From Candidatus Desulfaltia sp. (GTDB taxonomy: Bacteria; Desulfobacterota; Desulfobacteria; Desulfobacterales; ETH-SRB1): DNA of 64,000 nucleotides. The stretch spans positions 70,536 to 134,535 of the forward strand of contig JAUSPN010000040.1 in the NCBI GenBank assembly GCA_030656555.1, given 5' to 3'. Shown here piece by piece: positions 1 through 64,000 of the stretch. Numbering within the stretch: the stretch's first letter is position 1; each line of letters starts with the position of its first letter. The position numbers were made by a program, and so were the translations under genes. The notes beneath the pieces are model-generated. The model was given only the letters and a program-made list of their open reading frames with translations. It had not been told where the DNA came from and ran no database searches.

Positions 1-1
1 A

Positions 2-1174
2 AAGGTATCCCTTGCGTTTCAGCGGGAGGTTATCAATAATATTGTTCCACATGTGCGGCCCGACCTGATTCATTGCAACGACTGGATGACGGGTCTTATA
101 CCGGCAATGGCAAGGCAACTCAACATTCCCTGCCTCTTTACAATCCATAATATTCATACCGTCAAGAGCACACTGTCTTATGTCGAAGATAGAGGCATAG
201 ATGCGGCATACTTCTGGCAAAACCTTTATTACGAGAAAATGGCATATGAATACGAGGGAACCAGGGAATCGAATCCTGTGGATTTTCTGGTTAGCGGGGT
301 TTTTGCCGCCCACTTTGTAAATACAGTAAGCCCTACCTTTCTGATGGAACTGGTGGAAGGAAGACACAATTTTGTTGAACAACCATTAAGACAGGAGCTG
401 TCTAACAAATGGAATGCCGGATGTGCTGCAGGGATACTCAATGCTCCTGATCCTTCCTTTAATCCAGCCATTGACAGTAATATTAATTTTCAATACGGGC
501 CAAAGGATCATCTTAAAGGCAAAAGAAATAATAAGCTTTTTATACAACGGTCATTAGGGCTTATTCAGGATGAAAGGGCGCCTTTATTTTTCTGGCCTTC
601 CCGTCTTGATGTAATTCAAAAGGGTTCTCAGTTGCTGTCTGAAATTCTTTACGAGGTTGTTTCCCGATATTGGGACCAGAATCTGGAGATTGTTTTTGTA
701 GCCAATGGTGAATTTAAGAGACATTTTGAAGATATTGTAAGACATCATAATCTGTACAACAGGGTTGCCGTATGCGGCTTTGATGAGCGCATGGCGCGTC
801 TTGCCTATGGAGCATCGGATTTTGTGCTGATGCCCTCACGTTTTGAACCCTGCGGCCTTCCCCAGATGACAGGCCCGATCTACGGATCACTTCCGGTAGC
901 TCATGATACCGGGGGAATCCATGATACGATTACACACATAGATGTTGATAATAACAGGGGCAACGGCTTTCTTTTTAATGTGTTTGATTCAAGGGGGCTG
1001 CGATGGGCAATTGAACAGGCCATGCTTTTTTATAAACTTCCCCCAAAAATAAAAGAAATTCAGATAAAACGGATTATGAACCAGAGCCTTGCCAGTTTCA
1101 ACCATGCGGTTACTGCCAGGCGGTATATAGATCTGTATGAAAAGATGCTGCAGCGTCCGCTCATTAATCAGTAA
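2..1174 (+). CDS. glgA: Glycogen/starch synthase-like glycosyltransferase (GT5 type), 5' end cut by the window edge
   Basis: The frame is open from nt 2, with no stop upstream of the listed ATG at 53. Motifs HCNDWMTG, FTIHN and PSRFEPCGLPQ are typical of glycogen synthases. A branching-enzyme gene follows. Confidence 0.8.
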   Translation, partial: KVSLAFQREVINNIVPHVRPDLIHCNDWMTGLIPAMARQLNIPCLFTIHNIHTVKSTLSYVEDRGIDAAYFWQNLYYEKMAYEYEGTRESNPVDFLVSGVFAAHFVNTVSPTFLMELVEGRHNFVEQPLRQELSNKWNAGCAAGILNAPDPSFNPAIDSNINFQYGPKDHLKGKRNNKLFIQRSLGLIQDERAPLFFWPSRLDVIQKGSQLLSEILYEVVSRYWDQNLEIVFVANGEFKRHFEDIVRHHNLYNRVAVCGFDERMARLAYGASDFVLMPSRFEPCGLPQMTGPIYGSLPVAHDTGGIHDTITHIDVDNNRGNGFLFNVFDSRGLRWAIEQAMLFYKLPPKIKEIQIKRIMNQSLASFNHAVTARRYIDLYEKMLQRPLINQ

Positions 1175-1413
1175 AAGTGCCTAAAGTATATTAAAGTGAG
1201 CTAAAGTGCCTAAAGTTAAAGTATTCTGCCTATTTTAAAAACCGCTCTGTTGCACAGCCATAGCTCATTAATTGTTTTTGGCCGAAGATAGAGCGCATCT
1301 CTGTGTTTAGATCAAAGGGCACAAGAAACAATTATCAAAATGTAAGAATTTTAGATGGTTATAACTATCAAATTGGCAGTGCCGAAGGCGCATTCCTTAA
1401 CTTTAGGCACTTT
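1174..1413. repeat. Word-type repeat AAAGTGCCTAAAGT: two direct copies plus one inverted copy
   Basis: Direct copies lie at 1174-1187 and 1203-1217. The perfect 15-nt reverse complement AACTTTAGGCACTTT lies at 1399-1413 and encloses ~180 nt of non-coding DNA between glgA and glgB. Confidence 0.7.
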
Positions 1414-1429
1414 AATCCGGAGGATTAGC

Positions 1430-3511
1430 GTGACAACAGACAAAGGCTTGGTTTTGAAAGGACCAGATGATCTCTTGCAAAATCTTCTTGAAAGCGATCC
1501 ATATCTGCGGCCATACGAAAAGGTCCTTAGAAGGAGACAAAAGCGCATTCGTGAAACCGAGGAGAGGCTAACCGGTGGAAAAATGAGCCTGCCTGAATTT
1601 GCGTCAGGCCATGAATATTTTGGACTTCATTTAAAAAATAATCAATGGATTTTTAGGGAGTGGGCTCCGAATGCAACCGCAATTTATCTTATCGGAAGGA
1701 TGTCTGACTGGCATGAGAGAAAGATGTTTGCTCTTGACTCTGTTGCCGGCGACGGTGTGTGGGAAATACGGCTGCCTCAAGATGCTCTTAAACACGGCGA
1801 TCTTTACCGGCTTCGCATACACTGGCCCGGCGGAGAGGGAGATCGGATACCTGCCTATGCAAGACGGGTAGTTCAGGACCCTGAAACATTAATTTTTAAT
1901 GCTCAGGTCTGGCTGCCCCCTTCACCATATCAGTGGAAATGCAACGATTTTCAGCCTCCATCCGGTGCTTTGTTAATCTATGAAGCACATGTAGGCATGG
2001 CCCAGGAAGAGGAGAAGATCGGTTTATACCGGGAATTTACCAGGCATATCCTCCCGCGGATCGTTGATAGCGGTTATAATACACTACAACTAATGGCGAT
2101 CCCTGAGCATCCCTACTATGGGTCGTTTGGTTACCATGTGTCGAGCTTTTTTGCTGCTTCCTCCCGGTTCGGAACACCGGAGGAACTAAAGGAGTTGATC
2201 GACGCGGCCCACGCAGCAGGCCTAGCGGTTATAATGGATTTAGTCCATTCCCATGCCGTATCCAATGAAGTGGAAGGCCTCAGCCGCTTTGACGGTACTT
2301 ACTATCAATATTTCCACGAAGGCCCCCGCGGATTCCACAAAGCCTGGGATTCCAGATGTTTTGACTTTGTAAAGCATCAGGTTCTTCATTTTCTTCTTTC
2401 AAACTGTCGCTTCTGGCTCGACGAATACCGTGTTGACGGGTTTCGTTTTGACGGAATAACCAGTATGCTTTATTTTCACCACGGCCTGAGCAAGGCATTT
2501 ACTTCGTATGCCGAATACTTTGACGACAGCGTTGACGAGGAAGCCTTGGTTTATCTCGTAATTGCCAACCGACTCATTCATGATGTGCGTCCTGATGCAA
2601 TTACAATTGCGGAAGATATAAGCGGCATGCCTGGGCTGGCTGCACCGCTTTCAGTGGGTGGAGTTGGTTTTGACTACAGATTTGCAATGGGGGTCCCTGA
2701 TTACTGGATACGGCTGACCAAGGATACAGCAGATGAAAACTGGGACATGGGGAATCTCTGGTATGAGCTGACCAACCGGAGAGAGGATGAAAAAACCATC
2801 AGCTACGCGGAATCCCACGACCAGGCTCTCGTGGGAGACCAGACCCTTATATTCAGGCTTGTCGGCTCAGACATATACAATCATATGAGTATTCATGACA
2901 AAAATATCAGAGTGGACAGAGGCATGGCTCTGCACAAGCTCATCCGCCTGATAACTCTTGCTACTGCCGGGAACGGTTATCTTAACTTTATGGGCAATGA
3001 ATTCGGTCATCCTGAATGGATTGATTTCCCCCGCAAAGAGAACTCATGGTCATATCGCTATGCGCGTCGGCAATGGCATCTTGTTGATGATCTTGAGCTG
3101 AAGTATCATCTTCTATCCAGTTTTGACCGCGATATGATCTCTTTGGCACAACATTACCGGCTTTTAGAAATTCCAGGGCAGGCTCTCTTGTTTCAACATT
3201 TTAGTGATAAGGTAATAGCTTTTAAACGAGCAGGGCTATTGTTCGTGTTCAATTTCCATCCATCCAAATCTTATGTTGACTATCGATTCGAGGTGCCGTC
3301 AGGAAAATACCGTATGGTCCTTAACAGCGATGCCGAACAATACGGCGGCTACGGACGGTTGATTCCGGATCAACACCATGAAACATCCATTGATGTTTCA
3401 GACAGCAAAAAGCGGCATCTGATCAGTCTCTATCTTCCTGCACGCACAGCCATTGTTCTGGAGAAGGTTGCAAGCACTTCCTTTCCCTGCAATACATGTC
3501 CTGCTCAATAG
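1430..3511 (+). CDS. glgB: 1,4-alpha-glucan branching enzyme, GH13 (eukaryote-like subfamily-8 type motifs)
   Basis: GH13 conserved regions are present: DLVHSH, GFRFDGITSMLY, IAEDISGMP, YAESHDQALVGDQ. I prefer the GTG at 1430, preceded by GGAGGA at 1419-1424, over the ORF-track ATG at 1355, which lies inside the repeat element. Confidence 0.85.
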   Translation: MTTDKGLVLKGPDDLLQNLLESDPYLRPYEKVLRRRQKRIRETEERLTGGKMSLPEFASGHEYFGLHLKNNQWIFREWAPNATAIYLIGRMSDWHERKMFALDSVAGDGVWEIRLPQDALKHGDLYRLRIHWPGGEGDRIPAYARRVVQDPETLIFNAQVWLPPSPYQWKCNDFQPPSGALLIYEAHVGMAQEEEKIGLYREFTRHILPRIVDSGYNTLQLMAIPEHPYYGSFGYHVSSFFAASSRFGTPEELKELIDAAHAAGLAVIMDLVHSHAVSNEVEGLSRFDGTYYQYFHEGPRGFHKAWDSRCFDFVKHQVLHFLLSNCRFWLDEYRVDGFRFDGITSMLYFHHGLSKAFTSYAEYFDDSVDEEALVYLVIANRLIHDVRPDAITIAEDISGMPGLAAPLSVGGVGFDYRFAMGVPDYWIRLTKDTADENWDMGNLWYELTNRREDEKTISYAESHDQALVGDQTLIFRLVGSDIYNHMSIHDKNIRVDRGMALHKLIRLITLATAGNGYLNFMGNEFGHPEWIDFPRKENSWSYRYARRQWHLVDDLELKYHLLSSFDRDMISLAQHYRLLEIPGQALLFQHFSDKVIAFKRAGLLFVFNFHPSKSYVDYRFEVPSGKYRMVLNSDAEQYGGYGRLIPDQHHETSIDVSDSKKRHLISLYLPARTAIVLEKVASTSFPCNTCPAQ

Positions 3512-3657
3512 AGGTGATAAAGCCGTTGACATTTTATCGGCCATTTCATAGAATAATTGTAGCCGTTCACGGCTTGAAGCTTGAAATTGGAAAGTAGAAA
3601 TTTGGGAGAGATGAAACGAGTTTACGAGAACAGCACAAAAGCATGAAGGCCGAATTT

Positions 3658-3714
3658 GATGAACTCGTAAAAAGTCTCCTAAACTTGTCACTTCGAGCAA
3701 AGCGAGAAATCTTT
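3658..3714. repeat. Half copy of the nested-hairpin intergenic element (family also at 33047 and 48466)
   Basis: GATGAACTCGTAAAAAGT and GTCACTTCGAGCAAAGCGAGAAATCTTT match the left arm of the full element at 33047-33187. Confidence 0.6.
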
Positions 3715-3757
3715 AAGCTGTAACCAATTGAAAAGATAAGCAATCAGGAGGTTTGAC

Positions 3758-4210
3758 ATGAAGGAATTTAATAAAATTTTATTTCCTGTTGATCTTTCAG
3801 AATCATCACCCAAAATCGTTCCCTTTGTGACAACAATGGCCCGTAAATTTGGATCGGAAATTCATCTTTTATTTGTGGCCCGTGTTTTTGAATATTTTTC
3901 CGGTATTTACGTTCCTCATACTTCTATAAACCAGTTTGAAGATGAGGTGGTGAAAGGAGCAAAGAAACGGCTTGAAGAATTTACTGAAGAATGTTTTTCC
4001 GATTTTCCGGGGACCGAAGCGAAAGTGGTGCCAGGAGATATCTCGGAAGAAATTTTAAAATATACCGTATTTAATGGCATTGATTTACTTATCATGGGAA
4101 CCCATGGCAGGAAGGGGCTAGAAAAGGTGATTTTTGGCTCTGTAGCGGAAAGGGTGGCAAAAGCCTCTTCCGTGCCGGTTCTTCTTATAAACCCTTATAA
4201 AGCTTCCTGA
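3758..4210 (+). CDS. Universal stress protein (UspA family)
   Basis: 150 aa, with a C-terminal GTHGRKGLEKVIFGSVAERV motif typical of the Usp ATP-binding type. AGGAGG lies 7 nt upstream of the ATG. Confidence 0.85.
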   Translation: MKEFNKILFPVDLSESSPKIVPFVTTMARKFGSEIHLLFVARVFEYFSGIYVPHTSINQFEDEVVKGAKKRLEEFTEECFSDFPGTEAKVVPGDISEEILKYTVFNGIDLLIMGTHGRKGLEKVIFGSVAERVAKASSVPVLLINPYKAS

Positions 4211-4285
4211 TTATAAAGCAGGAAAGAAGGCAAAAGTGCCTTTTATAAAAACACAGGAACTTGCCCGTATGAAGGAGGTATAATT

Positions 4286-4963
4286 ATGTTGGTTAAAAAC
4301 TGGATGAGCAAAACCGTTGTAACTATTGAGGCTGAGGATTCAATACAAGCTGGTATTAAGTTGTTGAAGCAGCATAATATCCGTATGCTGCCGGTTACAA
4401 AAAAAGGCAAGCTCGTCGGTGTTATTACAGATCGTGATATAAAAAGGGCGTCAGCCTCTGATGCCACTACACTGTCGGTTCATGAGCTTAATTATATACT
4501 GTCGAAGGTTAAGGTCAAGGAGATCATGTCTGACAGGCTCATTACAGTCCCTTTTGATTATACCGTGGAAGAAACGGCCGATGTCCTCCTGAATAATAAA
4601 ATATCCGGGGTTCCTGTGGTCGATCATGAAGGAAAGATTGTCGGCACAATAACCCAGAGCGATCTGTTCAGAGTGATAATCTCCTTAACCGGTGTCGGGA
4701 AAAAGGGGGTTCAGTTTGCATTTCAGTTAAAAGATCAACCCGGTTCTATCAAGGAGGTTGCCGATATTATTCGGGGATATAGTGGACGTGTTGTAAGTAT
4801 TTTGAGTTCACATGAGCGGGTGCCGGAAGGTTATCACAATGTTTACCTCCGCATGTACGGCATTGACCGGTCAAAGCTTACTCAACTTATTGAAGCTTTA
4901 AAAGCAGAGGCAACCCTTCTTTATATGGTAGACCATGATCAAAACATAAGACAGATCTATTAA
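4286..4963 (+). CDS. CBS-pair domain protein with ACT-like C-terminal domain (AcuB-like architecture)
   Basis: Two CBS motifs are present (MLPVTKKGKLVGVITDRDI and GVPVVDHEGKIVGTITQSDL), followed by a ~80-aa C-terminal beta-alpha region. The RBS is GAAGGAGG. Confidence 0.8.
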   Translation: MLVKNWMSKTVVTIEAEDSIQAGIKLLKQHNIRMLPVTKKGKLVGVITDRDIKRASASDATTLSVHELNYILSKVKVKEIMSDRLITVPFDYTVEETADVLLNNKISGVPVVDHEGKIVGTITQSDLFRVIISLTGVGKKGVQFAFQLKDQPGSIKEVADIIRGYSGRVVSILSSHERVPEGYHNVYLRMYGIDRSKLTQLIEALKAEATLLYMVDHDQNIRQIY

Positions 4964-4984
4964 TATTAAGCACTAAAATAATTT

Positions 4985-6682
4985 ATGAGTAATGGCAGGC
5001 ACATAGAGAATTCGTATTACAGGTCTTTGACCAGAAAGATGATTTCCATCATTATTATTGTATCTTTTACGCCCTTGGTCCTGATCGGCGGCATTATTCT
5101 CAGTCAATTTGATAAATCATACCATGAAAAGACATACGCCCATCTGGGAACATTGGTTCAGCAGCACAAACAGAATATTGATACTTTCTTAAATGAAAAG
5201 TTGAGTGACATTAGGTTTTTTGCAACGAACTTTAGTTTTGAGAAATTGAGTGATAAATTTTTTCTTCAGCAAACCCTTTTCAGGCTTCAACAGGAATATG
5301 GATCGGTCTTTGTTGACCTGGGATTGGTCGATGAGGATGGGCTCCTGATCACCTATGCAGGACCGTTTAAACTGGAAGAAGCCAAGTATTCAGAAGCGGA
5401 ATGGTTTAAAAAAGCAATTAAAAAGCATTATTTTATCAGCGACGTTTTTCTGGGTCTTCGCGGTCTTCCTCACTTTATCATTACAGTAAAACAATACTAT
5501 GAGAAAAAACCTTATATATTGAGAGCAACCATAGATTTTGTTGCATTTAATAACCTTGTGGAAAATGTTCGTATCGGTGAAACCGGCTTTGCTTTTATCT
5601 TGAACAGGAAAGGAGAGTTCCAGACTAACCTGCCCCTCAACATTATCCCGGACAAAGGTCTTTATATGGCTTTTATCGAGAAAGCTGAGAAGGAGAGGAC
5701 CAGAAAAGGGGTACAGATTATTGAAAAGTATAACGGTTTTGGGAAAAAGCGTATATATGTGGCCGATTTCCTCAAGAAAGGAGAATGGCTGCTGGTATTT
5801 CAGCAGGATACGGCAGAGGTCTTTGCGGAACTGCATAGAGCTATGTATATTGCTGTTTTTATCATTCTTATGGGTGGGTTAGGCATTATCATCATGGCTT
5901 TTTTTCAGTCCAGGAGAATGGTTGGCCGCATTGCTGAAGCTGATAAAGAAAAAGAGATGATGAACCAGCAGGTGATTGAAACCGGAAAACTGGCGTCCAT
6001 AGGAGAACTGGCGTCCGGCATAGCGCATGAGATCAACAACCCGGTTGCTATTATGGTTGAAGAAGCGGGGTGGATACAGGATTTATTGGAGGAGGAGGAA
6101 TTCCAGAAAAGCGATAACCTCAATGAATTTGAAATGGCCACAAAGCAGATTCAGACCCAGGGACAACGATGTAAGGAAATCACCCATAAGTTGCTGAGTT
6201 TTGCCAGAAAAACAGATGCAAGGGTGTCGGATGTTCAGATAAACGATATGGTTAACGAACTGGTCGAACTCTCTTCGCAAAGAGCAAAGTATAGCAATGC
6301 CACCATCAAGACAAATCTTCAGAAAGACCTCCCCTTGATCAAAATTTCCGAGTCGGAAATGCAACAGGTCTTTTTTAATCTAATCAATAACGCCATTGAT
6401 GCTATAAATAGAAAAGACGGAATCATTGATATATCTACTCAATTGCAAGACGATAATATTATAATTACTGTGTCTGATAATGGTTCCGGAATCCCCAGGG
6501 ACAATCTTGCCAGAATATTCGATCCCTTTTTCACAACAAAGCCGGTCGGCAAGGGAACCGGCCTGGGATTGTCTATATGTTATGGTATTATCAAAAAACT
6601 GGGTGGGGAAATAGATGTTAAAAGCGTGCTGGACCTGGGGACTGTCTTCACTATTAGGATTCCTGTTTTTGCTAACAAATAG
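4985..6682 (+). CDS. Sensor histidine kinase with Cache-like extracytoplasmic domain (paralog family 1)
   Basis: Two TM segments flank a domain with [20 protein letters not shown]. The H-box is IAHEINNPV, the N-box is NLINNAIDA, and G-boxes are DNGSGI / GTGLGL. Confidence 0.9.
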
Positions 6683-6712
6683 TGTTATTAAAAGAAAAAG
6701 GAGGGTTTTGAT

Positions 6713-7144
6713 ATGGCTTTAGCAAACCTGCTTTTAGTTGATGATGAAGTGCCGTTTGTGGAAACTATGATCAAGCGTTTGACAAAAAGAGATCTCAATG
6801 TTGTTGCTGCTTTCAGCGGGCATGAGGCTTTAGAACAGCTTGAAAAACATCGTAATATCGAAGTCGTTATCCTCGATGTTAAGATGCCGGTAATGGATGG
6901 CCTTGAAACTCTCTATGAAATAAAAAAGAAATATCCTTTGACAGAGGTAATCATGCTGACAGGCCATGCCACAATTGAAACAGGAATTGAGGGAATGAAG
7001 CTTGGAGCTTTTGATTATCTTATGAAGCCCTGCGATATAGGGGTACTTATTTCCAAGGTAGATGAAGCTGCGACTAAAAAGAGAAAGCATGATGAAAAAA
7101 TTATGGAAGCTCGTATGAAAGAGATTATTTCCAGGCGCGTATAA
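6713..7144 (+). CDS. Single-domain response regulator (receiver only)
   Basis: LLVDDE, ILDVKMPVMDG and LMKPCDI receiver motifs; 143 aa. Confidence 0.9.
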   Translation: MALANLLLVDDEVPFVETMIKRLTKRDLNVVAAFSGHEALEQLEKHRNIEVVILDVKMPVMDGLETLYEIKKKYPLTEVIMLTGHATIETGIEGMKLGAFDYLMKPCDIGVLISKVDEAATKKRKHDEKIMEARMKEIISRRV

Positions 7145-7153
7145 GGAAAGGTC

Positions 7154-7561
7154 ATGCCAAAGGAAAAAAAAGTTCAGGAAAATAGCATCAGGGTTCTTCT
7201 TGTTGATGACGAGAAGGAATATGTAAAAGTCCTGTCAAACAGATTGACCCTTAGAAATATTGATGTGACAAAGACCTACAGCGGCTCCGAAGCGCTTCAG
7301 GTCCTTCGCAAGCAAGATTTTGACGTGGCGGTTCTGGATATTAAAATGGAAGACATGGATGGGCTTGAACTTCTCAAGATATTAAAGAAAATGGCTCCTC
7401 AAATAGAGGTTATCATGCTTACCGGCCATGGTTCGGCAGAAGAGTCAAAGCAGGGGATGAAACTCGGCGCCTATAATTATCTCATTAAGCCATGCGAGTT
7501 TGAAGATTTACTTGATAAAATCAAGGGTGCTTATCAAAAGTCTCACTTATTGAAGCTTTAA
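7154..7561 (+). CDS. Single-domain response regulator (receiver only)
   Basis: VLLVDDE, VLDIKMEDMDG and LIKPCEF motifs; 135 aa. Confidence 0.9.
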   Translation: MPKEKKVQENSIRVLLVDDEKEYVKVLSNRLTLRNIDVTKTYSGSEALQVLRKQDFDVAVLDIKMEDMDGLELLKILKKMAPQIEVIMLTGHGSAEESKQGMKLGAYNYLIKPCEFEDLLDKIKGAYQKSHLLKL

Positions 7562-7637
7562 AAGCAAAAGTTACCATTTCAATTCCTTTTCTAAAACCTT
7601 TATCTATATCAACAATCCACCATTGCAGTAGTTACAA

Positions 7638-8960
7638 ATGAATTTAGAAAACAAACTTAAGCTTAACAAAGCCACCATAATTATTTCCTGGTTTATAGCT
7701 TTTTTGTGTTTTATCTTAACGATTATTATGAGCATTCAAAAAACCTATGTCTTTGCTAACAGCCTGTTCTGGATTCAAGGTACAGGTGTTTTTGCTCTTC
7801 TAACAGGAATAGCCGGAACCCTGTTTTATGATCAATGGCGTTTCCGCATTCTTCAAAATCGGATTTCAGACCAATCCAAAGAACTCAAGCGATGCTATGA
7901 AAAGTACAGGAACCTGGTGGAAAGTGCGGAAGATTTTATATTTATAGTTGACGAATCAGGTCTTTTTCGATCGTTAAACACCTTTACGGCTGCTTTTTTC
8001 GGCGGCACCCCTTCCCAATTTATAGGTCAGCCATTGTCAAAGCTTTTTTCAAAAGAAGTTGCCGAAAAACAGATAGATATTATTAAACATGTTTTCCAGG
8101 TCGGTAAAAGCGTCCGCGATGACGTTATGGTAACGACAGGAAAGCATCAGGTTTTGCTTAACATCAACTTCATGCCTCACAAAGATGAAAAAGGAAATGT
8201 GCGATCTGTTATTTGCATTGCCAAAGATATAACTGAAAGTAAGAAATTAGAAAACCAGCTGGTTAATACTGAAAAACTCGCCTCGATAGGGACTTTAGCT
8301 GCAGGGGTTGCACACGAGATTAATAATCCGCTCGCTATTATCCTGGGTTTTGCCGACCTTCTCCTGGAAAAATGCGAAAAAAACAGCCGGCTTTATCAAG
8401 ACCTGAAAACAATTGAACGCCAAGGCCTTCATTGTAAGGCGGTAGTAGAAAATCTGCTGAAATTTGCCAGCCATGGCAAGGGCCTTTACGAATACTGTGA
8501 TATCAATGAGGCTATCAGAAATATCATGGACGTAGTTAAACACTCATTGGACATGAACAACATCGAGCTTCGATTAAGCCTCGCGCCGGATCTTCCTGAA
8601 GTTAAAGCTGATTTACGACAAATTCAACAGGTAATACTGAACCTGGTCAACAACGCAATAGCTGCAATGAAAAACGGAGGCGCCTTGTGGATAAGTTCAG
8701 CCCTTGATAAAAATAATGAAAAGGCAGTTATAATTGTCCGCGATAATGGACATGGTATCTTACCTGAAAACATGGATAAAATTTTTGATCCATTTTTTAC
8801 AACAAAGAGTGAAGGAGACGGCACTGGTTTGGGCCTCTCTGTAACTCATGGAATTATAACTAAATATGATGGGACTATTTCCTGCGAGAGTAATATAGCC
8901 GACTCCGGCAACAACCCCAAAGGAACTGCTTTTAAAATTACACTCAGGATTAGGGACTGA
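7638..8960 (+). CDS. Membrane PAS sensor histidine kinase (paralog family 2)
   Basis: Two N-terminal TM helices and a PAS region ([21 protein letters not shown]). The H-box is [11 protein letters not shown]; HATPase motifs are DNGHGI / GTGLGLS. Confidence 0.9.
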
Positions 8961-8962
8961 TT

Positions 8963-10354
8963 ATGGATGGAAGAATTTTAATAGTTGACGATGAAAAGGA
9001 TATGCTTGTCCTTTTAAAAAGAATAATTGAAGAAAAGACCAAACATGTTGTTGAGACAGAATACAATCCTTTAAAGGTAGTAGAACTGCTTAGAAAACAG
9101 CAGTTTGATATTATAATAACTGATTTGAAAATGCCGAAAATGGATGGGATAGCTATCCTTGATATGGTAAAAAATATTCAACCCTCTGCTATCGTGGTAA
9201 TTATGACAGCATATGCCACTATTGAAACCGCTGTAGAAGCAACCAGAAAGGGCGCTTTTGACTATATATCCAAGCCATTCCGTAAAGAACGGATACTTAT
9301 AACAATTGGCAAGGCCATGGAATGGCAAAAGCTTACCCGGGAAAATATAACTCTGAAAAATTCCCTTAAGCAAAAAAAAGAATTTCCCCCAATTATCGGT
9401 TCAAGCCCTTCTATTATATCAATTACAAAAATGATTGTTCAGGTAGCCAAATCAACAGCTACGATTCTTATAAGCGGAGAAAGCGGCACAGGAAAAGAGC
9501 TGGTAGCAAAAGCTATTCATTATCACAGCAACCGTAAAAACAAACCTTTTATAACGATCAACTGTACCGCCATGCCTGAACAAATAATAGAAAGCGAACT
9601 TTTTGGCCACGTCAAGGGCTCCTTTACCGGCGCATGGAAGGATAAGAAAGGGATTGTTGAAGAAGCGGACCAGGGCACTCTTTTCTTAGACGAAATAGGA
9701 GATCTGAACATGGCCATGCAGGCCAAATTGCTTCGACTCCTGCAGGAAGGGGAATACAAGCCGGTTGGAGGTTTGACAACAGAAAAAGCAGATATCCGTT
9801 TTGTAGCCGCTACCAATCAAGATCTTAAAAAACTCATAGCAGTAAAGCAGTTTCGAGAAGACCTTTACTACAGGCTTAATGTTATTAATTTACACCTGCC
9901 CCCTTTAAGGGATAGAAAAGAAGATATTCCAGTTTTGGCATACCATTTTTTTGAAAAATTCAATTTGTTAAATGATAAAAAAATAAGTGGTATCGACCCC
10001 GAGGGAATATCAGCGCTAATATCTAAAAGCTGGCCCGGAAATATCAGGGAGCTGGAAAATTGTATTGAGCGTGGAGTTATCCTCTGCCAATCCGATACTA
10101 TTAAAATATCAGATATCCTGCCACAAGAACCTGTAGCGCATACTTCGCCTCTTTTTGATCACAAGATTTATACACTTCCATTTAAAGAGGCAAAGGAAAT
10201 CATTGTAAAGGCTTTTCATCACAAATATATTAACTGGATCCTTCAACAAAACAATGGTAATATTTCCAAGGCCGCCCAGCAGGCTGAACTGCAAAGACAA
10301 TATCTCCACAGGCTCATAAAAGAAGAGAATATTAACACTGAAATATTTAAATAA
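8963..10354 (+). CDS. Sigma-54-dependent response regulator (NtrC family: REC + AAA+ + Fis-type HTH)
   Basis: The receiver has ITDLKMPKMDG. Walker A is GESGTGKE, the sigma-54 contact loop is GSFTGA, Walker B is LFLDEIG, and the C-terminal HTH is GNISKAAQQAELQRQYLHRLIK. Confidence 0.95.
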   Translation: MDGRILIVDDEKDMLVLLKRIIEEKTKHVVETEYNPLKVVELLRKQQFDIIITDLKMPKMDGIAILDMVKNIQPSAIVVIMTAYATIETAVEATRKGAFDYISKPFRKERILITIGKAMEWQKLTRENITLKNSLKQKKEFPPIIGSSPSIISITKMIVQVAKSTATILISGESGTGKELVAKAIHYHSNRKNKPFITINCTAMPEQIIESELFGHVKGSFTGAWKDKKGIVEEADQGTLFLDEIGDLNMAMQAKLLRLLQEGEYKPVGGLTTEKADIRFVAATNQDLKKLIAVKQFREDLYYRLNVINLHLPPLRDRKEDIPVLAYHFFEKFNLLNDKKISGIDPEGISALISKSWPGNIRELENCIERGVILCQSDTIKISDILPQEPVAHTSPLFDHKIYTLPFKEAKEIIVKAFHHKYINWILQQNNGNISKAAQQAELQRQYLHRLIKEENINTEIFK

Positions 10355-10769
10355 AGGGTTCACGGTTCAAGGTTAAGAGGTTCAAAGATTCATGATGCTT
10401 ACCCAGTGAAATCAGAGGCATCGGAAAAAATCGCGAAGCGATTAACCCTGAACCTGGAACCGTTAACCTTTGAACCCAGACCGACCCAATGTCCAATTTT
10501 TATCAGATCCGTTATGAATAAAGGGCTTGAAAACCATATAAAAATTATTTTTAACAAGGTCTGCTATTATTCACATGTAAACCAATTGTTTCACACATCC
10601 AACCTGTTGATATTTCATAATTTATTTATCAAATCTTTATCCTGATGCACCAATCACTGTAATCTAATAGTTTACAGAAAGTTTAAAGTCCAAACGCAAC
10701 CAATAAAATTAACAAGAAATTAATAATCATTACAAGCAATTAAGATTTTATTCTTGCTAACCTATTTTT

Positions 10770-10785
10770 TGGCATCCATATTGCT
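10770..10785 (+). promoter_or_regulatory. Sigma-54 (-24/-12) promoter
   Basis: TGGCAT-ccata-TTGCT matches TGGCAC-N5-TTGCW with GG and GC 10 nt apart. It lies 83 nt upstream of the 10868 ORF and downstream of a sigma-54 activator gene. Confidence 0.8.
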
Positions 10786-10867
10786 GTTATCTATAAATTG
10801 TAATAGTTAAGCCCTAAGACACAGAAAAACCGGAAAGAAGAGGCGGTCCTTTTAAAAAAGGAATATA

Positions 10868-11137
10868 ATGGAAAAACTAAAGGTTAAAGAAATCACACTC
10901 CTCATGGATGAAAATCTTTCTGCGGAACAATCTGTTTCTTTAGAGGACAAGATTACAGATGCAATTGAAGTCATGCTTAAAAACGACCTCGACCGCATTG
11001 CCGTGACAAGCAAAAATAAAATTCTCGGCATGATAAAGCTTGAAGATGCGCTTAAAGTCATTGGATTAAAAGACGACCTGAAAAAAAAGGCAGCAAAAAT
11101 TATTATCATACATGGACGCAAAATTGTAATAGAGTAA
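10868..11137 (+). CDS. Small protein with a single CBS-like motif
   Basis: 89 aa; DRIAVTSKNKILGMIKLEDAL resembles one CBS repeat. It is the first ORF after the sigma-54 promoter. Confidence 0.55.
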   Translation: MEKLKVKEITLLMDENLSAEQSVSLEDKITDAIEVMLKNDLDRIAVTSKNKILGMIKLEDALKVIGLKDDLKKKAAKIIIIHGRKIVIE

Positions 11138-11285
11138 TACCTATAATTAAGCGATTTTTTAGTGATTATTATCAAATTTAAACAACAAAGAAGGAAGGAA
11201 GTTGAACCGTTGCATTTAAAACTTTGAAGTAAACGGATTGATATTGAACATATTGTAAAATCAGAGGGAAAGGAGAAATATTATT

Positions 11286-12572
11286 ATGAGTTTCTTTAAA
11301 CAATTGGGCTGTTTTATGATGATGGGCGCAAGAGCCCACGCAAAATGGGAGCTTGATGTTTCCAATACAATACTTGGAGACAAAAAGCGGCTTATTATAC
11401 TGGGTTTGCTTACCATCCCTGTAGTGCTTGGTGGTATTGCTTTTGCGGATCAAATCACCGGAGCCCTTCCCGAACTGCTTGGAGGCAAAAAGGCTTACAG
11501 CCCTGCTTTTTACAGTACTGGTATTTTTATAGTATCAATCTTTATCGGAATGGGTGCCGGCCTGATTACCGGATGCATCGGAGCCGGCGGCGGATTTATT
11601 ATAGCACCTGCTCTTATGAGCGCAGGTATCAAAGGTATCCTGGCTGTTGGTACCGACCTTTTTCACATCTTTGCCAAGGCGATAATGGGAAGCGTAATTC
11701 ACAGAAAATTAGGAAACGTTTCAGTGCCGCTTGCCATAGTCTTCCTGATAGGTGCAATTATTGGCGCAACAATCGGCGGACTTGTTAACCGCATACTTTA
11801 TGAGATTAACCCTGTTTTGAGCGATGCGTTTATCACGACTGTATACTCCCTTATGCTTGGATTTTTGGGTTTTTACTCCTTGGCAGACTTCATCAGCGCC
11901 AGAAAAGCTAATGCTGCAGCAAATGAGGGTGTACATGGAGGAAAAAGCGAAGGCGTTGATATGAAGAATCTGCCTAAAAAACTTCAGGATCTTAAAATAC
12001 CTCCTATGATCAAATTTGATTTTAATCTTGTTCCGGGAGGCAGGAGCATTTCATGGGTATTTTTAGTGCTCAGCGGCGCTCTTGTTGGACTTGCAGCAGG
12101 TATTATGGGTGTGGGCGGCGGCTTTTTAACCTTTCCCATATTTGTGTATATCCTTGGCGTTTCATCAATGACCACGGTTGGAACCGACATTTTCCAGATC
12201 GTCTTTACAGCCGGTTATGCTTCAATAAGCCAGTATGCTATTTACGGCTTCATCTTCTATACCCTGGCAATGGGCATGCTCCTCGGCTCACTGCTTGGTA
12301 TTCAGATTGGTGCATTAGTAACAAAAGTCGTTCCAGGAATCACAATCCGCGGCTTTTACGCAACAGCGGTTCTGGCTGGTTTTGTTAACCGTATTTTTGC
12401 TTTGCCGGCCAAGCTGGGAGCAATGGATATAATTAAAATTGCTCCGGGAACCGCCTGCCTTCTTGAAAGTATAGGTGTGTGGGCATTCTTCATTGTAATA
12501 GGTATATTTTCGGTCTGGGTAATTGGAACGTTTCTGATCAATATTCCAAAACTTAAGGGAGAGGAGGTATAG
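11286..12572 (+). CDS. TSUP-family permease (TauE/SafE, DUF81), long form
   Basis: Polytopic membrane protein with two half-repeats, each carrying a glycine motif (GCIGAGGGFIIAP and MGVGGGFLTFP) and GTD(L/I)F. The RBS is AAAGGAG. Confidence 0.85.
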   Translation: MSFFKQLGCFMMMGARAHAKWELDVSNTILGDKKRLIILGLLTIPVVLGGIAFADQITGALPELLGGKKAYSPAFYSTGIFIVSIFIGMGAGLITGCIGAGGGFIIAPALMSAGIKGILAVGTDLFHIFAKAIMGSVIHRKLGNVSVPLAIVFLIGAIIGATIGGLVNRILYEINPVLSDAFITTVYSLMLGFLGFYSLADFISARKANAAANEGVHGGKSEGVDMKNLPKKLQDLKIPPMIKFDFNLVPGGRSISWVFLVLSGALVGLAAGIMGVGGGFLTFPIFVYILGVSSMTTVGTDIFQIVFTAGYASISQYAIYGFIFYTLAMGMLLGSLLGIQIGALVTKVVPGITIRGFYATAVLAGFVNRIFALPAKLGAMDIIKIAPGTACLLESIGVWAFFIVIGIFSVWVIGTFLINIPKLKGEEV

Positions 12573-12574
12573 TC

Positions 12575-13261
12575 ATGCTTGCTAATAAAAAAGAATTTTA
12601 CGGCGGCTTTGGATTATTGGTTGGTTTTTTTGTTGTCTTGTTTATAATATTTTTACCTGTTTTTAACGGTCAAAACGGCATGCAATATCTGGATGATCTG
12701 TATAACTCCATTTCCAAAGGTTCAGCCTACTATATCCCAAAGATAAAAGAAGAAACAGATCGGTTTGTTGGAAATACAGTAAGCATAACCCTGGAAACAA
12801 AAGATGAAAAGCAGGCGCAGCAGATAGCCATGCTGTTTACAAAAGGCGGGGCAACAGCAGATGTGTCAGGAGCCCAGCTTAATGTATCGGGCGACCTCGG
12901 CGAAATCCTTGCAAATTGCCTGGCAGATGCGGATTTGATGTATCATAATGATGGGGCAAAGGTCTCAGGCAAATATGGATATGATGAGAGACAGGTTCTT
13001 TATAACTGGTGGAACGCGCTTAAGGAGGCAGATAAGGACTTGAAAAAGCAGAAACTGTTCAAAGAAGCCAACACAGTTACATCGGTCGTGAAGAAGACCG
13101 TTGAAGCTTCCTACAACTACTATAAAATTGAGCCTCAAAAGATTTCTGATAAATTATGGGTTGTTATATTTTCTCTGGTTTTCTATGTGAGTTACACGAT
13201 GTGGTACGGCTTTGCCGTTCTTTTCATGTTTGAAGGATGGGGCCTGAAACTGGAACATTAG
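12575..13261 (+). CDS. Hypothetical membrane-anchored protein (N- and C-terminal TM segments, ~150-aa soluble middle)
   Basis: The start lies 3 nt after the TSUP stop and has RBS GAGGAGG. I recognise no family. Confidence 0.7.
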   Translation: MLANKKEFYGGFGLLVGFFVVLFIIFLPVFNGQNGMQYLDDLYNSISKGSAYYIPKIKEETDRFVGNTVSITLETKDEKQAQQIAMLFTKGGATADVSGAQLNVSGDLGEILANCLADADLMYHNDGAKVSGKYGYDERQVLYNWWNALKEADKDLKKQKLFKEANTVTSVVKKTVEASYNYYKIEPQKISDKLWVVIFSLVFYVSYTMWYGFAVLFMFEGWGLKLEH

Positions 13262-13265
13262 ACTA

Positions 13266-13307
13266 TTTGAGTAACAGTTAACGGTTCGTGGTTAACTGTT
13301 ACTCAAA
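13266..13307. terminator. Bidirectional hairpin between convergent genes
   Basis: Perfect 17-bp stem TTTGAGTAACAGTTAAC / GTTAACTGTTACTCAAA with an 8-nt loop, flanked by A/T runs on both sides. Confidence 0.7.
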
Positions 13308-13332
13308 ACATAAAAACAAGAGATTCGGTTTA

Positions 13333-13746
13333 CTATTGGTTCTTCTCTTTTAGCTCTTTAAGTTCCTTTTTCATACTCTTCCATTCCAAAGCTCTGTCAA
13401 TGGCAATCAATATCTGTTCTTTGCGAAAGGGTTTGGTGATGTAATCATAGGCACCTTTGTTTATTGCCTCTTCTGCTGATTCAATGGAACCATAGGCGGT
13501 AATAACCAATATGGGAATATATTGATCTATATTTCTAATCTTACCTATAAGTTCTATCCCATCCATGGTCGGCATCTTAAGGTCGGTTATAATCAGATCA
13601 TATCCTCCTTCCAGCACAAATTGAATGACCTCCAAAGGATTGTTTGTGGTGGTTACTTTGTGTTCAGTCTTTTCTGAAATAATCATGGCGAGAAGAGCAA
13701 GCATATCCAGCTCATCGTCCACAACTAAAATCCTTGCAGCCATCAT
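13333..13746 (-). CDS. Receiver-only response regulator, paralog of the NtrC-type receivers at 8963 and 46757
   Basis: ITDLKMPTMDGI and KGAYDYITKPFRKEQIL align by eye with both sigma-54 regulators. The protein stops in the linker, before any AAA+ domain. Confidence 0.9.
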   Translation of the reverse strand: MMAARILVVDDELDMLALLAMIISEKTEHKVTTTNNPLEVIQFVLEGGYDLIITDLKMPTMDGIELIGKIRNIDQYIPILVITAYGSIESAEEAINKGAYDYITKPFRKEQILIAIDRALEWKSMKKELKELKEKNQ

Positions 13747-13807
13747 ACCTCCTTTTCAGATAAAATGTTTGAACCGCAAAAGCGAGCGAATCCAAAAATA
13801 GGAATCT

Positions 13808-16069
13808 TCAATTAATTTGAGGTTGGGTTTTATCTGACATTTGCTTATTCCCAAGGGAAAGAACCGGTAAAGTTACAATAAAAGTTGTCCCCATACTCTC
13901 TCTGTCCTCTTCTTCAGCCACTGTCTCAAAATTTATGTTTCCCCCATACTTAGACACAATGCCATAGCTGACCGAAAGCCCCAGCCCCGTACCTTCGCCT
14001 CTCTTTTTTGTTGTAAAAAAAGCATTAAAAACTTTGTCTCTGTATTGTCTTTTAATACCATGTCCCGTATCTTTGAAAAGAATTTCCACCTTGTTGCCAA
14101 AAGAATTTAATCTGGTAGAAACAGTTAAAACGCCTCCACCTCGCATAGCAGCAACAGCGTTTATGATTAAATTCATGAAGACCTGCTGCAGATGGCCTGA
14201 ATCTCCTCTAACTTTGGGCAAATCTGTGGTAATATTCTTTTTTAAAACTATTTTTTCTGTAACCAGGATATTTTCAACAACAGCAAGTACTCTTTCAAGG
14301 CTTATGTTGACATCAGACGAATAGTCGGTTTTATCCGGATATCTGGCAAAACCGAGAATACTCTCGATAATCCTCTTGCAGTTTTGAGACTGCCTTTCTA
14401 TTGTTTCGAGAATCTCACGATTTTTGCCGGGCTCTATTCTTTCCAAAAGAATATCTGCAAAACCCGAAATCACTGCTATAGGCTGATTAAGTTCATGGAC
14501 AATGCCGGCAGTCAGTTTCCCAAGTGAAGCTAATTTTTCTGTATTATATATCTGTTCTTCCTCTAAATTTTTACGTTCTGTAATATCCCTTGAAATACCC
14601 AGAAAAGCATAAATTTTACCGGATTCATCTTTAAGAGGAACGAAGTTGCTGCTAAACCAATAATCGCTGTTGTCGACCTTAACAGGATATTTTACATTTA
14701 TATTGTTTCCGGTTTTGAGCGCCTCCGCAATAAAACCCATCTGTAATTTTGCGCTCTCTTCAGCAAAAAGATCGTACATGTTCTTTCCTGTTAAATTATC
14801 CGGGCTGTCCTTAAAAAAATTTGCCGAGGATCTATTCATTGAAAGAAACTTTCCGTTTTCATCAACCGTAAATATCAGGTCCTGCGCGCTTTCAACAAGG
14901 GTTTTGTATTTTTTCTCCGATTTTTCCAGCTTTTCTAAAAACTTCTCCAGATTTTTTGTTTTTTCTTTTACCTCTTCTTCCAGGGCGTTGGCCCAACGCC
15001 TCTCAAAGCCGATTACATACATGCAACCCAGAATAATGGCTAAGATCAGAGTTCCCTGGATATAAAACTGGCGTATATATACTGAATGAATAACACCCTC
15101 TACCTCGCTCATGGGTGCTACCACAGCCACTGACCATGACCAGTCACCGTGATAATAAACAGGTGCGTATGCAATTAATTTCTCCATCTCGATTTCTATG
15201 CCGCGGTGCCACCCTGAGACATACTGGCCTGTGCCTTCCTTGCCCTTAAGCATCCTTTCCTTTTGAATCATGTTTATTTTGGCAAAAGATATTTTAGGCT
15301 TTTTCATCTCACGGATTTTAAAGGCATCCTCTCCTATGAAGGCTCTTTGAGGATGATAGAGGAATATGCCTCTTTTATCTATAACCCATGCATATCCTGT
15401 TTTACCCATTTTTATTCCTTGAGTAGCGTTTCTAACCAAATATGTTATGTCAACGGTAAACATAAGCATTCCTGCGAGACGTCCCGTAGGTACCGGATGC
15501 GCCTCGTCAACTGATTCCTCATAGGTGGGTATAACCAAACGCATGATAAGTTCATCAGGGTGCTGCGGACTCGCCCTGTTGATTTCACAGCAATAAATTC
15601 TGTTTTTATTTTCCTTCCTGAGAGCCCATTTAAAATAGTCTGTATCCGTAAAATTATCGTGTATAATAAGTGGTGTTGCTCTATTATCGACAATATATGC
15701 TTTTTTTCCGCTTTGGTCTATAAACCTTATCTCAACCACCCCTTCTTCCTTGGCAGCGGATAATGTTATATTCATCCGCCTTGCCCAGGAGACCTTTTCA
15801 AGATATTGAATTGAAGGAGAAAGGTTTAAAAGTGAAAGTTCGCGCTGAATATAATCAAGGCTGTGTTCCATGCTGCTGGCGGCATACCTGGCTAATACCA
15901 ATTGCTGCTGATTAAAATCCTCACGGATAATCTCTTTCATCTGCTTGGAGCTGATCAGTCCAAGATATACGGCACCCATAAGAAGCACAATTATGAGAGT
16001 AACTACAACGATTATCGCTCTTCTTGTGTTAAAGTATTTTTCTTTATAAGATTCTTTTATTTTAAGCAC
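13808..16069 (-). CDS. Sensor histidine kinase (extracytoplasmic Cache-like domain + PAS + HisKA + HATPase; family 2)
   Basis: TM - ~300-aa periplasmic domain (GYAWVIDKRGIFLYHP) - TM - PAS (KKYKTLVESAQDLIFTVDENG). The H-box is IVHELNQPIAV, with GTGLGLS. Confidence 0.9.
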   Translation of the reverse strand: MLKIKESYKEKYFNTRRAIIVVVTLIIVLLMGAVYLGLISSKQMKEIIREDFNQQQLVLARYAASSMEHSLDYIQRELSLLNLSPSIQYLEKVSWARRMNITLSAAKEEGVVEIRFIDQSGKKAYIVDNRATPLIIHDNFTDTDYFKWALRKENKNRIYCCEINRASPQHPDELIMRLVIPTYEESVDEAHPVPTGRLAGMLMFTVDITYLVRNATQGIKMGKTGYAWVIDKRGIFLYHPQRAFIGEDAFKIREMKKPKISFAKINMIQKERMLKGKEGTGQYVSGWHRGIEIEMEKLIAYAPVYYHGDWSWSVAVVAPMSEVEGVIHSVYIRQFYIQGTLILAIILGCMYVIGFERRWANALEEEVKEKTKNLEKFLEKLEKSEKKYKTLVESAQDLIFTVDENGKFLSMNRSSANFFKDSPDNLTGKNMYDLFAEESAKLQMGFIAEALKTGNNINVKYPVKVDNSDYWFSSNFVPLKDESGKIYAFLGISRDITERKNLEEEQIYNTEKLASLGKLTAGIVHELNQPIAVISGFADILLERIEPGKNREILETIERQSQNCKRIIESILGFARYPDKTDYSSDVNISLERVLAVVENILVTEKIVLKKNITTDLPKVRGDSGHLQQVFMNLIINAVAAMRGGGVLTVSTRLNSFGNKVEILFKDTGHGIKRQYRDKVFNAFFTTKKRGEGTGLGLSVSYGIVSKYGGNINFETVAEEEDRESMGTTFIVTLPVLSLGNKQMSDKTQPQIN

Positions 16070-16090
16070 CTTATCCTTAAAAACAGTTTA

Positions 16091-17188
16091 TCATTTTTCA
16101 GATGAAACAACCGGCAAAGCAACAGTAAAAGTTGTGCCTTTTCTATCTTTGTCTTCTTCTTCGGTAACAGTTTCAAAGCTTATGTTGCCATCATACTTGG
16201 ATATCATATTATAACTGGCTGAAAGTCCCAACCCTGTCATATCTCCGACTTCTTTTGTAGTAAAAAAAGGATCGGATATCCTGTCTCTGTATTCTTTTTT
16301 AATACCGTGTCCTGTATCCTTGAAAAGTAGTTCTATTCTATCACCCGAGGTATCAAGTCTGGTAGAAATGGTCAGGGTCCCTCCTCCCTGCATGGCTGAA
16401 ACAGCATTTGTAATCAAATTGATAAATACCTGCTGGAGATGTTTTGAATCTCCCCTTACATTGGGAAGATCTTCTGTAAAGTTTTTTACTATGGTAATAT
16501 GCTTTTTAAGCAAAATATTTTCAACCAACGAAAGCACTCTGTCGATACTCGCATTCACGTCCGCAGAATAGTCGCTTGCTTCAGGATGCCTGGCAAAGCT
16601 CAGCAGATCTTCAACAATTCTTTTACAATTCAGCCCTTGTCTCTCTATGGTTTTGAGCATATTGTAATCCTTGCTCCCAGGTTCCATCTTTTCTAAAAGA
16701 AGATCCGCAAAACCTAATATTACTCCTAATGGATTATTAAGTTCATGAGCCAGATCAGCCGCCAGTTTACCTAAAAAGATTAATTTTTGCACATGGTAAA
16801 GATTGTCTCCGCTCTTTTTCCACTGGGTAATATCCCTGGACATTTCAATTACCCTTGTAACAACTCTATTTTCATCCAGCATTGGATATGCTATAATTCT
16901 AAAATATGAAACCTTGCGGCCATCATAACGGGGATGAAAAGCTTCGCCTGATTTCCCGCTATTGAATGCTTCCTGTACAGGACAGAAATGATTTGAAATT
17001 TTACAAGGTTTGGACTCATCGTGAAGGACTTGATAACAATGCCTGCCGATAACCTCTTTTTTTTGCTTACCAACTCTGTTTAAAAACGCTTTATTTACCT
17101 CTTCTATTCTGTAATCCCGATCAACAACCATAATCTGGTCTTTGATCCCATTTATAATGGCCTCTAAAAATTTTGCCTTTTCCAGCAT
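16091..17188 (-). CDS. Soluble PAS histidine kinase with Cys-rich PAS domain
   Basis: No TM segment. The PAS region contains GRHCYQVLHDESKPCKISNHFCPV. The H-box is LAHELNNPLGV; HATPase motifs are DTGHGI / MTGLGLS. Confidence 0.9.
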   Translation of the reverse strand: MLEKAKFLEAIINGIKDQIMVVDRDYRIEEVNKAFLNRVGKQKKEVIGRHCYQVLHDESKPCKISNHFCPVQEAFNSGKSGEAFHPRYDGRKVSYFRIIAYPMLDENRVVTRVIEMSRDITQWKKSGDNLYHVQKLIFLGKLAADLAHELNNPLGVILGFADLLLEKMEPGSKDYNMLKTIERQGLNCKRIVEDLLSFARHPEASDYSADVNASIDRVLSLVENILLKKHITIVKNFTEDLPNVRGDSKHLQQVFINLITNAVSAMQGGGTLTISTRLDTSGDRIELLFKDTGHGIKKEYRDRISDPFFTTKEVGDMTGLGLSASYNMISKYDGNISFETVTEEEDKDRKGTTFTVALPVVSSEK

Positions 17189-17200
17189 GCTATCTTACTT

Positions 17201-19750
17201 TCAGTTCTCTTTATAATATTTATCCACGAACTCTTTAACGTACCAGTCAACCATGGCATCATTAAAAAGAGTCATGTCTAATTGTTTTGTGTATGCTGTC
17301 ATACGCGCCAATATGTCAAGTTTTTTCAAAATAGTTGATTTATTATACTTGGTTATCCTTGCATCAAGTACGTCTCCAGTCCTTTTTACACTAAAATCCA
17401 TCATTTCTAAAATTTCTTTAATAAGTCTGGTTCTCCTGGTTCGTCTATCAAGAGAAGCGCCGCCGCCCTTAAATAAAAACCGGGCATAGTTATCGTTTAT
17501 ATTGTCGCCGGCATATGCCTCAATAGTCTGGATATGATAGCCAAGCATGATGTTAAAGTTCATGTATTCCCTGGAAATTATAGCAAAGCTGGGTTTCCAT
17601 AATAACTTCTCGGAGCGAGGCTGCATAGTAGTATCGGCAATAACGCTCAAAAACCCTTTTACGTTTATTGGCGGCGGGCCCGGCCATTCTATAGCCATCA
17701 TACCTTTCAGCAGAGCATTCATTGGTATGGATAGAATATGATCCGGCGTTATTTTTTTTGAATCACTTTTAATGCCGCCACCTAAATCTATAACATATAT
17801 TTCAAGTGGAATTTTGACCTCAAGTTTCACAGCCTCCCGTTTATTTATATCAGGGTTGTCAACTATTTTAAACATCTCTCTCATTGCCGCTTCATGAGAA
17901 AATCGTGTTATATCATGAAAGGTTTCACAATAATCCGGGCTGAATTTTTCATCTTCAGGATAAATTAGGTTTAAAGGGACTATGTTTTTTAACAGCTCAC
18001 GCAATACTTTAAAAACTGTAGTATCCTTGAAATGGTTTTCCCTTTTCCCAGCCTCAACAAGTTCATCTATGCGTCCTTCATAAATGTTCCCATTAAAAGC
18101 ATCAACAGTTACCTCTGTATCAGCCTTCAATGTCTTCATGGCTACTTCGGTATTAAGCAGAGTGGGAATCTTATATTCTCTTGCCAGTGTTGCCATATGA
18201 CCGGTAAGGCTTCCGACATCAATAACGATTGCACTGGTTTTATTCATGACAGTGACAAACTGGGGCGATGTGTGTTTAGCCACAAGAACGGCCCCTTCCG
18301 GGAACTTTTCAAGATCTTCTTCTTTATTAATAATAAAAACTTTTCCTGCCCCAACACCTTTGCATGCGATCTGTCCCTTATCTATAAGGATTTTATGGTT
18401 TTTTGTAATTGTCTGAATATTTTTGACAGGTTTTTCTTTTAAAATTCTTAGAGACCTGGTCTGTAAAATTAAAAAATTATTATTCTCATCAAGAGCCCAC
18501 TCTATATCTTGAGGTCTATCATAATGTTTTTCAAGTGCCAGCGCATAATCGGCAAGAAATTTTATTTGATCATCGGTCAAACATGAAGTTGCCCTTTTCT
18601 CCTCCGGGACATCAACTTCAACTGTACCTTCCTCGGAATTACATTTGAGCATAACCTTTTGTACGGGCGTAGTTTTTTCCAAAATTGTCTTTGATTCGTC
18701 CCTGGAAACTACATATATGTTTGGACTTACTGTCCCATCAACCGCATATTTACCCAGGCCCCAGACAGCGTTGATGATAATGTTATTCTTTTCAGCGTCG
18801 GTAGGATCGTGCGAATACATGACTCCGCTTGCCTTGGAATCTATCATTTCAACTACTCCAACCGCCATGACCATATCTTCCTCATCAAACCCCTTGCTCT
18901 TGTAGTAAAATATGGCTCTGGGGGTAAACAGACTCGCAATAACTTTTTTATACTGTTCTATGAGGTTATCCGTATTTACATTAAGTACGGTTTTATATTG
19001 ACCAGCGAAGGTAAACTCGGCATCTTCATATATAGCGGAACTTCTAACCGAGACTGTTGGTGAGCTGACTCCGCGAGAAATTTTCCTGGAAAGTTCTGAA
19101 AATGCATTCAGCATGCTGGTTTCAACATCGGAAGGAATTTGAGATTTCATAATCAAATTTTGCGCTTCCCTGCTAATTTGGTTTAATCCTTCTATATCAA
19201 CTATATCTACCGATTTTAAAACAATTTTATCTTTTAATTCATTATATTCAATAAACTTTTTAAAGGCATAGGCGCTTATGCAAAAGCCATCAGGAACAGG
19301 CAGGCCGACCTTGTTCTTGATCTCACCCAGGTTGGCATTTTTACCACCGACACTGTTAACCATCTCTTTTGTTGCTGATTCAAAAGGAATAGTAAAATCC
19401 GTTACCGGAATATCTGTTTTGTTAATAAGGACCGCCTCAATTTTTGAATTAATCTTTGCGAATGCAAAATAAAGATTAGGATATTTTCCTTTTGAGAGTT
19501 TATCAAGATTCACAATAATATTCTGAACACTGTCTACCAGTTTATTGCAACTGGACCTGACATAATTCATATCGAATATGTATTCGCCTGCAAGCTTATC
19601 CTCCATGTCTGCCATAATTTCCAAAACAGCGTTGTTTTCATTGAGAAGTTGTTTGAAGTAAAGATACCTCTCTTTGAATACCTGCCCGTTATCCAAGACA
19701 GGTTTTTGAGGAGCAATCTCTCTTCTGAATATTTTCAATAAACGACGCAT
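17201..19750 (-). CDS. PpsA-like PEP/pyruvate-dikinase-family protein (N-terminal ATP-grasp + swivel phosphohistidine domain + unknown C-terminal domain)
   Basis: VGGKNANLGE is the nucleotide-binding domain signature and GSLTGHMATLAREYKIPT is a swivel-His motif. The last ~280 aa lack the motifs of the PEP/pyruvate TIM-barrel domain. Confidence 0.85.
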   Translation of the reverse strand: MRRLLKIFRREIAPQKPVLDNGQVFKERYLYFKQLLNENNAVLEIMADMEDKLAGEYIFDMNYVRSSCNKLVDSVQNIIVNLDKLSKGKYPNLYFAFAKINSKIEAVLINKTDIPVTDFTIPFESATKEMVNSVGGKNANLGEIKNKVGLPVPDGFCISAYAFKKFIEYNELKDKIVLKSVDIVDIEGLNQISREAQNLIMKSQIPSDVETSMLNAFSELSRKISRGVSSPTVSVRSSAIYEDAEFTFAGQYKTVLNVNTDNLIEQYKKVIASLFTPRAIFYYKSKGFDEEDMVMAVGVVEMIDSKASGVMYSHDPTDAEKNNIIINAVWGLGKYAVDGTVSPNIYVVSRDESKTILEKTTPVQKVMLKCNSEEGTVEVDVPEEKRATSCLTDDQIKFLADYALALEKHYDRPQDIEWALDENNNFLILQTRSLRILKEKPVKNIQTITKNHKILIDKGQIACKGVGAGKVFIINKEEDLEKFPEGAVLVAKHTSPQFVTVMNKTSAIVIDVGSLTGHMATLAREYKIPTLLNTEVAMKTLKADTEVTVDAFNGNIYEGRIDELVEAGKRENHFKDTTVFKVLRELLKNIVPLNLIYPEDEKFSPDYCETFHDITRFSHEAAMREMFKIVDNPDINKREAVKLEVKIPLEIYVIDLGGGIKSDSKKITPDHILSIPMNALLKGMMAIEWPGPPPINVKGFLSVIADTTMQPRSEKLLWKPSFAIISREYMNFNIMLGYHIQTIEAYAGDNINDNYARFLFKGGGASLDRRTRRTRLIKEILEMMDFSVKRTGDVLDARITKYNKSTILKKLDILARMTAYTKQLDMTLFNDAMVDWYVKEFVDKYYKEN

Positions 19751-19961
19751 TCCAAACCTTTTTGAATCTTATGAATTGCCTTCTAATTTTGCCTGACACG
19801 TTGATAGCAAAGACCAAATTGAAGATTCCCTGTAGCTTGGCTACAGGGTTCTTCAAAAATCTTCTGGAAGAGGAAATCAGAAAGGGTGCTGAAAAAAAGC
19901 CCGGGGAAAGAAAAACCTCCCCTCGAACAAATTAATCATGAAATCCGGTTATTATACTTGC

Positions 19962-21494
19962 TCATGGTGCCGGCAAACTAACCGGCATTCCCATCATCGG
20001 CCAGATCACGGCAACGCATAGAGCCACTACGGCCATCAGAAGGATGCTGGCAGGAATACCGTACAGGAAGAACTCGGCTGTGGTAAACTGCTTTGAATCA
20101 TAAGCAATGGCATTAGGAGCCGCACCCACCAGGAGCAGAAAGGGCATGCCCGCTGTTACCAGTGATGCAAACAGAACCACCTCGCCGGCCACTCCCAGAT
20201 AAGGAGCAATAACCAGAGCCACCGGAAGTGAAATTGCGATGGCAGCCACATTCATGATAAAGTTTGTCATAATCATCACAAAAAAAGCAATCCCCAGAAT
20301 AAATACAAAACCAGGTGCATTCTGAAACATCACCAGCCAGTTTACCGCCATCCATTTAGCCGCGCCTGTTTCCCACAGGCAAAAACCGATGCTCATTGCT
20401 CCGCCGAAAAGGAGAATAATGTTCCAGGGCAGCTCCTCCAGGTCTTGACGATCAAGAACCTTTGCAATGAAAAAGATGACGGTTGCAAGCAATATAATAG
20501 CTGTCTTGTCATATGCTTTTAATGTTGGGATAAACGACCGCAGGCCGAGGGCGATGACCACCAGAGAGACAATGGTTATAGCGAGGATTTCACCTTTACT
20601 CATCTTCCCCAATTCAGCACACAGTTTTTTAGCTTTTTCCTTGAGACCGGGGATTACCTTTTTCTCCGGTTTAAAAAAGACCATGAAAAAACCCCACAAA
20701 GCAAAGACCATTATCCACCCGGGAACCATCATGTAATAGGTCAGTTGAAAAAAGGTTATATCCTTTCCCATGATATCGTTAAAGAAGCCGACGGCCACAG
20801 CGCCGCGTGCCGCGCCCAAAAGAGTAACAATGCTCGCTGCTCCTGCCACATAAGCCATACCTATAAAAAGTCCCTTGGCAAACCTGGTCGGCTTTTCCTC
20901 GTTGACTCCATACAATACATTTATAGACATAAGGAGGGGGAATATTGTTGCGGCTACTGCGGTGTGGGCCATGATATGGCAAAGAGCTGCCGTCACAAAA
21001 AACGAGCCGAGATAGATCATGCTGGTCTTTTCTCCAACAATACTCAGCATCTTGTATGCCATGCGTTTGGTAAGGCCCGTCTTCGTAAAGACCATGCCGA
21101 TAATAACCGAGCCAAAGATAAACCCAACCGAGGGATCCATGAAATCCCTAAAGGCTACTTTAGCTGGTCTGATCAGAAACAGGGCTTGTAATACGCCTAT
21201 CATAATGCTGGTTATACCAATCGGCACGACCTCAAATACCCACCAGGTACCGGCCAGCAAAAAGACAGCTATCGCCCCCTTGGCTGCTTTGTCCAGCTGG
21301 AAATGTGCTCCCACAGGGTCCACGGCATCCGGCCATTGCGGAGAATAATAGACAATTAGAAACAGAGCAATCCCTATCCCCATAAAAAGCAGACGCTGCC
21401 AGTCCAGCCTCGCCTTTTTTGGAGAAAGGACTATCTCGTCAGGCATCTCTGGGAGGCCCGGCCTTGTAGCAATAGGTTTCTTCTTCTCAACCAT
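19962..21494 (-). CDS. Anion permease of the ArsB/NhaD-DASS (SLC13-like) superfamily
   Basis: 510 aa with ~12 or more TM helices. A GAAPNAIAY hairpin-type motif lies near the C terminus. Confidence 0.7.
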   Translation of the reverse strand: MVEKKKPIATRPGLPEMPDEIVLSPKKARLDWQRLLFMGIGIALFLIVYYSPQWPDAVDPVGAHFQLDKAAKGAIAVFLLAGTWWVFEVVPIGITSIMIGVLQALFLIRPAKVAFRDFMDPSVGFIFGSVIIGMVFTKTGLTKRMAYKMLSIVGEKTSMIYLGSFFVTAALCHIMAHTAVAATIFPLLMSINVLYGVNEEKPTRFAKGLFIGMAYVAGAASIVTLLGAARGAVAVGFFNDIMGKDITFFQLTYYMMVPGWIMVFALWGFFMVFFKPEKKVIPGLKEKAKKLCAELGKMSKGEILAITIVSLVVIALGLRSFIPTLKAYDKTAIILLATVIFFIAKVLDRQDLEELPWNIILLFGGAMSIGFCLWETGAAKWMAVNWLVMFQNAPGFVFILGIAFFVMIMTNFIMNVAAIAISLPVALVIAPYLGVAGEVVLFASLVTAGMPFLLLVGAAPNAIAYDSKQFTTAEFFLYGIPASILLMAVVALCVAVIWPMMGMPVSLPAP

Positions 21495-21506
21495 TTCGCA
21501 CCCCCC

Positions 21507-22031
21507 TTACTCTACTATAATTTTGGTCAGCTCATTAAAAACGTCACTCATACGAAGAACTCCTCCAACATTCTCACCATCCATCACAGGGATCAGGTTG
21601 ACGTCTGCATGAAGCATGACAAAGGCTGCTTTGGCAACAGAATCATTAATGTCAACCGTAGCCCTAATCGGGATCATGACCTCACTTACCGGCCTTTTTG
21701 CCTCTTTTTTACACCCTTCAGAGAAAGCACCTTCAACAAGGGTCGCAAGACCTGCATAATCATCGTGTGCAATGCCCTGGTAAGAGGATTTTTCGTCCTT
21801 TCTAAGAAATCTTGGCTCAATCCCTGCGAGAAGTCTTTTGAGTGTCAAGACGCCCAGAAGTTGATACCTTTCATCAAACACCAAAACCATGCGGTGTACT
21901 ATCATGCCCGATGTTGCATTATAAGTACTGCGAATCAAGAAAATAGCATCCCTCATGCTCATCCAATACGGAATATGCGGATACTCGGTTATTTCAACCA
22001 TGAGATCCCTGACTTTCTTGGCATTTGACAT
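21507..22031 (-). CDS. CBS-pair domain protein
   Basis: 174 aa with two CBS motifs (LVFDERYQLLGVLTLKRLL and LIPVMDGENVGGVLRMSDV). The RBS is AAGGAGG. It ends 12 nt upstream of the permease gene. Confidence 0.8.
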   Translation of the reverse strand: MSNAKKVRDLMVEITEYPHIPYWMSMRDAIFLIRSTYNATSGMIVHRMVLVFDERYQLLGVLTLKRLLAGIEPRFLRKDEKSSYQGIAHDDYAGLATLVEGAFSEGCKKEAKRPVSEVMIPIRATVDINDSVAKAAFVMLHADVNLIPVMDGENVGGVLRMSDVFNELTKIIVE

Positions 22032-22517
22032 GTCGTACCTCCTTACTTTTAGCCTTAATTAATCTCACAAGCCTCAGAATCGGACAAGTGGTTTAAGATA
22101 TCACTTGCTGCGTTTACACATTGAGAGACCCTTGAAAAATGTTCGATTTTATGAAGCTCCCCTTGACCCCGCCCTAAAGGACGGGGCTTGCGGGGAGCAA
22201 TTGCGGCGGGGAGCTTCAATGTTTCGAGGATTAAAGTTTGAGCCTGACGCAGATTTTGGGCAAAAAAGGGTGTTTTGCAAAGGTCTCTCATTTAGGGTAT
22301 TGACAAGGTCTGTTAAATTCCAATCTCTACGAGAAGTTGCGATTTTTTTTAGTAACAAGAGGCATTTATAATGTCAAGACAAAAACTAAAGACATCAGGG
22401 AACCGTCAAGTCGATGCAGACACCAGCACATCACGATCCAAAGGGTCTGCTGAACGGGTTCTGGAAGGGTATTACAATGTTTACATTCGCGCGCATGGAA
22501 GTTACTGTCCATTTTTA

Positions 22518-22546
22518 TTGACATATTGTCCTGTTTTGCTAATAAT
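22518..22546 (+). promoter_or_regulatory. Candidate sigma-70 promoter for the 22586 kinase
   Basis: TTGACA (22518-22523), 17-nt spacer, AATAAT (22541-22546), 40 nt upstream of the ATG. Confidence 0.4.
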
Positions 22547-22585
22547 CTAAAAGAAAAAGGTTCAGGTTCCTGAGATAAATTTGAC

Positions 22586-24247
22586 ATGAAAAATGTACGT
22601 TATATAAAACTTCAAAGAAAAATTATTGCAATAACGCTGCTGGTTGCCCTTACCCCCCTTATCATTCTTGGCGCAACGATTTATTTCCAGTTTACCGTAA
22701 TGTATAAGGATAAAATCGAGGAACAGATAAAATACCGGTCGAGTGCTCACGCAAAATCAATCGGTCTTTTTTTAAAGGAACGAACCGCCATCTTATCTGC
22801 CATGGCCGACACCCATACCCTTCAAGAGCTGATGGATAAAAATAATTTGTTGCGCATATTTAAGATTATGAACACCAGAGCAGGAGCTTTTGTTGATCTG
22901 GGAGTCATTGATAATAAAGGTTTGCATCGTTCCTATGTGGGACCATATGAACTAACCGGCCTAAACTATTATAAGCAGCCATGGTTTGCGGAAGTTATGA
23001 ATAAGGATGTTTACATTAGCGATGTATATATGGGCTACAGACAACTTCCTCATTTTATTATTGCTGTTAGGCGACAGGAAGGTCTTAAAAGCTGGATCCT
23101 TAGAGCAACTATCGATTCCGATATTTTTGAAGGAATCGTACGCTCAGCCCAGGTCGGGAAAACAGGGGATGCTTATGTTATTAATAAGGATGGCTTGTTC
23201 CAAACGCGTCCGCGTTTTAAAGGAGGGATATTATCTGAATCGAATTTGGATACAACCCTGTTCGGAGGGACAACTACGGTTAACAAACCGATAAATGATA
23301 CTGGGATGAAACGTCTCTACGCCGGAAGCTGGTTGAAAAACGACAAATGGCTTTTCATCGTTAGTCAGGATGTGTCTGAGGAAATGAGTGGGCTGTTTGC
23401 AACCCGGAATTTGGAAATTACAATAATTGTTTTAGGTATATTGGGGATTGTCATTGCAACTGTTTTTACTACCCGTATGACAGTTACTCATTTAGAAGAA
23501 ACTGACGCAAAAATGAATGAACTCAATGCGCAGCTTAGTCATTCAGATAAATTAGCGGCATTGGGCAAATTATCGGCAAGCATAGCACATGAGATTAACA
23601 ACCCCCTGGCCGTTATTTTACAAAAAACCGGATGGATGGAAGACCTTTTGGATGAAGAAGAGTTTCGACAAAGCAAAAATTTTGAAGAATTCAAGATATC
23701 CATCAAAAAGATAGAGGAACATGTGGAACGGGCTCGAAGAGTTGTCCATAATATGCTCGGTTATGTACGCAAAATGGAGCCTTGCTTAGAAGATGTAGAC
23801 ATAAACAAGACTATTGAGCAAACCATTGTTATTTTAAAAAATTTTGCAGGTATTAACAATATCGAAATTAAGACGGATCTTTCCACTGATCTTCCAATCA
23901 TTTCCGGAGATCAGGCCCGGTTTCAGCAGGTGTTTTTGAACCTCATATCAAATGCCATAGATGCTATAGGCAAAGATGGTTTGATAGAGGTGAAAAGTCG
24001 AAAAGTTAATTCGCGCATTAACGTCAGCATAATGGATAATGGTCCGGGCATTGCCGAAGAAATGCAGAGCAAGATATTCGACCCTTTTATTACATCAAAA
24101 GAGCAGGGCAAGGGAACAGGCCTTGGATTGTGGGTCAGCTATAATATAATGGATAAATTGGGAGGAGCCATTACACTGGAAAGCAAGGTGGGGAAAGGAG
24201 CTGTTTTTACAGTGCAAATTCCGATCGTATATCCGGAGAAAAAATAG
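22586..24247 (+). CDS. Sensor histidine kinase with Cache-like domain (family 1)
   Basis: YISDVYMGYRQLPHFIIAV; H-box [11 protein letters not shown]; HATPase motifs DNGPGI / GTGLGLW. Confidence 0.9.
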   Translation: MKNVRYIKLQRKIIAITLLVALTPLIILGATIYFQFTVMYKDKIEEQIKYRSSAHAKSIGLFLKERTAILSAMADTHTLQELMDKNNLLRIFKIMNTRAGAFVDLGVIDNKGLHRSYVGPYELTGLNYYKQPWFAEVMNKDVYISDVYMGYRQLPHFIIAVRRQEGLKSWILRATIDSDIFEGIVRSAQVGKTGDAYVINKDGLFQTRPRFKGGILSESNLDTTLFGGTTTVNKPINDTGMKRLYAGSWLKNDKWLFIVSQDVSEEMSGLFATRNLEITIIVLGILGIVIATVFTTRMTVTHLEETDAKMNELNAQLSHSDKLAALGKLSASIAHEINNPLAVILQKTGWMEDLLDEEEFRQSKNFEEFKISIKKIEEHVERARRVVHNMLGYVRKMEPCLEDVDINKTIEQTIVILKNFAGINNIEIKTDLSTDLPIISGDQARFQQVFLNLISNAIDAIGKDGLIEVKSRKVNSRINVSIMDNGPGIAEEMQSKIFDPFITSKEQGKGTGLGLWVSYNIMDKLGGAITLESKVGKGAVFTVQIPIVYPEKK

Positions 24248-24278
24248 ATTTAGTTATAAAACGGAGGAAAATATATAA

Positions 24279-24710
24279 ATGCAACGCCCAAAAATATTAA
24301 TGGTGGATGACGAAGAAGATTTGATGAAGACATTAGTCAACCGACTTAATAAAAGAAACTTTAAAACAACCGGCGTTCTAAGCGGTGAAGAAGCCTTGGA
24401 AACCATTAAGAAAGATCCTTTTGATGTTGTTGTTTTAGATGTTAAGATGCGGGGAATAGACGGCATAGAAACCCTGCGGGAGCTGAAAAAGATCGATCCC
24501 GGAATTGAGGTTATTCTGCTTACCGGACATGCCTCTGTCGATGCAGCCCTGGATGGAATGAAATTGGGGGCATACGAGTTCCTCATGAAACCGTGTAAAA
24601 TTGAAGAATTGATTGAAAAAATCGACGGGGCATGGGAAGTTAAGACGGAAAGAGACAAAAGAATCCGTTTGGCTGAAATTAGAAAAACTAATGCGTCTGC
24701 AAAGCTATAA
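24279..24710 (+). CDS. Single-domain response regulator
   Basis: LMVDDEED, VLDVKMRGIDG and LMKPCKI motifs; 143 aa, the same length class as 6713. Confidence 0.9.
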   Translation: MQRPKILMVDDEEDLMKTLVNRLNKRNFKTTGVLSGEEALETIKKDPFDVVVLDVKMRGIDGIETLRELKKIDPGIEVILLTGHASVDAALDGMKLGAYEFLMKPCKIEELIEKIDGAWEVKTERDKRIRLAEIRKTNASAKL

Positions 24711-24768
24711 ACATGAGCCGCAAAAGCGAGCGCATTCCCCGCTGCTTGCGGCGGAGTGCTTCAATGCT

Positions 24769-27369
24769 TTATGAGACATGAAAATTGTAGTTTCTTTCCA
24801 GAAAAGCCTTTGCCATCTCCTCCACGCTGGCTTCGTTTCTCATAAGCATATCCATCTGTCGAGTAAATAAAAGCAACCGGCCGATCAGCTCCAGTTTTTC
24901 TTCAATCAAGGAAAGTTCCTGTTTTTGATAGCGGCTATTCACATTATCTCCCTTGACGTTTACAGAAAAGTCGAGTCCTTTAAGCATTACGGCTATTGAG
25001 CGCGCGCGCCGGTTTTTTCTGACATCATCTGCGGCGCCGCCCTTAAAGGAAAATGTAATATAATTTTTGGTAATACTCTCGCTGCAATATGAATCAAGAA
25101 CACTGTAATGGTATCCAACCCTGGAGCTGAAATTGATATACCTGTCTGAAATAATCGCGTAGCTCCTATCGCCGAATCTCTGCCCTGTATTCAATGGAGG
25201 CGCCAACATCTGCCGGCTCATTACCGACATAAGACCTTTAAAATGGACCGGCTTTGGCTCGCGCCAATCCAATTCTTTATGCGTCATCCCTTTAAGAAGA
25301 GCCTTAAGGGGGAGCGAGGAGATATTATCGATCGTAACCTTCTTTACACCTCTTGTTACCCCTGTAAGGCCTCCTTCCAGATCGATTATATGAAGGTCTA
25401 TAGGAATGCGCGCATCCAGCTTAACCGCGCCTTCTCCCTTGTCTGAAATCAGATCGCTGATCTGAAACATCTCGGTGTAGGATACTTCGTGGACGAGCCG
25501 CATGATGTCATGAAGAGAGGTGCACGACTGCGGAGTAAAGTCCGGCGACTTGGGATTCAGAAGATGAAGCGGCAGGATCAGTTCGGCAACATTTCTTAAA
25601 GTCTGATATACAGGCGTACCTTTCATGTGTGTATCCCTGCTCATCTGGATAGACAGTAATTCCTTAACCCTGCCCTCATACACCCTTCCGGAATAGGCAT
25701 CCACCGTGATCTCTATTCCTTCGGGAATGTTTGTGAAAGCCGTTTGAGTACCCAATATGGAAGGAACTGCAAATTCTCTGGTCAGAGACGCCATGTGCCC
25801 CAGAACACTGCCTGAATCTGTAATAATAGCCTGGGCCTTTTTCATGACGATTCCGAATTTCGGGGTCGAATGCCTGGCCACAAGAACAGCGCCTTCGGGA
25901 AAATTTAAGAGATCTTCTTCCGAGCGTATATGAAAGGCCGGGCCAAATCCCACGCCCGGAAAGGCCACCGACCCATTTTCTATCAACACATTATAACCGG
26001 TAAGCCTGGGTATGGACTTTTTGAAACTGTCTTTTTCAAGATGAAGCGGCCTGGTTTGCAGCATGATAAGCCGGCCATTGCCGTCGAGTGTCCATTCCAT
26101 ATCCTGGGGACACCCAAAGTGGGTTTCCAGTTTAACGGCATATCCGGCAAGGGTGCGGATATGCTCCGGCAAAAGACATGCTTTATCCTGTTTGTCTTTT
26201 GGCACAGAGATTTCAATAAGTCCGCCATCAGGATTGCTCACCAATTGAACAGGCTTATTGGAAATTCTGGTTTCAATAATATTAAGATCCTTGTCTTTGG
26301 AAACCGTGTAAGTATCCGGTGTTATTACTCCGTCAACTGCATACGGCCCCAGGCCCCATACAGCGCTGATGATGATATTGTTTTCCAGTATATTAAAGGG
26401 ATGCCGCGAGTACATAACGCCGCTGGCTATCGATTCAATCATTTGAAGACAGGCCACGCTCATTGCGGTGTCTTCATCCCGCATCCCTTTGTTAAGGCGA
26501 TACGATATAGCCCGTGGTGTATACAGGCTGGCAGCAATATATTGATAGGTTTTGACCAGCTTGTCAGGAGGAACGTTTAATGATGTTAAGTATTGACCGG
26601 CATAAGAAATTTCGCTGTCCTCTCCTATTGCGCTGCTTCGCATGCATACCCGTGGCAAAGATCCGTCATGCCCATCCTGCCTTATTTCTTCGGCTATTTT
26701 ATCGTAAGCCGACAGAATGCCCTTTTCTACCTCCGGAGGAACCTGCGACATGATAATCAGCTTTTCAATTTCCTCACTGACACTATTTACCGTTTCCTGG
26801 TCGTTTGGATCCAAACCCATTTGTCTCTTCTTGATCTTATCAACAAGATCATTATGGCTCAGGAAGGCTTCAAAAGCATATGTTGTTATGGCAAATCCTT
26901 TGGGTATGGGCAGGTTCACGCGATTGCACATCTCACCCAGGTTAGCGTTCTTCCCTCCTACCCAATCGACCATATCCTTGTTCACCTCAGTATAAAACAA
27001 GATCGGTTTGGCAGGGGCTATCTCCTTCTTTTTACCCAGCTCCTCTTTGATTTTTTCATTGATTTTTGTAAGTATATCGTACAACAGGGCATACCGGTTG
27101 TTTGAAAGGGCATTTAAACTCTTAACCATACGGTTGGTATGAAAGACAGCACGTGTGGAATTTGCCCTTATATAAGACATCCCAAAAACCTGCCGGCCTT
27201 CCATCTTTTCTTCAATATCCGAGATAATGTTTAATACTTCGCTGTTGGAAGCCAACAACTCCTTAAACATGGAATATTTAGTCCGAAAGATATCGGATAG
27301 TTCCTCTTCATTTTGAGTTTTCGACCTGCGAAACAGCCGGTTGCCGAATATTTTTAGCTTTTTAAACAT
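24769..27369 (-). CDS. PpsA-like protein, paralog of 17201..19750
   Basis: VGGKNANLGE and GSVLGHMASLTREFAVPS are present. The C-terminal ~280 aa align with the other copy (NY..F.FKGG.A....R..RAR). Confidence 0.85.
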   Translation of the reverse strand: MFKKLKIFGNRLFRRSKTQNEEELSDIFRTKYSMFKELLASNSEVLNIISDIEEKMEGRQVFGMSYIRANSTRAVFHTNRMVKSLNALSNNRYALLYDILTKINEKIKEELGKKKEIAPAKPILFYTEVNKDMVDWVGGKNANLGEMCNRVNLPIPKGFAITTYAFEAFLSHNDLVDKIKKRQMGLDPNDQETVNSVSEEIEKLIIMSQVPPEVEKGILSAYDKIAEEIRQDGHDGSLPRVCMRSSAIGEDSEISYAGQYLTSLNVPPDKLVKTYQYIAASLYTPRAISYRLNKGMRDEDTAMSVACLQMIESIASGVMYSRHPFNILENNIIISAVWGLGPYAVDGVITPDTYTVSKDKDLNIIETRISNKPVQLVSNPDGGLIEISVPKDKQDKACLLPEHIRTLAGYAVKLETHFGCPQDMEWTLDGNGRLIMLQTRPLHLEKDSFKKSIPRLTGYNVLIENGSVAFPGVGFGPAFHIRSEEDLLNFPEGAVLVARHSTPKFGIVMKKAQAIITDSGSVLGHMASLTREFAVPSILGTQTAFTNIPEGIEITVDAYSGRVYEGRVKELLSIQMSRDTHMKGTPVYQTLRNVAELILPLHLLNPKSPDFTPQSCTSLHDIMRLVHEVSYTEMFQISDLISDKGEGAVKLDARIPIDLHIIDLEGGLTGVTRGVKKVTIDNISSLPLKALLKGMTHKELDWREPKPVHFKGLMSVMSRQMLAPPLNTGQRFGDRSYAIISDRYINFSSRVGYHYSVLDSYCSESITKNYITFSFKGGAADDVRKNRRARSIAVMLKGLDFSVNVKGDNVNSRYQKQELSLIEEKLELIGRLLLFTRQMDMLMRNEASVEEMAKAFLERNYNFHVS

Positions 27370-27470
27370 AATTGATAATTATCCGGATTGGTTAGGTTCT
27401 GTGAACCCTTGAACCGTGAACATGGGTAGTTGAGTTTTCTGTTTTAATTTGTTGCGCAAAAACAGCGTTA

Positions 27471-29939
27471 TTATCCGGCTGAATCTCGCAATTTTGCGAG
27501 ACAATAGCGAGTAGCCGGACCACGCCCTGTTTTTTCCAGCAGGCCTCTGTTGGCCAGATCGTATAAATCATAAATAGCCGTACGTGATGGCAGATTTCCA
27601 ATAATTTCCTGGTATTGGGAACGGGTAATTTCACCCCTTTGCAGTATAAAAGGGAATGCCTTGGTCTGCCGCACATTCAAGCCGTGGGGAATTTGTTCAT
27701 TTTTAAGATTCTTTGTTTTAATATCGGTTTTTTGATATATTATATTATTTGATGAAAGCTTAACAGGTTCTTCCCCTCCTCCAAAATTTATATGATCCGC
27801 ATGTATAAGTTTTCCTTCAACCATAGCCACAGATCTGGTTACACAGTTCATTAGTTCACGGACATTGCCCGGCCAGTGATAGTTTTTCATCTTTTTCAAC
27901 GCCTCTTTGCTTAAACCAATATCCTCCTTGTTCATCAGACGGCCTGACTGCTTTAAAAAATAGTCTGTCAGAACAGGAATGTTTTCCTTGTGATCTCTTA
28001 AAGAGGGCGTATTAATTGTTAAGACCTCCAGTCGGTAGTACAAGTCTTTTCTGAAGAGGCCCTGCTCGATCAGTTCTTTTAAATCCACATTGGTTGCTGT
28101 GATCAGCCGAACGTTTACATCGATTTCATGATCGCTTCCAAGATGCCTGATCTTTCTAAGTGAAATCGCTCTCAAAAGAGACTGCTGGACCTTTGGCGAG
28201 GCTGATCCGATCTCGTCTAAAAAGAGTGTTCCGCCGTCGGCAGCCAAAAAAGCGCCTTTACGGTTTGATCTGGCTTCGGTAAAAGCTCCCTTTACATGCC
28301 CGAAAAGACTATCTGAAAGAAGGTTTTCATCCAGCGCCCCACAATTTATTGAAATAAAAGGTTTTTGACTGCGATGGCTGTGCCTGTGGATCGCCTCTGC
28401 AGTCAATTGTTTTCCGGTTCCGGTTTCCCCGACTATCAGGACATCGGCATCCACGGAAGCGGTCTTGATGATATTTGATTTCAGGGTTTCAATAGCGGTT
28501 CCAACACCTACAATCTCTTTGATCGCGTGAGACTGAAGACGTTTCTTAAGAGCATCAACCTCTTCTTCAAGCCTGGCTTTTTCTCTTTGTTTCTCTTTTT
28601 CAAGCATTTCGTCTTTAATGCGGATCTGCTTAATCTGGTTTCTTAAAGCACCAATCATTTTATTAATGGCATTTTTCAGGCTGATGGTTTCAACATCATA
28701 GTCCGGCAAATCGATTTCCTCTAATTTTCCTGTTTCCTCTATTTGACTTACCTTTGAAGCAAGATCAAGAATAGGTTTGGTAATAATGCGGCTCAAAATA
28801 AAGATCACTGTTGAGATGATAATAATGGTTGCAAGTGTCATGATAAGCATAACATCGATCTGTTTATATCCTGCCCAACGTGTAATATTGCTCATTTCTC
28901 TAAGAACAACCCCGCCGATTACAATGGAATTATAATTAGATGCAACATTGAAACGGATGGGGGCATAACCGTAGAAATGGAGATCGTTTGATGAATTGTT
29001 GTATTTTACAGGGCCGGTCATTTTTATCGTTCCAGGTTTTCCGTTGCCGACATCTTTTACCATTTTCCAGTAGTTTGTATGAGAAAATGCAGGTTTAAAT
29101 GGGGTTGCTGGAATATCGGCAGGCGGCTTTTTGACGGTATCCCGGGTGTCCTCAGAGTAAAACAGAATCAAACCGTTTTTATCAAATATATAAGCAAGTC
29201 TTGGTCTCTGTGTTCCGGTATGGCTGGGCATCAGGGACTCCGGAGAATTAATTGTGTATAATGTTTTCAGAAGACAATCAAAGTCTAAAGACAAAACAAT
29301 AAAACCTTTTGGTGAATTGTCTTTGTTAAAACATGGTGTTGCCAGTCTGATTATTCGGGTGATTCGGGCTGATTTGTTGCCGCTGCCCAAAACCGTTGCG
29401 CCCAAAGAATAATCTGCTTCTATGATGTTTGAAGTGCGGACCTCGTCTTTTTTTATCCTGCCGATACTGTTTAAAAAAATGAAAGGGTTTGGGCTGATTA
29501 AAGATATATGCTCGGCAGGGATAAGAGATATGTCGTTGTCAAAAGCCAGCGCAAAAATATGGTCTTTATCTTGTTGCGAGATATAAGCCAGTTCTTTATA
29601 TAAGCCCTTTCTTATATCTTTGCGAGATTTGAGAAAATCCAGGTATACCCTTTTTTCTATGGGACTTTGTGCCATGATCATAAGATCTTCTCTGCATTGC
29701 TTCAGCAAAACCTCAAACTCGCTTGCCATGGCAACCGTCTGGATGCGAATGTTTTCTTTGAGCGCTACATTTAAAAATTTGTTTGAAAACCAAGTGGTTA
29801 TATAACCAGTCAACAAAAGAATAATAACCACGCATGGAATCAATGTTATTAAAAGTTTTGTCCGCAACCGCCATGTTTGAAAAGCACGACGCACATGGGG
29901 AAGCTCGAACCTAAAGTATTCATGTTTGTAAATTCGCAT
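27471..29939 (-). CDS. Membrane-bound sigma-54 activator without receiver domain (TM - extracytoplasmic sensor - TM - HAMP/coiled coil - AAA+ - winged-helix-like C terminus)
   Basis: Walker A is GETGTGKQ, the loop is GAFTEA (variant of GAFTGA), and LFLDEIG is present. The C-terminal GEITRSQYQEII...RTAIYDLYDLANRGLLEKTGRGPATRYCL looks like a wHTH rather than a Fis-type HTH. Confidence 0.9.
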   Translation of the reverse strand: MRIYKHEYFRFELPHVRRAFQTWRLRTKLLITLIPCVVIILLLTGYITTWFSNKFLNVALKENIRIQTVAMASEFEVLLKQCREDLMIMAQSPIEKRVYLDFLKSRKDIRKGLYKELAYISQQDKDHIFALAFDNDISLIPAEHISLISPNPFIFLNSIGRIKKDEVRTSNIIEADYSLGATVLGSGNKSARITRIIRLATPCFNKDNSPKGFIVLSLDFDCLLKTLYTINSPESLMPSHTGTQRPRLAYIFDKNGLILFYSEDTRDTVKKPPADIPATPFKPAFSHTNYWKMVKDVGNGKPGTIKMTGPVKYNNSSNDLHFYGYAPIRFNVASNYNSIVIGGVVLREMSNITRWAGYKQIDVMLIMTLATIIIISTVIFILSRIITKPILDLASKVSQIEETGKLEEIDLPDYDVETISLKNAINKMIGALRNQIKQIRIKDEMLEKEKQREKARLEEEVDALKKRLQSHAIKEIVGVGTAIETLKSNIIKTASVDADVLIVGETGTGKQLTAEAIHRHSHRSQKPFISINCGALDENLLSDSLFGHVKGAFTEARSNRKGAFLAADGGTLFLDEIGSASPKVQQSLLRAISLRKIRHLGSDHEIDVNVRLITATNVDLKELIEQGLFRKDLYYRLEVLTINTPSLRDHKENIPVLTDYFLKQSGRLMNKEDIGLSKEALKKMKNYHWPGNVRELMNCVTRSVAMVEGKLIHADHINFGGGEEPVKLSSNNIIYQKTDIKTKNLKNEQIPHGLNVRQTKAFPFILQRGEITRSQYQEIIGNLPSRTAIYDLYDLANRGLLEKTGRGPATRYCLAKLRDSAG

Positions 29940-29964
29940 AGTATAAATCTTAAAAAAGATTAAG

Positions 29965-29980
29965 TGGCATACATTTTGCT
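29965..29980 (+). promoter_or_regulatory. Sigma-54 (-24/-12) promoter
   Basis: TGGCAT-acatt-TTGCT. It is divergent from the activator gene and starts only 25 nt from the activator's start codon. Confidence 0.8.
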
Positions 29981-30118
29981 GTTCTTAGGTTTAACATAAA
30001 TAATCGTGACTTAATCAATAATACATATATATCGCAAAATCAAGCAAAGAAAGGAGGAGATAATTTTTTTGTTCAACTTTTTATTATCAATTCATCAATT
30101 TTTAATGGAGGTATATTA

Positions 30119-30412
30119 ATGAAAACATTTCGTTATGGACTATTTGCCTTTATAACCATGGCCTGTCTGATGGTACCGGCTCTTGTCTTGGCCAGCGGAG
30201 CAAAGGCGGAAGCCCTGATCCATGTGGCGGATACCCGTCAACTTTCAGGTGCTTATCTATATTTTGCCAATCTGTATAATGAAAATCTGCTCATTTTTGG
30301 TGTATGGACGGTGGTGGTTATCACTGCCCTCGGTTCTGGTTTGGGATTTTTTATGGACATGCTCATGTCACATACAAGACTTGATCTTACAAGCCGCGAG
30401 ATAAGGGAATAA
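30119..30412 (+). CDS. Small exported/membrane protein
   Basis: 97 aa, with a signal-peptide-like N terminus (…LVLASGAKAEA) plus one TM segment. The RBS is GGAGG. Confidence 0.65.
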   Translation: MKTFRYGLFAFITMACLMVPALVLASGAKAEALIHVADTRQLSGAYLYFANLYNENLLIFGVWTVVVITALGSGLGFFMDMLMSHTRLDLTSREIRE

Positions 30413-30425
30413 GGAGGTCATTTTA

Positions 30426-31466
30426 ATGGAACTTTTACCTTGGTATATGATGTATATGCCTATTTCAGGCATTGAGATTTTTTGGCCTGGCCTCGTCCTT
30501 ATAGGATTTTCCGTGGGTGTTATCGGTGGGTTCTTTGGTATGGGCGGCGCATGGCTTGTAACCCCGGGTCTTAATATCCTGGGCTTTCCAATGGCATTCG
30601 CCATAGGAACAGATATTGCTCATATCGCCGGAAAATCGATGATCGCCACAATCCGGCATGCAAAATTCGGAAACGTGGATGTCAAGCTCGGGCTCGCCAT
30701 GCTTGTCTTTACCATGATCGGCATTGAGATCGGGGCAAGGCTTGTAATGTACCTCGAAGCGCTCGGCATTGTCGGGCCCGTGGTAAGATGGATATATGTC
30801 GGTTTCTTGTGCGTTATCTTTTTGATGATTCTTACCGATATACTCAAGAAGCTGAAGATGGAAAAAGAAGCAAAAGCCGGCGGGGTCGAAGTAGATAAAA
30901 AGAAACGAGGGCTCGACCTTTCCACTCCCCTTCACAAAATCAAGATACCCCCGATGATGCATTTCAAGGAAGCTGGGATATACTGTTCGTTATGGCTTCC
31001 GGGAATGGTCGGTTTGATCACGGGTGTTCTGGCAGGGTTCCTCGGTATAGGCGGCGGCATGCTCCGGATGCCGGCTCTGATCTATTTTGTCGGATGTCCC
31101 ACACATGTTGCAGTAGGAACAGACCTTTTTGAGGTGATGCTTTCAGGGCTTTACGGAGCTTTTACATTTACGTTAAAGGGTCGTATAGAGCTGATAGCGG
31201 TTGTTGTAATGCTATGCGGCGCGTCCATAGGAGCCCAGATAGGCACAGTAGCCACCAAGTATTCAAGGGGGCTTGGAATCCTGTTCTGGTTTATGGTCTG
31301 TATCGTTGTCTGCATGATCTCCATTATTTTAAAGCAGTACGGTTTTGTCACCATTGCCGGAGTTCTGATTCTCGGCGTGGTGTTTATTGTATGCGGGGTT
31401 ATTATTAGGATCATGCTTATCGGCGCATTAGCTGAACTCAGGGCAAAGAAGGCTGCCGGGAAATAG
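30426..31466 (+). CDS. TSUP-family permease (TauE/SafE, DUF81)
   Basis: FGMGGAWLVTP and LGIGGGMLRMP glycine motifs. GTDIAHIAGKSMIATIRHAKFGNV aligns with GTDLFHIFAKAIMGSVIHRKLGNV of 11286. The RBS is AAGGAGG. Confidence 0.85.
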   Translation: MELLPWYMMYMPISGIEIFWPGLVLIGFSVGVIGGFFGMGGAWLVTPGLNILGFPMAFAIGTDIAHIAGKSMIATIRHAKFGNVDVKLGLAMLVFTMIGIEIGARLVMYLEALGIVGPVVRWIYVGFLCVIFLMILTDILKKLKMEKEAKAGGVEVDKKKRGLDLSTPLHKIKIPPMMHFKEAGIYCSLWLPGMVGLITGVLAGFLGIGGGMLRMPALIYFVGCPTHVAVGTDLFEVMLSGLYGAFTFTLKGRIELIAVVVMLCGASIGAQIGTVATKYSRGLGILFWFMVCIVVCMISIILKQYGFVTIAGVLILGVVFIVCGVIIRIMLIGALAELRAKKAAGK

Positions 31467-31514
31467 AACAGCGTTCCGGTGCGCTATGTTGATGAAGAAA
31501 GGAGACAAACCAAG

Positions 31515-31859
31515 ATGTTAAAAAACAAGGTGTTAATTACAGCACTAATCATAGCCGCTGCAGTTGTCTTGATAGTGCCTGCGGCCATGGCAGGAGAAGT
31601 TGTTCAGGGCAAATGCGCGGCAATAGACCAGGCAAACCATACTTATACTATTGAAATATACGATACGACCAGTAGCAAGGAACATCCTTACGGCAAGTCA
31701 ATAAATAAAACCATTATTATCGACTATTCCAATGCCCTGATAGGCAAAACCCCGGAACCGGGAGATGTAGTCAGGATTGCTTATAAGGTAGAGGAAGGGG
31801 TTAACAATGCTATAAGGGTGATGAATATAACTAAACAGGCCGCAATGGGTGGTCATTAA
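31515..31859 (+). CDS. Small exported protein, unknown family
   Basis: I prefer the internal ATG at 31515, preceded by AAGGAG. The N terminus is signal-peptide-like (LIVPAAMAGE). Confidence 0.6.
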   Translation: MLKNKVLITALIIAAAVVLIVPAAMAGEVVQGKCAAIDQANHTYTIEIYDTTSSKEHPYGKSINKTIIIDYSNALIGKTPEPGDVVRIAYKVEEGVNNAIRVMNITKQAAMGGH

Positions 31860-31877
31860 ATAACGGAGATAGATAGC

Positions 31878-32111
31878 ATGAACGTAAACCAGAAGATAAT
31901 TGTTGTTATGGTCGATATTCTTATTTTAGCGGAACTTGCTTACTGTATTATGCAGGGCAAGAGCAATCCGGAATATATGACCCCGATTTTTTTCAAGAAT
32001 TTTATTCCGTTAATCATTGCAACATTGATTGGTTCCAAAATCCTTCTTAAAAGATTCAGGACGGAAGAAATCGTATCAGCAACAAATAATAAGGCTATTA
32101 ATCCTGGTTGA
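31878..32111 (+). CDS. Small two-TM membrane protein
   Basis: 77 aa with two hydrophobic helices; the RBS (GGAG) is weak. Confidence 0.5.
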   Translation: MNVNQKIIVVMVDILILAELAYCIMQGKSNPEYMTPIFFKNFIPLIIATLIGSKILLKRFRTEEIVSATNNKAINPG

Positions 32112-32214
32112 TAGCTGGCAGAAGTCGGGGGTCAGATATTTATACGTAATGTCAGACCCCCGTACCTGCACGAATCAGAGATTGAGCGTTGGGTATTAGG
32201 AATCTTATTTATAC

Positions 32215-32997
32215 ATGAAACTTCAAAGACTTTCGTTATGGATTAAAATAATTGGGAGACTGGCGGCCTTCTTGGGAGTGGTTGCCTTTGTGACGGCAAT
32301 TGACGCATTTATTGATGGGGCAGAGCGCTCAGTCAACACCTATCCCGGCTATCCGGCAATGAATCAGCCTATATCCGGAAAATCTTCCAAGCCTATAGAA
32401 TCGACGGAGAAACTTTCCTATACGATTTCAGCCAATGATATTGTATTGCATTTTACAGGAGCGGAAAGCAGTGTCTGGCACCACGCGTGGAGCGGCGCTC
32501 TAAAAATCGGCTCTTCAATAGAACCCGGCGAGTATGCTCTCTTTGTGAGCTGTGGGGCTGAAATTCCTGAAAAAAGGATTACCCAATACAAAATCGTAGT
32601 TTACAAAGATTTCTTAACATACAAAGATCATATCAAGTCGTATGTCCGGCGGTATCTGGGAGTCTGTCCCTGGTGGATTTTCCTTGGCATTCTGCCCTTT
32701 TTCGGGCTGTGCTTTGGAATCGTATATTATCTCTCAGGCCAAAAGGAAGCCATTATGGCGACCTCGGGTCGGTCGGAGATATCCAAACTCAAACTTTCAG
32801 AAGAAAACTGGTTGATCTCTTTTGGCCTGGGCAGCAAGCACGGCATTAAAGAAAATGATATAGTCTCTGTTTATACACCTGACGGAACCAAAATCGGGAC
32901 AGTTAAAGTAAAAGAGGTGTTTTCTGATATTTCAACAGCTACAGCTCCAAAATGGCAAAAGATAAAACCTGATTATGAAATCAGATTGCGATTATGA
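32215..32997 (+). CDS. Hypothetical bitopic membrane protein
   Basis: 260 aa, N-terminal TM, ~130-aa external segment, second TM, and a small C-terminal beta-rich domain. There is no clear RBS. Confidence 0.5.
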   Translation: MKLQRLSLWIKIIGRLAAFLGVVAFVTAIDAFIDGAERSVNTYPGYPAMNQPISGKSSKPIESTEKLSYTISANDIVLHFTGAESSVWHHAWSGALKIGSSIEPGEYALFVSCGAEIPEKRITQYKIVVYKDFLTYKDHIKSYVRRYLGVCPWWIFLGILPFFGLCFGIVYYLSGQKEAIMATSGRSEISKLKLSEENWLISFGLGSKHGIKENDIVSVYTPDGTKIGTVKVKEVFSDISTATAPKWQKIKPDYEIRLRL

Positions 32998-33046
32998 TTC
33001 TCCTAAAAACTCCTCCTTTAAGCTATTTTTATTCTCACCGGAATAT

Positions 33047-33187
33047 GATGAACTCGTAAAAAGTAAAATTCGTCGAATGTGTCATTTCGACCGTAGGGAG
33101 AAATCTTATCTTTTCAATAAGTTGCGGAATAAAGATTTCTCGTTTCACTCGAAATGACAAGTTTTTGTGACTTTTTACGAAGCCATC
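33047..33187. repeat. Full nested-hairpin intergenic element (MITE/REP-like)
   Basis: Three nested inverted-repeat pairs: GATGAACTCGTAAAAAGT / ACTTTTTACGAAGCCATC, GTCATTTCGA / TCGAAATGAC, and GAGAAATCTTAT / ATAAAGATTTCTC. Confidence 0.75.
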
Positions 33188-33350
33188 AAATATAACCCTC
33201 ATTAAAGTTTTAAATAAATACAGACTAAAACATGTTGAGTTAAAAATACCTTTCTGTTAATTAAAACAGATTAGGTATTAGGTAATAAGTATTTGATAAA
33301 ATAAATAGTTGGTTTAACTTAACACTTAACACCTATTCATGGAGGCGGAT

Positions 33351-33461
33351 ATGACCGCAATAGGAATCCTGAGCATGATATTGTGTACTTTTCTTGCCAT
33401 TATAATAGGGTTGTATCTTGGCAATATGATAAGAAATAGAAAACATGGAAAAAAGCAATAG
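33351..33461 (+). CDS. Candidate 36-aa single-TM small protein
   Basis: GGAGG lies 5 nt upstream of the ATG. The sequence is MTAIGILSMILCTFLAIIIGLYLGNMIRNRKHGKKQ (hydrophobic helix plus basic tail). It is below the ORF-track cutoff. Confidence 0.4.
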   Translation: MTAIGILSMILCTFLAIIIGLYLGNMIRNRKHGKKQ

Positions 33462-33509
33462 GATCAAAAACAGATGAGTTTCTTACGGGTATTTAAAGCA
33501 GGGGACTAA

Positions 33510-33959
33510 ATGGAACAATTAAAAATAATGCTTGTGGATGATGAGGAAAGGTTTCTTGCCACCACCAAAAAGCTGCTCGCAAAAAAGGGTCATGATATCC
33601 TGACGGCGACAAGCGGGTCTGAGGCATTAAATATACTAAAAACGAAAAAAGTTCATGTGGTTATTTTAGACGTTAAAATGCCCGGTATGAACGGTCTTGC
33701 AACCTTGAGGCAGATTAAAAAACTTTATCCCATGGTTGAGGTTATTATGTTGACAGGCCATGCAACCGGAGAAACAGCCGTGGATGTCTTGAATGCCGGC
33801 GCTACAGATTGTTTAATGAAACCTGTAGACATTGACGACCTTGTTCAAAAGGTGGAGGAAGCATCCGAGAAAAGACAAGGGCTGGAAGCAAAGATCCGTG
33901 CAGCTCAAACCGGGAGCACCGTGAAGCCTCCGAGATCTATTTCCGGTGAGACCAGATAA
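33510..33959 (+). CDS. Single-domain response regulator
   Basis: MLVDDEE, ILDVKMPGMNG and LMKPVDI motifs. Confidence 0.9.
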   Translation: MEQLKIMLVDDEERFLATTKKLLAKKGHDILTATSGSEALNILKTKKVHVVILDVKMPGMNGLATLRQIKKLYPMVEVIMLTGHATGETAVDVLNAGATDCLMKPVDIDDLVQKVEEASEKRQGLEAKIRAAQTGSTVKPPRSISGETR

Positions 33960-33997
33960 ATCTGAATGGCCGCGCTGCAATAAGGGAGTAAAATATC

Positions 33998-35698
33998 ATG
34001 GAACAGAAACATTTTTTTAAGGTGATAAGAAAAAAGATTCTGCTTAGCATGATATTGGTCCCTGTTATACCATTTATCCTGATACTCGGCATTGGTTATT
34101 ATTATTTTGTGACTTCTTTGGAGATCAATACCATTGCAAGCATGAAACGGATTAGCGCGGATCACAGGGAAATAATCGAGTCCTTTCTCACAGAACGCAG
34201 GAGCGACCTGGAATTTATTGCCGGCTCTTATACATTTCAAGAACTTAGCCGGCCAAAAGCACTTGCTGAAGTTTTTAATCGATTGCAGGGAAAATCTGAT
34301 ACATTTACCGATCTTGGGATATTTAATGACGCGGGTCTGCATGTGGCGTATCACGGTCCTTACAGGCTGACCGGTAAGATTTATAAGGATACCCAGTGGT
34401 TCCAGGAGGTAATGAAACACGGTTACTACATTAGTGATGTTTTTTTGGGTTACAGGAAGGTTCCGCACTTTGTTATCGCCGTTGCCCATGAGGAAAAGGG
34501 AAATAAATGGGTGATCCGTTCAACAATTGATACATTCAGATTTAATAATCTTGTAAGAAAAGTTCACATCGGAAAAACCGGCGAGGCTTATCTCCTTAAT
34601 GCTGAAGGCATGCTTCAGACAGAACGGCATTCTGGTGGGAACTTGATGGATAAGCCTTTGGATGGGATTCAATATCCGGAATCGCATAGAAGTACCAAAA
34701 GCTTCATAGATAAGGGCGTAAACGGAGTAAAATATCTATATGCTACAACCTGGATGAAGGATAAAAAATGGTTGCTGGTTATAAGGCAGGAAAAAGCAGA
34801 TGCATTCGAAGCGCTTACTTCGGCTGCTTACCTCATAATACTTATTGCGGTTATAGGCGGATCAGTCATTATTAGTGTTGCTTTTTATCTGACAAATGGA
34901 ATTGTTAAGCGTATGACACAAATGGATGAGGAAAAGGATCAGTTGGGTCAGCAACTAATCAGGGCAAGCCGGCTTGCGGAGATTGGTGAAATGGCTACAG
35001 GTTTTGCTCATGAAATCAACAATCCTCTTCAGATTATGAAAAGCGAGCAATCGCTTATAGAAATTTTCCTTTCAGAGCTAAAGGGAAATGGTCAGTTAAG
35101 TCAATCCGAAACATTGGTTGAGCTGGAGGATTCCCTTAATCAAATCGGACTTCAGATTAACCGTTGTGCCAAGATTACTCAAGCCATCCTTAAATTTGGC
35201 AGACAGAGCGACCCGGTGGCTGTAGATGTGGATTTTAAACAGTTTATCCCGGAAGTAACCGCCATGGTGGCAAAGAAAGCAAGTGTCAATGGTATTTCCT
35301 TAAAAGAGAACATATCGGAGGATACGCCTTTGATCCATGTGGATCCAGGGCAGTTGCAGCAGGTTTTTCTTAATCTTTTCAACAATGCTATTGATGCAAT
35401 TATCGAAAGACATGGATCTTCAGGGGGTGAGCTGGTTGTTGAATCAGGGCCGAAAGAGAACGGAAAGGTAGAAATTACGGTCAAAGATAATGGACAGGGC
35501 ATCAGCCCTGAAAACCTGAAAAAGATTTTCAGCCCGTTTTTTACCACCAAACCTGTAGGCAAAGGAACGGGATTGGGCCTTTCAGTGTGTTATGGTATTG
35601 TAGAGAGCATGGGTGGGGTAATGGATGTCAGCAGTGAAAAAGGTGTTGGCACTACTTTTACAATAACCCTGCCTGCTGCAATTTCGGCCGGTTTGTAA
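33998..35698 (+). CDS. Sensor histidine kinase with Cache-like domain (family 1)
   Basis: [19 protein letters not shown]; H-box [11 protein letters not shown]; HATPase motifs DNGQGI / GTGLGLS. Confidence 0.9.
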
Positions 35699-35730
35699 GC
35701 TGATGAAACCCGCAGGCTGAGGAGATTGGG

Positions 35731-36615
35731 ATGAATCAAGAAATAAAGGTTTTGCTGGTCGATGACGAAGATCAATTTCGATCGGTCACCAAAAAAATCC
35801 TGAATAAAAAAGGATTTGAAACCATTTTAGCAGGCTGCTGTGAAGAAGCTATCGATAAACTTAAAGAAAAACCGGATGTGGTAATTCTTGACATAAAGAT
35901 GCCTGGTGTAGATGGCCATCAAACTCTGAGAGAAATAAAGGAGCGTTATCCGGATCTTCCGGTAATTATGCTTTCAGGCCATGGGGTAATGCCTTCTGCC
36001 AGAGAATCTTTTGTTGAAGGGGCATTTGATTATCTTACAAAGCCGTGTGATATAGATATTCTGACGACTAAAATAATTGATGCCTGTAGTCGTGGAAAAG
36101 ATGAGCGGCACATGGAAGAAAAAAGGGTCATGGACATCATGGTTCCAATTCAGGATTACACTGCTTTAAGCATGGAAAGTACTGTCAGGGAAGCCATTGA
36201 TAAGCTGAAGGAGTCTTTTTCATCAAAGATATTGACCGGTAAAATTATGGGAAGAGAACACCACTTTCTTCTTGCATTGGATGATAGAGGAAAGGTGTCT
36301 GGAGTTTTAAGCATAACAGATCTGCTCAAAGCTGTTATCCCAGCCTACATTAGAAGTTCCGGCGCCGCTGTAACAGATAGTATCCGTTATTCATCCATGT
36401 TTTGGGCCGGTATGTTCAGCAGGGAAGTTAAACAACTGTCTGAAAAGAAAATCAAAGAGATCATGTCGCCCGCGCCGGTTACAATTGAAGGGGGGGCCAA
36501 TCTCATAGAAGCAGCCTATATGATGCTCAAAAATAAAGAGCACCTGCTTGTCGTCGTTACATTAGGAAAAGTTGAAGGTGTGATTCGAGAGCAGGATCTG
36601 TTTATTGAAATGTAG
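35731..36615 (+). CDS. Response regulator with CBS-pair output domain (REC-CBS)
   Basis: The receiver has ILDIKMPGVDG and LTKPCDI. Two CBS motifs follow in the C-terminal 150 aa. Confidence 0.9.
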   Translation: MNQEIKVLLVDDEDQFRSVTKKILNKKGFETILAGCCEEAIDKLKEKPDVVILDIKMPGVDGHQTLREIKERYPDLPVIMLSGHGVMPSARESFVEGAFDYLTKPCDIDILTTKIIDACSRGKDERHMEEKRVMDIMVPIQDYTALSMESTVREAIDKLKESFSSKILTGKIMGREHHFLLALDDRGKVSGVLSITDLLKAVIPAYIRSSGAAVTDSIRYSSMFWAGMFSREVKQLSEKKIKEIMSPAPVTIEGGANLIEAAYMMLKNKEHLLVVVTLGKVEGVIREQDLFIEM

Positions 36616-36632
36616 AGCACAAACAGAGTTTT

Positions 36633-37004
36633 TTACGCCTTTTTCTTCCATGCCTCTTCTATTTTAGATATCAGCGCATCTATGTCACATGGCTTTGTTA
36701 AATAATCATAAGCGCCCTGCCTGATCACTTCAAGAGCGTCATCAATTGTGCCGTGACCTGTCAGGACAAGCGTCCTGGTAGAAAGTCCGAGTTTCCTGAT
36801 TTCTTCAAGAGTGGCTATACCGTCCATACCAGGCATCTTTACGTCCAGCACTATAACATCAAAGCTTTCTTCTTTAAGGGTTTGTATGGCGCTATCACCA
36901 CTGTTAACCGCCTTAACGCGATGCCCTTTTATTGTCAAAAGCTTTGACAGGTTTCTTGTAAATATAACTTCATCATCTACCAGTAAAATTTTAGCTCCTG
37001 TCAT
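36633..37004 (-). CDS. Single-domain response regulator
   Basis: LLVDDE, VLDVKMPGMDG and LTKPCDI motifs; 123 aa. Confidence 0.9.
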   Translation of the reverse strand: MTGAKILLVDDEVIFTRNLSKLLTIKGHRVKAVNSGDSAIQTLKEESFDVIVLDVKMPGMDGIATLEEIRKLGLSTRTLVLTGHGTIDDALEVIRQGAYDYLTKPCDIDALISKIEEAWKKKA

Positions 37005-37068
37005 TTTAATTCTTCCTTTGCCCCGAAACAGTATAAGTAAACTACTTTTGAGGTTATACCTGAAATGA

Positions 37069-37136
37069 GCGATTAGCTATTAGCGGTTAGCTCTTAGCTA
37101 AAGGCTAACTGCTAATGGCCAACAGCTAATCGCTTA
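37069..37136. repeat. Word-type imperfect palindrome built from GCTAA/TTAGC units
   Basis: AGCGATTAGCT (37070-37080) is the reverse complement of AGCTAATCGCT (37125-37135). The interior consists of repeated TTAGC / GCTAA words. Confidence 0.65.
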
Positions 37137-37148
37137 ACTTGGATTATA

Positions 37149-38216
37149 TCAAATACGCGACATATAGTGTAGCTGTTTCCAGTATTTTTTCTGAATCTCG
37201 ATTACCTTATTTAATTCAGAGAATTTAAAAAAAGAAGGCCTTTTTGCCTTTTCTATTTTTTCCGCAGATAGCGTGGAAACATCACAAAGCTCCTGCATAA
37301 CCCGAAGACCGCATTGAGTGTTTCCCTTCACACTGTAACCTCCTTCCAGGATAAAAACAATGCGTCCATTACAGACCTCCTCTGCCGTTTCCAGCAAAAG
37401 ACGGGTTATCAGCCCATAGCCTTCCGGCGTTACCTGCATACCGCCAAGCCTGTCATACATGTAAAGATCAAAACCGCAGGACACCAGAATTATATAAGGC
37501 TGATATTCCCGTGCAAGGGGCTTTATCAACTGATGGATAATTCTGGCAAAATCTTTGTCGCCATAACCTTTCCCAAGAGGAACATTGACTGTAAATCCCC
37601 TTCCTCTTCCTGTTCCGACTTCGCCCATCTTTCCGGTTCCAGGATAACATGGAAACTGATGCATGGAAACAAACAGCACCTCGTCGGTATCATAAAATGC
37701 AGACTGGGTTCCATTTCCGTGATGAACATCTATATCCACAATCATGACCTTATTGACCGAGTAATGTTCTTTCAGATACCTGGCCCCCAGGGCTATATTG
37801 TTAAAAAGGCAAAATCCCATGGCTTTATCGGCTTCAGCATGATGACCCGGCGGCCGGATACAGGCAAAGGCTCTTTTTGCCGTATCATTTCTAATTTCAT
37901 CCAGAAGGCTAAACACCGCGCCTGCCGCCAACCGGGCCACGTCATAAGACTTTGCAGTGGCCTGAGTATCTAAATCAAAAGAGCTGAGAGGTTTACCCGC
38001 TGTTTGCGCTATACTCTGGATATATTCCGGTGTATGCACCCAGGCGAGTTCTTCAGGGCCGGCCATTCTCGGTACTACCTCCAGCCACCTTCCTTCAAGA
38101 GAAGGATGCTTCAATACTGCCTGAAAGGCTTTAACCCTTTTGGCATTCTCCAGATGAAAAACATTTTCGAGATGCTGTGTAAACCGATTGTCTCTAATAA
38201 CAAGTACTGGTTTCAT
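37149..38216 (-). CDS. Histone-deacetylase-family Zn-dependent deacetylase (AcuC / acetylpolyamine amidohydrolase-like)
   Basis: RPPGHHA, DIDVHHGNGTQ, SCGFD and EGGYS catalytic/zinc motifs are all present. Confidence 0.9.
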   Translation of the reverse strand: MKPVLVIRDNRFTQHLENVFHLENAKRVKAFQAVLKHPSLEGRWLEVVPRMAGPEELAWVHTPEYIQSIAQTAGKPLSSFDLDTQATAKSYDVARLAAGAVFSLLDEIRNDTAKRAFACIRPPGHHAEADKAMGFCLFNNIALGARYLKEHYSVNKVMIVDIDVHHGNGTQSAFYDTDEVLFVSMHQFPCYPGTGKMGEVGTGRGRGFTVNVPLGKGYGDKDFARIIHQLIKPLAREYQPYIILVSCGFDLYMYDRLGGMQVTPEGYGLITRLLLETAEEVCNGRIVFILEGGYSVKGNTQCGLRVMQELCDVSTLSAEKIEKAKRPSFFKFSELNKVIEIQKKYWKQLHYMSRI

Positions 38217-38298
38217 ATTAAATATCGTAACCGTTCATGCCTGAAACAGGCTTTTTTTAACCGCAAAAGCGAGCGAATATAAAAACAGCAATTTTTAC

Positions 38299-38405
38299 AC
38301 CCCCCTTGCCCCCCTCAAGGGGGGAATAAATCGGAGCCCCCCACCAAGGGAATAAATCGGAAAAATTTCTTTATATTCCCCCTTTGAAGGGGGTTAGGGG
38401 GATGT
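38299..38405. repeat. C-run/G-run hairpin element with internal direct repeat
   Basis: Hairpins CCCCCCTCAAGGGGGG and CCCCCTTTGAAGGGGG, plus GGGAATAAATCGGA repeated twice. Confidence 0.6.
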
Positions 38406-38473
38406 TAATAGTAGCTAAAAAATGACAAATTCTGCCAAAATTAAATTTTTCACACTAATCTACAAAGAACCAC

Positions 38474-39709
38474 TCATTTTTTTGAGTTTGTAAATTTCTG
38501 GATAAGGTTTTTTGATTCCGGTATCTTTTTTTTGTATTTGTTAAGCATGGTTATGGCTGTTTTGCTGAATTCAGGATGCGCTCCTGGACGCAGGCATTCT
38601 TTGACACAGTCGATTGCCACTTTTCTTGAGAGTTCCTGTTTTTTGTCTTTTGCCTGCCTGCGCAGTGATTTAATTTGCTTTTTTATTATCCTGGTTATGG
38701 TTTTAATAATGTCAGGTCTTAGATTTTTGCAGTTATTTGCCATAATAATAATGGATTTTACAAGATGTCCTTTTGGATTTTTAAACGTATATTGGTAGAA
38801 ATTCCTGGACGCAAAACCGATTGATTCATAAAACCGCTTTGCGCCTATCTCAGAATCCAGGAAAAATTCCTTTACATCTGTTATTTTGCATTTCCACAGC
38901 ATCCAGATACCTGCCACCAAAAAGGTCCCAATACCTTTTGGAACCGGCTGTGTTGACACTCCGCTTAATGTGGCGATATATTTAAGTTCCATGCCTTTGT
39001 AAAACATTTCTTTTCTGAATTTAACAAAGATGAACCCCACGATTTTTTGTTTAACAACGCACGCGAAAAGTTTCTTCTCTGTTCCCTGGACCAGGCAGTT
39101 CAAAAGAAATCTAACGTTGAAATATTCTAAATTAATGTCACCCGCCTGCATCAGACTGTCCATGCAAAAGGGAAACTGCACGAAAAGGGCCTGGGTGTCA
39201 ATGCCGACAAGACCCCGGTATAATACAGCAGGATCTGTAACCTCTTCAGGCAGTTTGAGGTTTTGGTTGTTTTTTTTGATTTTTTCGAGAAAGGATATAA
39301 GATGCTCATAGGACTCAATGTTGTCTTTCTTTAATTGTGCTATCAAACAATCGATTTCATAGACAACCATTAACCGGAGTCCGGCATCCCGAATCTCTAT
39401 GGCGGCCTGTATGTAATTCAGCGGACCCTGTCTGTTTAAAAGTTCCTGTTTTTTAGTAAGTTCACCATGTTTGATCAAAAGCTGCTGCTCAACAGGAGCG
39501 GTGCCGTAGTTAAAATATATAAATTTTCTTACAGGGATTTTTTGTTTATCAAAAAAAAAATAAAAATCTCCTCCTGGTTCTATTTCGCCGGGAGGGGAAG
39601 GCGTGTCAATGCGTCTGCCTCTAAACATCTCATTCAACGAGTACCCGATTTCAGGATCCCTTTTTGAGATGTTATCTATGGCCTGTTTTAAATTCTCTTT
39701 TTTAATCAT
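38474..39709 (-). CDS. Hypothetical protein with GNAT-like acetyltransferase C-terminal half
   Basis: The residue 210-330 region, IVGFIFVKF....LKYIATLSGVSTQPVPKGIGTFLV....GAKRFYESIGF, resembles GNAT motif A (R/Q-x-x-G-x-G/A) and the A..FYE..GF tail. I do not recognise the N-terminal 200 aa. Confidence 0.6.
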   Translation of the reverse strand: MIKKENLKQAIDNISKRDPEIGYSLNEMFRGRRIDTPSPPGEIEPGGDFYFFFDKQKIPVRKFIYFNYGTAPVEQQLLIKHGELTKKQELLNRQGPLNYIQAAIEIRDAGLRLMVVYEIDCLIAQLKKDNIESYEHLISFLEKIKKNNQNLKLPEEVTDPAVLYRGLVGIDTQALFVQFPFCMDSLMQAGDINLEYFNVRFLLNCLVQGTEKKLFACVVKQKIVGFIFVKFRKEMFYKGMELKYIATLSGVSTQPVPKGIGTFLVAGIWMLWKCKITDVKEFFLDSEIGAKRFYESIGFASRNFYQYTFKNPKGHLVKSIIIMANNCKNLRPDIIKTITRIIKKQIKSLRRQAKDKKQELSRKVAIDCVKECLRPGAHPEFSKTAITMLNKYKKKIPESKNLIQKFTNSKK

Positions 39710-39724
39710 TGGTAAGGACAGGGG

Positions 39725-41377
39725 TTATCCGAAAAAAAACGGGAGCTTGACAATAAAAGAAGCCCCTTTACCGAGCTCGCTCTCAACAGAGATGCTGCCG
39801 CCCAGTCTTTTTAAAATATTCAAACAGATGGAAAGTCCCAATCCGGTTCCCTGCGGCTTTGTTGTAAAGAGAGGGTCAAAGATATTTTTTAAGTTTTCCT
39901 CGGAAATGCCCTTGCCGTTGTCGGTAATAATTACAGTTACGCCGTCTTCCACAGAGCGGGTTATAAAAATGATTTCTCCATCTTGTTCAATGGCGGACAT
40001 TGCATTTAAAACCAGATTTTGAAAGAGGTGGCGCAGTTTTGAAGCATCACTTCTTACAGAAGGAAAATCATGTTGGAAATCTAATTTTACATTAATATTT
40101 TTAAAACTGAATTCTTCCTTTAAAATCTCTAATAAATCATTCAATATTCCATTAATATTCACTTCTGTAATTATTGGATCGCCGGGTTTTATAAAATTAA
40201 AGAATTTATCAATTGCTTTTTGGCCGCGCAGGGCCTCTGACTTGACCTGCTCTATATTTTTCTTTATATCATCCAAACGGTTTTCTCGGGTCAGTTCCCT
40301 GATCCATGCGGCAGCTACATCTATATTGGCCAGCGTATCTTTTATCTCGCGAAAGAAACCATAAGACAGCTCCATTGATGATGCCAGATAACTGGCACGG
40401 CGAAGCTGCTGATTCAGGACATGAATATTGCTTTTGTTATATTCCAGCATGGATACCAGGCGATTGGTTGTCAGAATGACCGTCCAAACAATCATGAAAG
40501 CTCCAAGAAGAAAAACAAGACCGCCTAACATATATATATGGTATAATTTTGAAAATATATCCCGGCGATTAATTTCAACCACATAAAGCCAGGGAACCTT
40601 TTCCAGCCATAGTGTCATACGGACTATTCCATCTTTTTCCTCCATCCTGATGCCTTTAAAATGCTCAAGCTGTTTAATATCCGACTGTTCCATCAGCTTT
40701 CCCGCCATTCGGGAACTGGTTTGAAAAATTCCGCTTTTGTTGACCAGATAAGAGTCTTGTTTCTTTTGACCCGAAAGTTCTGAAACAAGGTCATTAAAAT
40801 AGGCGGCATTTACAGTGGCGCGCAGTATCCATGGGCCATTGCCGGTTGTTTTTTTCACGGCAATAATAAAATGCGGCTCATTGCGGAAACCCGGAAACAC
40901 ATCGCTGATATATACATCATGCTTCATGGCCTGCTCGAACCACAATGCATTTTTATAGTTTTTTGAAATTAACTGATAAGGCCCGGCATAAGCCAGATGT
41001 CCGCCCTGGCCGTCAATAACACCCAAGTCAATAAAGGATGACAATTCCTGGTTTAGAGAATTATAAACGCTTTCAATAACACCGGGCTGAATCATTTGGC
41101 TAAGGCTCAAATTATTCGAAACCAGTTTAAGATCCATGGTTCGTTCAGCCAGAAACTGATCAATAGCTTTTTTGTGACTCAGAACTTCCGTGCGCAGGGA
41201 TGTCAGGGTGTTTTGTTTTAAAACAGAAGAAGCATAGTAATACATTCCGCCGCCTATAATAATGAGCGGTATTAAAGAAACCGCCAGCAGCGCTACTACA
41301 ATATTGTTCCTGATACGGCGGAAATAAGGGTAGTCTTGTTGCTGAAAATTACGAAATGTATTCAGAACTCCGGACAT
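39725..41377 (-). CDS. Cache-type sensor kinase paralog with degenerate H-box (phospho-acceptor His replaced by Arg)
   Basis: It shares YISDVFPGFRNEPHFIIAV with family 1. The HATPase N/G boxes are intact (NLVLNAMSA, DNGKGI, GTGLGLS). The H-box reads GFFREIKDT where paralogs have (I/F)AHEINNP. Confidence 0.85.
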   Translation of the reverse strand: MSGVLNTFRNFQQQDYPYFRRIRNNIVVALLAVSLIPLIIIGGGMYYYASSVLKQNTLTSLRTEVLSHKKAIDQFLAERTMDLKLVSNNLSLSQMIQPGVIESVYNSLNQELSSFIDLGVIDGQGGHLAYAGPYQLISKNYKNALWFEQAMKHDVYISDVFPGFRNEPHFIIAVKKTTGNGPWILRATVNAAYFNDLVSELSGQKKQDSYLVNKSGIFQTSSRMAGKLMEQSDIKQLEHFKGIRMEEKDGIVRMTLWLEKVPWLYVVEINRRDIFSKLYHIYMLGGLVFLLGAFMIVWTVILTTNRLVSMLEYNKSNIHVLNQQLRRASYLASSMELSYGFFREIKDTLANIDVAAAWIRELTRENRLDDIKKNIEQVKSEALRGQKAIDKFFNFIKPGDPIITEVNINGILNDLLEILKEEFSFKNINVKLDFQHDFPSVRSDASKLRHLFQNLVLNAMSAIEQDGEIIFITRSVEDGVTVIITDNGKGISEENLKNIFDPLFTTKPQGTGLGLSICLNILKRLGGSISVESELGKGASFIVKLPFFFG

Positions 41378-41403
41378 GACCTATAAGCTCTCCGTAAATG
41401 CTT

Positions 41404-41959
41404 GGTGCAATACAAAAAGTTGCATCATTGATGATAATATCTTTAGCTATTCAACATACTGATTTAATGTCGAATGTCGAACAGGAAATGTTAAATTATG
41501 AAGTTTTATTCTTGTTTTGTTTAGCAGTACCTACGCTTGTTACAAAAATCGAGATTAATTGATTATTTTCATCTATCAATACGTCAAGTTTTGACACTGG
41601 TTTTATCAATCCGGCCTTCACAATTATAAGCAGCCATATTCTGGTTTCCCTTAATTCTTTCAGCGCTAATCGCATCTTATGGATAAAATCAGCTCTTGAT
41701 TCAGCACTTTGTGCTTCACCATAATTTGGAGCTGGTGATGTCCCACTACGAATAAGCTGGCGGGAAATATGATTTCCAATTTTTGTTTTCGGTAATGACT
41801 CTGCTGTTCTGATAACACGTACAGCAAAATCGATCAGCCGTTCTTCAAGGTCAAATTCTCTGCATACCTTCGACATTCATTATTCCCTGTTCGACATTCG
41901 ATATTCAAAAAAGTTGCCCTTTTAATCTCTATACCTTATCACTTTTTTGTATTGCATCT
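41404..41959. mobile_element. Inverted-repeat cassette carrying a four-helix-bundle ORF, flanked by 10-bp direct repeats
   Basis: Direct repeat GTAAATGCTT at 41394-41403 and 41960-41969. Terminal inverted repeat TGCAATACAAAAAGT (41406-41420) / ACTTTTTTGTATTGCA (41941-41956). Inner inverted repeat AATGTCGAATGTCGAACAGG (41466-41485) / CCTGTTCGACATTCGATATT (41886-41905). Confidence 0.55.
41496..41876 (-). CDS. Four-helix-bundle protein (23S rRNA intervening-sequence protein / Avd-like family)
   Basis: 126 aa. Family-typical motifs are QLIRSGTSPAPNYGEAQSAESRADFIHKMRLALKELRET. Confidence 0.85.
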   Translation of the reverse strand: MSKVCREFDLEERLIDFAVRVIRTAESLPKTKIGNHISRQLIRSGTSPAPNYGEAQSAESRADFIHKMRLALKELRETRIWLLIIVKAGLIKPVSKLDVLIDENNQLISIFVTSVGTAKQNKNKTS

Positions 41960-42007
41960 GTAAATGCTTAAGTTTTATCGTATATTACTACCACTGATCC
42001 CTGTCCC

Positions 42008-42871
42008 TTACTCTGTTTCATGTTCAATATATTGAAAAATATCCTGTATTCTTATAATCCCGATTACCGTCTCATTTTTTACAACAGGCATTGTCCTGAA
42101 ATTATGGGTAATCATGCGGTGCGCTGCCTCTGTAAGGCGTTCATCGGGCCGGGCGGTTATTATTTCTGTTTGCATGACTTCAATTACGGTTTTATTGGAA
42201 AGCCAGTGGGGGCTTTTGCTGAGTTCCATCCACCTTAAAGAGAATTCAGGCTGCATTTTCTGTGCTTCATTTATCAGGTCCCGTTTGGTGATAAAGCCCT
42301 GAAGCCTGTCTTTATCATCTATAACAAACAGGGTTTCCGCCCCTGTTTCTCCTGTTTCCCTGTTAAACTTGTCCACTGCCTTTGCAAGTAAATCCTCTGG
42401 TCTGAGTTTTTTGAAATCATGGCACATGATTTCTTTAACCAGATTTCTGGGCCACAGCACTGGATTACGCTTGATTGCCTCTGCATCATTAGCCTCTCTT
42501 ATCTTTGCAGCCAAATCCTCTATGTTGCAGGGTTTCATCAGGTAATCATATGCCCCCTCTCGTATTGCCTGAATTCCGGTTTCCAGCGTGGCATGCCCTG
42601 TCAGTATAATAATTTCCGTGTCAGGAGCCAGCTCTTTAATTTTCCTGAGAGTTTCGATTCCGTCCATACCCGGCATTTTAATATCCAGAACCACCACGTC
42701 AAACTCATCTTCACGTTTAACCGCATCCAATGCATCAAACCCGTCAAATGCGGTAAACACTTCAAATTCTCTTATCCTTAATATCTTGGCCATGCTGAGC
42801 GTAAGCTGTTTTTCATCATCTACGATCAGGACGCGAATTTTTTTGTTCAAATCAAAAATCTCCAATACCAA
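42008..42871 (-). CDS. Response regulator with CBS-pair output domain (REC-CBS)
   Basis: The receiver has VLDIKMPGMDG and LMKPCNI, followed by two CBS motifs. The architecture matches 35731. Confidence 0.9.
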   Translation of the reverse strand: MVLEIFDLNKKIRVLIVDDEKQLTLSMAKILRIREFEVFTAFDGFDALDAVKREDEFDVVVLDIKMPGMDGIETLRKIKELAPDTEIIILTGHATLETGIQAIREGAYDYLMKPCNIEDLAAKIREANDAEAIKRNPVLWPRNLVKEIMCHDFKKLRPEDLLAKAVDKFNRETGETGAETLFVIDDKDRLQGFITKRDLINEAQKMQPEFSLRWMELSKSPHWLSNKTVIEVMQTEIITARPDERLTEAAHRMITHNFRTMPVVKNETVIGIIRIQDIFQYIEHETE

Positions 42872-43140
42872 CCGTCATTCCCGCGAATGCAGGGCACGTA
42901 GTGACACGCAGTGAAGCCAAAGCGCTAACCATTAGCGCTGTCCAGAGCTTTAAAGGTTCAGGATTCAGAGGTTCAATGTTTGCCGAAAACCTGTTTGCCG
43001 TAACTCCGGCACAGGCAGGTCTGAATCCCGCTCCAGCGGGAATTCGTGAGTTTTGAATAAAGAAGGCACAAAAGAATCAAACGATTTGAAAATGAAAATA
43101 TCGGCGCATAGCAGTTAGCCCTGCGCTCCAAGAAAAATAA

Positions 43141-43258
43141 CCCTGAACCTTTGAACCGTGAACCTGTGAACGGTTACGTAATAAGTAACCGTTCACGGTC
43201 GTCGGTTCATAGTTTTTTCAACCGTGAACCGATAACTGTAAACCGTGAACGGTTACTA
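43141..43258. repeat. GTGAACCG-word repeat array including an ORF-less miniature of the 49.9-kb four-helix-bundle cassette
   Basis: Perfect hairpin GTGAACGGTTAC-gtaataa-GTAACCGTTCAC (43166-43196). Blocks 43243-43256, 43213-43238 and 43185-43208 match, in inverted orientation and the same order, blocks 49864-49877, 49945-49971 and 50341-50364. Confidence 0.75.
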
Positions 43259-43282
43259 TAGTCTTTAGCGGGTTTTACCGCT

Positions 43283-44326
43283 TTATAATATATATATCAG
43301 GTATATGACGTAAAAAACATTTCCTATTAAGAGTATCCAGCACGATATCCCTTTCTTGATCAGATAATAGGTAAATATGATCCCGGCTGAACAGATGGCC
43401 AGGATGATGCTGATGGCAATATCCTTGGTCAGGACCCATGGTGTAAGAAAAAGTCCGATACAGACAGCGATCGAGGACTGGTAAACCATGGCGCCGGTGA
43501 TATTGCCAAGGGCCAGGGTATCTTTCTTTCTAAGCGTCCAGAATATGCTTGCCCCGCCCACCTCAGGCAGCTCGGTTGCAAGGGGCGCAACAATCAGGGA
43601 GAGAATAACGGCCGGAATGCCTAAAGCAATAGACAGATCGCCGAGTTTTCCCGCAAAAATAAAGATAATATACGCCATCATGACAAAACCGACAAGCAGT
43701 TGTAATATGGTGAGCCACAAAGGGGGTTCTTTGAACTTGAAGATCTTATTGAACCAGAGGCTTGCGTGTTCCTCCTCCTCTTCTTTTGCTTCTCCTCCTT
43801 CTGGTTCAGGCAGTGTTAATGTTTTCCACACATAAAAGGCATAGCCAAGCAAAAGGCCTATACCAAGAATGATGTTCAGCGTTCTGCTGTGGATCAGGCC
43901 CGCGATAATGGCAAGGGGATAAAAAGTGAAAAAGTATTTGAAGTTTCTGAGGATGCCCGGCTCTAACATGAGGTTAGGGCTTGTCCGGGACTTTGTAAAG
44001 ACTCCGATCGCGCCGGAAATGCCAACCACGCCGAGAGCTATGGTAGCAAGCATGAATGGAGCGCCCAGGATAGCTCCTATGCCGATCTCCTCTCCATGTC
44101 CCCCGCCGCCGCCAGCAGCACCGGAACCGACAAAGAGGATAGCTATCAGCGGCACCAGGGTTTCCGGTGTTGCGGTCCCGAATGAGGCCAGTATGCTGCC
44201 CGCTGCTGTGTCGCTCATGCCTATCTGACCCCCGAAATACTCAACTGCGTTAACAAAAACCAGGCAAAAACCCATAACCAGAAAACACAAAAAAACTACG
44301 TAAGTTAACAAAAGTCCAGTTCCCAT
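43283..44326 (-). CDS. Ca2+/cation antiporter (CaCA) family membrane protein (YrbG-like)
   Basis: ~10 TM helices with two alpha-repeat-like motifs (GSILASFGTATPE and GNITGAMVYQSS) and an acidic central loop (EEEEEH). Confidence 0.75.
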   Translation of the reverse strand: MGTGLLLTYVVFLCFLVMGFCLVFVNAVEYFGGQIGMSDTAAGSILASFGTATPETLVPLIAILFVGSGAAGGGGGHGEEIGIGAILGAPFMLATIALGVVGISGAIGVFTKSRTSPNLMLEPGILRNFKYFFTFYPLAIIAGLIHSRTLNIILGIGLLLGYAFYVWKTLTLPEPEGGEAKEEEEEHASLWFNKIFKFKEPPLWLTILQLLVGFVMMAYIIFIFAGKLGDLSIALGIPAVILSLIVAPLATELPEVGGASIFWTLRKKDTLALGNITGAMVYQSSIAVCIGLFLTPWVLTKDIAISIILAICSAGIIFTYYLIKKGISCWILLIGNVFYVIYLIYIL

Positions 44327-44588
44327 GATTCCCTCCGTATTCTGTCTTCCATTTATATTCTACAACTGTCAAAAATTGGTATATTCTTTAGTGGTCAAAA
44401 ATTAATTTTCTATATTAAAAACATTACTATTTGTCAAGAAGTTTCCTCGGCTTTATATGCGGCTTTAAAAGATCAAAAACCCCTTCCATGCTGGGTTCAT
44501 GCCGGTAAATACTTGACAGAAATTTTTTCAACTGATAGTTTTTGATAGTTTCTGAACCCTGAACCCTGAACCCTGAACGGAGACAGCC

Positions 44589-46721
44589 ATGGCTGTTGAT
44601 AAGACTTACAAAAGCAGAAGATGGGGCATTATTGTTGTGGTCATAGTTTCCATAGTTCCCATGGCAATTGCTTTGATTCTGGGGTTTTTGTCTATCAGGG
44701 ACATGAAAGGTGTGGTAGGCAGACAGTTTACCGAGGAACAACTGATCATTGCTCAGAATGTCTCCTATTTTATTGAAAGGCAAATCAACCTGTTAAAAGG
44801 AGAGATTATTCTTCTCAGCAAGAATGTTTCCGGAACATCCGGTGATAATCATGAATTTATCCGGAATGCAGCCATAGGTCTTTTTGATTCCGGTGTTTCA
44901 GAAATTGATGTTCTTAACCTGGATGAAAAGAATATCCATATATATAATTCTCATGGATATCGATCAGAAAAGCAGGCTATTGCTCCCGGGTGGTACAACG
45001 GACTTCATCCTGATAAAAGAAACGGCAGTGAAGTCATGGTTTCCATGCCACAGATCGAACCATCCGGCATAAGTGTAAAGCTGGCAAAATTTATGGATAC
45101 TGATTCCAGGAGACTGCTTGTTTTTACGGTCAATGTATCCGGGTTCGTCACACCCCTTTTGAAAAATATCCATCCCGGAGAAACAGGCTATGTGTGGATT
45201 ATTGACCAGAACGGAACTCTCCTTTTTCATCCTGAGCCTGAATCCGTGGGCAAAAATATTTTTGCGGAGCATGAAAACCAGGATATTTATGTTCCCCGTG
45301 AAAAGATCATTTTTGATCAAAGAAAAAAGATGTTAAACGGCCGGGAGGGCACAGGCTGGTATATTGCCGGCTGGCATCGTGGAGTTAGCGGAAAAACAAA
45401 GAAGCTGATAGCCTATTGCCCGATTGTTATATCCGGCAACCCGCCTCAAAACTGGTCAGCAGCCGTTGTAACACCCGCGTCTGAAATAGAAAAACCCATT
45501 CATTCCGGCTATTTGTGGCATTTCCTGTTACAGGTGGTAATGGTTGTTGTTGTTTTGTTGACCGCGGCGATCATGGTCATAATAGAAGTAAAACGGTCTC
45601 GTATCCTGCAGGAAAAGGTTGTCGTACAGAAACGCAAACTTACAATAACAGAAGAAAAATATCGTTTTCTGATTGAGAGCGCGGAAGACTTTATTTTTGC
45701 TGTTGATCAGGACGGCGTCTTTCAATCCATGAATAGCTTTACAGCCGGGTTTTTTGACGGTCAACCTGAAGATTTTGTCGGCAAAAACATCTCAGACCTG
45801 TTCCCCGCGAGAATCGCTGAAAAGCAGCTCGAACTGGTAAGGAAGGTTTATAAATTCGAAAAAAGCTTTAGCGGAGAGTTGGTGCTTAAAGAGAATGGCC
45901 GCCAGGCATGGATAAGCGCCGAGTTCATGCCTGTAAGAAACGAAGAGCGGGAAGTAACTTCAGTATTGTGCATCGGCAGAGATCTTACTGAAAAGAAAAA
46001 GATGGAGGCACAGCTTATCAATGCCGAAAAACTGGCTTCCGTAGGGACTCTCGCAGCGGGCGTGGCTCATGAAATTAATAACCCGATGGGGGTTATATTA
46101 GGCCTTTGCGATCTTTTGCTGGATAAAGCACCCCAAAAGAGTCAGTTGTATGAAGATATCAGGACAATACAGCGGCACAGCCTCCATTGCAAAGAAATCA
46201 TAGGGGATCTTTTAAGCTTTGCGCGCCCTGGTGGAGTGGAGCCGGGATATGCTGATTTAAATATCAGCCTTAAGGAAATAATCAGGGTGGTCGAGCCTGC
46301 ACTTAAGAAGCAAAATATCAATCTGATGCTGGATTTGGCCGAAGATATACCCCAGGTCAAGGGGAATTCACGCCAGTTGCAGCAGGTTTTCCTGAATTTA
46401 ATAAAAAACGGGGCTGGATCTATGATTGGCGGAGGCACGCTTACCATCCGTACAAGCATGGAAAACAGCAGACAAAACGCCGTCATTCAGTTCGAGGATA
46501 ATGGAGTTGGAATTAAAGAGGAACATATAAGCCATATATTTGAACCTTTTTTTACTACAAAGCCGGAAGGGGAAGGCACAGGTCTGGGTCTGTTCGTCAG
46601 CTATGGTATTGTTGCCGGGTATGGAGGGAGCCTGACATTTACCAGCCATGCTGCGGATTCCCATGGCAAAACAGGGACTACCTTTACCATAAAACTGCCT
46701 GTGAGGGTAGCTAATGGCTAA
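44589..46721 (+). CDS. Sensor histidine kinase (extracytoplasmic Cache-like + PAS + HisKA + HATPase; family 2)
   Basis: GYVWIIDQNGTLLFHP; PAS region [21 protein letters not shown]; H-box [11 protein letters not shown]; GTGLGLF. Confidence 0.9.
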   Translation: MAVDKTYKSRRWGIIVVVIVSIVPMAIALILGFLSIRDMKGVVGRQFTEEQLIIAQNVSYFIERQINLLKGEIILLSKNVSGTSGDNHEFIRNAAIGLFDSGVSEIDVLNLDEKNIHIYNSHGYRSEKQAIAPGWYNGLHPDKRNGSEVMVSMPQIEPSGISVKLAKFMDTDSRRLLVFTVNVSGFVTPLLKNIHPGETGYVWIIDQNGTLLFHPEPESVGKNIFAEHENQDIYVPREKIIFDQRKKMLNGREGTGWYIAGWHRGVSGKTKKLIAYCPIVISGNPPQNWSAAVVTPASEIEKPIHSGYLWHFLLQVVMVVVVLLTAAIMVIIEVKRSRILQEKVVVQKRKLTITEEKYRFLIESAEDFIFAVDQDGVFQSMNSFTAGFFDGQPEDFVGKNISDLFPARIAEKQLELVRKVYKFEKSFSGELVLKENGRQAWISAEFMPVRNEEREVTSVLCIGRDLTEKKKMEAQLINAEKLASVGTLAAGVAHEINNPMGVILGLCDLLLDKAPQKSQLYEDIRTIQRHSLHCKEIIGDLLSFARPGGVEPGYADLNISLKEIIRVVEPALKKQNINLMLDLAEDIPQVKGNSRQLQQVFLNLIKNGAGSMIGGGTLTIRTSMENSRQNAVIQFEDNGVGIKEEHISHIFEPFFTTKPEGEGTGLGLFVSYGIVAGYGGSLTFTSHAADSHGKTGTTFTIKLPVRVANG

Positions 46722-46756
46722 AAGCTAATTGCTCACGTCGAAATTCAGGAGAACCA

Positions 46757-48229
46757 ATGACTGCCAGAATACTCATAATAGATGACGAGAAAGATATGCT
46801 GAATGTTTTGAAGCGGATTATCTCCGAAAAGAGAAACTACAGCGTAACCATTGAACCTGATCCGATAATTGCCCTTGAATTGTTTATGAAAGATCCATTT
46901 GATCTGGTCATAACCGATTTAAAGATGCCCGGTATGGACGGTATCAAGCTCCTTGAAGAGGTCAAAAAGATCAGCCCCGGAACTTCGGTTTTTGTCATGA
47001 CCGCTTACGGCACAATTGAAACCGCAGTGGATGCGATTAAAAAAGGCGCCTATGATTACATAACCAAACCGTTTCTGTCGGAACATGTCCTGCTGACAAT
47101 AGACAAGGCTGTGAAATGGCGGCAGATGGTAAAGGAAAACCTTGCTCTCCGCCAGGCCCTGGAGGAAAAAGAGGGTTATCCGCCTATAATCGGGGCCAGC
47201 CCGGCTATAAGGGAGGTGTTTGAACATATCAGGCAGGTGGCCCCGAGCATGGCTACGGTTTTAATCACAGGCCCGAGCGGCACGGGCAAGGAACTGGTTG
47301 CCGGGGCTATTCACAGGAATAGCCGCAGAAGCTCCAAAGCAATGGTTACCATCAACTGTACGGCCTTACCTGAACAGATTATGGAAAGCGAGCTTTTTGG
47401 TCATGTAAAGGGCGCGTTCACGGGGGCCTGGCGAGATAAAAAGGGCCTGGTTGAGGAGGCGCACGAAGGAACCCTGTTTTTGGATGAAATCGCCGACCTG
47501 AGCCCTTTTATGCAAACCAAGCTGCTCAGGCTCCTGCAGGATGGTGAGTATAAGCCGGTTGGCGGCGTTTTTACCAAAAAAGCCGACATCCGAGTTATCG
47601 CCGCTACCAACCATGATATAACCCGGGATGTAAAGGAAAAACGTTTCAGAGAAGACCTTTATTATCGGTTAAACGTGGTGCATATTGAACTGCCTCCGCT
47701 TAGTGAAAGAAAAGAGGATATTCCGCTTATAGCTTATCATTTCATGGAAAAGTATGCCCGTATAAACCAGAAGGATATCCGGGAAATTTCCCCCCCGGCC
47801 ATGCAGGCGCTGCTTTTAAATGAGATGCCGGGCAATGTCAGGGAGCTGCAAAATATCATCGAGCGCGGGATTATTTTTTGCCAAAGTAATGTTATGGAAA
47901 TGAAAGACCTGTTTCCTAAAATAGAACTGAAACCCCCTTGTCTGAAATCAGATCAGGACATGTATATGTGTTGCATTCGCCTTAAAGACGCAAAGGACTT
48001 GGCGATAAAGGACTTTAAAAATGCAAGGGAAGAGATGATCCGTTTGTTTCATTCATGGTATGTAAAGCAGGTTCTCCTGGAAAGCAGGGGAAACATTACC
48101 AGAGCTGCTGATATGGCAGGCATTCAAAGGCAATATCTTTACCGGTTGATGAAAGAAGCAGGCATAAACCGCAAACAGTTTAAACCCGACCCCGACCCGA
48201 CCTCTACCCACCCCACACACAAACTGTAA
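46757..48229 (+). CDS. Sigma-54-dependent response regulator (NtrC family)
   Basis: ITDLKMPGMDG, GPSGTGKE, GAFTGA and LFLDEIA motifs; HTH GNITRAADMAGIQRQYLYRLMK. Confidence 0.95.
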   Translation: MTARILIIDDEKDMLNVLKRIISEKRNYSVTIEPDPIIALELFMKDPFDLVITDLKMPGMDGIKLLEEVKKISPGTSVFVMTAYGTIETAVDAIKKGAYDYITKPFLSEHVLLTIDKAVKWRQMVKENLALRQALEEKEGYPPIIGASPAIREVFEHIRQVAPSMATVLITGPSGTGKELVAGAIHRNSRRSSKAMVTINCTALPEQIMESELFGHVKGAFTGAWRDKKGLVEEAHEGTLFLDEIADLSPFMQTKLLRLLQDGEYKPVGGVFTKKADIRVIAATNHDITRDVKEKRFREDLYYRLNVVHIELPPLSERKEDIPLIAYHFMEKYARINQKDIREISPPAMQALLLNEMPGNVRELQNIIERGIIFCQSNVMEMKDLFPKIELKPPCLKSDQDMYMCCIRLKDAKDLAIKDFKNAREEMIRLFHSWYVKQVLLESRGNITRAADMAGIQRQYLYRLMKEAGINRKQFKPDPDPTSTHPTHKL

Positions 48230-48389
48230 CACAGATGTTACATTGCAGGTATTTATGTAACCCTGCAGGCTACAAATCGTCTGTTTCATAGAGCTTTTTT
48301 ATCCAACAAAAAGCATCTAAAAAAATGCAATTTTTAAAATTACCAGTGCTATTCACATGTTAGATGCCAGGGCTGTTTTTAATCCCTGA

Positions 48390-48405
48390 TGGCACATGTT
48401 TTGCT
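48390..48405 (+). promoter_or_regulatory. Sigma-54 (-24/-12) promoter
   Basis: TGGCAC-atgtt-TTGCT is an exact match to the consensus core. It lies 160 nt downstream of the activator gene. Confidence 0.85.
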
Positions 48406-48411
48406 ATAAAG

Positions 48412-48452
48412 AGGCTTTGATTAGCAGGCTTTGATTAGCAGGCTTTGATTAG
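48412..48452 (+). repeat. Tandem repeat, 3 x 14 nt (AGGCTTTGATTAGC)
   Basis: Three contiguous, nearly perfect units begin at about the predicted sigma-54 transcription start. The complementary CTAATCAAA lies at 48610-48618. Confidence 0.85.
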
Positions 48453-48465
48453 ATGTCTCAGAACT

Positions 48466-48587
48466 AAAACTGCAATTTTAGTCATTGCGAGTAGAACAAA
48501 GTAATCTCATAACACATTTATAATTCATGAGATTGCCACGGCATCCACCTGAGGCGGATTCCTCGCAATGACTAAAATTGCAGTTTT
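48466..48587. repeat. Perfect 26-bp inverted repeat enclosing 70 nt (nested-hairpin element family)
   Basis: AAAACTGCAATTTTAGTCATTGCGAG (48466-48491) pairs with CTCGCAATGACTAAAATTGCAGTTTT (48562-48587). The inner pair is AATCTCAT/ATGAGATT. Confidence 0.85.
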
Positions 48588-48733
48588 GCAAAGATCAAAC
48601 CAAAAAAGTCTAATCAAAAAAGGGGGTGGTGACAGGCAAAAAAGTGAAAAGCCGGTTTTGATATTACATAAAAGATTATAACCGGTCAATAGCAATTCGG
48701 TTAACTTAGTTATATTATTTAAGGAGGTCATAA

Positions 48734-49783
48734 ATGACTGAAGTAAAAGATGAAAAAAGGATGGGATGGGAGTCTGCTCGCGAGATCGAGGCAGAAAAAG
48801 CAACCATGGCCGAGAGAGCAATGCTGACCAAGGAAAATATTAAAACTTTGCTGATGTATTCGGTAGCCTTTGTCGGTCTTTTTGCTGTCGCCTGGTGGCT
48901 GGCTGGCTGTCCGTTTGAGTTTACACAGCGCCTTCCCTCGGAATATGTGGTAAAACATGGCTTGGTCGGCACAACCAACTGGACGATTGTATGGTATGTT
49001 GTTTTTATGTGCGCATTTTTTGAGTTTATGGATTCTGCCGGCGGCATGGGCTACGGCACAGCCCTGACACCGCTGATGCTTATAGCAGGCTTTGATCCAA
49101 AGCAGGTTGTGCCCTGCGTAATGATCACAGAGGCTTTCACAGGGCTGATAGCCGGGATGGTGCACAGTGAATTCGGCAATGTGGAGTGGAGTTTCAGCCC
49201 CTTAAACGAGACCACAAAGCTGACGGTATTAGTCTGCGCCGTCGGTATTGTGTGCGTCTGCTTCTCCATTACCGCGGCTTACAAGGTTTTAAAAGTCCAC
49301 AAGGTATGGATCAAGCTTTATGTGGCCGTCCTTCTGGTGGTAATGGGGATCTGCTCCCTCATGACGGCTAAGAAGTATACGACGTACAGGCCCAAGTGGA
49401 TGATTTTATTCGCGGGTCTTGGCGGCTTTAACAAGGGTGTTGGAGGCGGAGGCTACGGCCCGGTTATTACGGTCGGCGGCCTTCTTGCCGGTGTTCCCGT
49501 AAAGAGCATGGTGGCCATCACCTCCCTGGCAGAAGGCGTAACATGCGTGTTTGCCGTGGGTATGTGGTTTATCCTTCTTTCCACAGGGGTGGTCATCGAC
49601 TATATGCTCCTGCCGTCGTTTGTAATCGGCACGGTCATAGCTGCTGTTGCCGCGCCTTATGTAACGCGGATTTTTTCGGAAAAGTTCTGGAAGATCCTTG
49701 TTCCTACCTATTGCTGTATCCTGGCAGTTTACTGCTTCTATAAGATCATTCCAAGTGTTATAAAGAAGCTGAAAGCCGGCTGA
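48734..49783 (+). CDS. TSUP-family (TauE/SafE-like) permease, divergent member
   Basis: Polytopic, with glycine motifs DSAGGMGYGTALTP and GVGGGGYGPVITVGG. The RBS is AAGGAGG. Confidence 0.75.
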   Translation: MTEVKDEKRMGWESAREIEAEKATMAERAMLTKENIKTLLMYSVAFVGLFAVAWWLAGCPFEFTQRLPSEYVVKHGLVGTTNWTIVWYVVFMCAFFEFMDSAGGMGYGTALTPLMLIAGFDPKQVVPCVMITEAFTGLIAGMVHSEFGNVEWSFSPLNETTKLTVLVCAVGIVCVCFSITAAYKVLKVHKVWIKLYVAVLLVVMGICSLMTAKKYTTYRPKWMILFAGLGGFNKGVGGGGYGPVITVGGLLAGVPVKSMVAITSLAEGVTCVFAVGMWFILLSTGVVIDYMLLPSFVIGTVIAAVAAPYVTRIFSEKFWKILVPTYCCILAVYCFYKIIPSVIKKLKAG

Positions 49784-49829
49784 TCCGATCTGGTTGATTC
49801 GGCAACTTAACCGGCTTCATAAAGATAAC

Positions 49830-49862
49830 GGGGTCTCTGCATAAATGCAGGGGCCCCTTTTT
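49830..49862 (+). terminator. Rho-independent terminator
   Basis: 12-bp stem GGGGTCTCTGCA / TGCAGGGGCCCC (two G-U pairs), 4-nt loop, then TTTTT. It lies 47 nt after the TSUP stop codon. Confidence 0.8.
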
Positions 49863-49990
49863 CGTAACCGTTCACGGTTACCCCTGTTCTTAGTGCTTGA
49901 CCACGATATAAAACTCATGTAAGGAAAAAGAGGATAACATTTTACAGTTATCGTTTCACGGTTGAAAAAAATAAAAGGTAGAGGAAATTT

Positions 49991-50356
49991 ATGGGATCCT
50001 CTTTTGAAGATTTAGAAGTTTGGAAAAAATCTTGTAGATTGTCAGTGCGTTTTTATAAATTATTAAGAGATTGCCGGGATTATGGAATGAAAGATCAAAT
50101 GATGCGCTCATCTATATCTATTCCATCAAATATTGCAGAAGGAAGCGAAAGAAAGAGTGTTCCGGATTTCCAAAGGTTTATAAATATTGCACAGGGATCG
50201 GCTGCGGAGCTGAGAACACAGATTTATATTTCACGAGAGGTTAATATATTTTCTGATTCAGATGCGAAAGAATTGATTCAAGAGTTGAAATCAATATCCA
50301 AAATGCTTCAATCGTTGCATGGTTCGTTAAAAAAAACCGTGAACCGACAACCGTGA
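49991..50356 (+). CDS. Four-helix-bundle protein (23S rRNA intervening-sequence protein / Avd-like family)
   Basis: 121 aa with family-typical motifs FEDLEVWKKS, DQMMRSSISIPSNIAEGSER and FINIAQGSAAELRTQ. It is flanked by GTGAACCG-word inverted repeats. Confidence 0.85.
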   Translation: MGSSFEDLEVWKKSCRLSVRFYKLLRDCRDYGMKDQMMRSSISIPSNIAEGSERKSVPDFQRFINIAQGSAAELRTQIYISREVNIFSDSDAKELIQELKSISKMLQSLHGSLKKTVNRQP

Positions 50357-50414
50357 ACTGTTACGGATTGTCAATCTTTTAACACTTAACTGCTTAACAC
50401 ATTTCGAAAAAACT

Positions 50415-50957
50415 ATGACTATTCAAAAAACTGATCGATTTAAAAAAGAAAGCCTCTATGCCAGATGGTGGAACAGCCGTAACTTTATTCAGAAACGCGT
50501 GATTCGGTTCTGCATGATAATGATTGTGATGATTCTTTGTTTTCCGCTGTATTATCTTGGGTTTTTCGGTACAATGGAGGGTCCACTGGACCCTACGCAT
50601 TTAGGCGAACAACTCAGCAATATAGGCGTGACAAAGACCAGGATGCTGGTTTTTTTTATCTCTCTTGCGGCTATTTCAGTATCATGGAACTGGGTTTACA
50701 ACCTTATCAGCATTTTGATGGGCTCGCGTCTTACCTGCAAACGGGAAATAGATGATGAGGGGACAGTATGCGGCGCATCGGTTAAGCGAAATAAAATCGT
50801 TAATAAAAAAACAAAGCAGATGACCGCGCAATATGTGTGCATCCACGGCCACAAACGCCCGGATGCCCACTTCCACTCGTTAAAAAAGAGCGCCTTCAGC
50901 CATACATTATGGGTTCTTTCCGTGGTGTTTTCCCTGATCGTCTTTTTCGAGTCCTGA
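50415..50957 (+). CDS. Hypothetical membrane protein with Cys/His cluster
   Basis: 180 aa with three hydrophobic segments and a C-x10-C ... C-x-H-x-H cluster in a basic loop. There is no clear RBS. Confidence 0.45.
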   Translation: MTIQKTDRFKKESLYARWWNSRNFIQKRVIRFCMIMIVMILCFPLYYLGFFGTMEGPLDPTHLGEQLSNIGVTKTRMLVFFISLAAISVSWNWVYNLISILMGSRLTCKREIDDEGTVCGASVKRNKIVNKKTKQMTAQYVCIHGHKRPDAHFHSLKKSAFSHTLWVLSVVFSLIVFFES

Positions 50958-50994
50958 TTCGGACCTTTTACCTTAATACGCGGGAGTTTCGTAT

Positions 50995-52164
50995 ATGCAT
51001 AGTAAAAAACTTTTTCTGCTTATCTTCCTGAGCCTCGCGGGATTTGTTACCTCCTTTGGCGCTTACATTGTTGCCGCAAATCTGCCTTCCTATTCAAAGG
51101 AGACCGGAGCCGGTCTAATTACAATAGGGATTTTAATCGCCATTTATGATTTAGCAGAGATCATCTTGAAGCCCATGGCAGGGGTGTTGTCGAAAAAGAT
51201 AGGCGAGTGGGCGGTGCTTCGTTTAGGGCTTATGCTTTTTTTACTGGCTTCAGGGCTTTACCTGATAATTGACCCTTCATGGCTGTTTCTGATCCGCTGG
51301 CTCCAGGGCGCGGGAGCGGCCTTTTTTTCGGTTATGTCAACTACCCTGCTTGTCAGATATTTCATGGACAGAAAGGGAATGGCTCTCGGCCTTTATGGAG
51401 GCTTTAAAAGCAGCGGATATGTGCTGGCCCCCACTATCGGAGGTGTTTTTGTTTACTTTCACGGGTTTAAATCCATTTTTATCCTTTGCGCCTGTGTTGC
51501 ACTACTGATATTGATTCTAAGCTATATAGTCAGGCTGCCTGCCTTTGCTCTACATGCCCCTGAATTACAAAAACGGAACAAGAAAAAAGTCGGGTTTAAA
51601 AGCCTTGTGCATTCCATAAAAAACAGAGAAACTCTGCCGGCCTTTTTGATTATATTTTTCAACATGATTTTTCTGGGGGCATTTTTCGGGTTTGTTCCTG
51701 TTCTGCTTTCCAGTAAAGGGTTAGGCCCTGCGAAGGCCGGTATCATTCTTACTGTTAACGCCGTGGTGTTTCTGGCTGTCCAGCCGCTTTTGGGCCGGCT
51801 TTCGGATACAATGGGCCGGAAAAAACTGATTGCCACGGGCTTGATACTTTCCACCCTGTCCCTGTGCCTGCTTCCATTTCTTGGTTCTCCCTTTTATATT
51901 GTGGCCTGCCTGGTGCTGGCTGTCGGCATCGGCTGCGTATCTCCGCTGTGTGACGCCTTTATAGGGGATGTGAGCGATGAAGAGGATCTGGCCGTAAATT
52001 TAGGAATATCCGGCGCTTATCGGGAATTAGGGGAGATGGTGGGGCCTGTTTCCATGGGGTTTATAGGCCAGACCGTGGGCCTTGGCACGGCCTTTCTGTT
52101 TGTGGGGATAATAGGCGCCGGCAGTCTGCTGTGTCTCAGGTTTTTAAAGGAAAAAAACAGATGA
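50995..52164 (+). CDS. MFS transporter
   Basis: 389 aa with ~12 TM helices and an MFS-like loop motif [11 protein letters not shown] between TM8 and TM9. Confidence 0.85.
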
Positions 52165-54206
52165 ACGAAGCAGGAATGACGGATAACTGGTCTGAAGCAG
52201 ATGAACTTTGCGTAAATACGATACGCACACTTTCAATGGATGCTGTTCAAAAGGCCAATTCCGGACATCCGGGCGCGCCAATGGGACTTGCGCCGGCGGC
52301 ATATATCCTGTGGACGCGTATTTTAAAACATAACCCGAAAAACCCTGACTGGCTGGACAGAGACAGATTTGTTCTTTCCGGAGGCCATGCATCCATGCTT
52401 TTATACAGCCTTCTTTATCTTTGCGGGTATGATTTAAGCTTAGAGGATATAAAAAATTTCAGACAAATGGGCGGCAAAACCCCGGGACATCCTGAATTCA
52501 GGCATACTCCGGGTGTTGAAACAACAACCGGCCCCCTTGGGCAGGGCTTTGCCAATGCAGTCGGCATGGCAATGGCTGAAAGGCACCTTGCGGCAACATA
52601 TAACCGCCCTAATTGTGATATTGTGGATCACCATACATTTGTAATGTGCGGCGACGGGGACATGATGGAAGGGATTACATCTGAAGCCGCATCCCTTGCC
52701 GGCCACCTTGGTCTTTCCAGGTTGATCTGTATTTATGATGATAACAAAATTTCTATTGAAGGGGGCACGGATATATCCTTTACGGAAGATGTCGCCCAAA
52801 GATTCAAGGCATATAACTGGCATGTCCTACAGGTTGATAACGGAAACGATCTAAATGCGATTTATAAGGCTGTCATTGAGGCAAAGAAGGAAACAGATAA
52901 GCCCTCCCTGATTATGCTGCGCACACATATTGCATTTGGCAGCCCAAACAAGCAGGACACATCCGATGCTCACGGAGCGCCTCTTGGCGAAGAAGAAATC
53001 CGTCTTACAAAGAGAAACCTGGGGTGTCCTGAAGACATCTCTTTCTGGGTGCCTGAGCAAGCTCTTGAAATATTTAGAAAATGTGTCGACATGGGAAAAG
53101 AAGCTGAATCAGTGTGGCAGGAAAAGTTTAAGGCTTATGCTGATAAATATCCTGATCCGGCAAAAAAATGGATTGATGCCATAAGCGGAGGATTAAAGGA
53201 TGGATGGGATGCGGATATCCCGCATTTCGAAGGCTCCGTTGCAACGCGGGCAGCATCCGGCAAGGTGCTCAATGCTATTGCAGGAAAGGTTCCCGCTCTT
53301 GTCGGAGGTTCTGCTGATCTGGCTCCTTCAAACAATACAATTATCAAATCTTCCCATGATTTTCAAAAAAATATGTATGACGGCAGGAATATCCGCTTCG
53401 GAGTCAGGGAACATGCAATGGGAGGGATTCTGTCCGGCATGGCCCTTCATAAGGGCATCAGGCCTTACGGGGGAACATTCCTTGTGTTTGCAGACTATAT
53501 GCGGCCGTCAATACGTCTTGCCTGTTTGATGAAATTACCGGTAATATATGTTTTTACTCATGACAGTATTGCGGTCGGCGAAGATGGGCCGACACACCAG
53601 CCTGTCGAACACCTGGCCGGTTTAAGGGCCATTCCCGGGCTGACCTTAATCCGTCCCGCAGATGCCGTGGAGACAGCAGAAGCATGGCGTATTGCAATAA
53701 AGAGTGTTGATAGTCCTGTTGCCCTGATTCTGAGCCGCCAGAAGCTTCCTGTATTGGACAGGTCAAGATATGGTCCGGCAGAAGGGCTTGCAAACGGCGC
53801 TTATATCCTGTCTGATTCAGAGGGGTCTGATTCAGAGGGCAAACCGGATATTATCCTGATAGCCTCGGGCTCGGAGGTTCATATAGCTCTAACAGCCGCC
53901 GGAATTCTTGCGGATCAAGGCGTTTCAGTCAGGGTAGTCAATATGCCGAGCTGGGAACTTTTTGAAAAAATGCCGCAGGAATATAAGGATAAAGTACTGT
54001 TGCCGGATGTGAAAAAGCGCGTTGCAGTTGAAGCTGGCATTCCAATGGGATGGGAACGATATGTTGGAAACAGCGGCGTAATAATCGGTATAACCGGCTT
54101 TGGAGTTTCAGCGCCCGGCAGGCTTGTCATGGAGAAATTCGGATTTACACCCGAAAATATAGTTCAAAAGGTAATTAAAAAATGGGGATTCCGCAGTTTA
54201 CCGTAA
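52161..54206 (+). CDS. tkt: Transketolase
   Basis: [15 protein letters not shown] and GDGDMMEG (TPP-binding motif), plus [17 protein letters not shown] prefer the ATG at 52161, which overlaps the MFS stop as ATGA. Confidence 0.95.
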
Positions 54207-54481
54207 ATCAGGATGCCGAAGGTGTTTTCCGGTTTAAGGGAGAGCTGAACATACATGGCATTGAATACCTGAAAGAGTTTGTTGATACTTCTTTTGCTGA
54301 AGCAAAGGAAATTTCTCTTTGTCTGGCAGAGGTAACATTTGCAGACACGGCATCGCTGCAGTTTCTTATCGCTTTGAGGAGGTCGCTGGAACCGAAGATT
54401 AAATGGAGGTTGCTGGAATTGTCTCCTGAATTGGAAAAAATTTTGGGAATAAGTGCTCTTAAAACAGCCCTTGTGGATTAG
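54182..54481 (+). CDS. STAS-domain protein (anti-sigma-factor antagonist-like)
   Basis: 99 aa. The pattern F.GEL.......L........L.L..V.F.DS...Q.L reads here as [13 protein letters not shown]. Confidence 0.7.
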
Positions 54482-54495
54482 TTGATTGGAGGAAC

Positions 54496-54885
54496 ATGAA
54501 AAAACTTATCCTGGTGGTAGATGATTCTCCTACTATTCGATCGTCGATTTCCTTTTGCCTTGGTAATGCCGGATATAAGGTATCAGAGGCTAAAGATGGA
54601 AAAGACGCCCTTGAAAAGCTGGCGAACATGAAGGAAGAAGGGCAAATTCCTTCCCTGATTGTCACCGACGTCAATATGCCTCAAATGGATGGTATTACTT
54701 TCATAGAAATGGTCAAGAAAGGCGATTTTCGCTTTCTTCCCATACTTGTTCTTACCACGGAATCGGAAGAGTCAATGATAGAAAAGGGAAGAGCTGCCGG
54801 GGCTTCAGGATGGCTGGTAAAGCCTTTCCGCCCTGAGCAATTTTTGTGGACAATAAAGAAACTGGTCTGGACTGTTAATGAATGA
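54496..54885 (+). CDS. cheY: CheY-like response regulator
   Basis: VVDDS, VTDVNMPQMDG and LVKPF motifs; 129 aa; directly upstream of cheA. Confidence 0.9.
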   Translation: MKKLILVVDDSPTIRSSISFCLGNAGYKVSEAKDGKDALEKLANMKEEGQIPSLIVTDVNMPQMDGITFIEMVKKGDFRFLPILVLTTESEESMIEKGRAAGASGWLVKPFRPEQFLWTIKKLVWTVNE

Positions 54886-57001
54886 ACATGAAGAAACCTT
54901 GCAGGTCTTTTTTGCTGAAACAGAAGACCTGCTCAGAAGATCGGAAGAGAGCCTGCTGCACATGGAGGCTGCTCCCGGACCCGGGCCTGACCTGGAAGAA
55001 CTTTTTAGAGCAATTCACACCCTAAAGAGTGGTTCTGCCATGGTAGGGTTTAATACTCTTTCCAAACATGTTCACCTTATCGAAAACCTTCTGGACCGGA
55101 TCAGAAACAATCAGCTTCCAATAACCAGGCCGCTTATCTCCTTTCTTCTGGAGGATGTTGATTTTATCCGCGCCATGGTGGACAGGTGCGCCAATGGTGA
55201 GGATATTGATCCTGATATTTTAACTGCTCGCAAGTCACAGTTAGACCGTTTTCTGGGCATAGCAGGGGCTTCAGAAAAAGAGGAGGCGACCCGGGAAACA
55301 GCCGCTGATTCCGCTAAAGCCAAGCAATGGTATTATTACCACATTGATCTTAAGTTTAGAGAAAACCTTTTCAATTCCGGTCATGATCCGCTTCTTATGC
55401 TGCTGAATCTAACAGATCTGGGAGAATGTGTGGAAGTTGTAGCGGATACTTCCGAGCTTCCCTGCTATAAAGAGATGGATTTTTATAAACTTTATATTTC
55501 ATGGCGGCTCATTCTGAAGACTACTGCATCTATTCGGGAAATCGAAGATGTCTTTATGTTTGTCAAAGATGAACATAATATCGTAATTGATGAGATAACC
55601 GACCGCTACATTGAAGGAGTCGATCTTCAATTAGGAGCAATACCTCTGGGTGAAGCCCTTGTCAAAAGAGGCGGTATTACCAAAGAAGATTTGAAAAGCG
55701 CTCTTGACAAGCAGAAGAAGCTTGGAGAGATTCTGGTAGATGAAGGAAAAATTAATAAGGAAGCGATTCAGAAGGTGGTTTCCCTGCAGCAGGAAAGCCG
55801 TTATGTCTATAGAAAAACAAGCTTGCGGATAGATGTAAAAAAGATAGACCATCTGGTCAACCTTGCCGAGGAAATCGGAATCAATCTCTCCAGGGTGCAG
55901 AGCCTCCTTATCAGAGAAGGGGATCTTTCCAGGAATGAAATCGAACAAGAGACAGAAAACCTGCTCAAGATAAATCGTGAATTTCAGGGGCAGGTAGCCG
56001 GCATACGGATGTTTTCTCTGAAAGGAACTTTCCAGCGGTTTCAGCGGATTGTTAGAGACGCCGCCTATGATCAAAAAAAACAGATAAAGGTTATTCTGTC
56101 CGGCATTGATACGGAACTGGATAAAGAGGTAATCGAATATATAGCAGACCCATTAAAGCATCTGGTTCGGAACTGTGTGGATCATGGTATAGAGCTACCT
56201 GAAGAGCGGGTGGCGGCAGGAAAACCCGCGGAAGGAACAATCGAGTTTAAGGCATACCAGAAGGGTGGGAAGATATTCATACAAATTTGTGACGATGGTA
56301 ACGGTCTTGATATAGAAAAGATACATCGCCGTGCTCTGGAAATGGGGCTCAATACAGCAGGTGAAAAATTAGACGATGACAGACTTGTGGAGATCCTCTG
56401 CCACCCTGGTTTTTCTACTGCATCAAGCGTAACCGAACTCTCTGGAAGAGGGGTTGGCCTGAATGTCGTCAAGACAGAAGTTGAGCGGGTTGGAGGGTTA
56501 ATGCAAATTGAGACGAAAAAGGGAAAGGGAACCGTATTCACTCTGGTTCTTCCTCTGACCTTTGCCCTCACCGAGGCTCTGCACGTACGGGATCAGGGCA
56601 GATCTTATCTGGTGCCTCTCTGGGGAATAACAGGAGTAGAAAAGTTTGAACCGGAACGTGTGCGAACCTTTGGCGCAAATGAAAAAGTTTATAGGTTCAT
56701 GGGAGAATATCTTCCTCTTATGAATTTATGTCGTATTTACAAAACGATGACATCGGAGAACGACCGCGATGGGACGATTACGGTCTTTCTTGATACTGGA
56801 AAACAAAGATTCGGAATCCTTGTTGACGAAGCGCTTGATCCCTATAAGGTGGTAATCAAAACTATTGAATCAAACTATCGGAGTGTCAGAGGAGTAAGTG
56901 GCGCAACTATCATGGGAGATGGTTCTGCGGCGATAGTTCTTGATCTGCTTGGGCTCGAGGAAATTTTTTTCAAACACTCATCACCGGGAGGTGAAGTATG
57001 A
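54878..57001 (+). CDS. cheA: Chemotaxis histidine kinase CheA
   Basis: The Hpt domain has FRAIHTLKSGS. The HATPase has DDGNGLD and GRGVGLNVV. A CheW-like C-terminal domain is present and there is no receiver domain. Confidence 0.95.
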   Translation: MNEHEETLQVFFAETEDLLRRSEESLLHMEAAPGPGPDLEELFRAIHTLKSGSAMVGFNTLSKHVHLIENLLDRIRNNQLPITRPLISFLLEDVDFIRAMVDRCANGEDIDPDILTARKSQLDRFLGIAGASEKEEATRETAADSAKAKQWYYYHIDLKFRENLFNSGHDPLLMLLNLTDLGECVEVVADTSELPCYKEMDFYKLYISWRLILKTTASIREIEDVFMFVKDEHNIVIDEITDRYIEGVDLQLGAIPLGEALVKRGGITKEDLKSALDKQKKLGEILVDEGKINKEAIQKVVSLQQESRYVYRKTSLRIDVKKIDHLVNLAEEIGINLSRVQSLLIREGDLSRNEIEQETENLLKINREFQGQVAGIRMFSLKGTFQRFQRIVRDAAYDQKKQIKVILSGIDTELDKEVIEYIADPLKHLVRNCVDHGIELPEERVAAGKPAEGTIEFKAYQKGGKIFIQICDDGNGLDIEKIHRRALEMGLNTAGEKLDDDRLVEILCHPGFSTASSVTELSGRGVGLNVVKTEVERVGGLMQIETKKGKGTVFTLVLPLTFALTEALHVRDQGRSYLVPLWGITGVEKFEPERVRTFGANEKVYRFMGEYLPLMNLCRIYKTMTSENDRDGTITVFLDTGKQRFGILVDEALDPYKVVIKTIESNYRSVRGVSGATIMGDGSAAIVLDLLGLEEIFFKHSSPGGEV

Positions 57002-57459
57002 AAATAAAGAAATGGCACGGTATTTTGCTGATTTTTCTTCTTTCATGGCCTGCAGGAGCACAGCAACAGAAAACAAATAGTTATGTTGGGTCTGCAGCAT
57101 GCCAATCCTGCCACGAAACAGAATATAGGGCTTTTTTGAATCATGCCAGGAAAAGCCGCTCCTTTGAGAGCGTAGAAAAGATGAAAAAGGGTCTTACTGA
57201 TGACGAAACCAGGGGGTGCTATAGCTGTCATACTACTGCCTATGGTAAACCAGGCGGTTTTACAAATCCGGAACAGACGCCTGAACTCAAAAATGCAGGA
57301 TGTGAGGTCTGTCATGGTCCAGGCAAACTCCACGTCGATACGCAAGACCCGGCTCAAATCATAAGGAACGTGACCATAGATATTTGCCGGAATTGTCATA
57401 CCGAGGACAGGGTAAGCGCTTTTCGTTACAAACCAACAATCTATGCCGGTTCCCATTGA
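56998..57459 (+). CDS. Periplasmic tetraheme c-type cytochrome
   Basis: A signal peptide precedes four CxxCH motifs (CQSCH, CYSCH, CEVCH, CRNCH). The start overlaps the cheA stop (ATGA). Confidence 0.85.
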   Translation: MKIKKWHGILLIFLLSWPAGAQQQKTNSYVGSAACQSCHETEYRAFLNHARKSRSFESVEKMKKGLTDDETRGCYSCHTTAYGKPGGFTNPEQTPELKNAGCEVCHGPGKLHVDTQDPAQIIRNVTIDICRNCHTEDRVSAFRYKPTIYAGSH

Positions 57460-57475
57460 ACTGGAGGTAAGATCA

Positions 57476-59796
57476 ATGAAAAATCCTGTTTATGCACTTT
57501 TAATAAGCATGAAGTTGCGAGCTAAGATATTGGTTGCGACTATCGTGGTTGTATCTGTTTTTATGGGGCTTAGTCTCTATCAAAGCCTTGTAATCAACAA
57601 AAAGACCGCCATGAACCAGGCGTCGGAGTTTTCAAATCACATGCTGGATAACATTTACAGCGCCATCAGGTTTCCCATGTCGGTTGGGGATGAAAAAACA
57701 GTAAAAGAGCAGATGAAGGACGTAAAAGAGCACATGGATGGCGTTCAGGTTTATATCGCGGACTTTGACCGGAATATAACCTATGCATCGGAAAAGGAAC
57801 GTATTGACCTCAGCTTAGAAAAGTGTCTCCAGAAAGATGACTCGCGCAACGCCCTGGTCAAAGCGCTGGCAACAGGCAAAACTCCGGGAATATCATTTCT
57901 CGAAACAGAGAGTAAAGATCCTTTCCTGGTAACCATTAAGCCGATTCTTAATGAATCATCCTGCCACCACTGTCATGGAGCCAGCAGAAATGTCCTCGGC
58001 GCAATGGTCATGAAGCAGCCTGTCAAGAATCTGTTTGCTACTATCAATTACACCAGAAACAGGCTTTTTGTCTATTTTGCGGCTGCCCTCGTAGGAATGG
58101 TGGTCTTTATCAATTTCTTCTTTTCCAAGCTTGTTTCGCGGCGGATTAATCTGCTGAAAGAAAAAACCAGCCTGGTAGCTGCCGGAGATGTTACGGTGGA
58201 AACTGTCGATGATCATCAAATTCGATCGGGGGCATGTCCCGCAACTTCAACCAGATGGTCAAGAACATACGCGACCGGATGGAATATGCCAACAGCCTGA
58301 AACTTGGGATCATCGATCCGTTTTTCATGGTCGATCCGGAACTGAACGTGACCTTTATCAACGAAAATGCAGCACGCATGTCCGGTGTGTCACCGGATAA
58401 TGCTATAGGAAAGCCATGCCATGAAGTGTTTAATAGCTCGGTCTGCGACAAGAACTGTCCCGTAAAGAAGGCCCTGGAAACCGGTAAGGCTGCGAAAGCC
58501 GAACGCATGACTCTGACGGATCAGAAGGGAAATAAAATCCCGGCAATGTCCATCTCTTCCGTTCTAAAGGATTCTTCAGGAAAGATACTGGGAGCGTTTG
58601 AGATCATCCGCGATCTGACTGTCGAGGTGGAAGCCGAAAAGAGCCTTCACGAAGCATATCTCCGGGAAGGCAACGCAAAACAGGAGCTGGAAAAGAAGGT
58701 AGAGGATCTTTCCGGAATGCTCAAGCAGGTGGCCATGGGCGATTTTACCATGCGTGGAACTCTCTCAGGAACAGAAGATGCTATGGATATTATGACCAAA
58801 AGGATCAATGAGACGCTCGACGGTATAGTGAATTTGATCTCACAGGTCAAGAATCACATTGTTCCGGTAATCAGGGAAGTTGCGCAGATATCTAAGGGAA
58901 ATCAGAGTCTCTCCCAGCGGACAGAGCAGCAGGCATCAGCTATGGAGGAGATAAGCGCCACTCTGGAACAGCTTGTCTCAAACACTACTGAAAATCTGAC
59001 AAATACCCGCCATGCGGATTCTCTTTCCAAAGATGCCGTGAAAGTAGCTCAGACTGGGGTAGAGGAGGTGGGAAAGACATCTCATGCAATGATTGAGATG
59101 TCAAATGCGAGCCTGAAAATCGTTGAGATGGTGGAGCTTATCAATGAAATTACATTCCAGACGAATCTGCTATCCATCAATGCGGCTATTGAGGCTGCTC
59201 GTGCAGGAGAACAAGGGCGCGGATTTGCGGTTGTAGCCACCGAGATACGGGATCTTGCGAAAAGAAGCGGGTCTGCATCCAAGGATATTCAAACACTGGT
59301 CCGGGAGATTATGAGCAAGGTGACCGCAACAGGGCAGTGGGTGGACAAACTGAAAGAATGTTTTACCGAGATCGTGCAAACATCAAAGCAGGTCTCAGAT
59401 GCATTGGGAGAGGTCACCATGGGGAACGAGGAAAGCTCGAAGGCGATCGAACAGATCAGCCATGGAACCCAGGAGCTTAGTGATGTGAACGAAAAAAATG
59501 CCTATTTTGTGGAAGAGATTTCGCAAGAGACCCAAAAGCTTGCGGAAAAAGCACAGCAGCTTCATAATATAACCGGGGTATTTATTCTGGGGGATAAGGA
59601 GGGTGGAGGCAAGGAGGAGCAAAAGGAAGAGGATCTGAAAATTGAAAAGGACCCGCTGCCGGCCCGCAAGAATCGCCGGAAGTCTGAAGCTCTTTCCACC
59701 CCGCTGCATGAGGATATGCTGACCAAATCACCTTTGGATGACATAAATGAAGATTTGTTGGAAAAAGAGTTTGAAGGAGGATTTGAGGAATTCTGA
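57476..59796 (+). pseudogene. Methyl-accepting chemotaxis protein with periplasmic CxxCH heme motif and cytoplasmic Cys-PAS, interrupted by a 1-nt frameshift inside the HAMP domain
   Basis: ORF 57443..58300 carries TM1, a periplasmic domain with CHHCH, TM2 and the first half of a HAMP. ORF 58234..59796 carries IGGMSRNFNQM (second HAMP half), a PAS and the MCP signalling domain ([25 protein letters not shown]). The frames overlap at 58213-58300. Confidence 0.7.
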
Positions 59797-60245
59797 TGCC
59801 AGGAACCCAATACGTTGTCTTTTCAATAAACCAGCAGATTTTCGGGATTGAAATATTCAAAATAAAAGAGGTCTTAAGCTACCGGAAGGTCACCCCTCTG
59901 CCGCAAGTGGAAGAGTTTGTCAAGGGAATCATCAACTTACGTGGCGCTGTCATTCCTGTTTTTGACTTGAGGGAAAAGTTCAATCTTCCTGTAAAGGAAT
60001 ATACAAGGTTTCATGTGATTATTGTTGTTGAAATTGCGGGGCGGATTATGGGCGTCATAGTTGACGAAATTTCGGATGTAGTGGAGATTCTCCCCGAAGA
60101 GTTTCAAACAACAGGAAACCTTCCATCGAACCTCCAGCGGAAGTACTTGAAGGGGGTCGGGAAAAAGCAAGACGAAATGATAATTCTCCTGGACATAGAA
60201 CGTCTGTTAAGTCGTGAAGAGCTCGAATTGGTAGATGCGGCATAG
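59796..60245 (+). CDS. cheW: CheW coupling protein
   Basis: 149 aa. YVVFSINQQIFGIEI and INLRGAVIPVFDLR are typical CheW motifs. Confidence 0.9.
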   Translation: MPGTQYVVFSINQQIFGIEIFKIKEVLSYRKVTPLPQVEEFVKGIINLRGAVIPVFDLREKFNLPVKEYTRFHVIIVVEIAGRIMGVIVDEISDVVEILPEEFQTTGNLPSNLQRKYLKGVGKKQDEMIILLDIERLLSREELELVDAA

Positions 60246-61095
60246 AACCATGCCCAGGCATAAAATACTCCCGGAAATATCTGAAAAAGATTTTAATCTG
60301 TTCCGCAACCTTGTGAAGAAGGAGGTGGGAATCTACATCCGGCAAGGGGGGAGGAAAATGCTTGGCCTGAAGCTGTCTCGCCGGTTGCAACATATTGGCT
60401 TTTCATCTTATTCTGATTACTACCGCTATCTCCTTGAGCCCGAACAGAAGAAAGAGTTGCGGCATCTGATCAACATTGTTACTATTGACCAGACCAGCTT
60501 TTTCAGGGGAAAGCAACAGCTTGAGATTTTATCCAAGCGCATTCTTCCGGAGATAGTTTTGCGAAAAATAGAAAAAAAACATATCCGGATATGGTCTTCC
60601 GGGTGTTCCACCGGCCAGGAACCTTACAGCCTGATAATGCTTGTTTATGAAATGGATAATGTGGATACATCCTGGGATATCAAGATTCTGGCCACTGATG
60701 TAAATACGTATTCTCTTAAGATCGCTTACCTTGGGGAATATAGGGCCGATCAGGTTACCGAAATTCCGCCTGCTTATCTTGCAAAATACTTTCGCAGGGA
60801 GAGCATGGGGGGTGAGGAGATCTTTTGGATCAAGGAGAGCTTGAAAGAAAGATTGATTTTCAGGCGGCTCAATCTTTTGATGCCTGGAAACCGGCTTAAA
60901 GGGCTCATAGACCTGATTTTTTGTCGCAATGTAATGATATACTTTGATTCTGCGACAAAGAAGAAAATTATTGATCAATTCTACCGCCTTCTTGAACCAA
61001 AAGGATACTTGTGTCTCGGTCTTTCCGAATCGCTTTTGGGAATTGATGATCGCTTTGAACTAATAGGAAGAGCTATCTATCGTAAAAAGGAATAA
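60235..61095 (+). CDS. cheR: Chemotaxis protein methyltransferase CheR
   Basis: IWSSGCSTGQEPYSL SAM-binding motif. The start could be 60235 or 60250. Confidence 0.9.
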   Translation: MRHRTMPRHKILPEISEKDFNLFRNLVKKEVGIYIRQGGRKMLGLKLSRRLQHIGFSSYSDYYRYLLEPEQKKELRHLINIVTIDQTSFFRGKQQLEILSKRILPEIVLRKIEKKHIRIWSSGCSTGQEPYSLIMLVYEMDNVDTSWDIKILATDVNTYSLKIAYLGEYRADQVTEIPPAYLAKYFRRESMGGEEIFWIKESLKERLIFRRLNLLMPGNRLKGLIDLIFCRNVMIYFDSATKKKIIDQFYRLLEPKGYLCLGLSESLLGIDDRFELIGRAIYRKKE

Positions 61096-61099
61096 TGTT

Positions 61100-61690
61100 G
61101 TGAAGCGATTTTACAGTCAACAATTTAAAAAAAATGTGATTATGCTCGGCTCAGGAGAATATTTTGTTTCAAAGAATGGAGAAATCCTTTATACGGTTTT
61201 AGGGTCGTGCATTGCCGTATGTATTTACGATATTGAAAAAAAGATCGGGGGAATGAATCACTACATGTTGCCTGGTATGCTCCATCCGGATGAAATCCTT
61301 ACATCAGAAGCAGGACGATACGGCATGTATGCGATGGAGCTTCTCATCGGAGAGTTTATTAAATACGGGACAAGAAGAGAGAATCTTATAGCCAAGATAT
61401 TTGGCGGGGGAAATGTTTTAAAATTCCGAGGAAGTGACGGCGATGTAACAGGCTCGAATATCCGTTTTGCAAAAAAGTTCCTCGAACTGGAGGGGATACC
61501 TGTACAAAGTGAAGATTCCGGTGGATATAGCGGCAGAAAAATCCTCTTTTTTACAGACACGGCAAAAGTTTTGTTGAAACGGTTAGATGCAGAAAAAAAT
61601 CAGAAAATTTTTGATAAGGAGAGGACTTATAAGGGCATGGTCTTACACAAAAGACAGACCGTGTCATCAGGGTCCGTTGTTTTGTTTTAG
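61100..61690 (+). CDS. cheD: Chemoreceptor glutamine deamidase CheD
   Basis: LGSCIAVCIYD (catalytic Cys) and NHYMLPG motifs; GTG start. Confidence 0.85.
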   Translation: MKRFYSQQFKKNVIMLGSGEYFVSKNGEILYTVLGSCIAVCIYDIEKKIGGMNHYMLPGMLHPDEILTSEAGRYGMYAMELLIGEFIKYGTRRENLIAKIFGGGNVLKFRGSDGDVTGSNIRFAKKFLELEGIPVQSEDSGGYSGRKILFFTDTAKVLLKRLDAEKNQKIFDKERTYKGMVLHKRQTVSSGSVVLF

Positions 61691-61693
61691 CAT

Positions 61694-62737
61694 ATGAAAC
61701 CAATACGCGTACTTATTGTAGATGACTCTCCTATAGTCCAGTTGGTTCTTAGACGTATCCTTTCCGAAGAGCCCGATATAGACGTAGTGGGAGTTGCATC
61801 CGATCCGTTTGAAGCCAAAGATTTAATTATTGAAGATAAGCCTGATGTCATTACTCTCGATATTGAAATGCCTCGTATGAACGGTATCACCTTTTTAAAA
61901 CGCCTTATGAGCTACTCCCCCATTCCGGTGATCATGATCAGCTCTTATACCCGCAAGAACAGCATGCGAACCATGGAAGCCCTTGAAGCGGGAGCTGTTG
62001 ATTTTGCAACCAAACCGTCTCAGGACTTAGAAAAAGGTTTTGCGTCATTGCGCGACGAAATAGTCAACAAGATCCGGGCCGCAAGCCAGGCTCGGGTCAA
62101 ACCCTTTTTTTTGTTGGGTAAGACGCCGATAAAGATAGGAAAAACGCCGGATACAATTGCAAACAAGCTCATTGCTATAGGGGCTTCTATTGGGGGGCCC
62201 AAGGCCATTCAGAAGCTTCTTTGCAGTATCTCTTTTCAGCCACAGGGTATCGTGATTGCGCAACATATGGCTGCACAATACACACGGTCCTTTGCTGAAA
62301 GGCTCAACAACCTCCTCGCTTTTGAGGTGCGGGAAGCCCGTGACATGGACATCGTAAATCAGGGCAGGGTCTTAATTATGCCCGGAGGGAAACATATGCG
62401 AGTTGTCCGTAATGGAGCTGATTATATGGTTCGGCTCGACGGGACATCGTCCATACAACATCCTTTGGCAGGTGTAAACTGCTCGATAGATGTGCTGTTC
62501 CACTCGGTTGCAAAAAGCGCCGGTCCAAATGCAATTGGCATAATATTGACTGGAATGGGAAAAGATGGAGCTGACGGACTGGCTGCAATGAAAGAGGCGG
62601 GAGCTTATACTATTGCCCAGGACGAGGCAAGCTGTGTTGTTTTCGGGATGCCGCGAGCAGCCATCGAGAAGGGCATTGTGGATGCAGTTGCCTCTCCGGA
62701 AGATATCCCGGCTATTCTTCTCAACAATGTCAAGTAG
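61694..62737 (+). CDS. cheB: Chemotaxis response regulator protein-glutamate methylesterase CheB
   Basis: The receiver has TLDIEMPRMNG. Esterase motifs are GASIGGP, QHM and GMGKDGA. Confidence 0.95.
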   Translation: MKPIRVLIVDDSPIVQLVLRRILSEEPDIDVVGVASDPFEAKDLIIEDKPDVITLDIEMPRMNGITFLKRLMSYSPIPVIMISSYTRKNSMRTMEALEAGAVDFATKPSQDLEKGFASLRDEIVNKIRAASQARVKPFFLLGKTPIKIGKTPDTIANKLIAIGASIGGPKAIQKLLCSISFQPQGIVIAQHMAAQYTRSFAERLNNLLAFEVREARDMDIVNQGRVLIMPGGKHMRVVRNGADYMVRLDGTSSIQHPLAGVNCSIDVLFHSVAKSAGPNAIGIILTGMGKDGADGLAAMKEAGAYTIAQDEASCVVFGMPRAAIEKGIVDAVASPEDIPAILLNNVK

Positions 62738-62790
62738 TCGAGTAGTTGAGTGGTTAACCACTTGACTAATTTCCTGCTCGACAACTCGAC
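62737..62790. repeat. Word-type imperfect palindrome (GTCGAG / GTTGAG units around GGTTAACC)
   Basis: AGTTGAGTGGTTAACCACTTGACT is centred on GGTTAACC. Outer arms are GTCGAGTAGTTGAG / CTCGACAACTCGAC. Confidence 0.6.
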
Positions 62791-62813
62791 CAAATGCAAA
62801 GCGAAGCGGAGCT

Positions 62814-63719
62814 ATGGCCAGAATTCTGATAATTGATGACAGTAAACTTATATTGCATGTAGCAAAGACTATCCTGAGCAAGCAGGGCCATCAGGTCCTT
62901 TTAGCTGAGGATGGAAAAACCGGATTGCAGGAGGCTGCGATAGAACATCCTGATTTGATTCTTCTGGATCTGATTTTACCAGGGATGGATGGATACCAGG
63001 TTTGTCAACAAATCAAGAAAGAGGCTCTCACGTCGGACATACCTGTCATTATGCTTACCTCCAAGTCTGAACCATCGGACAAGGTGCGCGGTCTGGAGAT
63101 GGGAGCTTCGGATTACGTTACCAAGCCCTTTGACGAAGGGGAGCTGATGGCCAGAGTTAATATCCATCTGCAGATCAGGAAGCTCCATGAAAGCCTGAAA
63201 GAGAAGAATCGGCAGCTCAAAGAATTGGCCAATCGTGATGGTTTGACGGGCCTGCACAACCACCGGTATTTTCAAGAGACGATCTCCAGGGATTTTCAAA
63301 AAGCTTTCCGTTACCACGAATCACTTTCATGTGTTATGTTAGATATAGATCACTTCAAGAGATTCAATGATACTTACGGTCACCAGACAGGAGATGTGGT
63401 CCTTAAAACACTTGGTGGTTTGATCGATAAATTAACACGGGATAGCGATCTGTCGGCCAGATATGGGGGAGAGGAGTTCGCTTTGCTTATGTATCATACG
63501 GCATCGCAAGAAGCCTTTATGGTTGCGGAACGGCTGTGGAAGGCTGTGGAGCAGCATAAGTTTCAGGCAGATAATCAGGTTCTGACGGTGACCATCAGCC
63601 TCGGGGTTGTCAGCTTTCCACATCCGGAGATTGCCGATGCCAAGGCCCTGATCGAATGCGCTGATAAGGCATTGTACCGGGCAAAAGAAGAGGGAAGAAA
63701 TCGGGTCGTAGTTTTCTGA
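62814..63719 (+). CDS. Response regulator-diguanylate cyclase (REC-GGDEF, WspR/PleD-like)
   Basis: The receiver has LLDLILPGMDG and VTKPF. The GGDEF domain has the active site RYGGEEF, preceded by an RDSD (RxxD) I-site. Confidence 0.95.
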   Translation: MARILIIDDSKLILHVAKTILSKQGHQVLLAEDGKTGLQEAAIEHPDLILLDLILPGMDGYQVCQQIKKEALTSDIPVIMLTSKSEPSDKVRGLEMGASDYVTKPFDEGELMARVNIHLQIRKLHESLKEKNRQLKELANRDGLTGLHNHRYFQETISRDFQKAFRYHESLSCVMLDIDHFKRFNDTYGHQTGDVVLKTLGGLIDKLTRDSDLSARYGGEEFALLMYHTASQEAFMVAERLWKAVEQHKFQADNQVLTVTISLGVVSFPHPEIADAKALIECADKALYRAKEEGRNRVVVF

Positions 63720-63726
63720 AAAGCTT

Positions 63727-64000
63727 TCAAGCGTCTTTGAGCGCATTCAATACAAGTGTTATAGGCCTGTCTTCTTCGCTTTTGCCGGTAAAACGTATTG
63801 GCCCCGGCCTTCTATAGTGATCTTCGCCTGGTTCTGCTGCCAGCCATTTTTCTTCAAATGCCTTTACAACCTTAAATGCCGTGGAGTTTACATTAACCAC
63901 GCTTTTTTCAAGCACTAAGGCCAGCTTCCCTTTTCTTTCTTCAAGATGCATAAGAGGCGCAATCGGAATCCCGACAGGCTCCCATCTGGAAAAATCCATT
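63727..64000 (-). CDS. Hypothetical protein, N terminus possibly beyond the window edge
   Basis: Open frame to the end of the window, convergent with the GGDEF gene. I recognise no family. Confidence 0.35.
   Translation of the reverse strand, partial: MDFSRWEPVGIPIAPLMHLEERKGKLALVLEKSVVNVNSTAFKVVKAFEEKWLAAEPGEDHYRRPGPIRFTGKSEEDRPITLVLNALKDA

Follow-up and report, generated by a model that had tools for sequence, protein, structure and literature searches.

What relates a gene-free hairpin to a gene-bearing cassette when both are built from the same three sequence blocks? We addressed this question in a 64,000-nt stretch of DNA from a Candidatus Desulfaltia sp. (the window), in which blocks A, B and C lie around an open reading frame (ORF) near 50 kb and recur in the same order, on the opposite strand and without an ORF, near 43 kb. 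The first-pass annotation offered two readings, either loss of the ORF from a longer cassette (MITE-like) or insertion of an ORF into a pre-existing hairpin, as with ORFs of 23S rRNA intervening sequences (IVSs), and proposed a census of the blocks and folding of both versions. Its observation is confirmed and its interpretation is partly supported. Our preferred reading, with a probability of about 0.7, is that a single family of very small DNA transposons, mobilized by a transposase acting in trans, includes both the 72-bp hairpin and the ORF cassette.

The two copies in the window

Reading of the sequence and pattern searches reproduced all coordinates, match counts and spacings that had been given. 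This ORF-less, 72-bp copy (MITE) of the W2-type element occupies 43185-43256 on the minus strand, as delimited by block matches, fold and family consensus, and reads A-TTTA-B-loop-C. Block A (GTAACCGTTCACGG) matches exactly (14/14) at 43243-43256 (−); a pattern search of the window also places it exactly at 43185-43198 (+), and the miniature is thus bounded by perfect 14-bp terminal inverted repeats. Block B is 25/26 identical at 43213-43238 (−) and block C 22/24 identical at 43185-43208 (−), with A–B and B–C gaps of 4 and 4 nt, compared with 67 and 369 nt at 50 kb. The block matches at 43 kb and 50 kb are far above chance as estimated from dinucleotide shuffles. In the window, block A with at most two mismatches occurs 10 times (0.18 expected), blocks B and C twice each (0.00 expected) and the word CCGTGAAC 12 times (0.9 expected). 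Seven GGTTCA/TGAACC clusters, against 0.46 expected, include the shorter fragments that had been pointed out at 10357-10390, 27395-27428 and 44552-44580.

The predicted fold of the 72-nt miniature is a single long hairpin (z about −7.7, range −7.5 to −7.9; −38 to −39 kcal/mol), with 0 of 200 shuffles equally stable, and the terminal stem of the full cassette is present in both MFE and centroid folds. The miniature starts 27 nt past the stop codon of a Na/Ca-exchanger gene. Close relatives do not carry it, and their homology to the window ends exactly at its end (43257); no intact target-site duplication flanks it (CGTAATAA vs TATAGTCT, 2/8 match). It has one heptamer less than the commonest, 79-bp form of the family and is closer to the family consensus than the local ORF cassette is; it is not a derivative of that cassette. 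Seven nucleotides away lies the solo end of a related element (43141-43177, reading GTAACCGTTCACAGGTTCACGGTTCAAAGGTTCAGGG on the minus strand), whose heptamers are complementary to 42953-42976. A full copy at locus L002 is followed by a like arrangement (element end, 7 nt, GTAACCGTTCACA).

The ORF-bearing W2-type element spans 49933-50364 (+) and was delimited by homology to loci L002, L003, L004 and L024, which extends only over 49941-50364 (88–93% identity) between unrelated flanks. The left end is degenerate and lacks one heptamer (GATAACATTTTACAG…), the right end is intact (CCGTGAACTGTTAC), the target-site duplication is not intact (4/8 match), and the relatives compared at this site have no cassette there. 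Block B (49945-49971, +) consists of the inner heptamers of the left arm and an A-run, pairs with 50333-50347, and is followed downstream by a Shine-Dalgarno-like GGTAGAGGA. Block C (50341-50364, +) corresponds to the right arm, terminal inverted repeat included; it reaches the right limit of inter-genome homology and encodes the last 5 codons (TVNRQ-P) of the ORF. That ORF (49991-50356, +) encodes a 121-aa four-helix-bundle protein assigned to PF05635 (23S_rRNA_IVP) and TIGR02436 (E = 1e-34), with PDB relatives 2GSC (E = 3e-18) and 2RLD. The protein is under strong purifying selection, with dN/dS of 0.04–0.2 even at dS >1, and proteins 80–93% identical are found in Desulfobacterota, Chlorobium, Nitrospirota, Nitrospinota, Methylococcales and Anaerolineae. 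The window contains no rRNA gene.

Block A also matches exactly at 49864-49877 (+), within an 18-bp palindrome (GTAACCGTTCACGGTTAC, 49864-49881, +), and the first-pass annotation had counted it, along with the 67-nt A–B spacer, as part of the cassette. Alignment with relatives contradicts both assignments: L202, L203 and L204 carry a complete 79-bp mini at the 49864 position, between the same flanks as in the window (…CCCCTTTTTC to the left, CCCTGTTCTTAGTGC… to the right), and most of the spacer (49882 to ~49920) is flank DNA common to the relatives. Segment 49864-49881 is what is left of another, collapsed 79-bp mini, not the left end of the ORF cassette. Because neither W2-type copy in the window has intact duplications, the case for their mobility comes from family membership and absence in relatives. 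Five presence/absence differences, a sign of recent activity, separate the window from L098 and L101 (~93–96% identical DNA) and L202–L210 (whose proteins fall into shared 90%-identity clusters with those of the window).

Family-wide duplications and deletions

The canonical W2-type element is ~443 bp long, has a single ORF (PF05635) and ends in GTAACCGTTCACGG…CCGTGAACGGTTAC, each end comprising GTAACC and then about four GTTNNCR heptamers. A census with an exact 26-mer from the A–B junction (CGGTTTACAGTTATCRGTTCACGGTT) matched at least 120 metagenome contigs; of the 96 A–B junctions with 500 nt or more of sequence downstream, 71 were followed by block C. In a set of 56 distinct complete copies (72–613 bp), the 8 nt on the left and right agreed at 8/8 positions in 14 and at 7/8 in 10 (24/56 together), compared with 0.1% and 0.4% (~0.5% together) for non-cognate flanks; the 8-nt register alone yields more than one perfect repeat. 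The duplication of a Chlorobium copy, for instance, reads GGCTTTTC / GGTTTTTC. Flanks match at no more than 3/8 positions in 21 of the 56 copies (~38%).

An intact ORF is present in 2–4 of these copies, remnants in ~35 and no trace in 17. Deletion junctions fall at microhomologies (e.g., GGTTGAAA/TCAATATCC and CAGAAGGT/TTATAAAT), and the commonest deletion repeat, TTGAAAAAAC, lies just ahead of the ORF and again at its end. The same derivative recurs at several sites (two for a doubly deleted 157-bp form, four for a 121-bp form and six for the 79-bp form), and copies 92–99% identical sit in unrelated flanks. The junction of the 79-bp mini, TTGAAAAAACTGTGAAC, is identical to the last ORF codons (…L K K L stop); at this position the window's 72-bp copy reads TTGAAAAAACTATGAAC. 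Variant ends (GTAAGCGTTCACGG) are present among the loci. The graded series of ORF remnants, the microhomology junctions, the 8-bp duplications and the recurrence of one derivative at different sites bear out the MITE-like reading of the miniature. They show that the element inserts in AT-rich intergenic DNA, duplicating 8 bp of target, that internal deletions at short direct repeats strip part or all of the gene, and that the resulting 72–400-bp derivatives, the window's miniature included, keep both arms and are still copied elsewhere.

A second transposon of this sort is the first four-helix-bundle cassette of the window, a 557-bp W1-type element at 41403-41959 (−) with terminal inverted repeats TGGTGCAATACAAAAAG and CTTTTTTGTATTGCATCT. 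Its TGTCGAA-heptamer inverted repeats (41463-41485 and 41887-41909) enclose a PF05635 ORF (41496-41876), and a 9-bp target-site duplication (GTAAATGCT) occupies 41394-41402 on the left and 41960-41968 on the right. The other known W1-type copy, which is deleted and nested in L098, has its own 9-bp duplication (ATGCAACGA), and both duplications are perfect. The ORF-less GGTTCA-type heptamer hairpin at 10357-10476 (arms 10357-10392 and 10443-10476, loop ~50 nt), which the syntenic relative L098 has as well, is a small element of a related yet separate kind. Across phyla, 61 of 74 PF05635 loci have a significant 5′/3′ inverted repeat, with differing heptamer words. We do not extend the mobility claim to the whole PF05635 family, because a strict scan for terminal inverted repeats and duplications at 74 more distant PF05635 loci yielded almost nothing and the verrucomicrobial copies occupy one conserved site.

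Source of mobility and competing explanations

Cutting and joining would be carried out by a DDE-type transposase making 8-bp staggered cuts and supplied in trans. An IS66-family enzyme would be our best guess, at slightly short of even odds, because IS66 ends start with GTAAGCGT and the duplications are 8 bp. No larger element with these ends and duplication occurs in the 2.1–2.3 Mb of fetched DNA, a small sample biased towards elements, and neither a recurrent transposase-like ORF cluster nor a transposase was found among the fetched loci. The four-helix protein might act on the heptamer arms of the element, as DNA or as an RNA stem, promoting or regulating propagation; this role is conjectural throughout, and we propose it tentatively. 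The arms may also pair in RNA around the ORF, like ORF-containing 23S rRNA IVSs, and RNase III could excise insertions in operons or rRNA, making them tolerable. The same protein stays with the same ends from phylum to phylum, a pairing that sits uneasily with a need for an unlinked transposase.

That co-occurrence fits an autonomous element, in which the four-helix protein would itself be the mobility factor (a new transposase or an end-binding recruiter of a universal host enzyme), with one pentamer subunit per heptamer and miniatures using protein from intact copies. The protein is the product of the sole ORF of the full-length element, it is conserved jointly with arms that change more slowly than synonymous sites, and its gene is found in both W1-type and W2-type elements, whose terminal repeats are unrelated. 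No transposase turned up in 2.3 Mb; the closest solved homologue, 2GSC, has five chains per entry, and the arms hold ~4–5 heptamers. The ORF as mobility component was also proposed by Ralph and McClelland, as quoted in PMC4990558. We nonetheless consider autonomy unlikely: no nuclease or recombinase fold or motif is known in the 116-aa helical bundle, the homologue that has been characterized, Avd, serves as an accessory protein without catalytic activity, and duplications of a constant 8 bp are what DDE enzymes typically produce. Moreover, gene-free small elements carry the same 14-nt end, as at 3559-3657 of the window, where there is no trace of the gene, which points to an external enzyme recognizing that end. 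Avd is needed for cDNA synthesis in diversity-generating retroelements, and the arms form a stable RNA stem in predicted folds, so one might picture a resident reverse transcriptase copying an arm-folded transcript, with its Avd-like protein bound, into DNA that then integrates. Such a route is very improbable, as no reverse transcriptase adjoins any copy examined, the inverted termini are complete at both sides with the duplication fixed at 8 bp, and the deletions are internal, with no poly-A and no 3′-biased truncations.

Insertion of the ORF into an original 72-bp hairpin, the other reading of the first-pass annotation, agrees with the position of the ORF in the hairpin loop in both versions and with the existence of nested insertions into these elements (L098, L096/L157 and L193). 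It is contradicted by the ORF remnants of the deletion series, which make intermediates with ORF pieces of varied size and microhomology junctions of ~35 of the 56 copies, by the last ORF codons at the 79-bp mini junction, and by ORF-bearing copies with identical arms across phyla; we reject it as scarcely credible. Immobile host regulatory hairpins (REP/BIME-like terminators, mRNA stabilizers or heptamer-array operators), arising and decaying in place and made similar by convergent selection, would suit the miniature's position just past the exchanger gene and the solo arrays directly before start codons, which resemble TAACTGA arrays (PMC4679880). One such array, (CTGAACC) x3–4 at 44552-44580 (+), ends 8 nt ahead of a histidine-kinase ATG (44589), is conserved in relatives and lies outside any bounded element; another occupies 50378-50400. 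The solo arrays excepted, immobility retains a negligible probability given the rate of 8-bp duplications relative to the control, the near-identical copies in unrelated flanks and the precise insertion boundaries against close relatives.

Relation to known systems

The copies resemble MITE-like elements in being short, non-coding, AT-targeting and multi-copy, with terminal inverted repeats and a fixed-length duplication, and in forming graded internal deletions of a longer parent whose derivatives are still mobile. Here, however, the parent is only ~443 bp, has no recognizable transposase and encodes a 116-aa four-helix-bundle protein as its sole product, and the arms are heptamer arrays instead of one simple inverted repeat. 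An example of a mobile insertion cassette (MIC) is MIC231 of Bacillus cereus, which IS231A mobilizes in trans. Like MICs, the ORF-bearing copies have IS-like inverted repeats around a passenger gene, no transposase and a target duplication, and MIC would be the best formal category for them, although no cognate IS was identified and the PF05635 cargo recurs in two families with unrelated ends. This recurrence, and the occurrence of hairpin-flanked PF05635 genes in many phyla, suggest a gene that is bound up with how the element lives and is not a random passenger.

The IS66 inverted repeat reads GTAAGCGTCCGG… (PMC12888890), and IS66 direct repeats are 8 bp (PMC3281130). The ends described here likewise begin GTAA(G/C)CGT and the duplication is also 8 bp, but the likeness covers only the first ~8 nt, tnpA, tnpB and tnpC are lacking, and the DNA examined yielded no IS66-like element bearing such ends. 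Avd has a homologous four-helix bundle and binds nucleic acid and an enzyme partner, whereas the neighbourhood of the element contains neither a reverse transcriptase nor template or variable repeats. Cyanobacterial STRR sequences are arrays of heptanucleotide repeats. In Beggiatoaceae, cyanobacteria and Bacteroidetes, TAACTGA repeats have been described as direct repeats (PMC4679880). The arrays here share with these 7-nt units, intergenic location and a frequent end just before start codons, and the element arms include the unit GTTATCA, of which TAACTGA is the reverse complement. In contrast, TAACTGA arrays come without a bounded element, duplication or PF05635 link, whereas the arrays here are inverted transposon arms.

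The IVS of Coxiella burnetii (428–444 nt) carries an S23p ORF within a terminal stem of 28 bp that RNase III cleaves, and Leptospira has ORF-containing IVSs as well (PMC4990558). The elements described here share with such IVSs the PF05635 ORF, a length of ~440 nt, a terminal complementary stem around the ORF and a patchy distribution suggesting horizontal transfer. The architectural side of the analogy drawn in the first-pass annotation therefore holds; the decisive property, DNA transposition, lay outside the tests it proposed. Our elements lie in intergenic DNA and within operons rather than in rRNA, their stem is known from predicted folds, and duplications and ORF-less derivatives are documented for them, whereas the literature found describes neither for IVSs. 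The 30-year-old idea of intervening sequences as transposons thus becomes directly testable.

Blocks A, B and C in the miniature and the ORF-bearing cassette

A pattern search of the window returned block A exactly at 49864-49877 (+), 43243-43256 (−) and 43185-43198 (+), block B with 25/26 matches at 43213-43238 (−), and block C with 22/24 matches at 43185-43208 (−). Shuffles gave chance expectations of 0.18 matches for A and 0.00 for both B and C. Together with direct reading of the sequence at 43141-43262 and 49861-50364, these searches reproduced the block coordinates and match counts of the first-pass annotation, which had described words around the ORF at 49991-50356 recurring on the opposite strand in an ORF-less miniature (43185-43256). 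Because A is exact at both ends, the miniature has perfect 14-bp terminal inverted repeats (14/14, 43185-43198 and 43243-43256), as a MITE does. It is 72 bp long, within the MITE range (< ~500 bp), and non-coding, with chance ORFs only and no similarity to the interior of the cassette's ORF. Folding, which the annotation had proposed as a check, yielded a single long hairpin (−38 to −39 kcal/mol, z ~−7.7) with an outer stem of 15-16 bp. No Rfam family, rRNA or tRNA was found in the 64-kb window.

The ORF at 49991-50356 encodes a PF05635 four-helix-bundle protein (E = 1e-34, 119 bits against a cut-off of 33.8), with TIGR02436 and NF008912 also above their cut-offs and 2GSC and 2RLD as homologues of solved structure. 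The window contains another PF05635 ORF at 41496-41876 (−). PF05635 is a very large family whose founders are ORFs in 23S rRNA intervening sequences (IVSs). Protein searches returned thousands of homologues of the window protein, and 14,660 cluster representatives at 50% identity for PF05635. The closest proteins, 80-93% identical, come from Desulfobacterota, Nitrospinota, Nitrospirota, Chlorobium, Methylococcales and Anaerolineae; the exact window protein had no match among called genes on record. Many close homologues end in tails such as TVNRQP, TVNRKPLTVNR and PATGNRQP, which are translated ACCGTGAACCG-type repeats. Some top cluster representatives are 64-106 aa long or match the query in two stretches (P0249, P0252), a pattern that gene calling on copies with internal deletions would be expected to produce. 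The dN/dS ratio is 0.04-0.2 even at saturated synonymous sites, indicating strong purifying selection, and the protein accompanies conserved arms across phyla.

The cassette is neighbored by genes for TauE, a 180-aa membrane protein and an MFS transporter. Both MFE and centroid folds of 49855-50375 contain a terminal stem enclosing the ORF, as expected of an IVS. Promoter and terminator scans inside the element gave nothing beyond shuffle expectation; since there is scant space for a promoter in the canonical 5' arm, the ORF is probably expressed by read-through. Matches to the element or its protein were absent from plasmids (DNA search), phages (protein search) and viral contigs (pattern and protein searches), and PADLOC and PHROGs gave no matches.

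Target-site duplication and internal deletion in two element families

The miniature and the ORF copy belong to a family of ~443-bp elements with a PF05635 gene, which we call W2-type. Four fetched loci (L002, L003, L004 and L024) resemble the window over 49941-50364 only, at 88-93% identity (BLASTN), with unrelated flanks. In their copies 4 nt separate A from B, which is also the spacing of the miniature (GTAACCGTTCACGG-TTTA-CAGTTATCGGTTCACGGTTGAAAAAAA). Each arm comprises GTAACC followed by about four GTTNNCR heptamers, and the last codons of the ORF fall within the right arm. The exact 26-mer across the A-B junction is matched by at least 120 metagenome contigs. Among the matches listed, 96 junctions have 500 nt or more of sequence beyond them, and a C block lies downstream of 71 of these.

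After removal of duplicates, the matches listed contain 56 complete copies at distinct sites, 72-613 bp in length: 11 of ≤90 bp, 39 of 91-430 bp, 5 of 440-444 bp and 1 of 613 bp. The ORF is intact in 2-4 of these, reduced to remnants in ~35 and absent from 17. Deletion junctions sit at short repeats, for example where the 5'-UTR word GGTTGAAA is fused to …TTGAAATCAATATCC of the ORF, or CAGAAGGT to …AAGGTTTATAAATATTGCA. The commonest form, of 79 bp, has the junction TTGAAAAAAC, a word found ahead of the ribosome-binding site as well as at the ORF end; the window's miniature is this form less one heptamer. The annotation had left two readings of the miniature, as a deletion derivative of an ORF-bearing cassette or as a hairpin into which the ORF was later inserted. 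Graded ORF remnants and microhomology-type junctions strongly support the former, and the latter is wrong, given that ~35 of the 56 listed copies keep ORF pieces of varying size.

The 8 nt immediately outside GTAAC…GTTAC are identical on the left and right in 14 of the 56 listed copies and agree at 7/8 in 10 more, so that 24/56 carry a fixed-length duplication at ≥7/8. Non-cognate flank pairs gave 8/8 in 0.1% and 7/8 in 0.4% of trials. Across registers of 4-12 nt, perfect repeats occurred at 8 nt (14 copies) and 6 nt (one copy), with zero at all others. The duplicated sites are 82% A+T, and G is favored at position 8. Single derivatives occur at several sites with differing duplications (the 79-bp form at six, the 121-bp form at four and the 157-bp form at two), and the 157-bp form holds two independent deletion junctions. 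Canonical copies have the features of a mobile insertion cassette (MIC), as in L002 (9937-10380, duplication AAAATATA/AAAATATG) and in a full-length Chlorobium copy flanked by GGCTTTTC/GGTTTTTC. W2-type elements therefore enter new sites as DNA, with an 8-bp target duplication; they also undergo internal deletion, and the deleted forms keep spreading.

The window's first four-helix-bundle cassette (41403-41959, −) is a member of a second transposon family, W1-type. It is 557 bp long, has terminal repeats TGGTGCAATACAAAAAG and CTTTTTTGTATTGCATCT, and lies within a perfect 9-bp duplication, GTAAATGCT (site 41394-41968), 9 bp being the length that W1-type elements duplicate on insertion. These terminal repeats (GGTGCAATACAAAAA) are unrelated to those of W2-type elements, and TGTCGAA-type heptamer inverted repeats sit inside them, directly around the ORF. 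A W2-type element of L098 contains a deleted W1-type copy (6705-6978), which is likewise flanked by a perfect 9-bp duplication, ATGCAACGA. Nested small elements recur at CAATCGTTGCAT within W2-type elements (L098, ~6700-7000; the 256-bp copies of L096 and L157), and CAATCGTTGCAT is duplicated on both sides of each such insertion.

Five insertion differences separate the window from its close relatives, namely L098 and L101, metagenome contigs that align to it at 93-96% DNA identity, and L202-L210, contigs fetched via proteins that fall in one 90%-identity cluster with a protein of the window. L098 has a 440-bp W2-type element between window positions 4249 and 4260, flanked by ATATATTA/ATATATTG, where the window has none; this element is internally deleted and houses the nested copy of the window's first cassette. 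A 143-bp derivative that is missing from the window follows 44493 in L101 and L208. Conversely, 3' of the Na/Ca-exchanger gene, homology stops exactly at the terminal base of the miniature (43257), which the relatives do not have. The relatives also lack the ORF copy (~49933-50364, left end degenerate, GATAACATTTTACAG) and have GC-hairpin tandem repeats instead. At 49864-49881, relatives have an intact 79-bp mini-element where the window has just an 18-bp palindrome, GTAACCGTTCACGGTTAC. Block A at 49864 consequently belongs to a different, collapsed copy and had been mis-assigned to the ORF cassette; the ~40 nt after 49881 are flank DNA common to window and relatives, as is most of the supposed 67-nt spacer between A and B.

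In place of the miniature or ORF cassette, intergenic regions in L202 (~7150-7420) and L208-L210 carry ~57-nt tandem repeats around CCCCCCTTGAGGGGGG hairpins, and one of these regions includes an ORF-less TGTCGAA-heptamer hairpin inside another terminal repeat, AATGCTGTTGACTTAAG.

With at least 120 contigs, 56 listed sites and five presence/absence differences, the family has the multi-copy, polymorphic character of a MITE. For the window's two W2-type copies, whose 8-nt flanks agree at 2/8 (miniature) and 4/8 (ORF copy) and thus are not intact duplications, we infer mobility from family membership and from presence or absence in relatives. Fixed-length duplications, a gene-less deletion series and insertion differences between close relatives are the first direct DNA-level signs that PF05635 ORF-plus-stem cassettes transpose.

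Breadth of PF05635 cassettes and other small repeats

To gauge generality, inverted repeats at 74 PF05635 loci from many phyla were scored by local alignment of the 5' flank with the reverse complement of the 3' flank, with shuffled, non-cognate and direct-orientation controls. The 5'/3' repeat exceeded the 99th percentile of shuffles at 61 of the 74, and cognate flank pairs outscored non-cognate pairs by far. The heptamer word varies among cassettes (GTTTTAA, GTGTTCA, GGTGCAA, GGGTTAA and others). RNA duplex energies of the flanks were dropped owing to implausibly large values and a poor control. A strict scan of the same loci for terminal repeats with a perfect duplication recovered nothing beyond the window's first cassette and a single doubtful hit, so we do not claim mobility for all PF05635 cassettes.

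Several cassettes are wedged into operons or conserved gene pairs. In Verrucomicrobiota, the PF05635 cassette always lies between metK-like and ahcY-like genes, labels that derive from terminal sequence motifs only (L043, L044, L046-L048, L052, L056, L059, L066, L070-L072 and L077; also L010). In those comparisons at this site in which the AhcY-like proteins are ~90% identical, the four-helix proteins are just ~50% identical, with differing heptamer arms. This suggests that the site is a hot spot at which cassettes have repeatedly been replaced, and not simply inherited vertically. In L001 (2950-3400), a W2-like cassette with heptamer arms, lacking GTAAC termini, separates cheR from cheB of a chemotaxis operon, its stop overlapping the cheB start (ATGA). 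A PF05635 cassette between cmr3 and cmr2 has also been reported (PMC3936711). Genes for a "four helix bundle protein" within operons and defense loci should accordingly be treated as insertions and not be counted among the components of those systems.

The window holds further small repeats. The 14-nt W2-type end recurs at 3559-3657 (GTAGCCGTTCACGG), followed by CTTGAAA/TTGGAAA heptamers; the right end was not found nearby. This element lies upstream of an unannotated 150-aa ORF (3758-4210) and recurs in L002, L098, L121, L128, L153, L156 and L187. Because it has the same 14-nt end, it suggests, from sequence, that a single end-recognizing enzyme may serve several element families. A distinct small-element family without GTAAC termini is represented at 10357-10476, an ORF-less hairpin with GGTTCA-type heptamer arms and a ~50-nt loop that is also in syntenic L098. 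A MITE-like repeat at 33042-33189, with the hairpin GTCATTTCGACCGTAGGGAGAAATC…GATTTCTCG…CGAAATGAC, has 76-89% identical copies in L139, L187 and L099 and weaker partial matches in L084 and L085. Short repeat families at 42870-42954 (L178, L169) and 22147-22293 (L138, L178, L169, L199) recur in metagenome loci, and a piece resembling the former by eye is nested in a W2-type copy of L193. Inverted CTAAAGT-heptamer arms occur at 1172-1236 and 1396-1414, where the aligned blocks lie 167 nt apart in the window and 21 nt apart in syntenic L098; the predicted start of a 718-aa ORF, at 1355, falls within the additional DNA. In these genomes, intergenic DNA is subject to rapid turnover by several families of mini-elements of this kind.

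Solo arrays precede start codons as well: CTGAACC ×3-4 at 44552-44580, just 5' of the ATG at 44589, and CTTAACA-type arrays at 50378-50400 and 33310-33335, before ATGs at 50415 and ~33351. They resemble the TAACTGA arrays 5' of start codons in Beggiatoaceae and cyanobacteria, described in a paper that does not mention the PF05635 protein (PMC4679880), and could be either leftover element arms or sites with a regulatory role.

Mobilizing enzyme and likeness to known systems

In ~2.1-2.3 Mb of fetched DNA, no transposase was found in the element, adjoining it, or in a larger element with the same ends. A-type end pairs 0.6-6 kb apart and GTAA…TTAC elements of 0.7-4 kb with a duplication gave no transposase partner with W1- or W2-type ends in this DNA, and no IS mobilizing in trans was identified there. 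The search for 0.6-4 kb elements with inverted repeats of ≥17/20 and a perfect 8- or 9-bp duplication recovered just one unrelated IS (L036), and clusters of ORFs of ≥280 aa in the fetched loci were syntenic duplicates only. In ends and duplication length the elements resemble the IS66 family, which has inverted repeats beginning GTAAGCG (GTAAGCGTCCGG… in ISPsk01; PMC12888890) and 8-bp repeats (PMC3281130). W2-type ends (GTAACCGT, variants GTAAGCGTTCACGG) share just ~8 nt with ISPsk01, and unlike IS66 the element is without the TnpC DDE transposase, nor was a recurrent or end-flanked large ORF seen in the loci examined. We regard mobilization in trans by an IS66-like DDE enzyme, whose identity we infer, as the most likely mechanism, with a probability of about 0.45.

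Alternatively, the PF05635 protein could itself be the mobility factor. It is the only product encoded by the longer parent element, which, where a MITE parent would encode a transposase, has none, and on sequence grounds we favor a role for it at the element's own arms because it is under strong purifying selection and travels with conserved arms. That this role extends to mobility we consider improbable. It is equally doubtful that PF05635 proteins are the element-encoded mobility or end-binding factors of an unrecognized class of ~440-bp ultra-small transposons with heptamer-array arms, and we think it unlikely that these elements form a new class of autonomous mini-transposon. Were such a class real, ORF-containing 23S rRNA IVSs, operon-wedged PF05635 genes (cheR-cheB, metK-ahcY, cmr3-cmr2) and many intergenic heptamer hairpins would be its insertions or relics. 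The data also supply two reagents ready for transposition, binding and RNase III assays: a consensus 79-bp substrate and the 116-aa protein.

Full-text literature searches found no paper in which transposons, MITEs, target-site duplications or heptamer arms were connected with PF05635 or IVS proteins; the mini-element phenomenon is broad and apparently undescribed. Formally, the miniature is a MITE and the ORF-bearing copies are MICs, and membership in both classes fails because the transposase partner is missing. REP/BIME palindromes, associated with RAYT Y1 enzymes, differ in making no target duplication, whereas W2-type elements do; no RAYT-like ORF was noticed. The integron attC analogy (GTTRRRY core) was rejected, since the ORF has an arm on either side, insertion duplicates target DNA and no integrase was noted. 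The PF05635 protein is homologous to Avd, the DGR accessory protein; no reverse transcriptase is present among the called genes beside the window and L001 cassettes, as an Avd-type context would require.

The Coxiella IVS, of 428-444 nt, has an S23p ORF within a 28-bp stem cut by RNase III. Debate over the origin of IVSs goes back to 1990-93, the proposals being a "remnant of transposition" and a mobile element with an ORF for a "mobility component" (quoted in PMC4990558). The window cassette likewise combines a PF05635/S23p protein with complementary termini enclosing the ORF. In contrast to an IVS, it lies outside any 23S rRNA helix, between TauE and membrane-protein genes, and IVS-class membership fails because no rRNA is at the location. 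In RNA the predicted pairing of the arms encloses the ORF, as in the Coxiella IVS, and IVS-like cutting by RNase III could explain how insertions are tolerated in both operons and rRNA.

Follow-up and report, generated by a model that had tools for sequence, protein, structure and literature searches.

The locus analyzed here raises the question of why a gene for a periplasmic tetraheme cytochrome c lies between cheA and a receptor gene in a chemosensory operon, and which output such an operon serves. The window, i.e., the whole stretch of 64,000 nucleotides from the sulfate reducer Candidatus Desulfaltia sp. that was analyzed, carries on its plus strand a tightly packed 11-gene operon which begins with a STAS gene and ends with a REC-GGDEF gene. 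We consider it fairly probable that this is an F7-like pathway, the only chemosensory pathway of the genome, in non-flagellar use, with the cytochrome and a heme receptor as input and c-di-GMP as output, and that its receptor gene is frameshifted. The features on which this reading is built are as follows.

54182-54481, plus strand: STAS protein, anti-sigma-factor-antagonist-like, first gene of the operon (Pfam PF01740, E 2.4e-10)
54496-54885, plus strand: CheY-like single-domain response regulator (Pfam PF00072, E 1.6e-26)
54878-57001, plus strand: CheA with Hpt, dimerization, HATPase and CheW domains (Pfam)
56998-57459, plus strand: periplasmic tetraheme cytochrome c, c554-like, 153 aa (Pfam PF13435, E 1.3e-18)
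57476-58300, plus strand: N-terminal fragment of the MCP, with TM1, sCache_heme sensor, TM2 and the first half of HAMP (Pfam PF21563)
57962-57976, plus strand: heme-c attachment motif CHHCH, with no variation at its positions in sensor alignments of 58 and of 25 sequences
58217-58222, plus strand: frameshift site, CAA ATT where the orthologues have CAA GAT/GAC T (DNA alignment, 12 orthologues)
58234-59796, plus strand: C-terminal fragment of the MCP, with the end of HAMP, PAS, second HAMP, 36H signaling domain, linker and GFEEF (Pfam PAS_9, MCPsignal)
59796-60245, plus strand: CheW (Pfam PF01584, E 2.9e-38)
60235-61095, plus strand: CheR methyltransferase (Pfam PF01739 and PF03705; also PDB matches)
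61100-61690, plus strand: CheD (Pfam PF03975, E 1.2e-26)
61694-62737, plus strand: CheB methylesterase, REC and esterase domain (Pfam PF01339, PF00072)
62814-63719, plus strand: REC-GGDEF diguanylate cyclase, last gene of the operon (PF00990, E 6e-49; PF00072, E 1.9e-31)

The gene order proposed in the first-pass annotation (STAS, CheY, CheA, cytochrome, MCP, CheW, CheR, CheD, CheB and REC-GGDEF) was thus recovered, with every listed gene on the plus strand. The same order was found again in at least 12 orthologous clusters from several families of the order, and therefore does not reflect a chance juxtaposition. Orthologous clusters are likewise headed by the STAS gene, whose product carries FADTAS as putative phospho-site motif, and CheY orthologues share 66-88% identity. 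According to Pfam, CheA lacks a fused REC domain. In the whole genome (a MAG of 107 contigs with an estimated completeness of 100%), tblastn gave a single match for CheA, which is hence the sole CheA, and likewise one each for CheW and MCP.

With regard to its class, the Che system appears akin to the "ancient F7" class rather than to Wsp, an assignment based on gene order, heptad class and the best matches to solved structures. The order STAS-cheY-cheA-...-MCP-cheW-cheR-cheD-cheB is that which Ortega et al. 2020 (PMC7184735) give for "stage 1 F7" clusters, in which the STAS gene occupies the same position as here. The MCP aligned to the 36H receptor Tsr of E. coli with a lone one-residue gap, located in HAMP (query 159-453, Tsr 225-518). 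Among solved structures, CheA matched best that of E. coli (346.7 bits, compared to 250 bits for T. maritima CheA), and CheW reached 112 bits with its E. coli and 54 bits with its T. maritima counterpart. In its gene order, its 36H receptor and its E. coli-like CheA and CheW, the Che core resembles F7 and not Wsp/ACF.

The cytochrome gene overlaps cheA as previously described, the ATGA being shared by the stop of cheA and the start of the cytochrome gene, and its ATG is preceded by a Shine-Dalgarno sequence of its own (GGGAGGTGA, just 5' of the start). The product bears a Sec-type signal peptide and four CxxCH motifs (CQSCH, CYSCH, CEVCH and CRNCH), and matched cytochrome c554 (PDB 1BVB, E 7e-9), to whose N-terminal three-heme region it aligns. 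Immediately downstream, the likely start of the MCP gene is the ATG at 57476, 16 nt past the cytochrome stop and behind a GGAGGT Shine-Dalgarno sequence (alternative start at 57443). In its periplasmic part, the proposed CHHCH motif was confirmed at 57962-57976, and the assignment to the heme-c sensors of the DcrA/GSU0582 type was supported by a PF21563 (sCache_heme) score of 28.4 bits (cut-off 27) and by matches of the sensor-domain profile to PDB entries 3B42 (E 7.8e-11) and 3B47 (E 2.8e-8) and to the sCache domain of WalK (E 0.002). Among the aligned sensors, conservation extends to the motifs CxHCH and PMxxGD, and the subfamily signature reads N-x3-C-x-H-C-H-G. The cytoplasmic PAS domain that had been annotated in the MCP was also found (Pfam PAS_9).

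The earlier interpretation had tied the cytochrome to CheA. This did not hold across genomes, where its partner is the sensor domain: among 58 cytochrome-sensor pairs, 43 sensors were MCPs and 13 were histidine kinases. In a sample of 301 genomes drawn evenly from the phylum, all 37 high-scoring cytochromes had an sCache_heme sensor (MCP or histidine kinase) directly downstream. Conversely, a cytochrome was located upstream of 35 of the 47 high-scoring sensors, the 12 without one including the histidine-kinase paralogue on contig C3 of the genome itself. At public loci, the gene directly behind the cytochrome encoded a sensor bearing a single CxxCH motif in 57 out of 68 cases. The pairing spans orders and phyla, and the outputs of the sensors beside the cytochrome vary, comprising MCPs, hybrid histidine kinases and one MCP-PilZ fusion. 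The cytochrome tree clustered by the output type of the partner, with 2 changes where shuffles gave about 13, and distances among the cytochromes correlated with those among the sensors (Mantel r 0.63). Within the family (16 genomes), both co-occur even where they are unlinked: ten genomes had a strong cytochrome match together with a sensor, five had neither, and the sixteenth, G008, had the sensor and only a remnant of the cytochrome. Four genomes with a stand-alone cytochrome also encode an unlinked sensor of the histidine-kinase type. Conservation of the cytochrome in orthologous clusters, which had been set beforehand as a test, was largely observed, with 12 clusters retaining it against the degraded copy in G008.

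These data bear on whether the cytochrome could be an ordinary periplasmic carrier, either regulated by the sensor pathway or a hitch-hiker in the operon, interacting neither physically nor functionally with the sensor domain. Such a role would be in line with the lone cytochrome gene that sister genera hold between transketolase and PPi-phosphofructokinase genes, with the MCP kept by G008 after cytochrome loss and with the 12 of 47 close sensors lacking an adjacent cytochrome. However, it is difficult to reconcile with 37 out of 37 close homologues lying directly upstream of a sensor, with MCP and histidine-kinase outputs in several orders and phyla, with a cytochrome tree that follows partner type, or with the family-wide co-occurrence that extends to unlinked genes. 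Furthermore, chemotaxis-type pathways have no transcriptional output, and a regulated target gene would be unusual in them. We give this explanation very little credence.

Another role, distinctly unlikely in our judgment, would be that of a ligand-handling partner rather than an electron relay, in which one or more five-coordinate hemes bind or reduce NO or another small molecule, and the cytochrome serves as co-sensor, filter or reset enzyme of an NO- or gas-sensing sCache_heme receptor. Cytochrome c554 has a five-coordinate heme with NO chemistry, and it is to the three-heme region of this protein that the cytochrome aligned. Moreover, beyond the four CxxCH histidines, the 58 homologues share just two invariant His residues, H112 and the C-terminal H153, so that the four hemes cannot all be bis-His unless other residues ligate. 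In addition, NO is bound by Pseudomonas sCache_heme domains, and NO and CO by GSU0582 and GSU0935. On the other hand, a sequence does not by itself reveal how hemes are ligated, and Met, Lys or Tyr may act as ligands (conservation is at least 91% for each of K52, Y29 and Y82); the pair occurs in strict anaerobes, and redox sensing has been suggested as the role of DcrA and of the Geobacter sensors. Our best reading is that cytochrome and receptor act together in the periplasm as a redox (or gas) sensor made up of two proteins, presumably with electron transfer between them. The partnership is drawn from adjacency and co-occurrence, and chemically it may consist in an electron relay, in ligand handling or in maturation.

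The MCP, taken as a single gene in the first-pass annotation, proved to consist of two ORFs (57443/57476-58300 and 58234-59796), split by a 1-nt deletion in HAMP. The reading frame is lost beyond 58219, and the base missing between 58219 and 58220 is the G of an Asp codon (GAT/GAC) that was kept in all 12 aligned orthologues. The second ORF opens at an ATG where the orthologues have a Leu codon (CTG/TTG), and an intact orthologue comprises 778 aa. We also weighed whether the frameshift arose during sequencing or assembly, or represents a minority variant, with an intact receptor and a fully functional pathway in the living population. Both halves are otherwise undamaged (77-83% identity with orthologues), as are the ten other genes of the operon; loss of the sole MCP would strand an 11-gene operon, and in a MAG of this kind the G could be missing through a systematic error in the reads, or as a minority or majority variant. 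Nevertheless, the Logan assembly of SRR13727525 was 100% identical over 7,392 nt, frameshift site included, although this independently built contig may stem from the same sequencing run as the MAG. The site (AAGATT to AAATT) contains no long homopolymer. True decay is also seen in the same genus, since G008 has an intact MCP beside a cytochrome gene degraded by an internal deletion and an inserted element, and the system is missing altogether from four further relatives. An artefact is therefore unlikely, though a serious contender; given the 12 intact orthologues, the identical Logan assembly and the decay or loss in relatives, we regard the deletion as probably real. In that case, the pathway would be without transmembrane input, most likely a very recent pseudo-operon. 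The pathway is thus probably inactivated in the genome studied, and the genus is visibly shedding the cytochrome-receptor Che system.

As regards the output, the REC-GGDEF protein was borne out as a conserved member of the cluster: it was the terminal gene in all eight orthologous clusters with enough sequence, which makes c-di-GMP synthesis the likely output of the pathway. No other kinase gene adjoins it, and the gene beyond it is convergent. Its I-site RDSD and active-site GGEEF (63438-63479) are separated by three residues in the motif RDSD-LSA-RYGGEEF, not by the four previously given before RYGGEEF, and the spacing is the ordinary RxxD-x5-GG[DE]EF of many cyclases. The label "WspR-like" accordingly fits the REC-GGDEF architecture only; PleD was the best PDB match, with 6ZXM (a Leptospira-type REC-GGDEF) and the lower-ranking WspR also found, and the Che core is F7-like. 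FliG, flagellin and FlhA were not found in the genome, while control genomes gave matches, which excludes flagellar motility as the output, and the motility branch proposed for CheY is unlikely if flagellar. The genome yielded no PilZ-domain receptor. Alternatively, CheY might steer type IV pili as the main output, leaving REC-GGDEF as a phosphate sink or side branch. A stand-alone CheY gene is consistently retained in second position of the cluster, and the genome encodes two PilB/GspE-like and two PilT-like ATPases. We nonetheless find this very improbable: these ATPase genes lie nowhere beside the Che cluster, flagellar genes are absent, REC-GGDEF is conserved as strictly as CheY, and F7 stage-1 and stage-2 systems retain CheY without controlling the flagellar motor (PMC7184735).

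Taken with c-di-GMP as the likely output, the following route is proposed. The periplasmic sCache_heme domain would carry one covalent c-type heme on CxHCH, with the conserved Met of PMxxGD as probable distal ligand. The secreted cytochrome encoded immediately upstream would act as its dedicated partner, passing electrons between a periplasmic carrier pool and the sensor heme, and the redox or ligation state of this heme would mirror redox conditions in the periplasm. TM2, HAMP, PAS, the second HAMP and the 36H domain would relay the signal to CheA and CheW, and CheA would in turn donate phosphate to CheY, CheB and the terminal REC-GGDEF, the last transfer being assumed by analogy with Wsp. 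Once activated, phosphorylated REC-GGDEF would make c-di-GMP. Adaptation would be exerted by CheR, CheB and CheD, tethered via the C-terminal GFEEF of the receptor, and the STAS protein presumably also has a role in the pathway.

The novelty claimed at the outset stands for the cytochrome-sensor pairing, of which the literature searched holds no description although it is conserved in many anaerobes. The receptor itself resembles DcrA and GSU0582, i.e., the periplasmic heme-c sensor type, and its CHHCH aligns with the CQSCH of GSU0935. Both GSU0582 and GSU0935 were characterized in Geobacter without any partner cytochrome, which indicates that a partner is not generally needed by the sensor fold.

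Combined ORF listing and Pfam scans showed a row of che genes that are co-directional and tightly packed, with intergenic gaps ranging from -17 to +76 nt. All genes of the order proposed in the first-pass annotation, from STAS to REC-GGDEF, were present. The row is flanked upstream by a transketolase gene and downstream by a convergent PPi-phosphofructokinase gene, the latter named via its full-length orthologue.

Genes of the Che operon, as delimited by ORF listing and Pfam
54182-54481, + strand, STAS
54496-54885, + strand, CheY
54878-57001, + strand, CheA with Hpt, dimerisation, HATPase and CheW domains and no REC
56998-57459, + strand, cytochrome, 153 aa
57443/57476-58300 and 58234-59796, + strand, MCP, in two ORFs
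59796-60245, + strand, CheW
60235-61095, + strand, CheR
61100-61690, + strand, CheD
61694-62737, + strand, CheB
62814-63719, + strand, REC-GGDEF

As had also been claimed, the ATG of the cytochrome gene overlaps the cheA stop codon (ATGA); it is preceded by GGGAGGTGA. The MCP probably starts at the ATG at 57476, which follows GGAGGT and lies 16 nt past the cytochrome stop. Scans for promoters and terminators returned the same counts as in shuffled sequences and were uninformative. The predicted start of STAS (54182-54206) overlaps the final 25 nt of the transketolase gene, and in the same-genus orthologue STAS lies approximately 500 nt from transketolase; thus, close relatives do not have the same promoter region ahead of this operon.

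The cytochrome carries a Sec-type signal peptide and four CxxCH motifs, each at least 98% conserved, and matched PF13435 with an E value of 1.3e-18 (68.1 bits, cut-off 20.8). Its N-terminal three-haem part also matched the structure of cytochrome c554 (PDB 1BVB, E 7e-9). The gene that follows encodes a receptor with the architecture TM, sCache_heme, TM, HAMP, PAS, HAMP, 36H domain, linker and C-terminal GFEEF, in which the predicted periplasmic haem-c domain, hereafter the sensor, has hydrophobic segments on both sides. The sCache_heme model (PF21563, cut-off 27 bits) gave 28.4 bits for the N-terminal fragment in the window and 31.0 bits for an intact orthologue. A profile built from 25 sensors matched 3B42 (E 7.8e-11), 3B47 (E 2.8e-8) and, at a weak level, the sCache domain of WalK (E 0.002), the one pointer to a Cache fold. 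These matches agree with the reclassification of the Geobacter MCP sensor family (DUF3365/Tll0287) as sCache_heme (bioRxiv 10.64898/2026.02.01.703092).

A single CxxCH near residue 160 was found in 57/57 sensors paired with a cytochrome and was invariant in the alignments, and the pattern N-x3-C-x-H-C-H-G ... L-G was invariant in 58 sensors. A PMxxGD segment is conserved as well; in GSU0582, the counterpart of its Met lies in LMMAGD. Since a Met-on/Met-off switch has been described for Geobacter haem sensors, this Met is, by analogy, the probable distal haem ligand. Two further features of the receptor were observed. Firstly, the MCP C-termini end, after a long acidic linker, in a conserved GFEEF/GFKEF/GFEEY (59770-59793 in the window; orthologous loci L014, L020 and L023), which we take to resemble the CheR/CheB-tethering pentapeptide of 36H receptors. 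Secondly, the PAS domain (58400-58450) and those of its orthologues share a Cys motif, C-[HY]-E-V-F-x4-5-C-x2-3-C-P, with conservation judged by eye; three Cys are present in the MCP and in a histidine-kinase paralogue encoded on contig C3 of the same genome, and only two in more distant orthologues. It is a possible metal or cofactor site.

The first-pass annotation treated the MCP as a single gene, which did not hold for the window, where it is split into two ORFs. The same-genus orthologue is one 778-aa MCP reading ...VDNHRDSIGSLSRNFNQM... across the HAMP domain. In a DNA alignment, 12/12 orthologues read CA(A/G) GA(T/C) TC at a position where the window reads CAA-ATTC, the missing base being the G of an invariant Asp codon, between 58219 and 58220. 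The deletion site is neither a long homopolymer nor a slippery heptamer. Programmed -1 frameshifting was rejected, as all 12 orthologues are in frame, no X XXY YYZ heptamer is present and a conserved Asp codon loses a base. A Logan contig assembled independently from SRR13727525, located by exact-protein look-up, matched the window at 100% identity across 7,392 nt, deletion included, and its gene caller likewise split the MCP. We consider it likely that the frameshift is real and very recent, the latter because neither half of the MCP nor any neighbouring gene shows other damage. The genome contains one MCP, one CheA and one CheW, so that a real frameshift would disable the input of the whole pathway. 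The C-terminal ORF starts at an ATG, where orthologues have CTG/TTG; nevertheless, it is unlikely to yield a soluble PAS-HAMP-36H fragment, because the G-run lies only 1 nt from this ATG. For annotation purposes, the receptor gene in the window is a probable pseudogene.

The genus shows independent decay of the Che-cytochrome system. In G008, a same-genus genome, the cytochrome gene is a pseudogene (L117:6600-7060) within an otherwise syntenic Che cluster: haems 1-3 are lost to an internal deletion of about 290 nt, and close to the 3' end lies an insert of about 135 nt that resembles a miniature mobile element, its ends being inverted repeats (TAGTGTCTGTCCGAAAA...TTTTCGGACAGACACTA). Four other same-genus genomes have neither the sensor nor a strong cytochrome match.

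A pairing scan with one genome per species returned 80 loci, 68 of them at 41% identity or more. At 57 of these 68, the cytochrome was followed by a same-strand ORF with exactly one CxxCH at about residue 160, at a spacing of about -1 to +150 nt, and the exceptions were mostly contig ends. The downstream partners were MCPs in 43/58 cases and histidine kinases in 13/58. The paired MCPs occurred with or without PAS, and the one from Desulfovibrio sp. UBA6079 (L075:10421-12784) ended in a PilZ domain (PF07238, E 7e-10), which provides another link of the sensor module to c-di-GMP. Pairs were found in Desulfobacterales, Desulfobulbales, Desulfovibrionales, Syntrophobacterales, Desulfarculales and Thermodesulfobacteriaceae, and also in Nitrospirota and one Acidobacteriota MAG. 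When 301 genomes of the phylum were sampled evenly, every high-scoring cytochrome had a sensor directly downstream (37/37), and 35 of the 47 high-scoring sensors had a cytochrome upstream, which left 12 unpaired. A second, more divergent cytochrome clade was paired in 14/22.

The window's own genome encodes a further, divergent pair, from this second clade, on contig C48 (13443-19973; L110), in the order sigma-54 activator, 155-aa tetrahaem c554-like cytochrome, sCache_heme (CYKCH)-PAS histidine kinase, REC-PAS kinase and REC. The cytochrome tree sorted by the output type of the partner, with 2 changes compared to about 13 in shuffles, and cytochrome and sensor distances were correlated (Mantel r 0.63, to which shared ancestry contributes). 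Mean column identity was 66% for the cytochromes and 41% for the sensors. Judged from this distribution, the cytochrome belongs with the sensor, and we propose that it should not be labelled a respiratory c554. A literature search, which covered few subscription journals and is weak evidence in this respect, found no papers on a cytochrome partner of haem MCPs, on the gene neighbours of DcrA or on this cluster. Taken singly, the parts are already known, namely haem-c MCPs, F7 cores and GGDEF-terminated Che pathways.

Cytochrome and sensor also co-occurred where they were not linked. Between transketolase and phosphofructokinase, sister genera carry the cytochrome gene (67-80% identical) without any of the ten che genes.

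Cytochrome-only intervals between transketolase and phosphofructokinase
L016:1711-6535, in genome G011
L018:6444-11409, in genome G015
L026 and L027, likewise

An artefact of masked sequence was rejected, as these loci contain no N runs; they are genuine stand-alone cytochrome loci. The genus designated g3 also carries a full Che cluster at another locus (L019, L028). Each cytochrome-only genome encodes one close sensor elsewhere, a histidine-kinase paralogue without an adjacent cytochrome. The equivalent paralogue in the window's own genome is part of a partner-switch locus on contig C3 (25614-32263; L109:115-6764), in the order hybrid kinase (HATPase-REC-REC-Hpt), REC-PP2C(SpoIIE)-HATPase_c_2, STAS, sCache_heme-HAMP-PAS-HisKA-HATPase kinase and second STAS. 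Across sensor, HAMP and PAS, this kinase and the MCP share 68% identity, after which the kinase ends in HisKA-HATPase; no cytochrome gene is adjacent to it. The REC-PP2C-HATPase_c_2 protein has what we take to be the domain architecture of Shewanella CrsR.

Among 16 genomes of the family, 10 have the sensor and a strong cytochrome match, 5 have neither, and G008 has the sensor and a cytochrome remnant. This pattern fits a cytochrome that would be able to act in trans on any receptor bearing the sensor module. The unlinked co-occurrence further suggests that the partner-switch module, which in gammaproteobacteria lies inside F7 Che clusters, is wired here to the same sensory input by another route, with one sensor module common to the Che cluster and the partner-switch locus of a single genome.

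The conservation, linkage and co-occurrence of the pair make a periplasmic two-protein sensor the best-supported model, its chemistry being inferred. Here, the cytochrome would link the haem of the sensor with the pool of periplasmic electron carriers, the redox or ligation state of that haem would set receptor activity, and CheA, downstream of the receptor, would drive the REC-GGDEF cyclase. Alternatively, the cytochrome may handle a ligand, NO or another gas. Beyond the CxxCH motifs, only two of its His are invariant, H112 and the C-terminal H153, so that one or more of its haems may be five-coordinate, as is one haem in cytochromes of the c554 type; moreover, sCache_heme domains have been reported to bind NO. 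An obligatory partnership is argued against by the 12 unpaired close sensors in the 301-genome sample, by G008, whose MCP is intact and whose cytochrome is destroyed, and by the Geobacter sensors, whose characterisation involved no partner cytochrome.

Taken together, we tentatively propose, as a reading we hold to be somewhat short of an even chance, that the cytochrome and the CxHCH sCache_heme domain form a portable redox/gas sensor, one cytochrome in this lineage serving both the F7-like MCP and the kinase of the CrsR/CrsA-type switch. If so, anaerobes of several phyla would attach a two-protein sensor to different outputs, and one periplasmic redox signal would drive second-messenger (c-di-GMP) and sigma-factor responses. 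So far, haem-c chemoreceptors such as DcrA, GSU0582 and GSU0935 have been regarded as sensing on their own; the cytochrome, dedicated and strictly co-inherited, is a concrete candidate partner for reduction or oxidation of the sensor haem.

With regard to the output, the REC-GGDEF protein has an intact set of DD...D...T...K residues in its receiver, a GGEEF active site and an RDSD I-site. The previously stated spacing of four residues between RDSD and RYGGEEF had to be corrected, the protein reading RDSD-LSA-RYGGEEF (x3), which is the ordinary RxxD-x5-GGEEF spacing. Its description as WspR-like stood for the REC-GGDEF architecture only; among solved structures, PleD and a Leptospira-type REC-GGDEF protein outscored WspR. 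In 8/8 orthologous clusters whose sequence reached far enough, REC-GGDEF was the last gene, with no other kinase gene adjoining. Together, these features make c-di-GMP synthesis the likely output of the pathway. The c-di-GMP network is small, with three GGDEF domains in the whole genome and no PilZ domain detected across it.

A CheY branch towards motility had also been proposed, and its flagellar form has to be abandoned. The FliG, flagellin and FlhA models found no match in the genome (estimated 100% complete) and did match control genomes, which excludes flagellar chemotaxis. The genome holds two PilB/GspE-like and two tandem PilT-like ATPase genes, and with these present CheY may be linked to pili. 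"Chemotaxis" labels on the operon are misleading, and the cluster connects c-di-GMP synthesis, in an organism without flagella, with a Che core of the F7 type. Elsewhere in the genome, on contig C15 (16709-18944; L111:6210-8445), a 448-aa CheD-HDOD/HD fusion protein adjoins a second CheR; no CheA or MCP is encoded nearby, and genes for a dCache-HAMP-GAF hybrid kinase and receivers are present.

The signalling domain of the MCP was aligned with receptors of known heptad class. Query residues 159-453, reaching from HAMP to the C-terminus, aligned with residues 225-518 of E. coli Tsr with a lone 1-residue gap, in the HAMP domain, which places it in class 36H, while the 44H receptor of T. maritima required 14 extra residues. 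As a proxy for class among solved structures, CheA scored 346.7 bits against E. coli (F7) and 250 against T. maritima, and CheW 112 and 54 bits, respectively. CheR, a less decisive proxy for class, scored 139 bits against P. aeruginosa CheR1 and 127 against Salmonella CheR. The F7-type gene order STAS, cheY, cheA ... cheR, cheD, cheB is present in the cluster. Stage 1 F7 clusters comprise genes for an anti-sigma-factor antagonist, cheY, cheA and cheW, a 36H PAS receptor, cheR, cheD and cheB, followed by additional genes, among them those for another antagonist and a serine phosphatase (PMC7184735). By gene order, receptor class and best solved CheA and CheW matches, we regard the system as F7-like. 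The function of the oldest F7 systems was called unknown by Ortega et al. 2020 (PMC7184735), and the two-protein sensor, if borne out, would offer the first functional clue to them.

Compared with known systems, the sensor most resembles those of GSU0582 and GSU0935 (PDB 3B47, 3B42), with which it shares a periplasmic position between two TM helices, an MCP output and a lone CxxCH just ahead of the last strands, the flanking N-E-x2-C...LGG being alignable, as is a helix containing Met with the Geobacter LMMAGD. The motif is invariantly CxHCH here and CQSCH in Geobacter, and the His within CxHCH marks the subfamily. In the window, the receptor has an additional cytoplasmic PAS and second HAMP as well as a 36H signalling domain, the Pfam family having been named after a 40H Geobacter receptor. 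Moreover, its subfamily is encoded directly behind the tetrahaem cytochrome gene, a pairing that the Geobacter papers examined do not report.

DcrA of D. vulgaris Hildenborough, a c-haem MCP that senses oxygen or redox potential, is by its published description likewise an MCP with a periplasmic c-haem and a cytoplasmic PAS. At the loci examined, Desulfovibrionales MCPs of 668-787 aa with DcrA-like architecture lie downstream of a homologous cytochrome gene; by this architecture, they and the window's receptor are putative orthologues of DcrA. However, the host of DcrA is flagellated and chemotactic, whereas the receptor here belongs to a GGDEF-output Che operon of a non-flagellated organism. 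The cytochrome aligns with N. europaea c554 (1BVB) in the first three CxxCH motifs and in how these are spaced, including C-x2-CH-x3-G-(F/Y)-G and GCE-x-CHGPG. It has 153 aa as opposed to 211 aa, differs in its C-terminal part, which ends in an invariant His, and is encoded with a sensor gene rather than with hydroxylamine oxidoreductase.

With the ancient F7 systems of stages 1 and 2 (V. cholerae cluster III, P. aeruginosa Che2 and S. oneidensis Che1), the cluster has in common the STAS-cheY-cheA-...-cheR-cheD-cheB order, a 36H receptor with PAS and a flagellar motor that is not under the control of the system (PMC7184735). In contrast to the soluble, Aer2-type F7 receptor with its PAS-haem b, the receptor here spans the membrane and has its haem-c domain in the periplasm. 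One CheW is encoded, after the MCP, instead of two, cheA and the MCP gene have the cytochrome gene between them, and REC-GGDEF replaces the terminal STAS and serine-phosphatase module. With the Wsp (ACF) system, the cluster shares a pathway of Che type that has, as its last gene, one for a REC-GGDEF cyclase bearing an RxxD I-site, and by analogy it may follow the same logic, from receptor through CheA to phosphorylated cyclase and c-di-GMP. Membership of Wsp was nevertheless rejected: CheA has no fused REC, unlike WspE, one CheW is present where Wsp has two, CheD, a stand-alone CheY and a STAS protein occur, and the Che core is nearest to F7 proteins.
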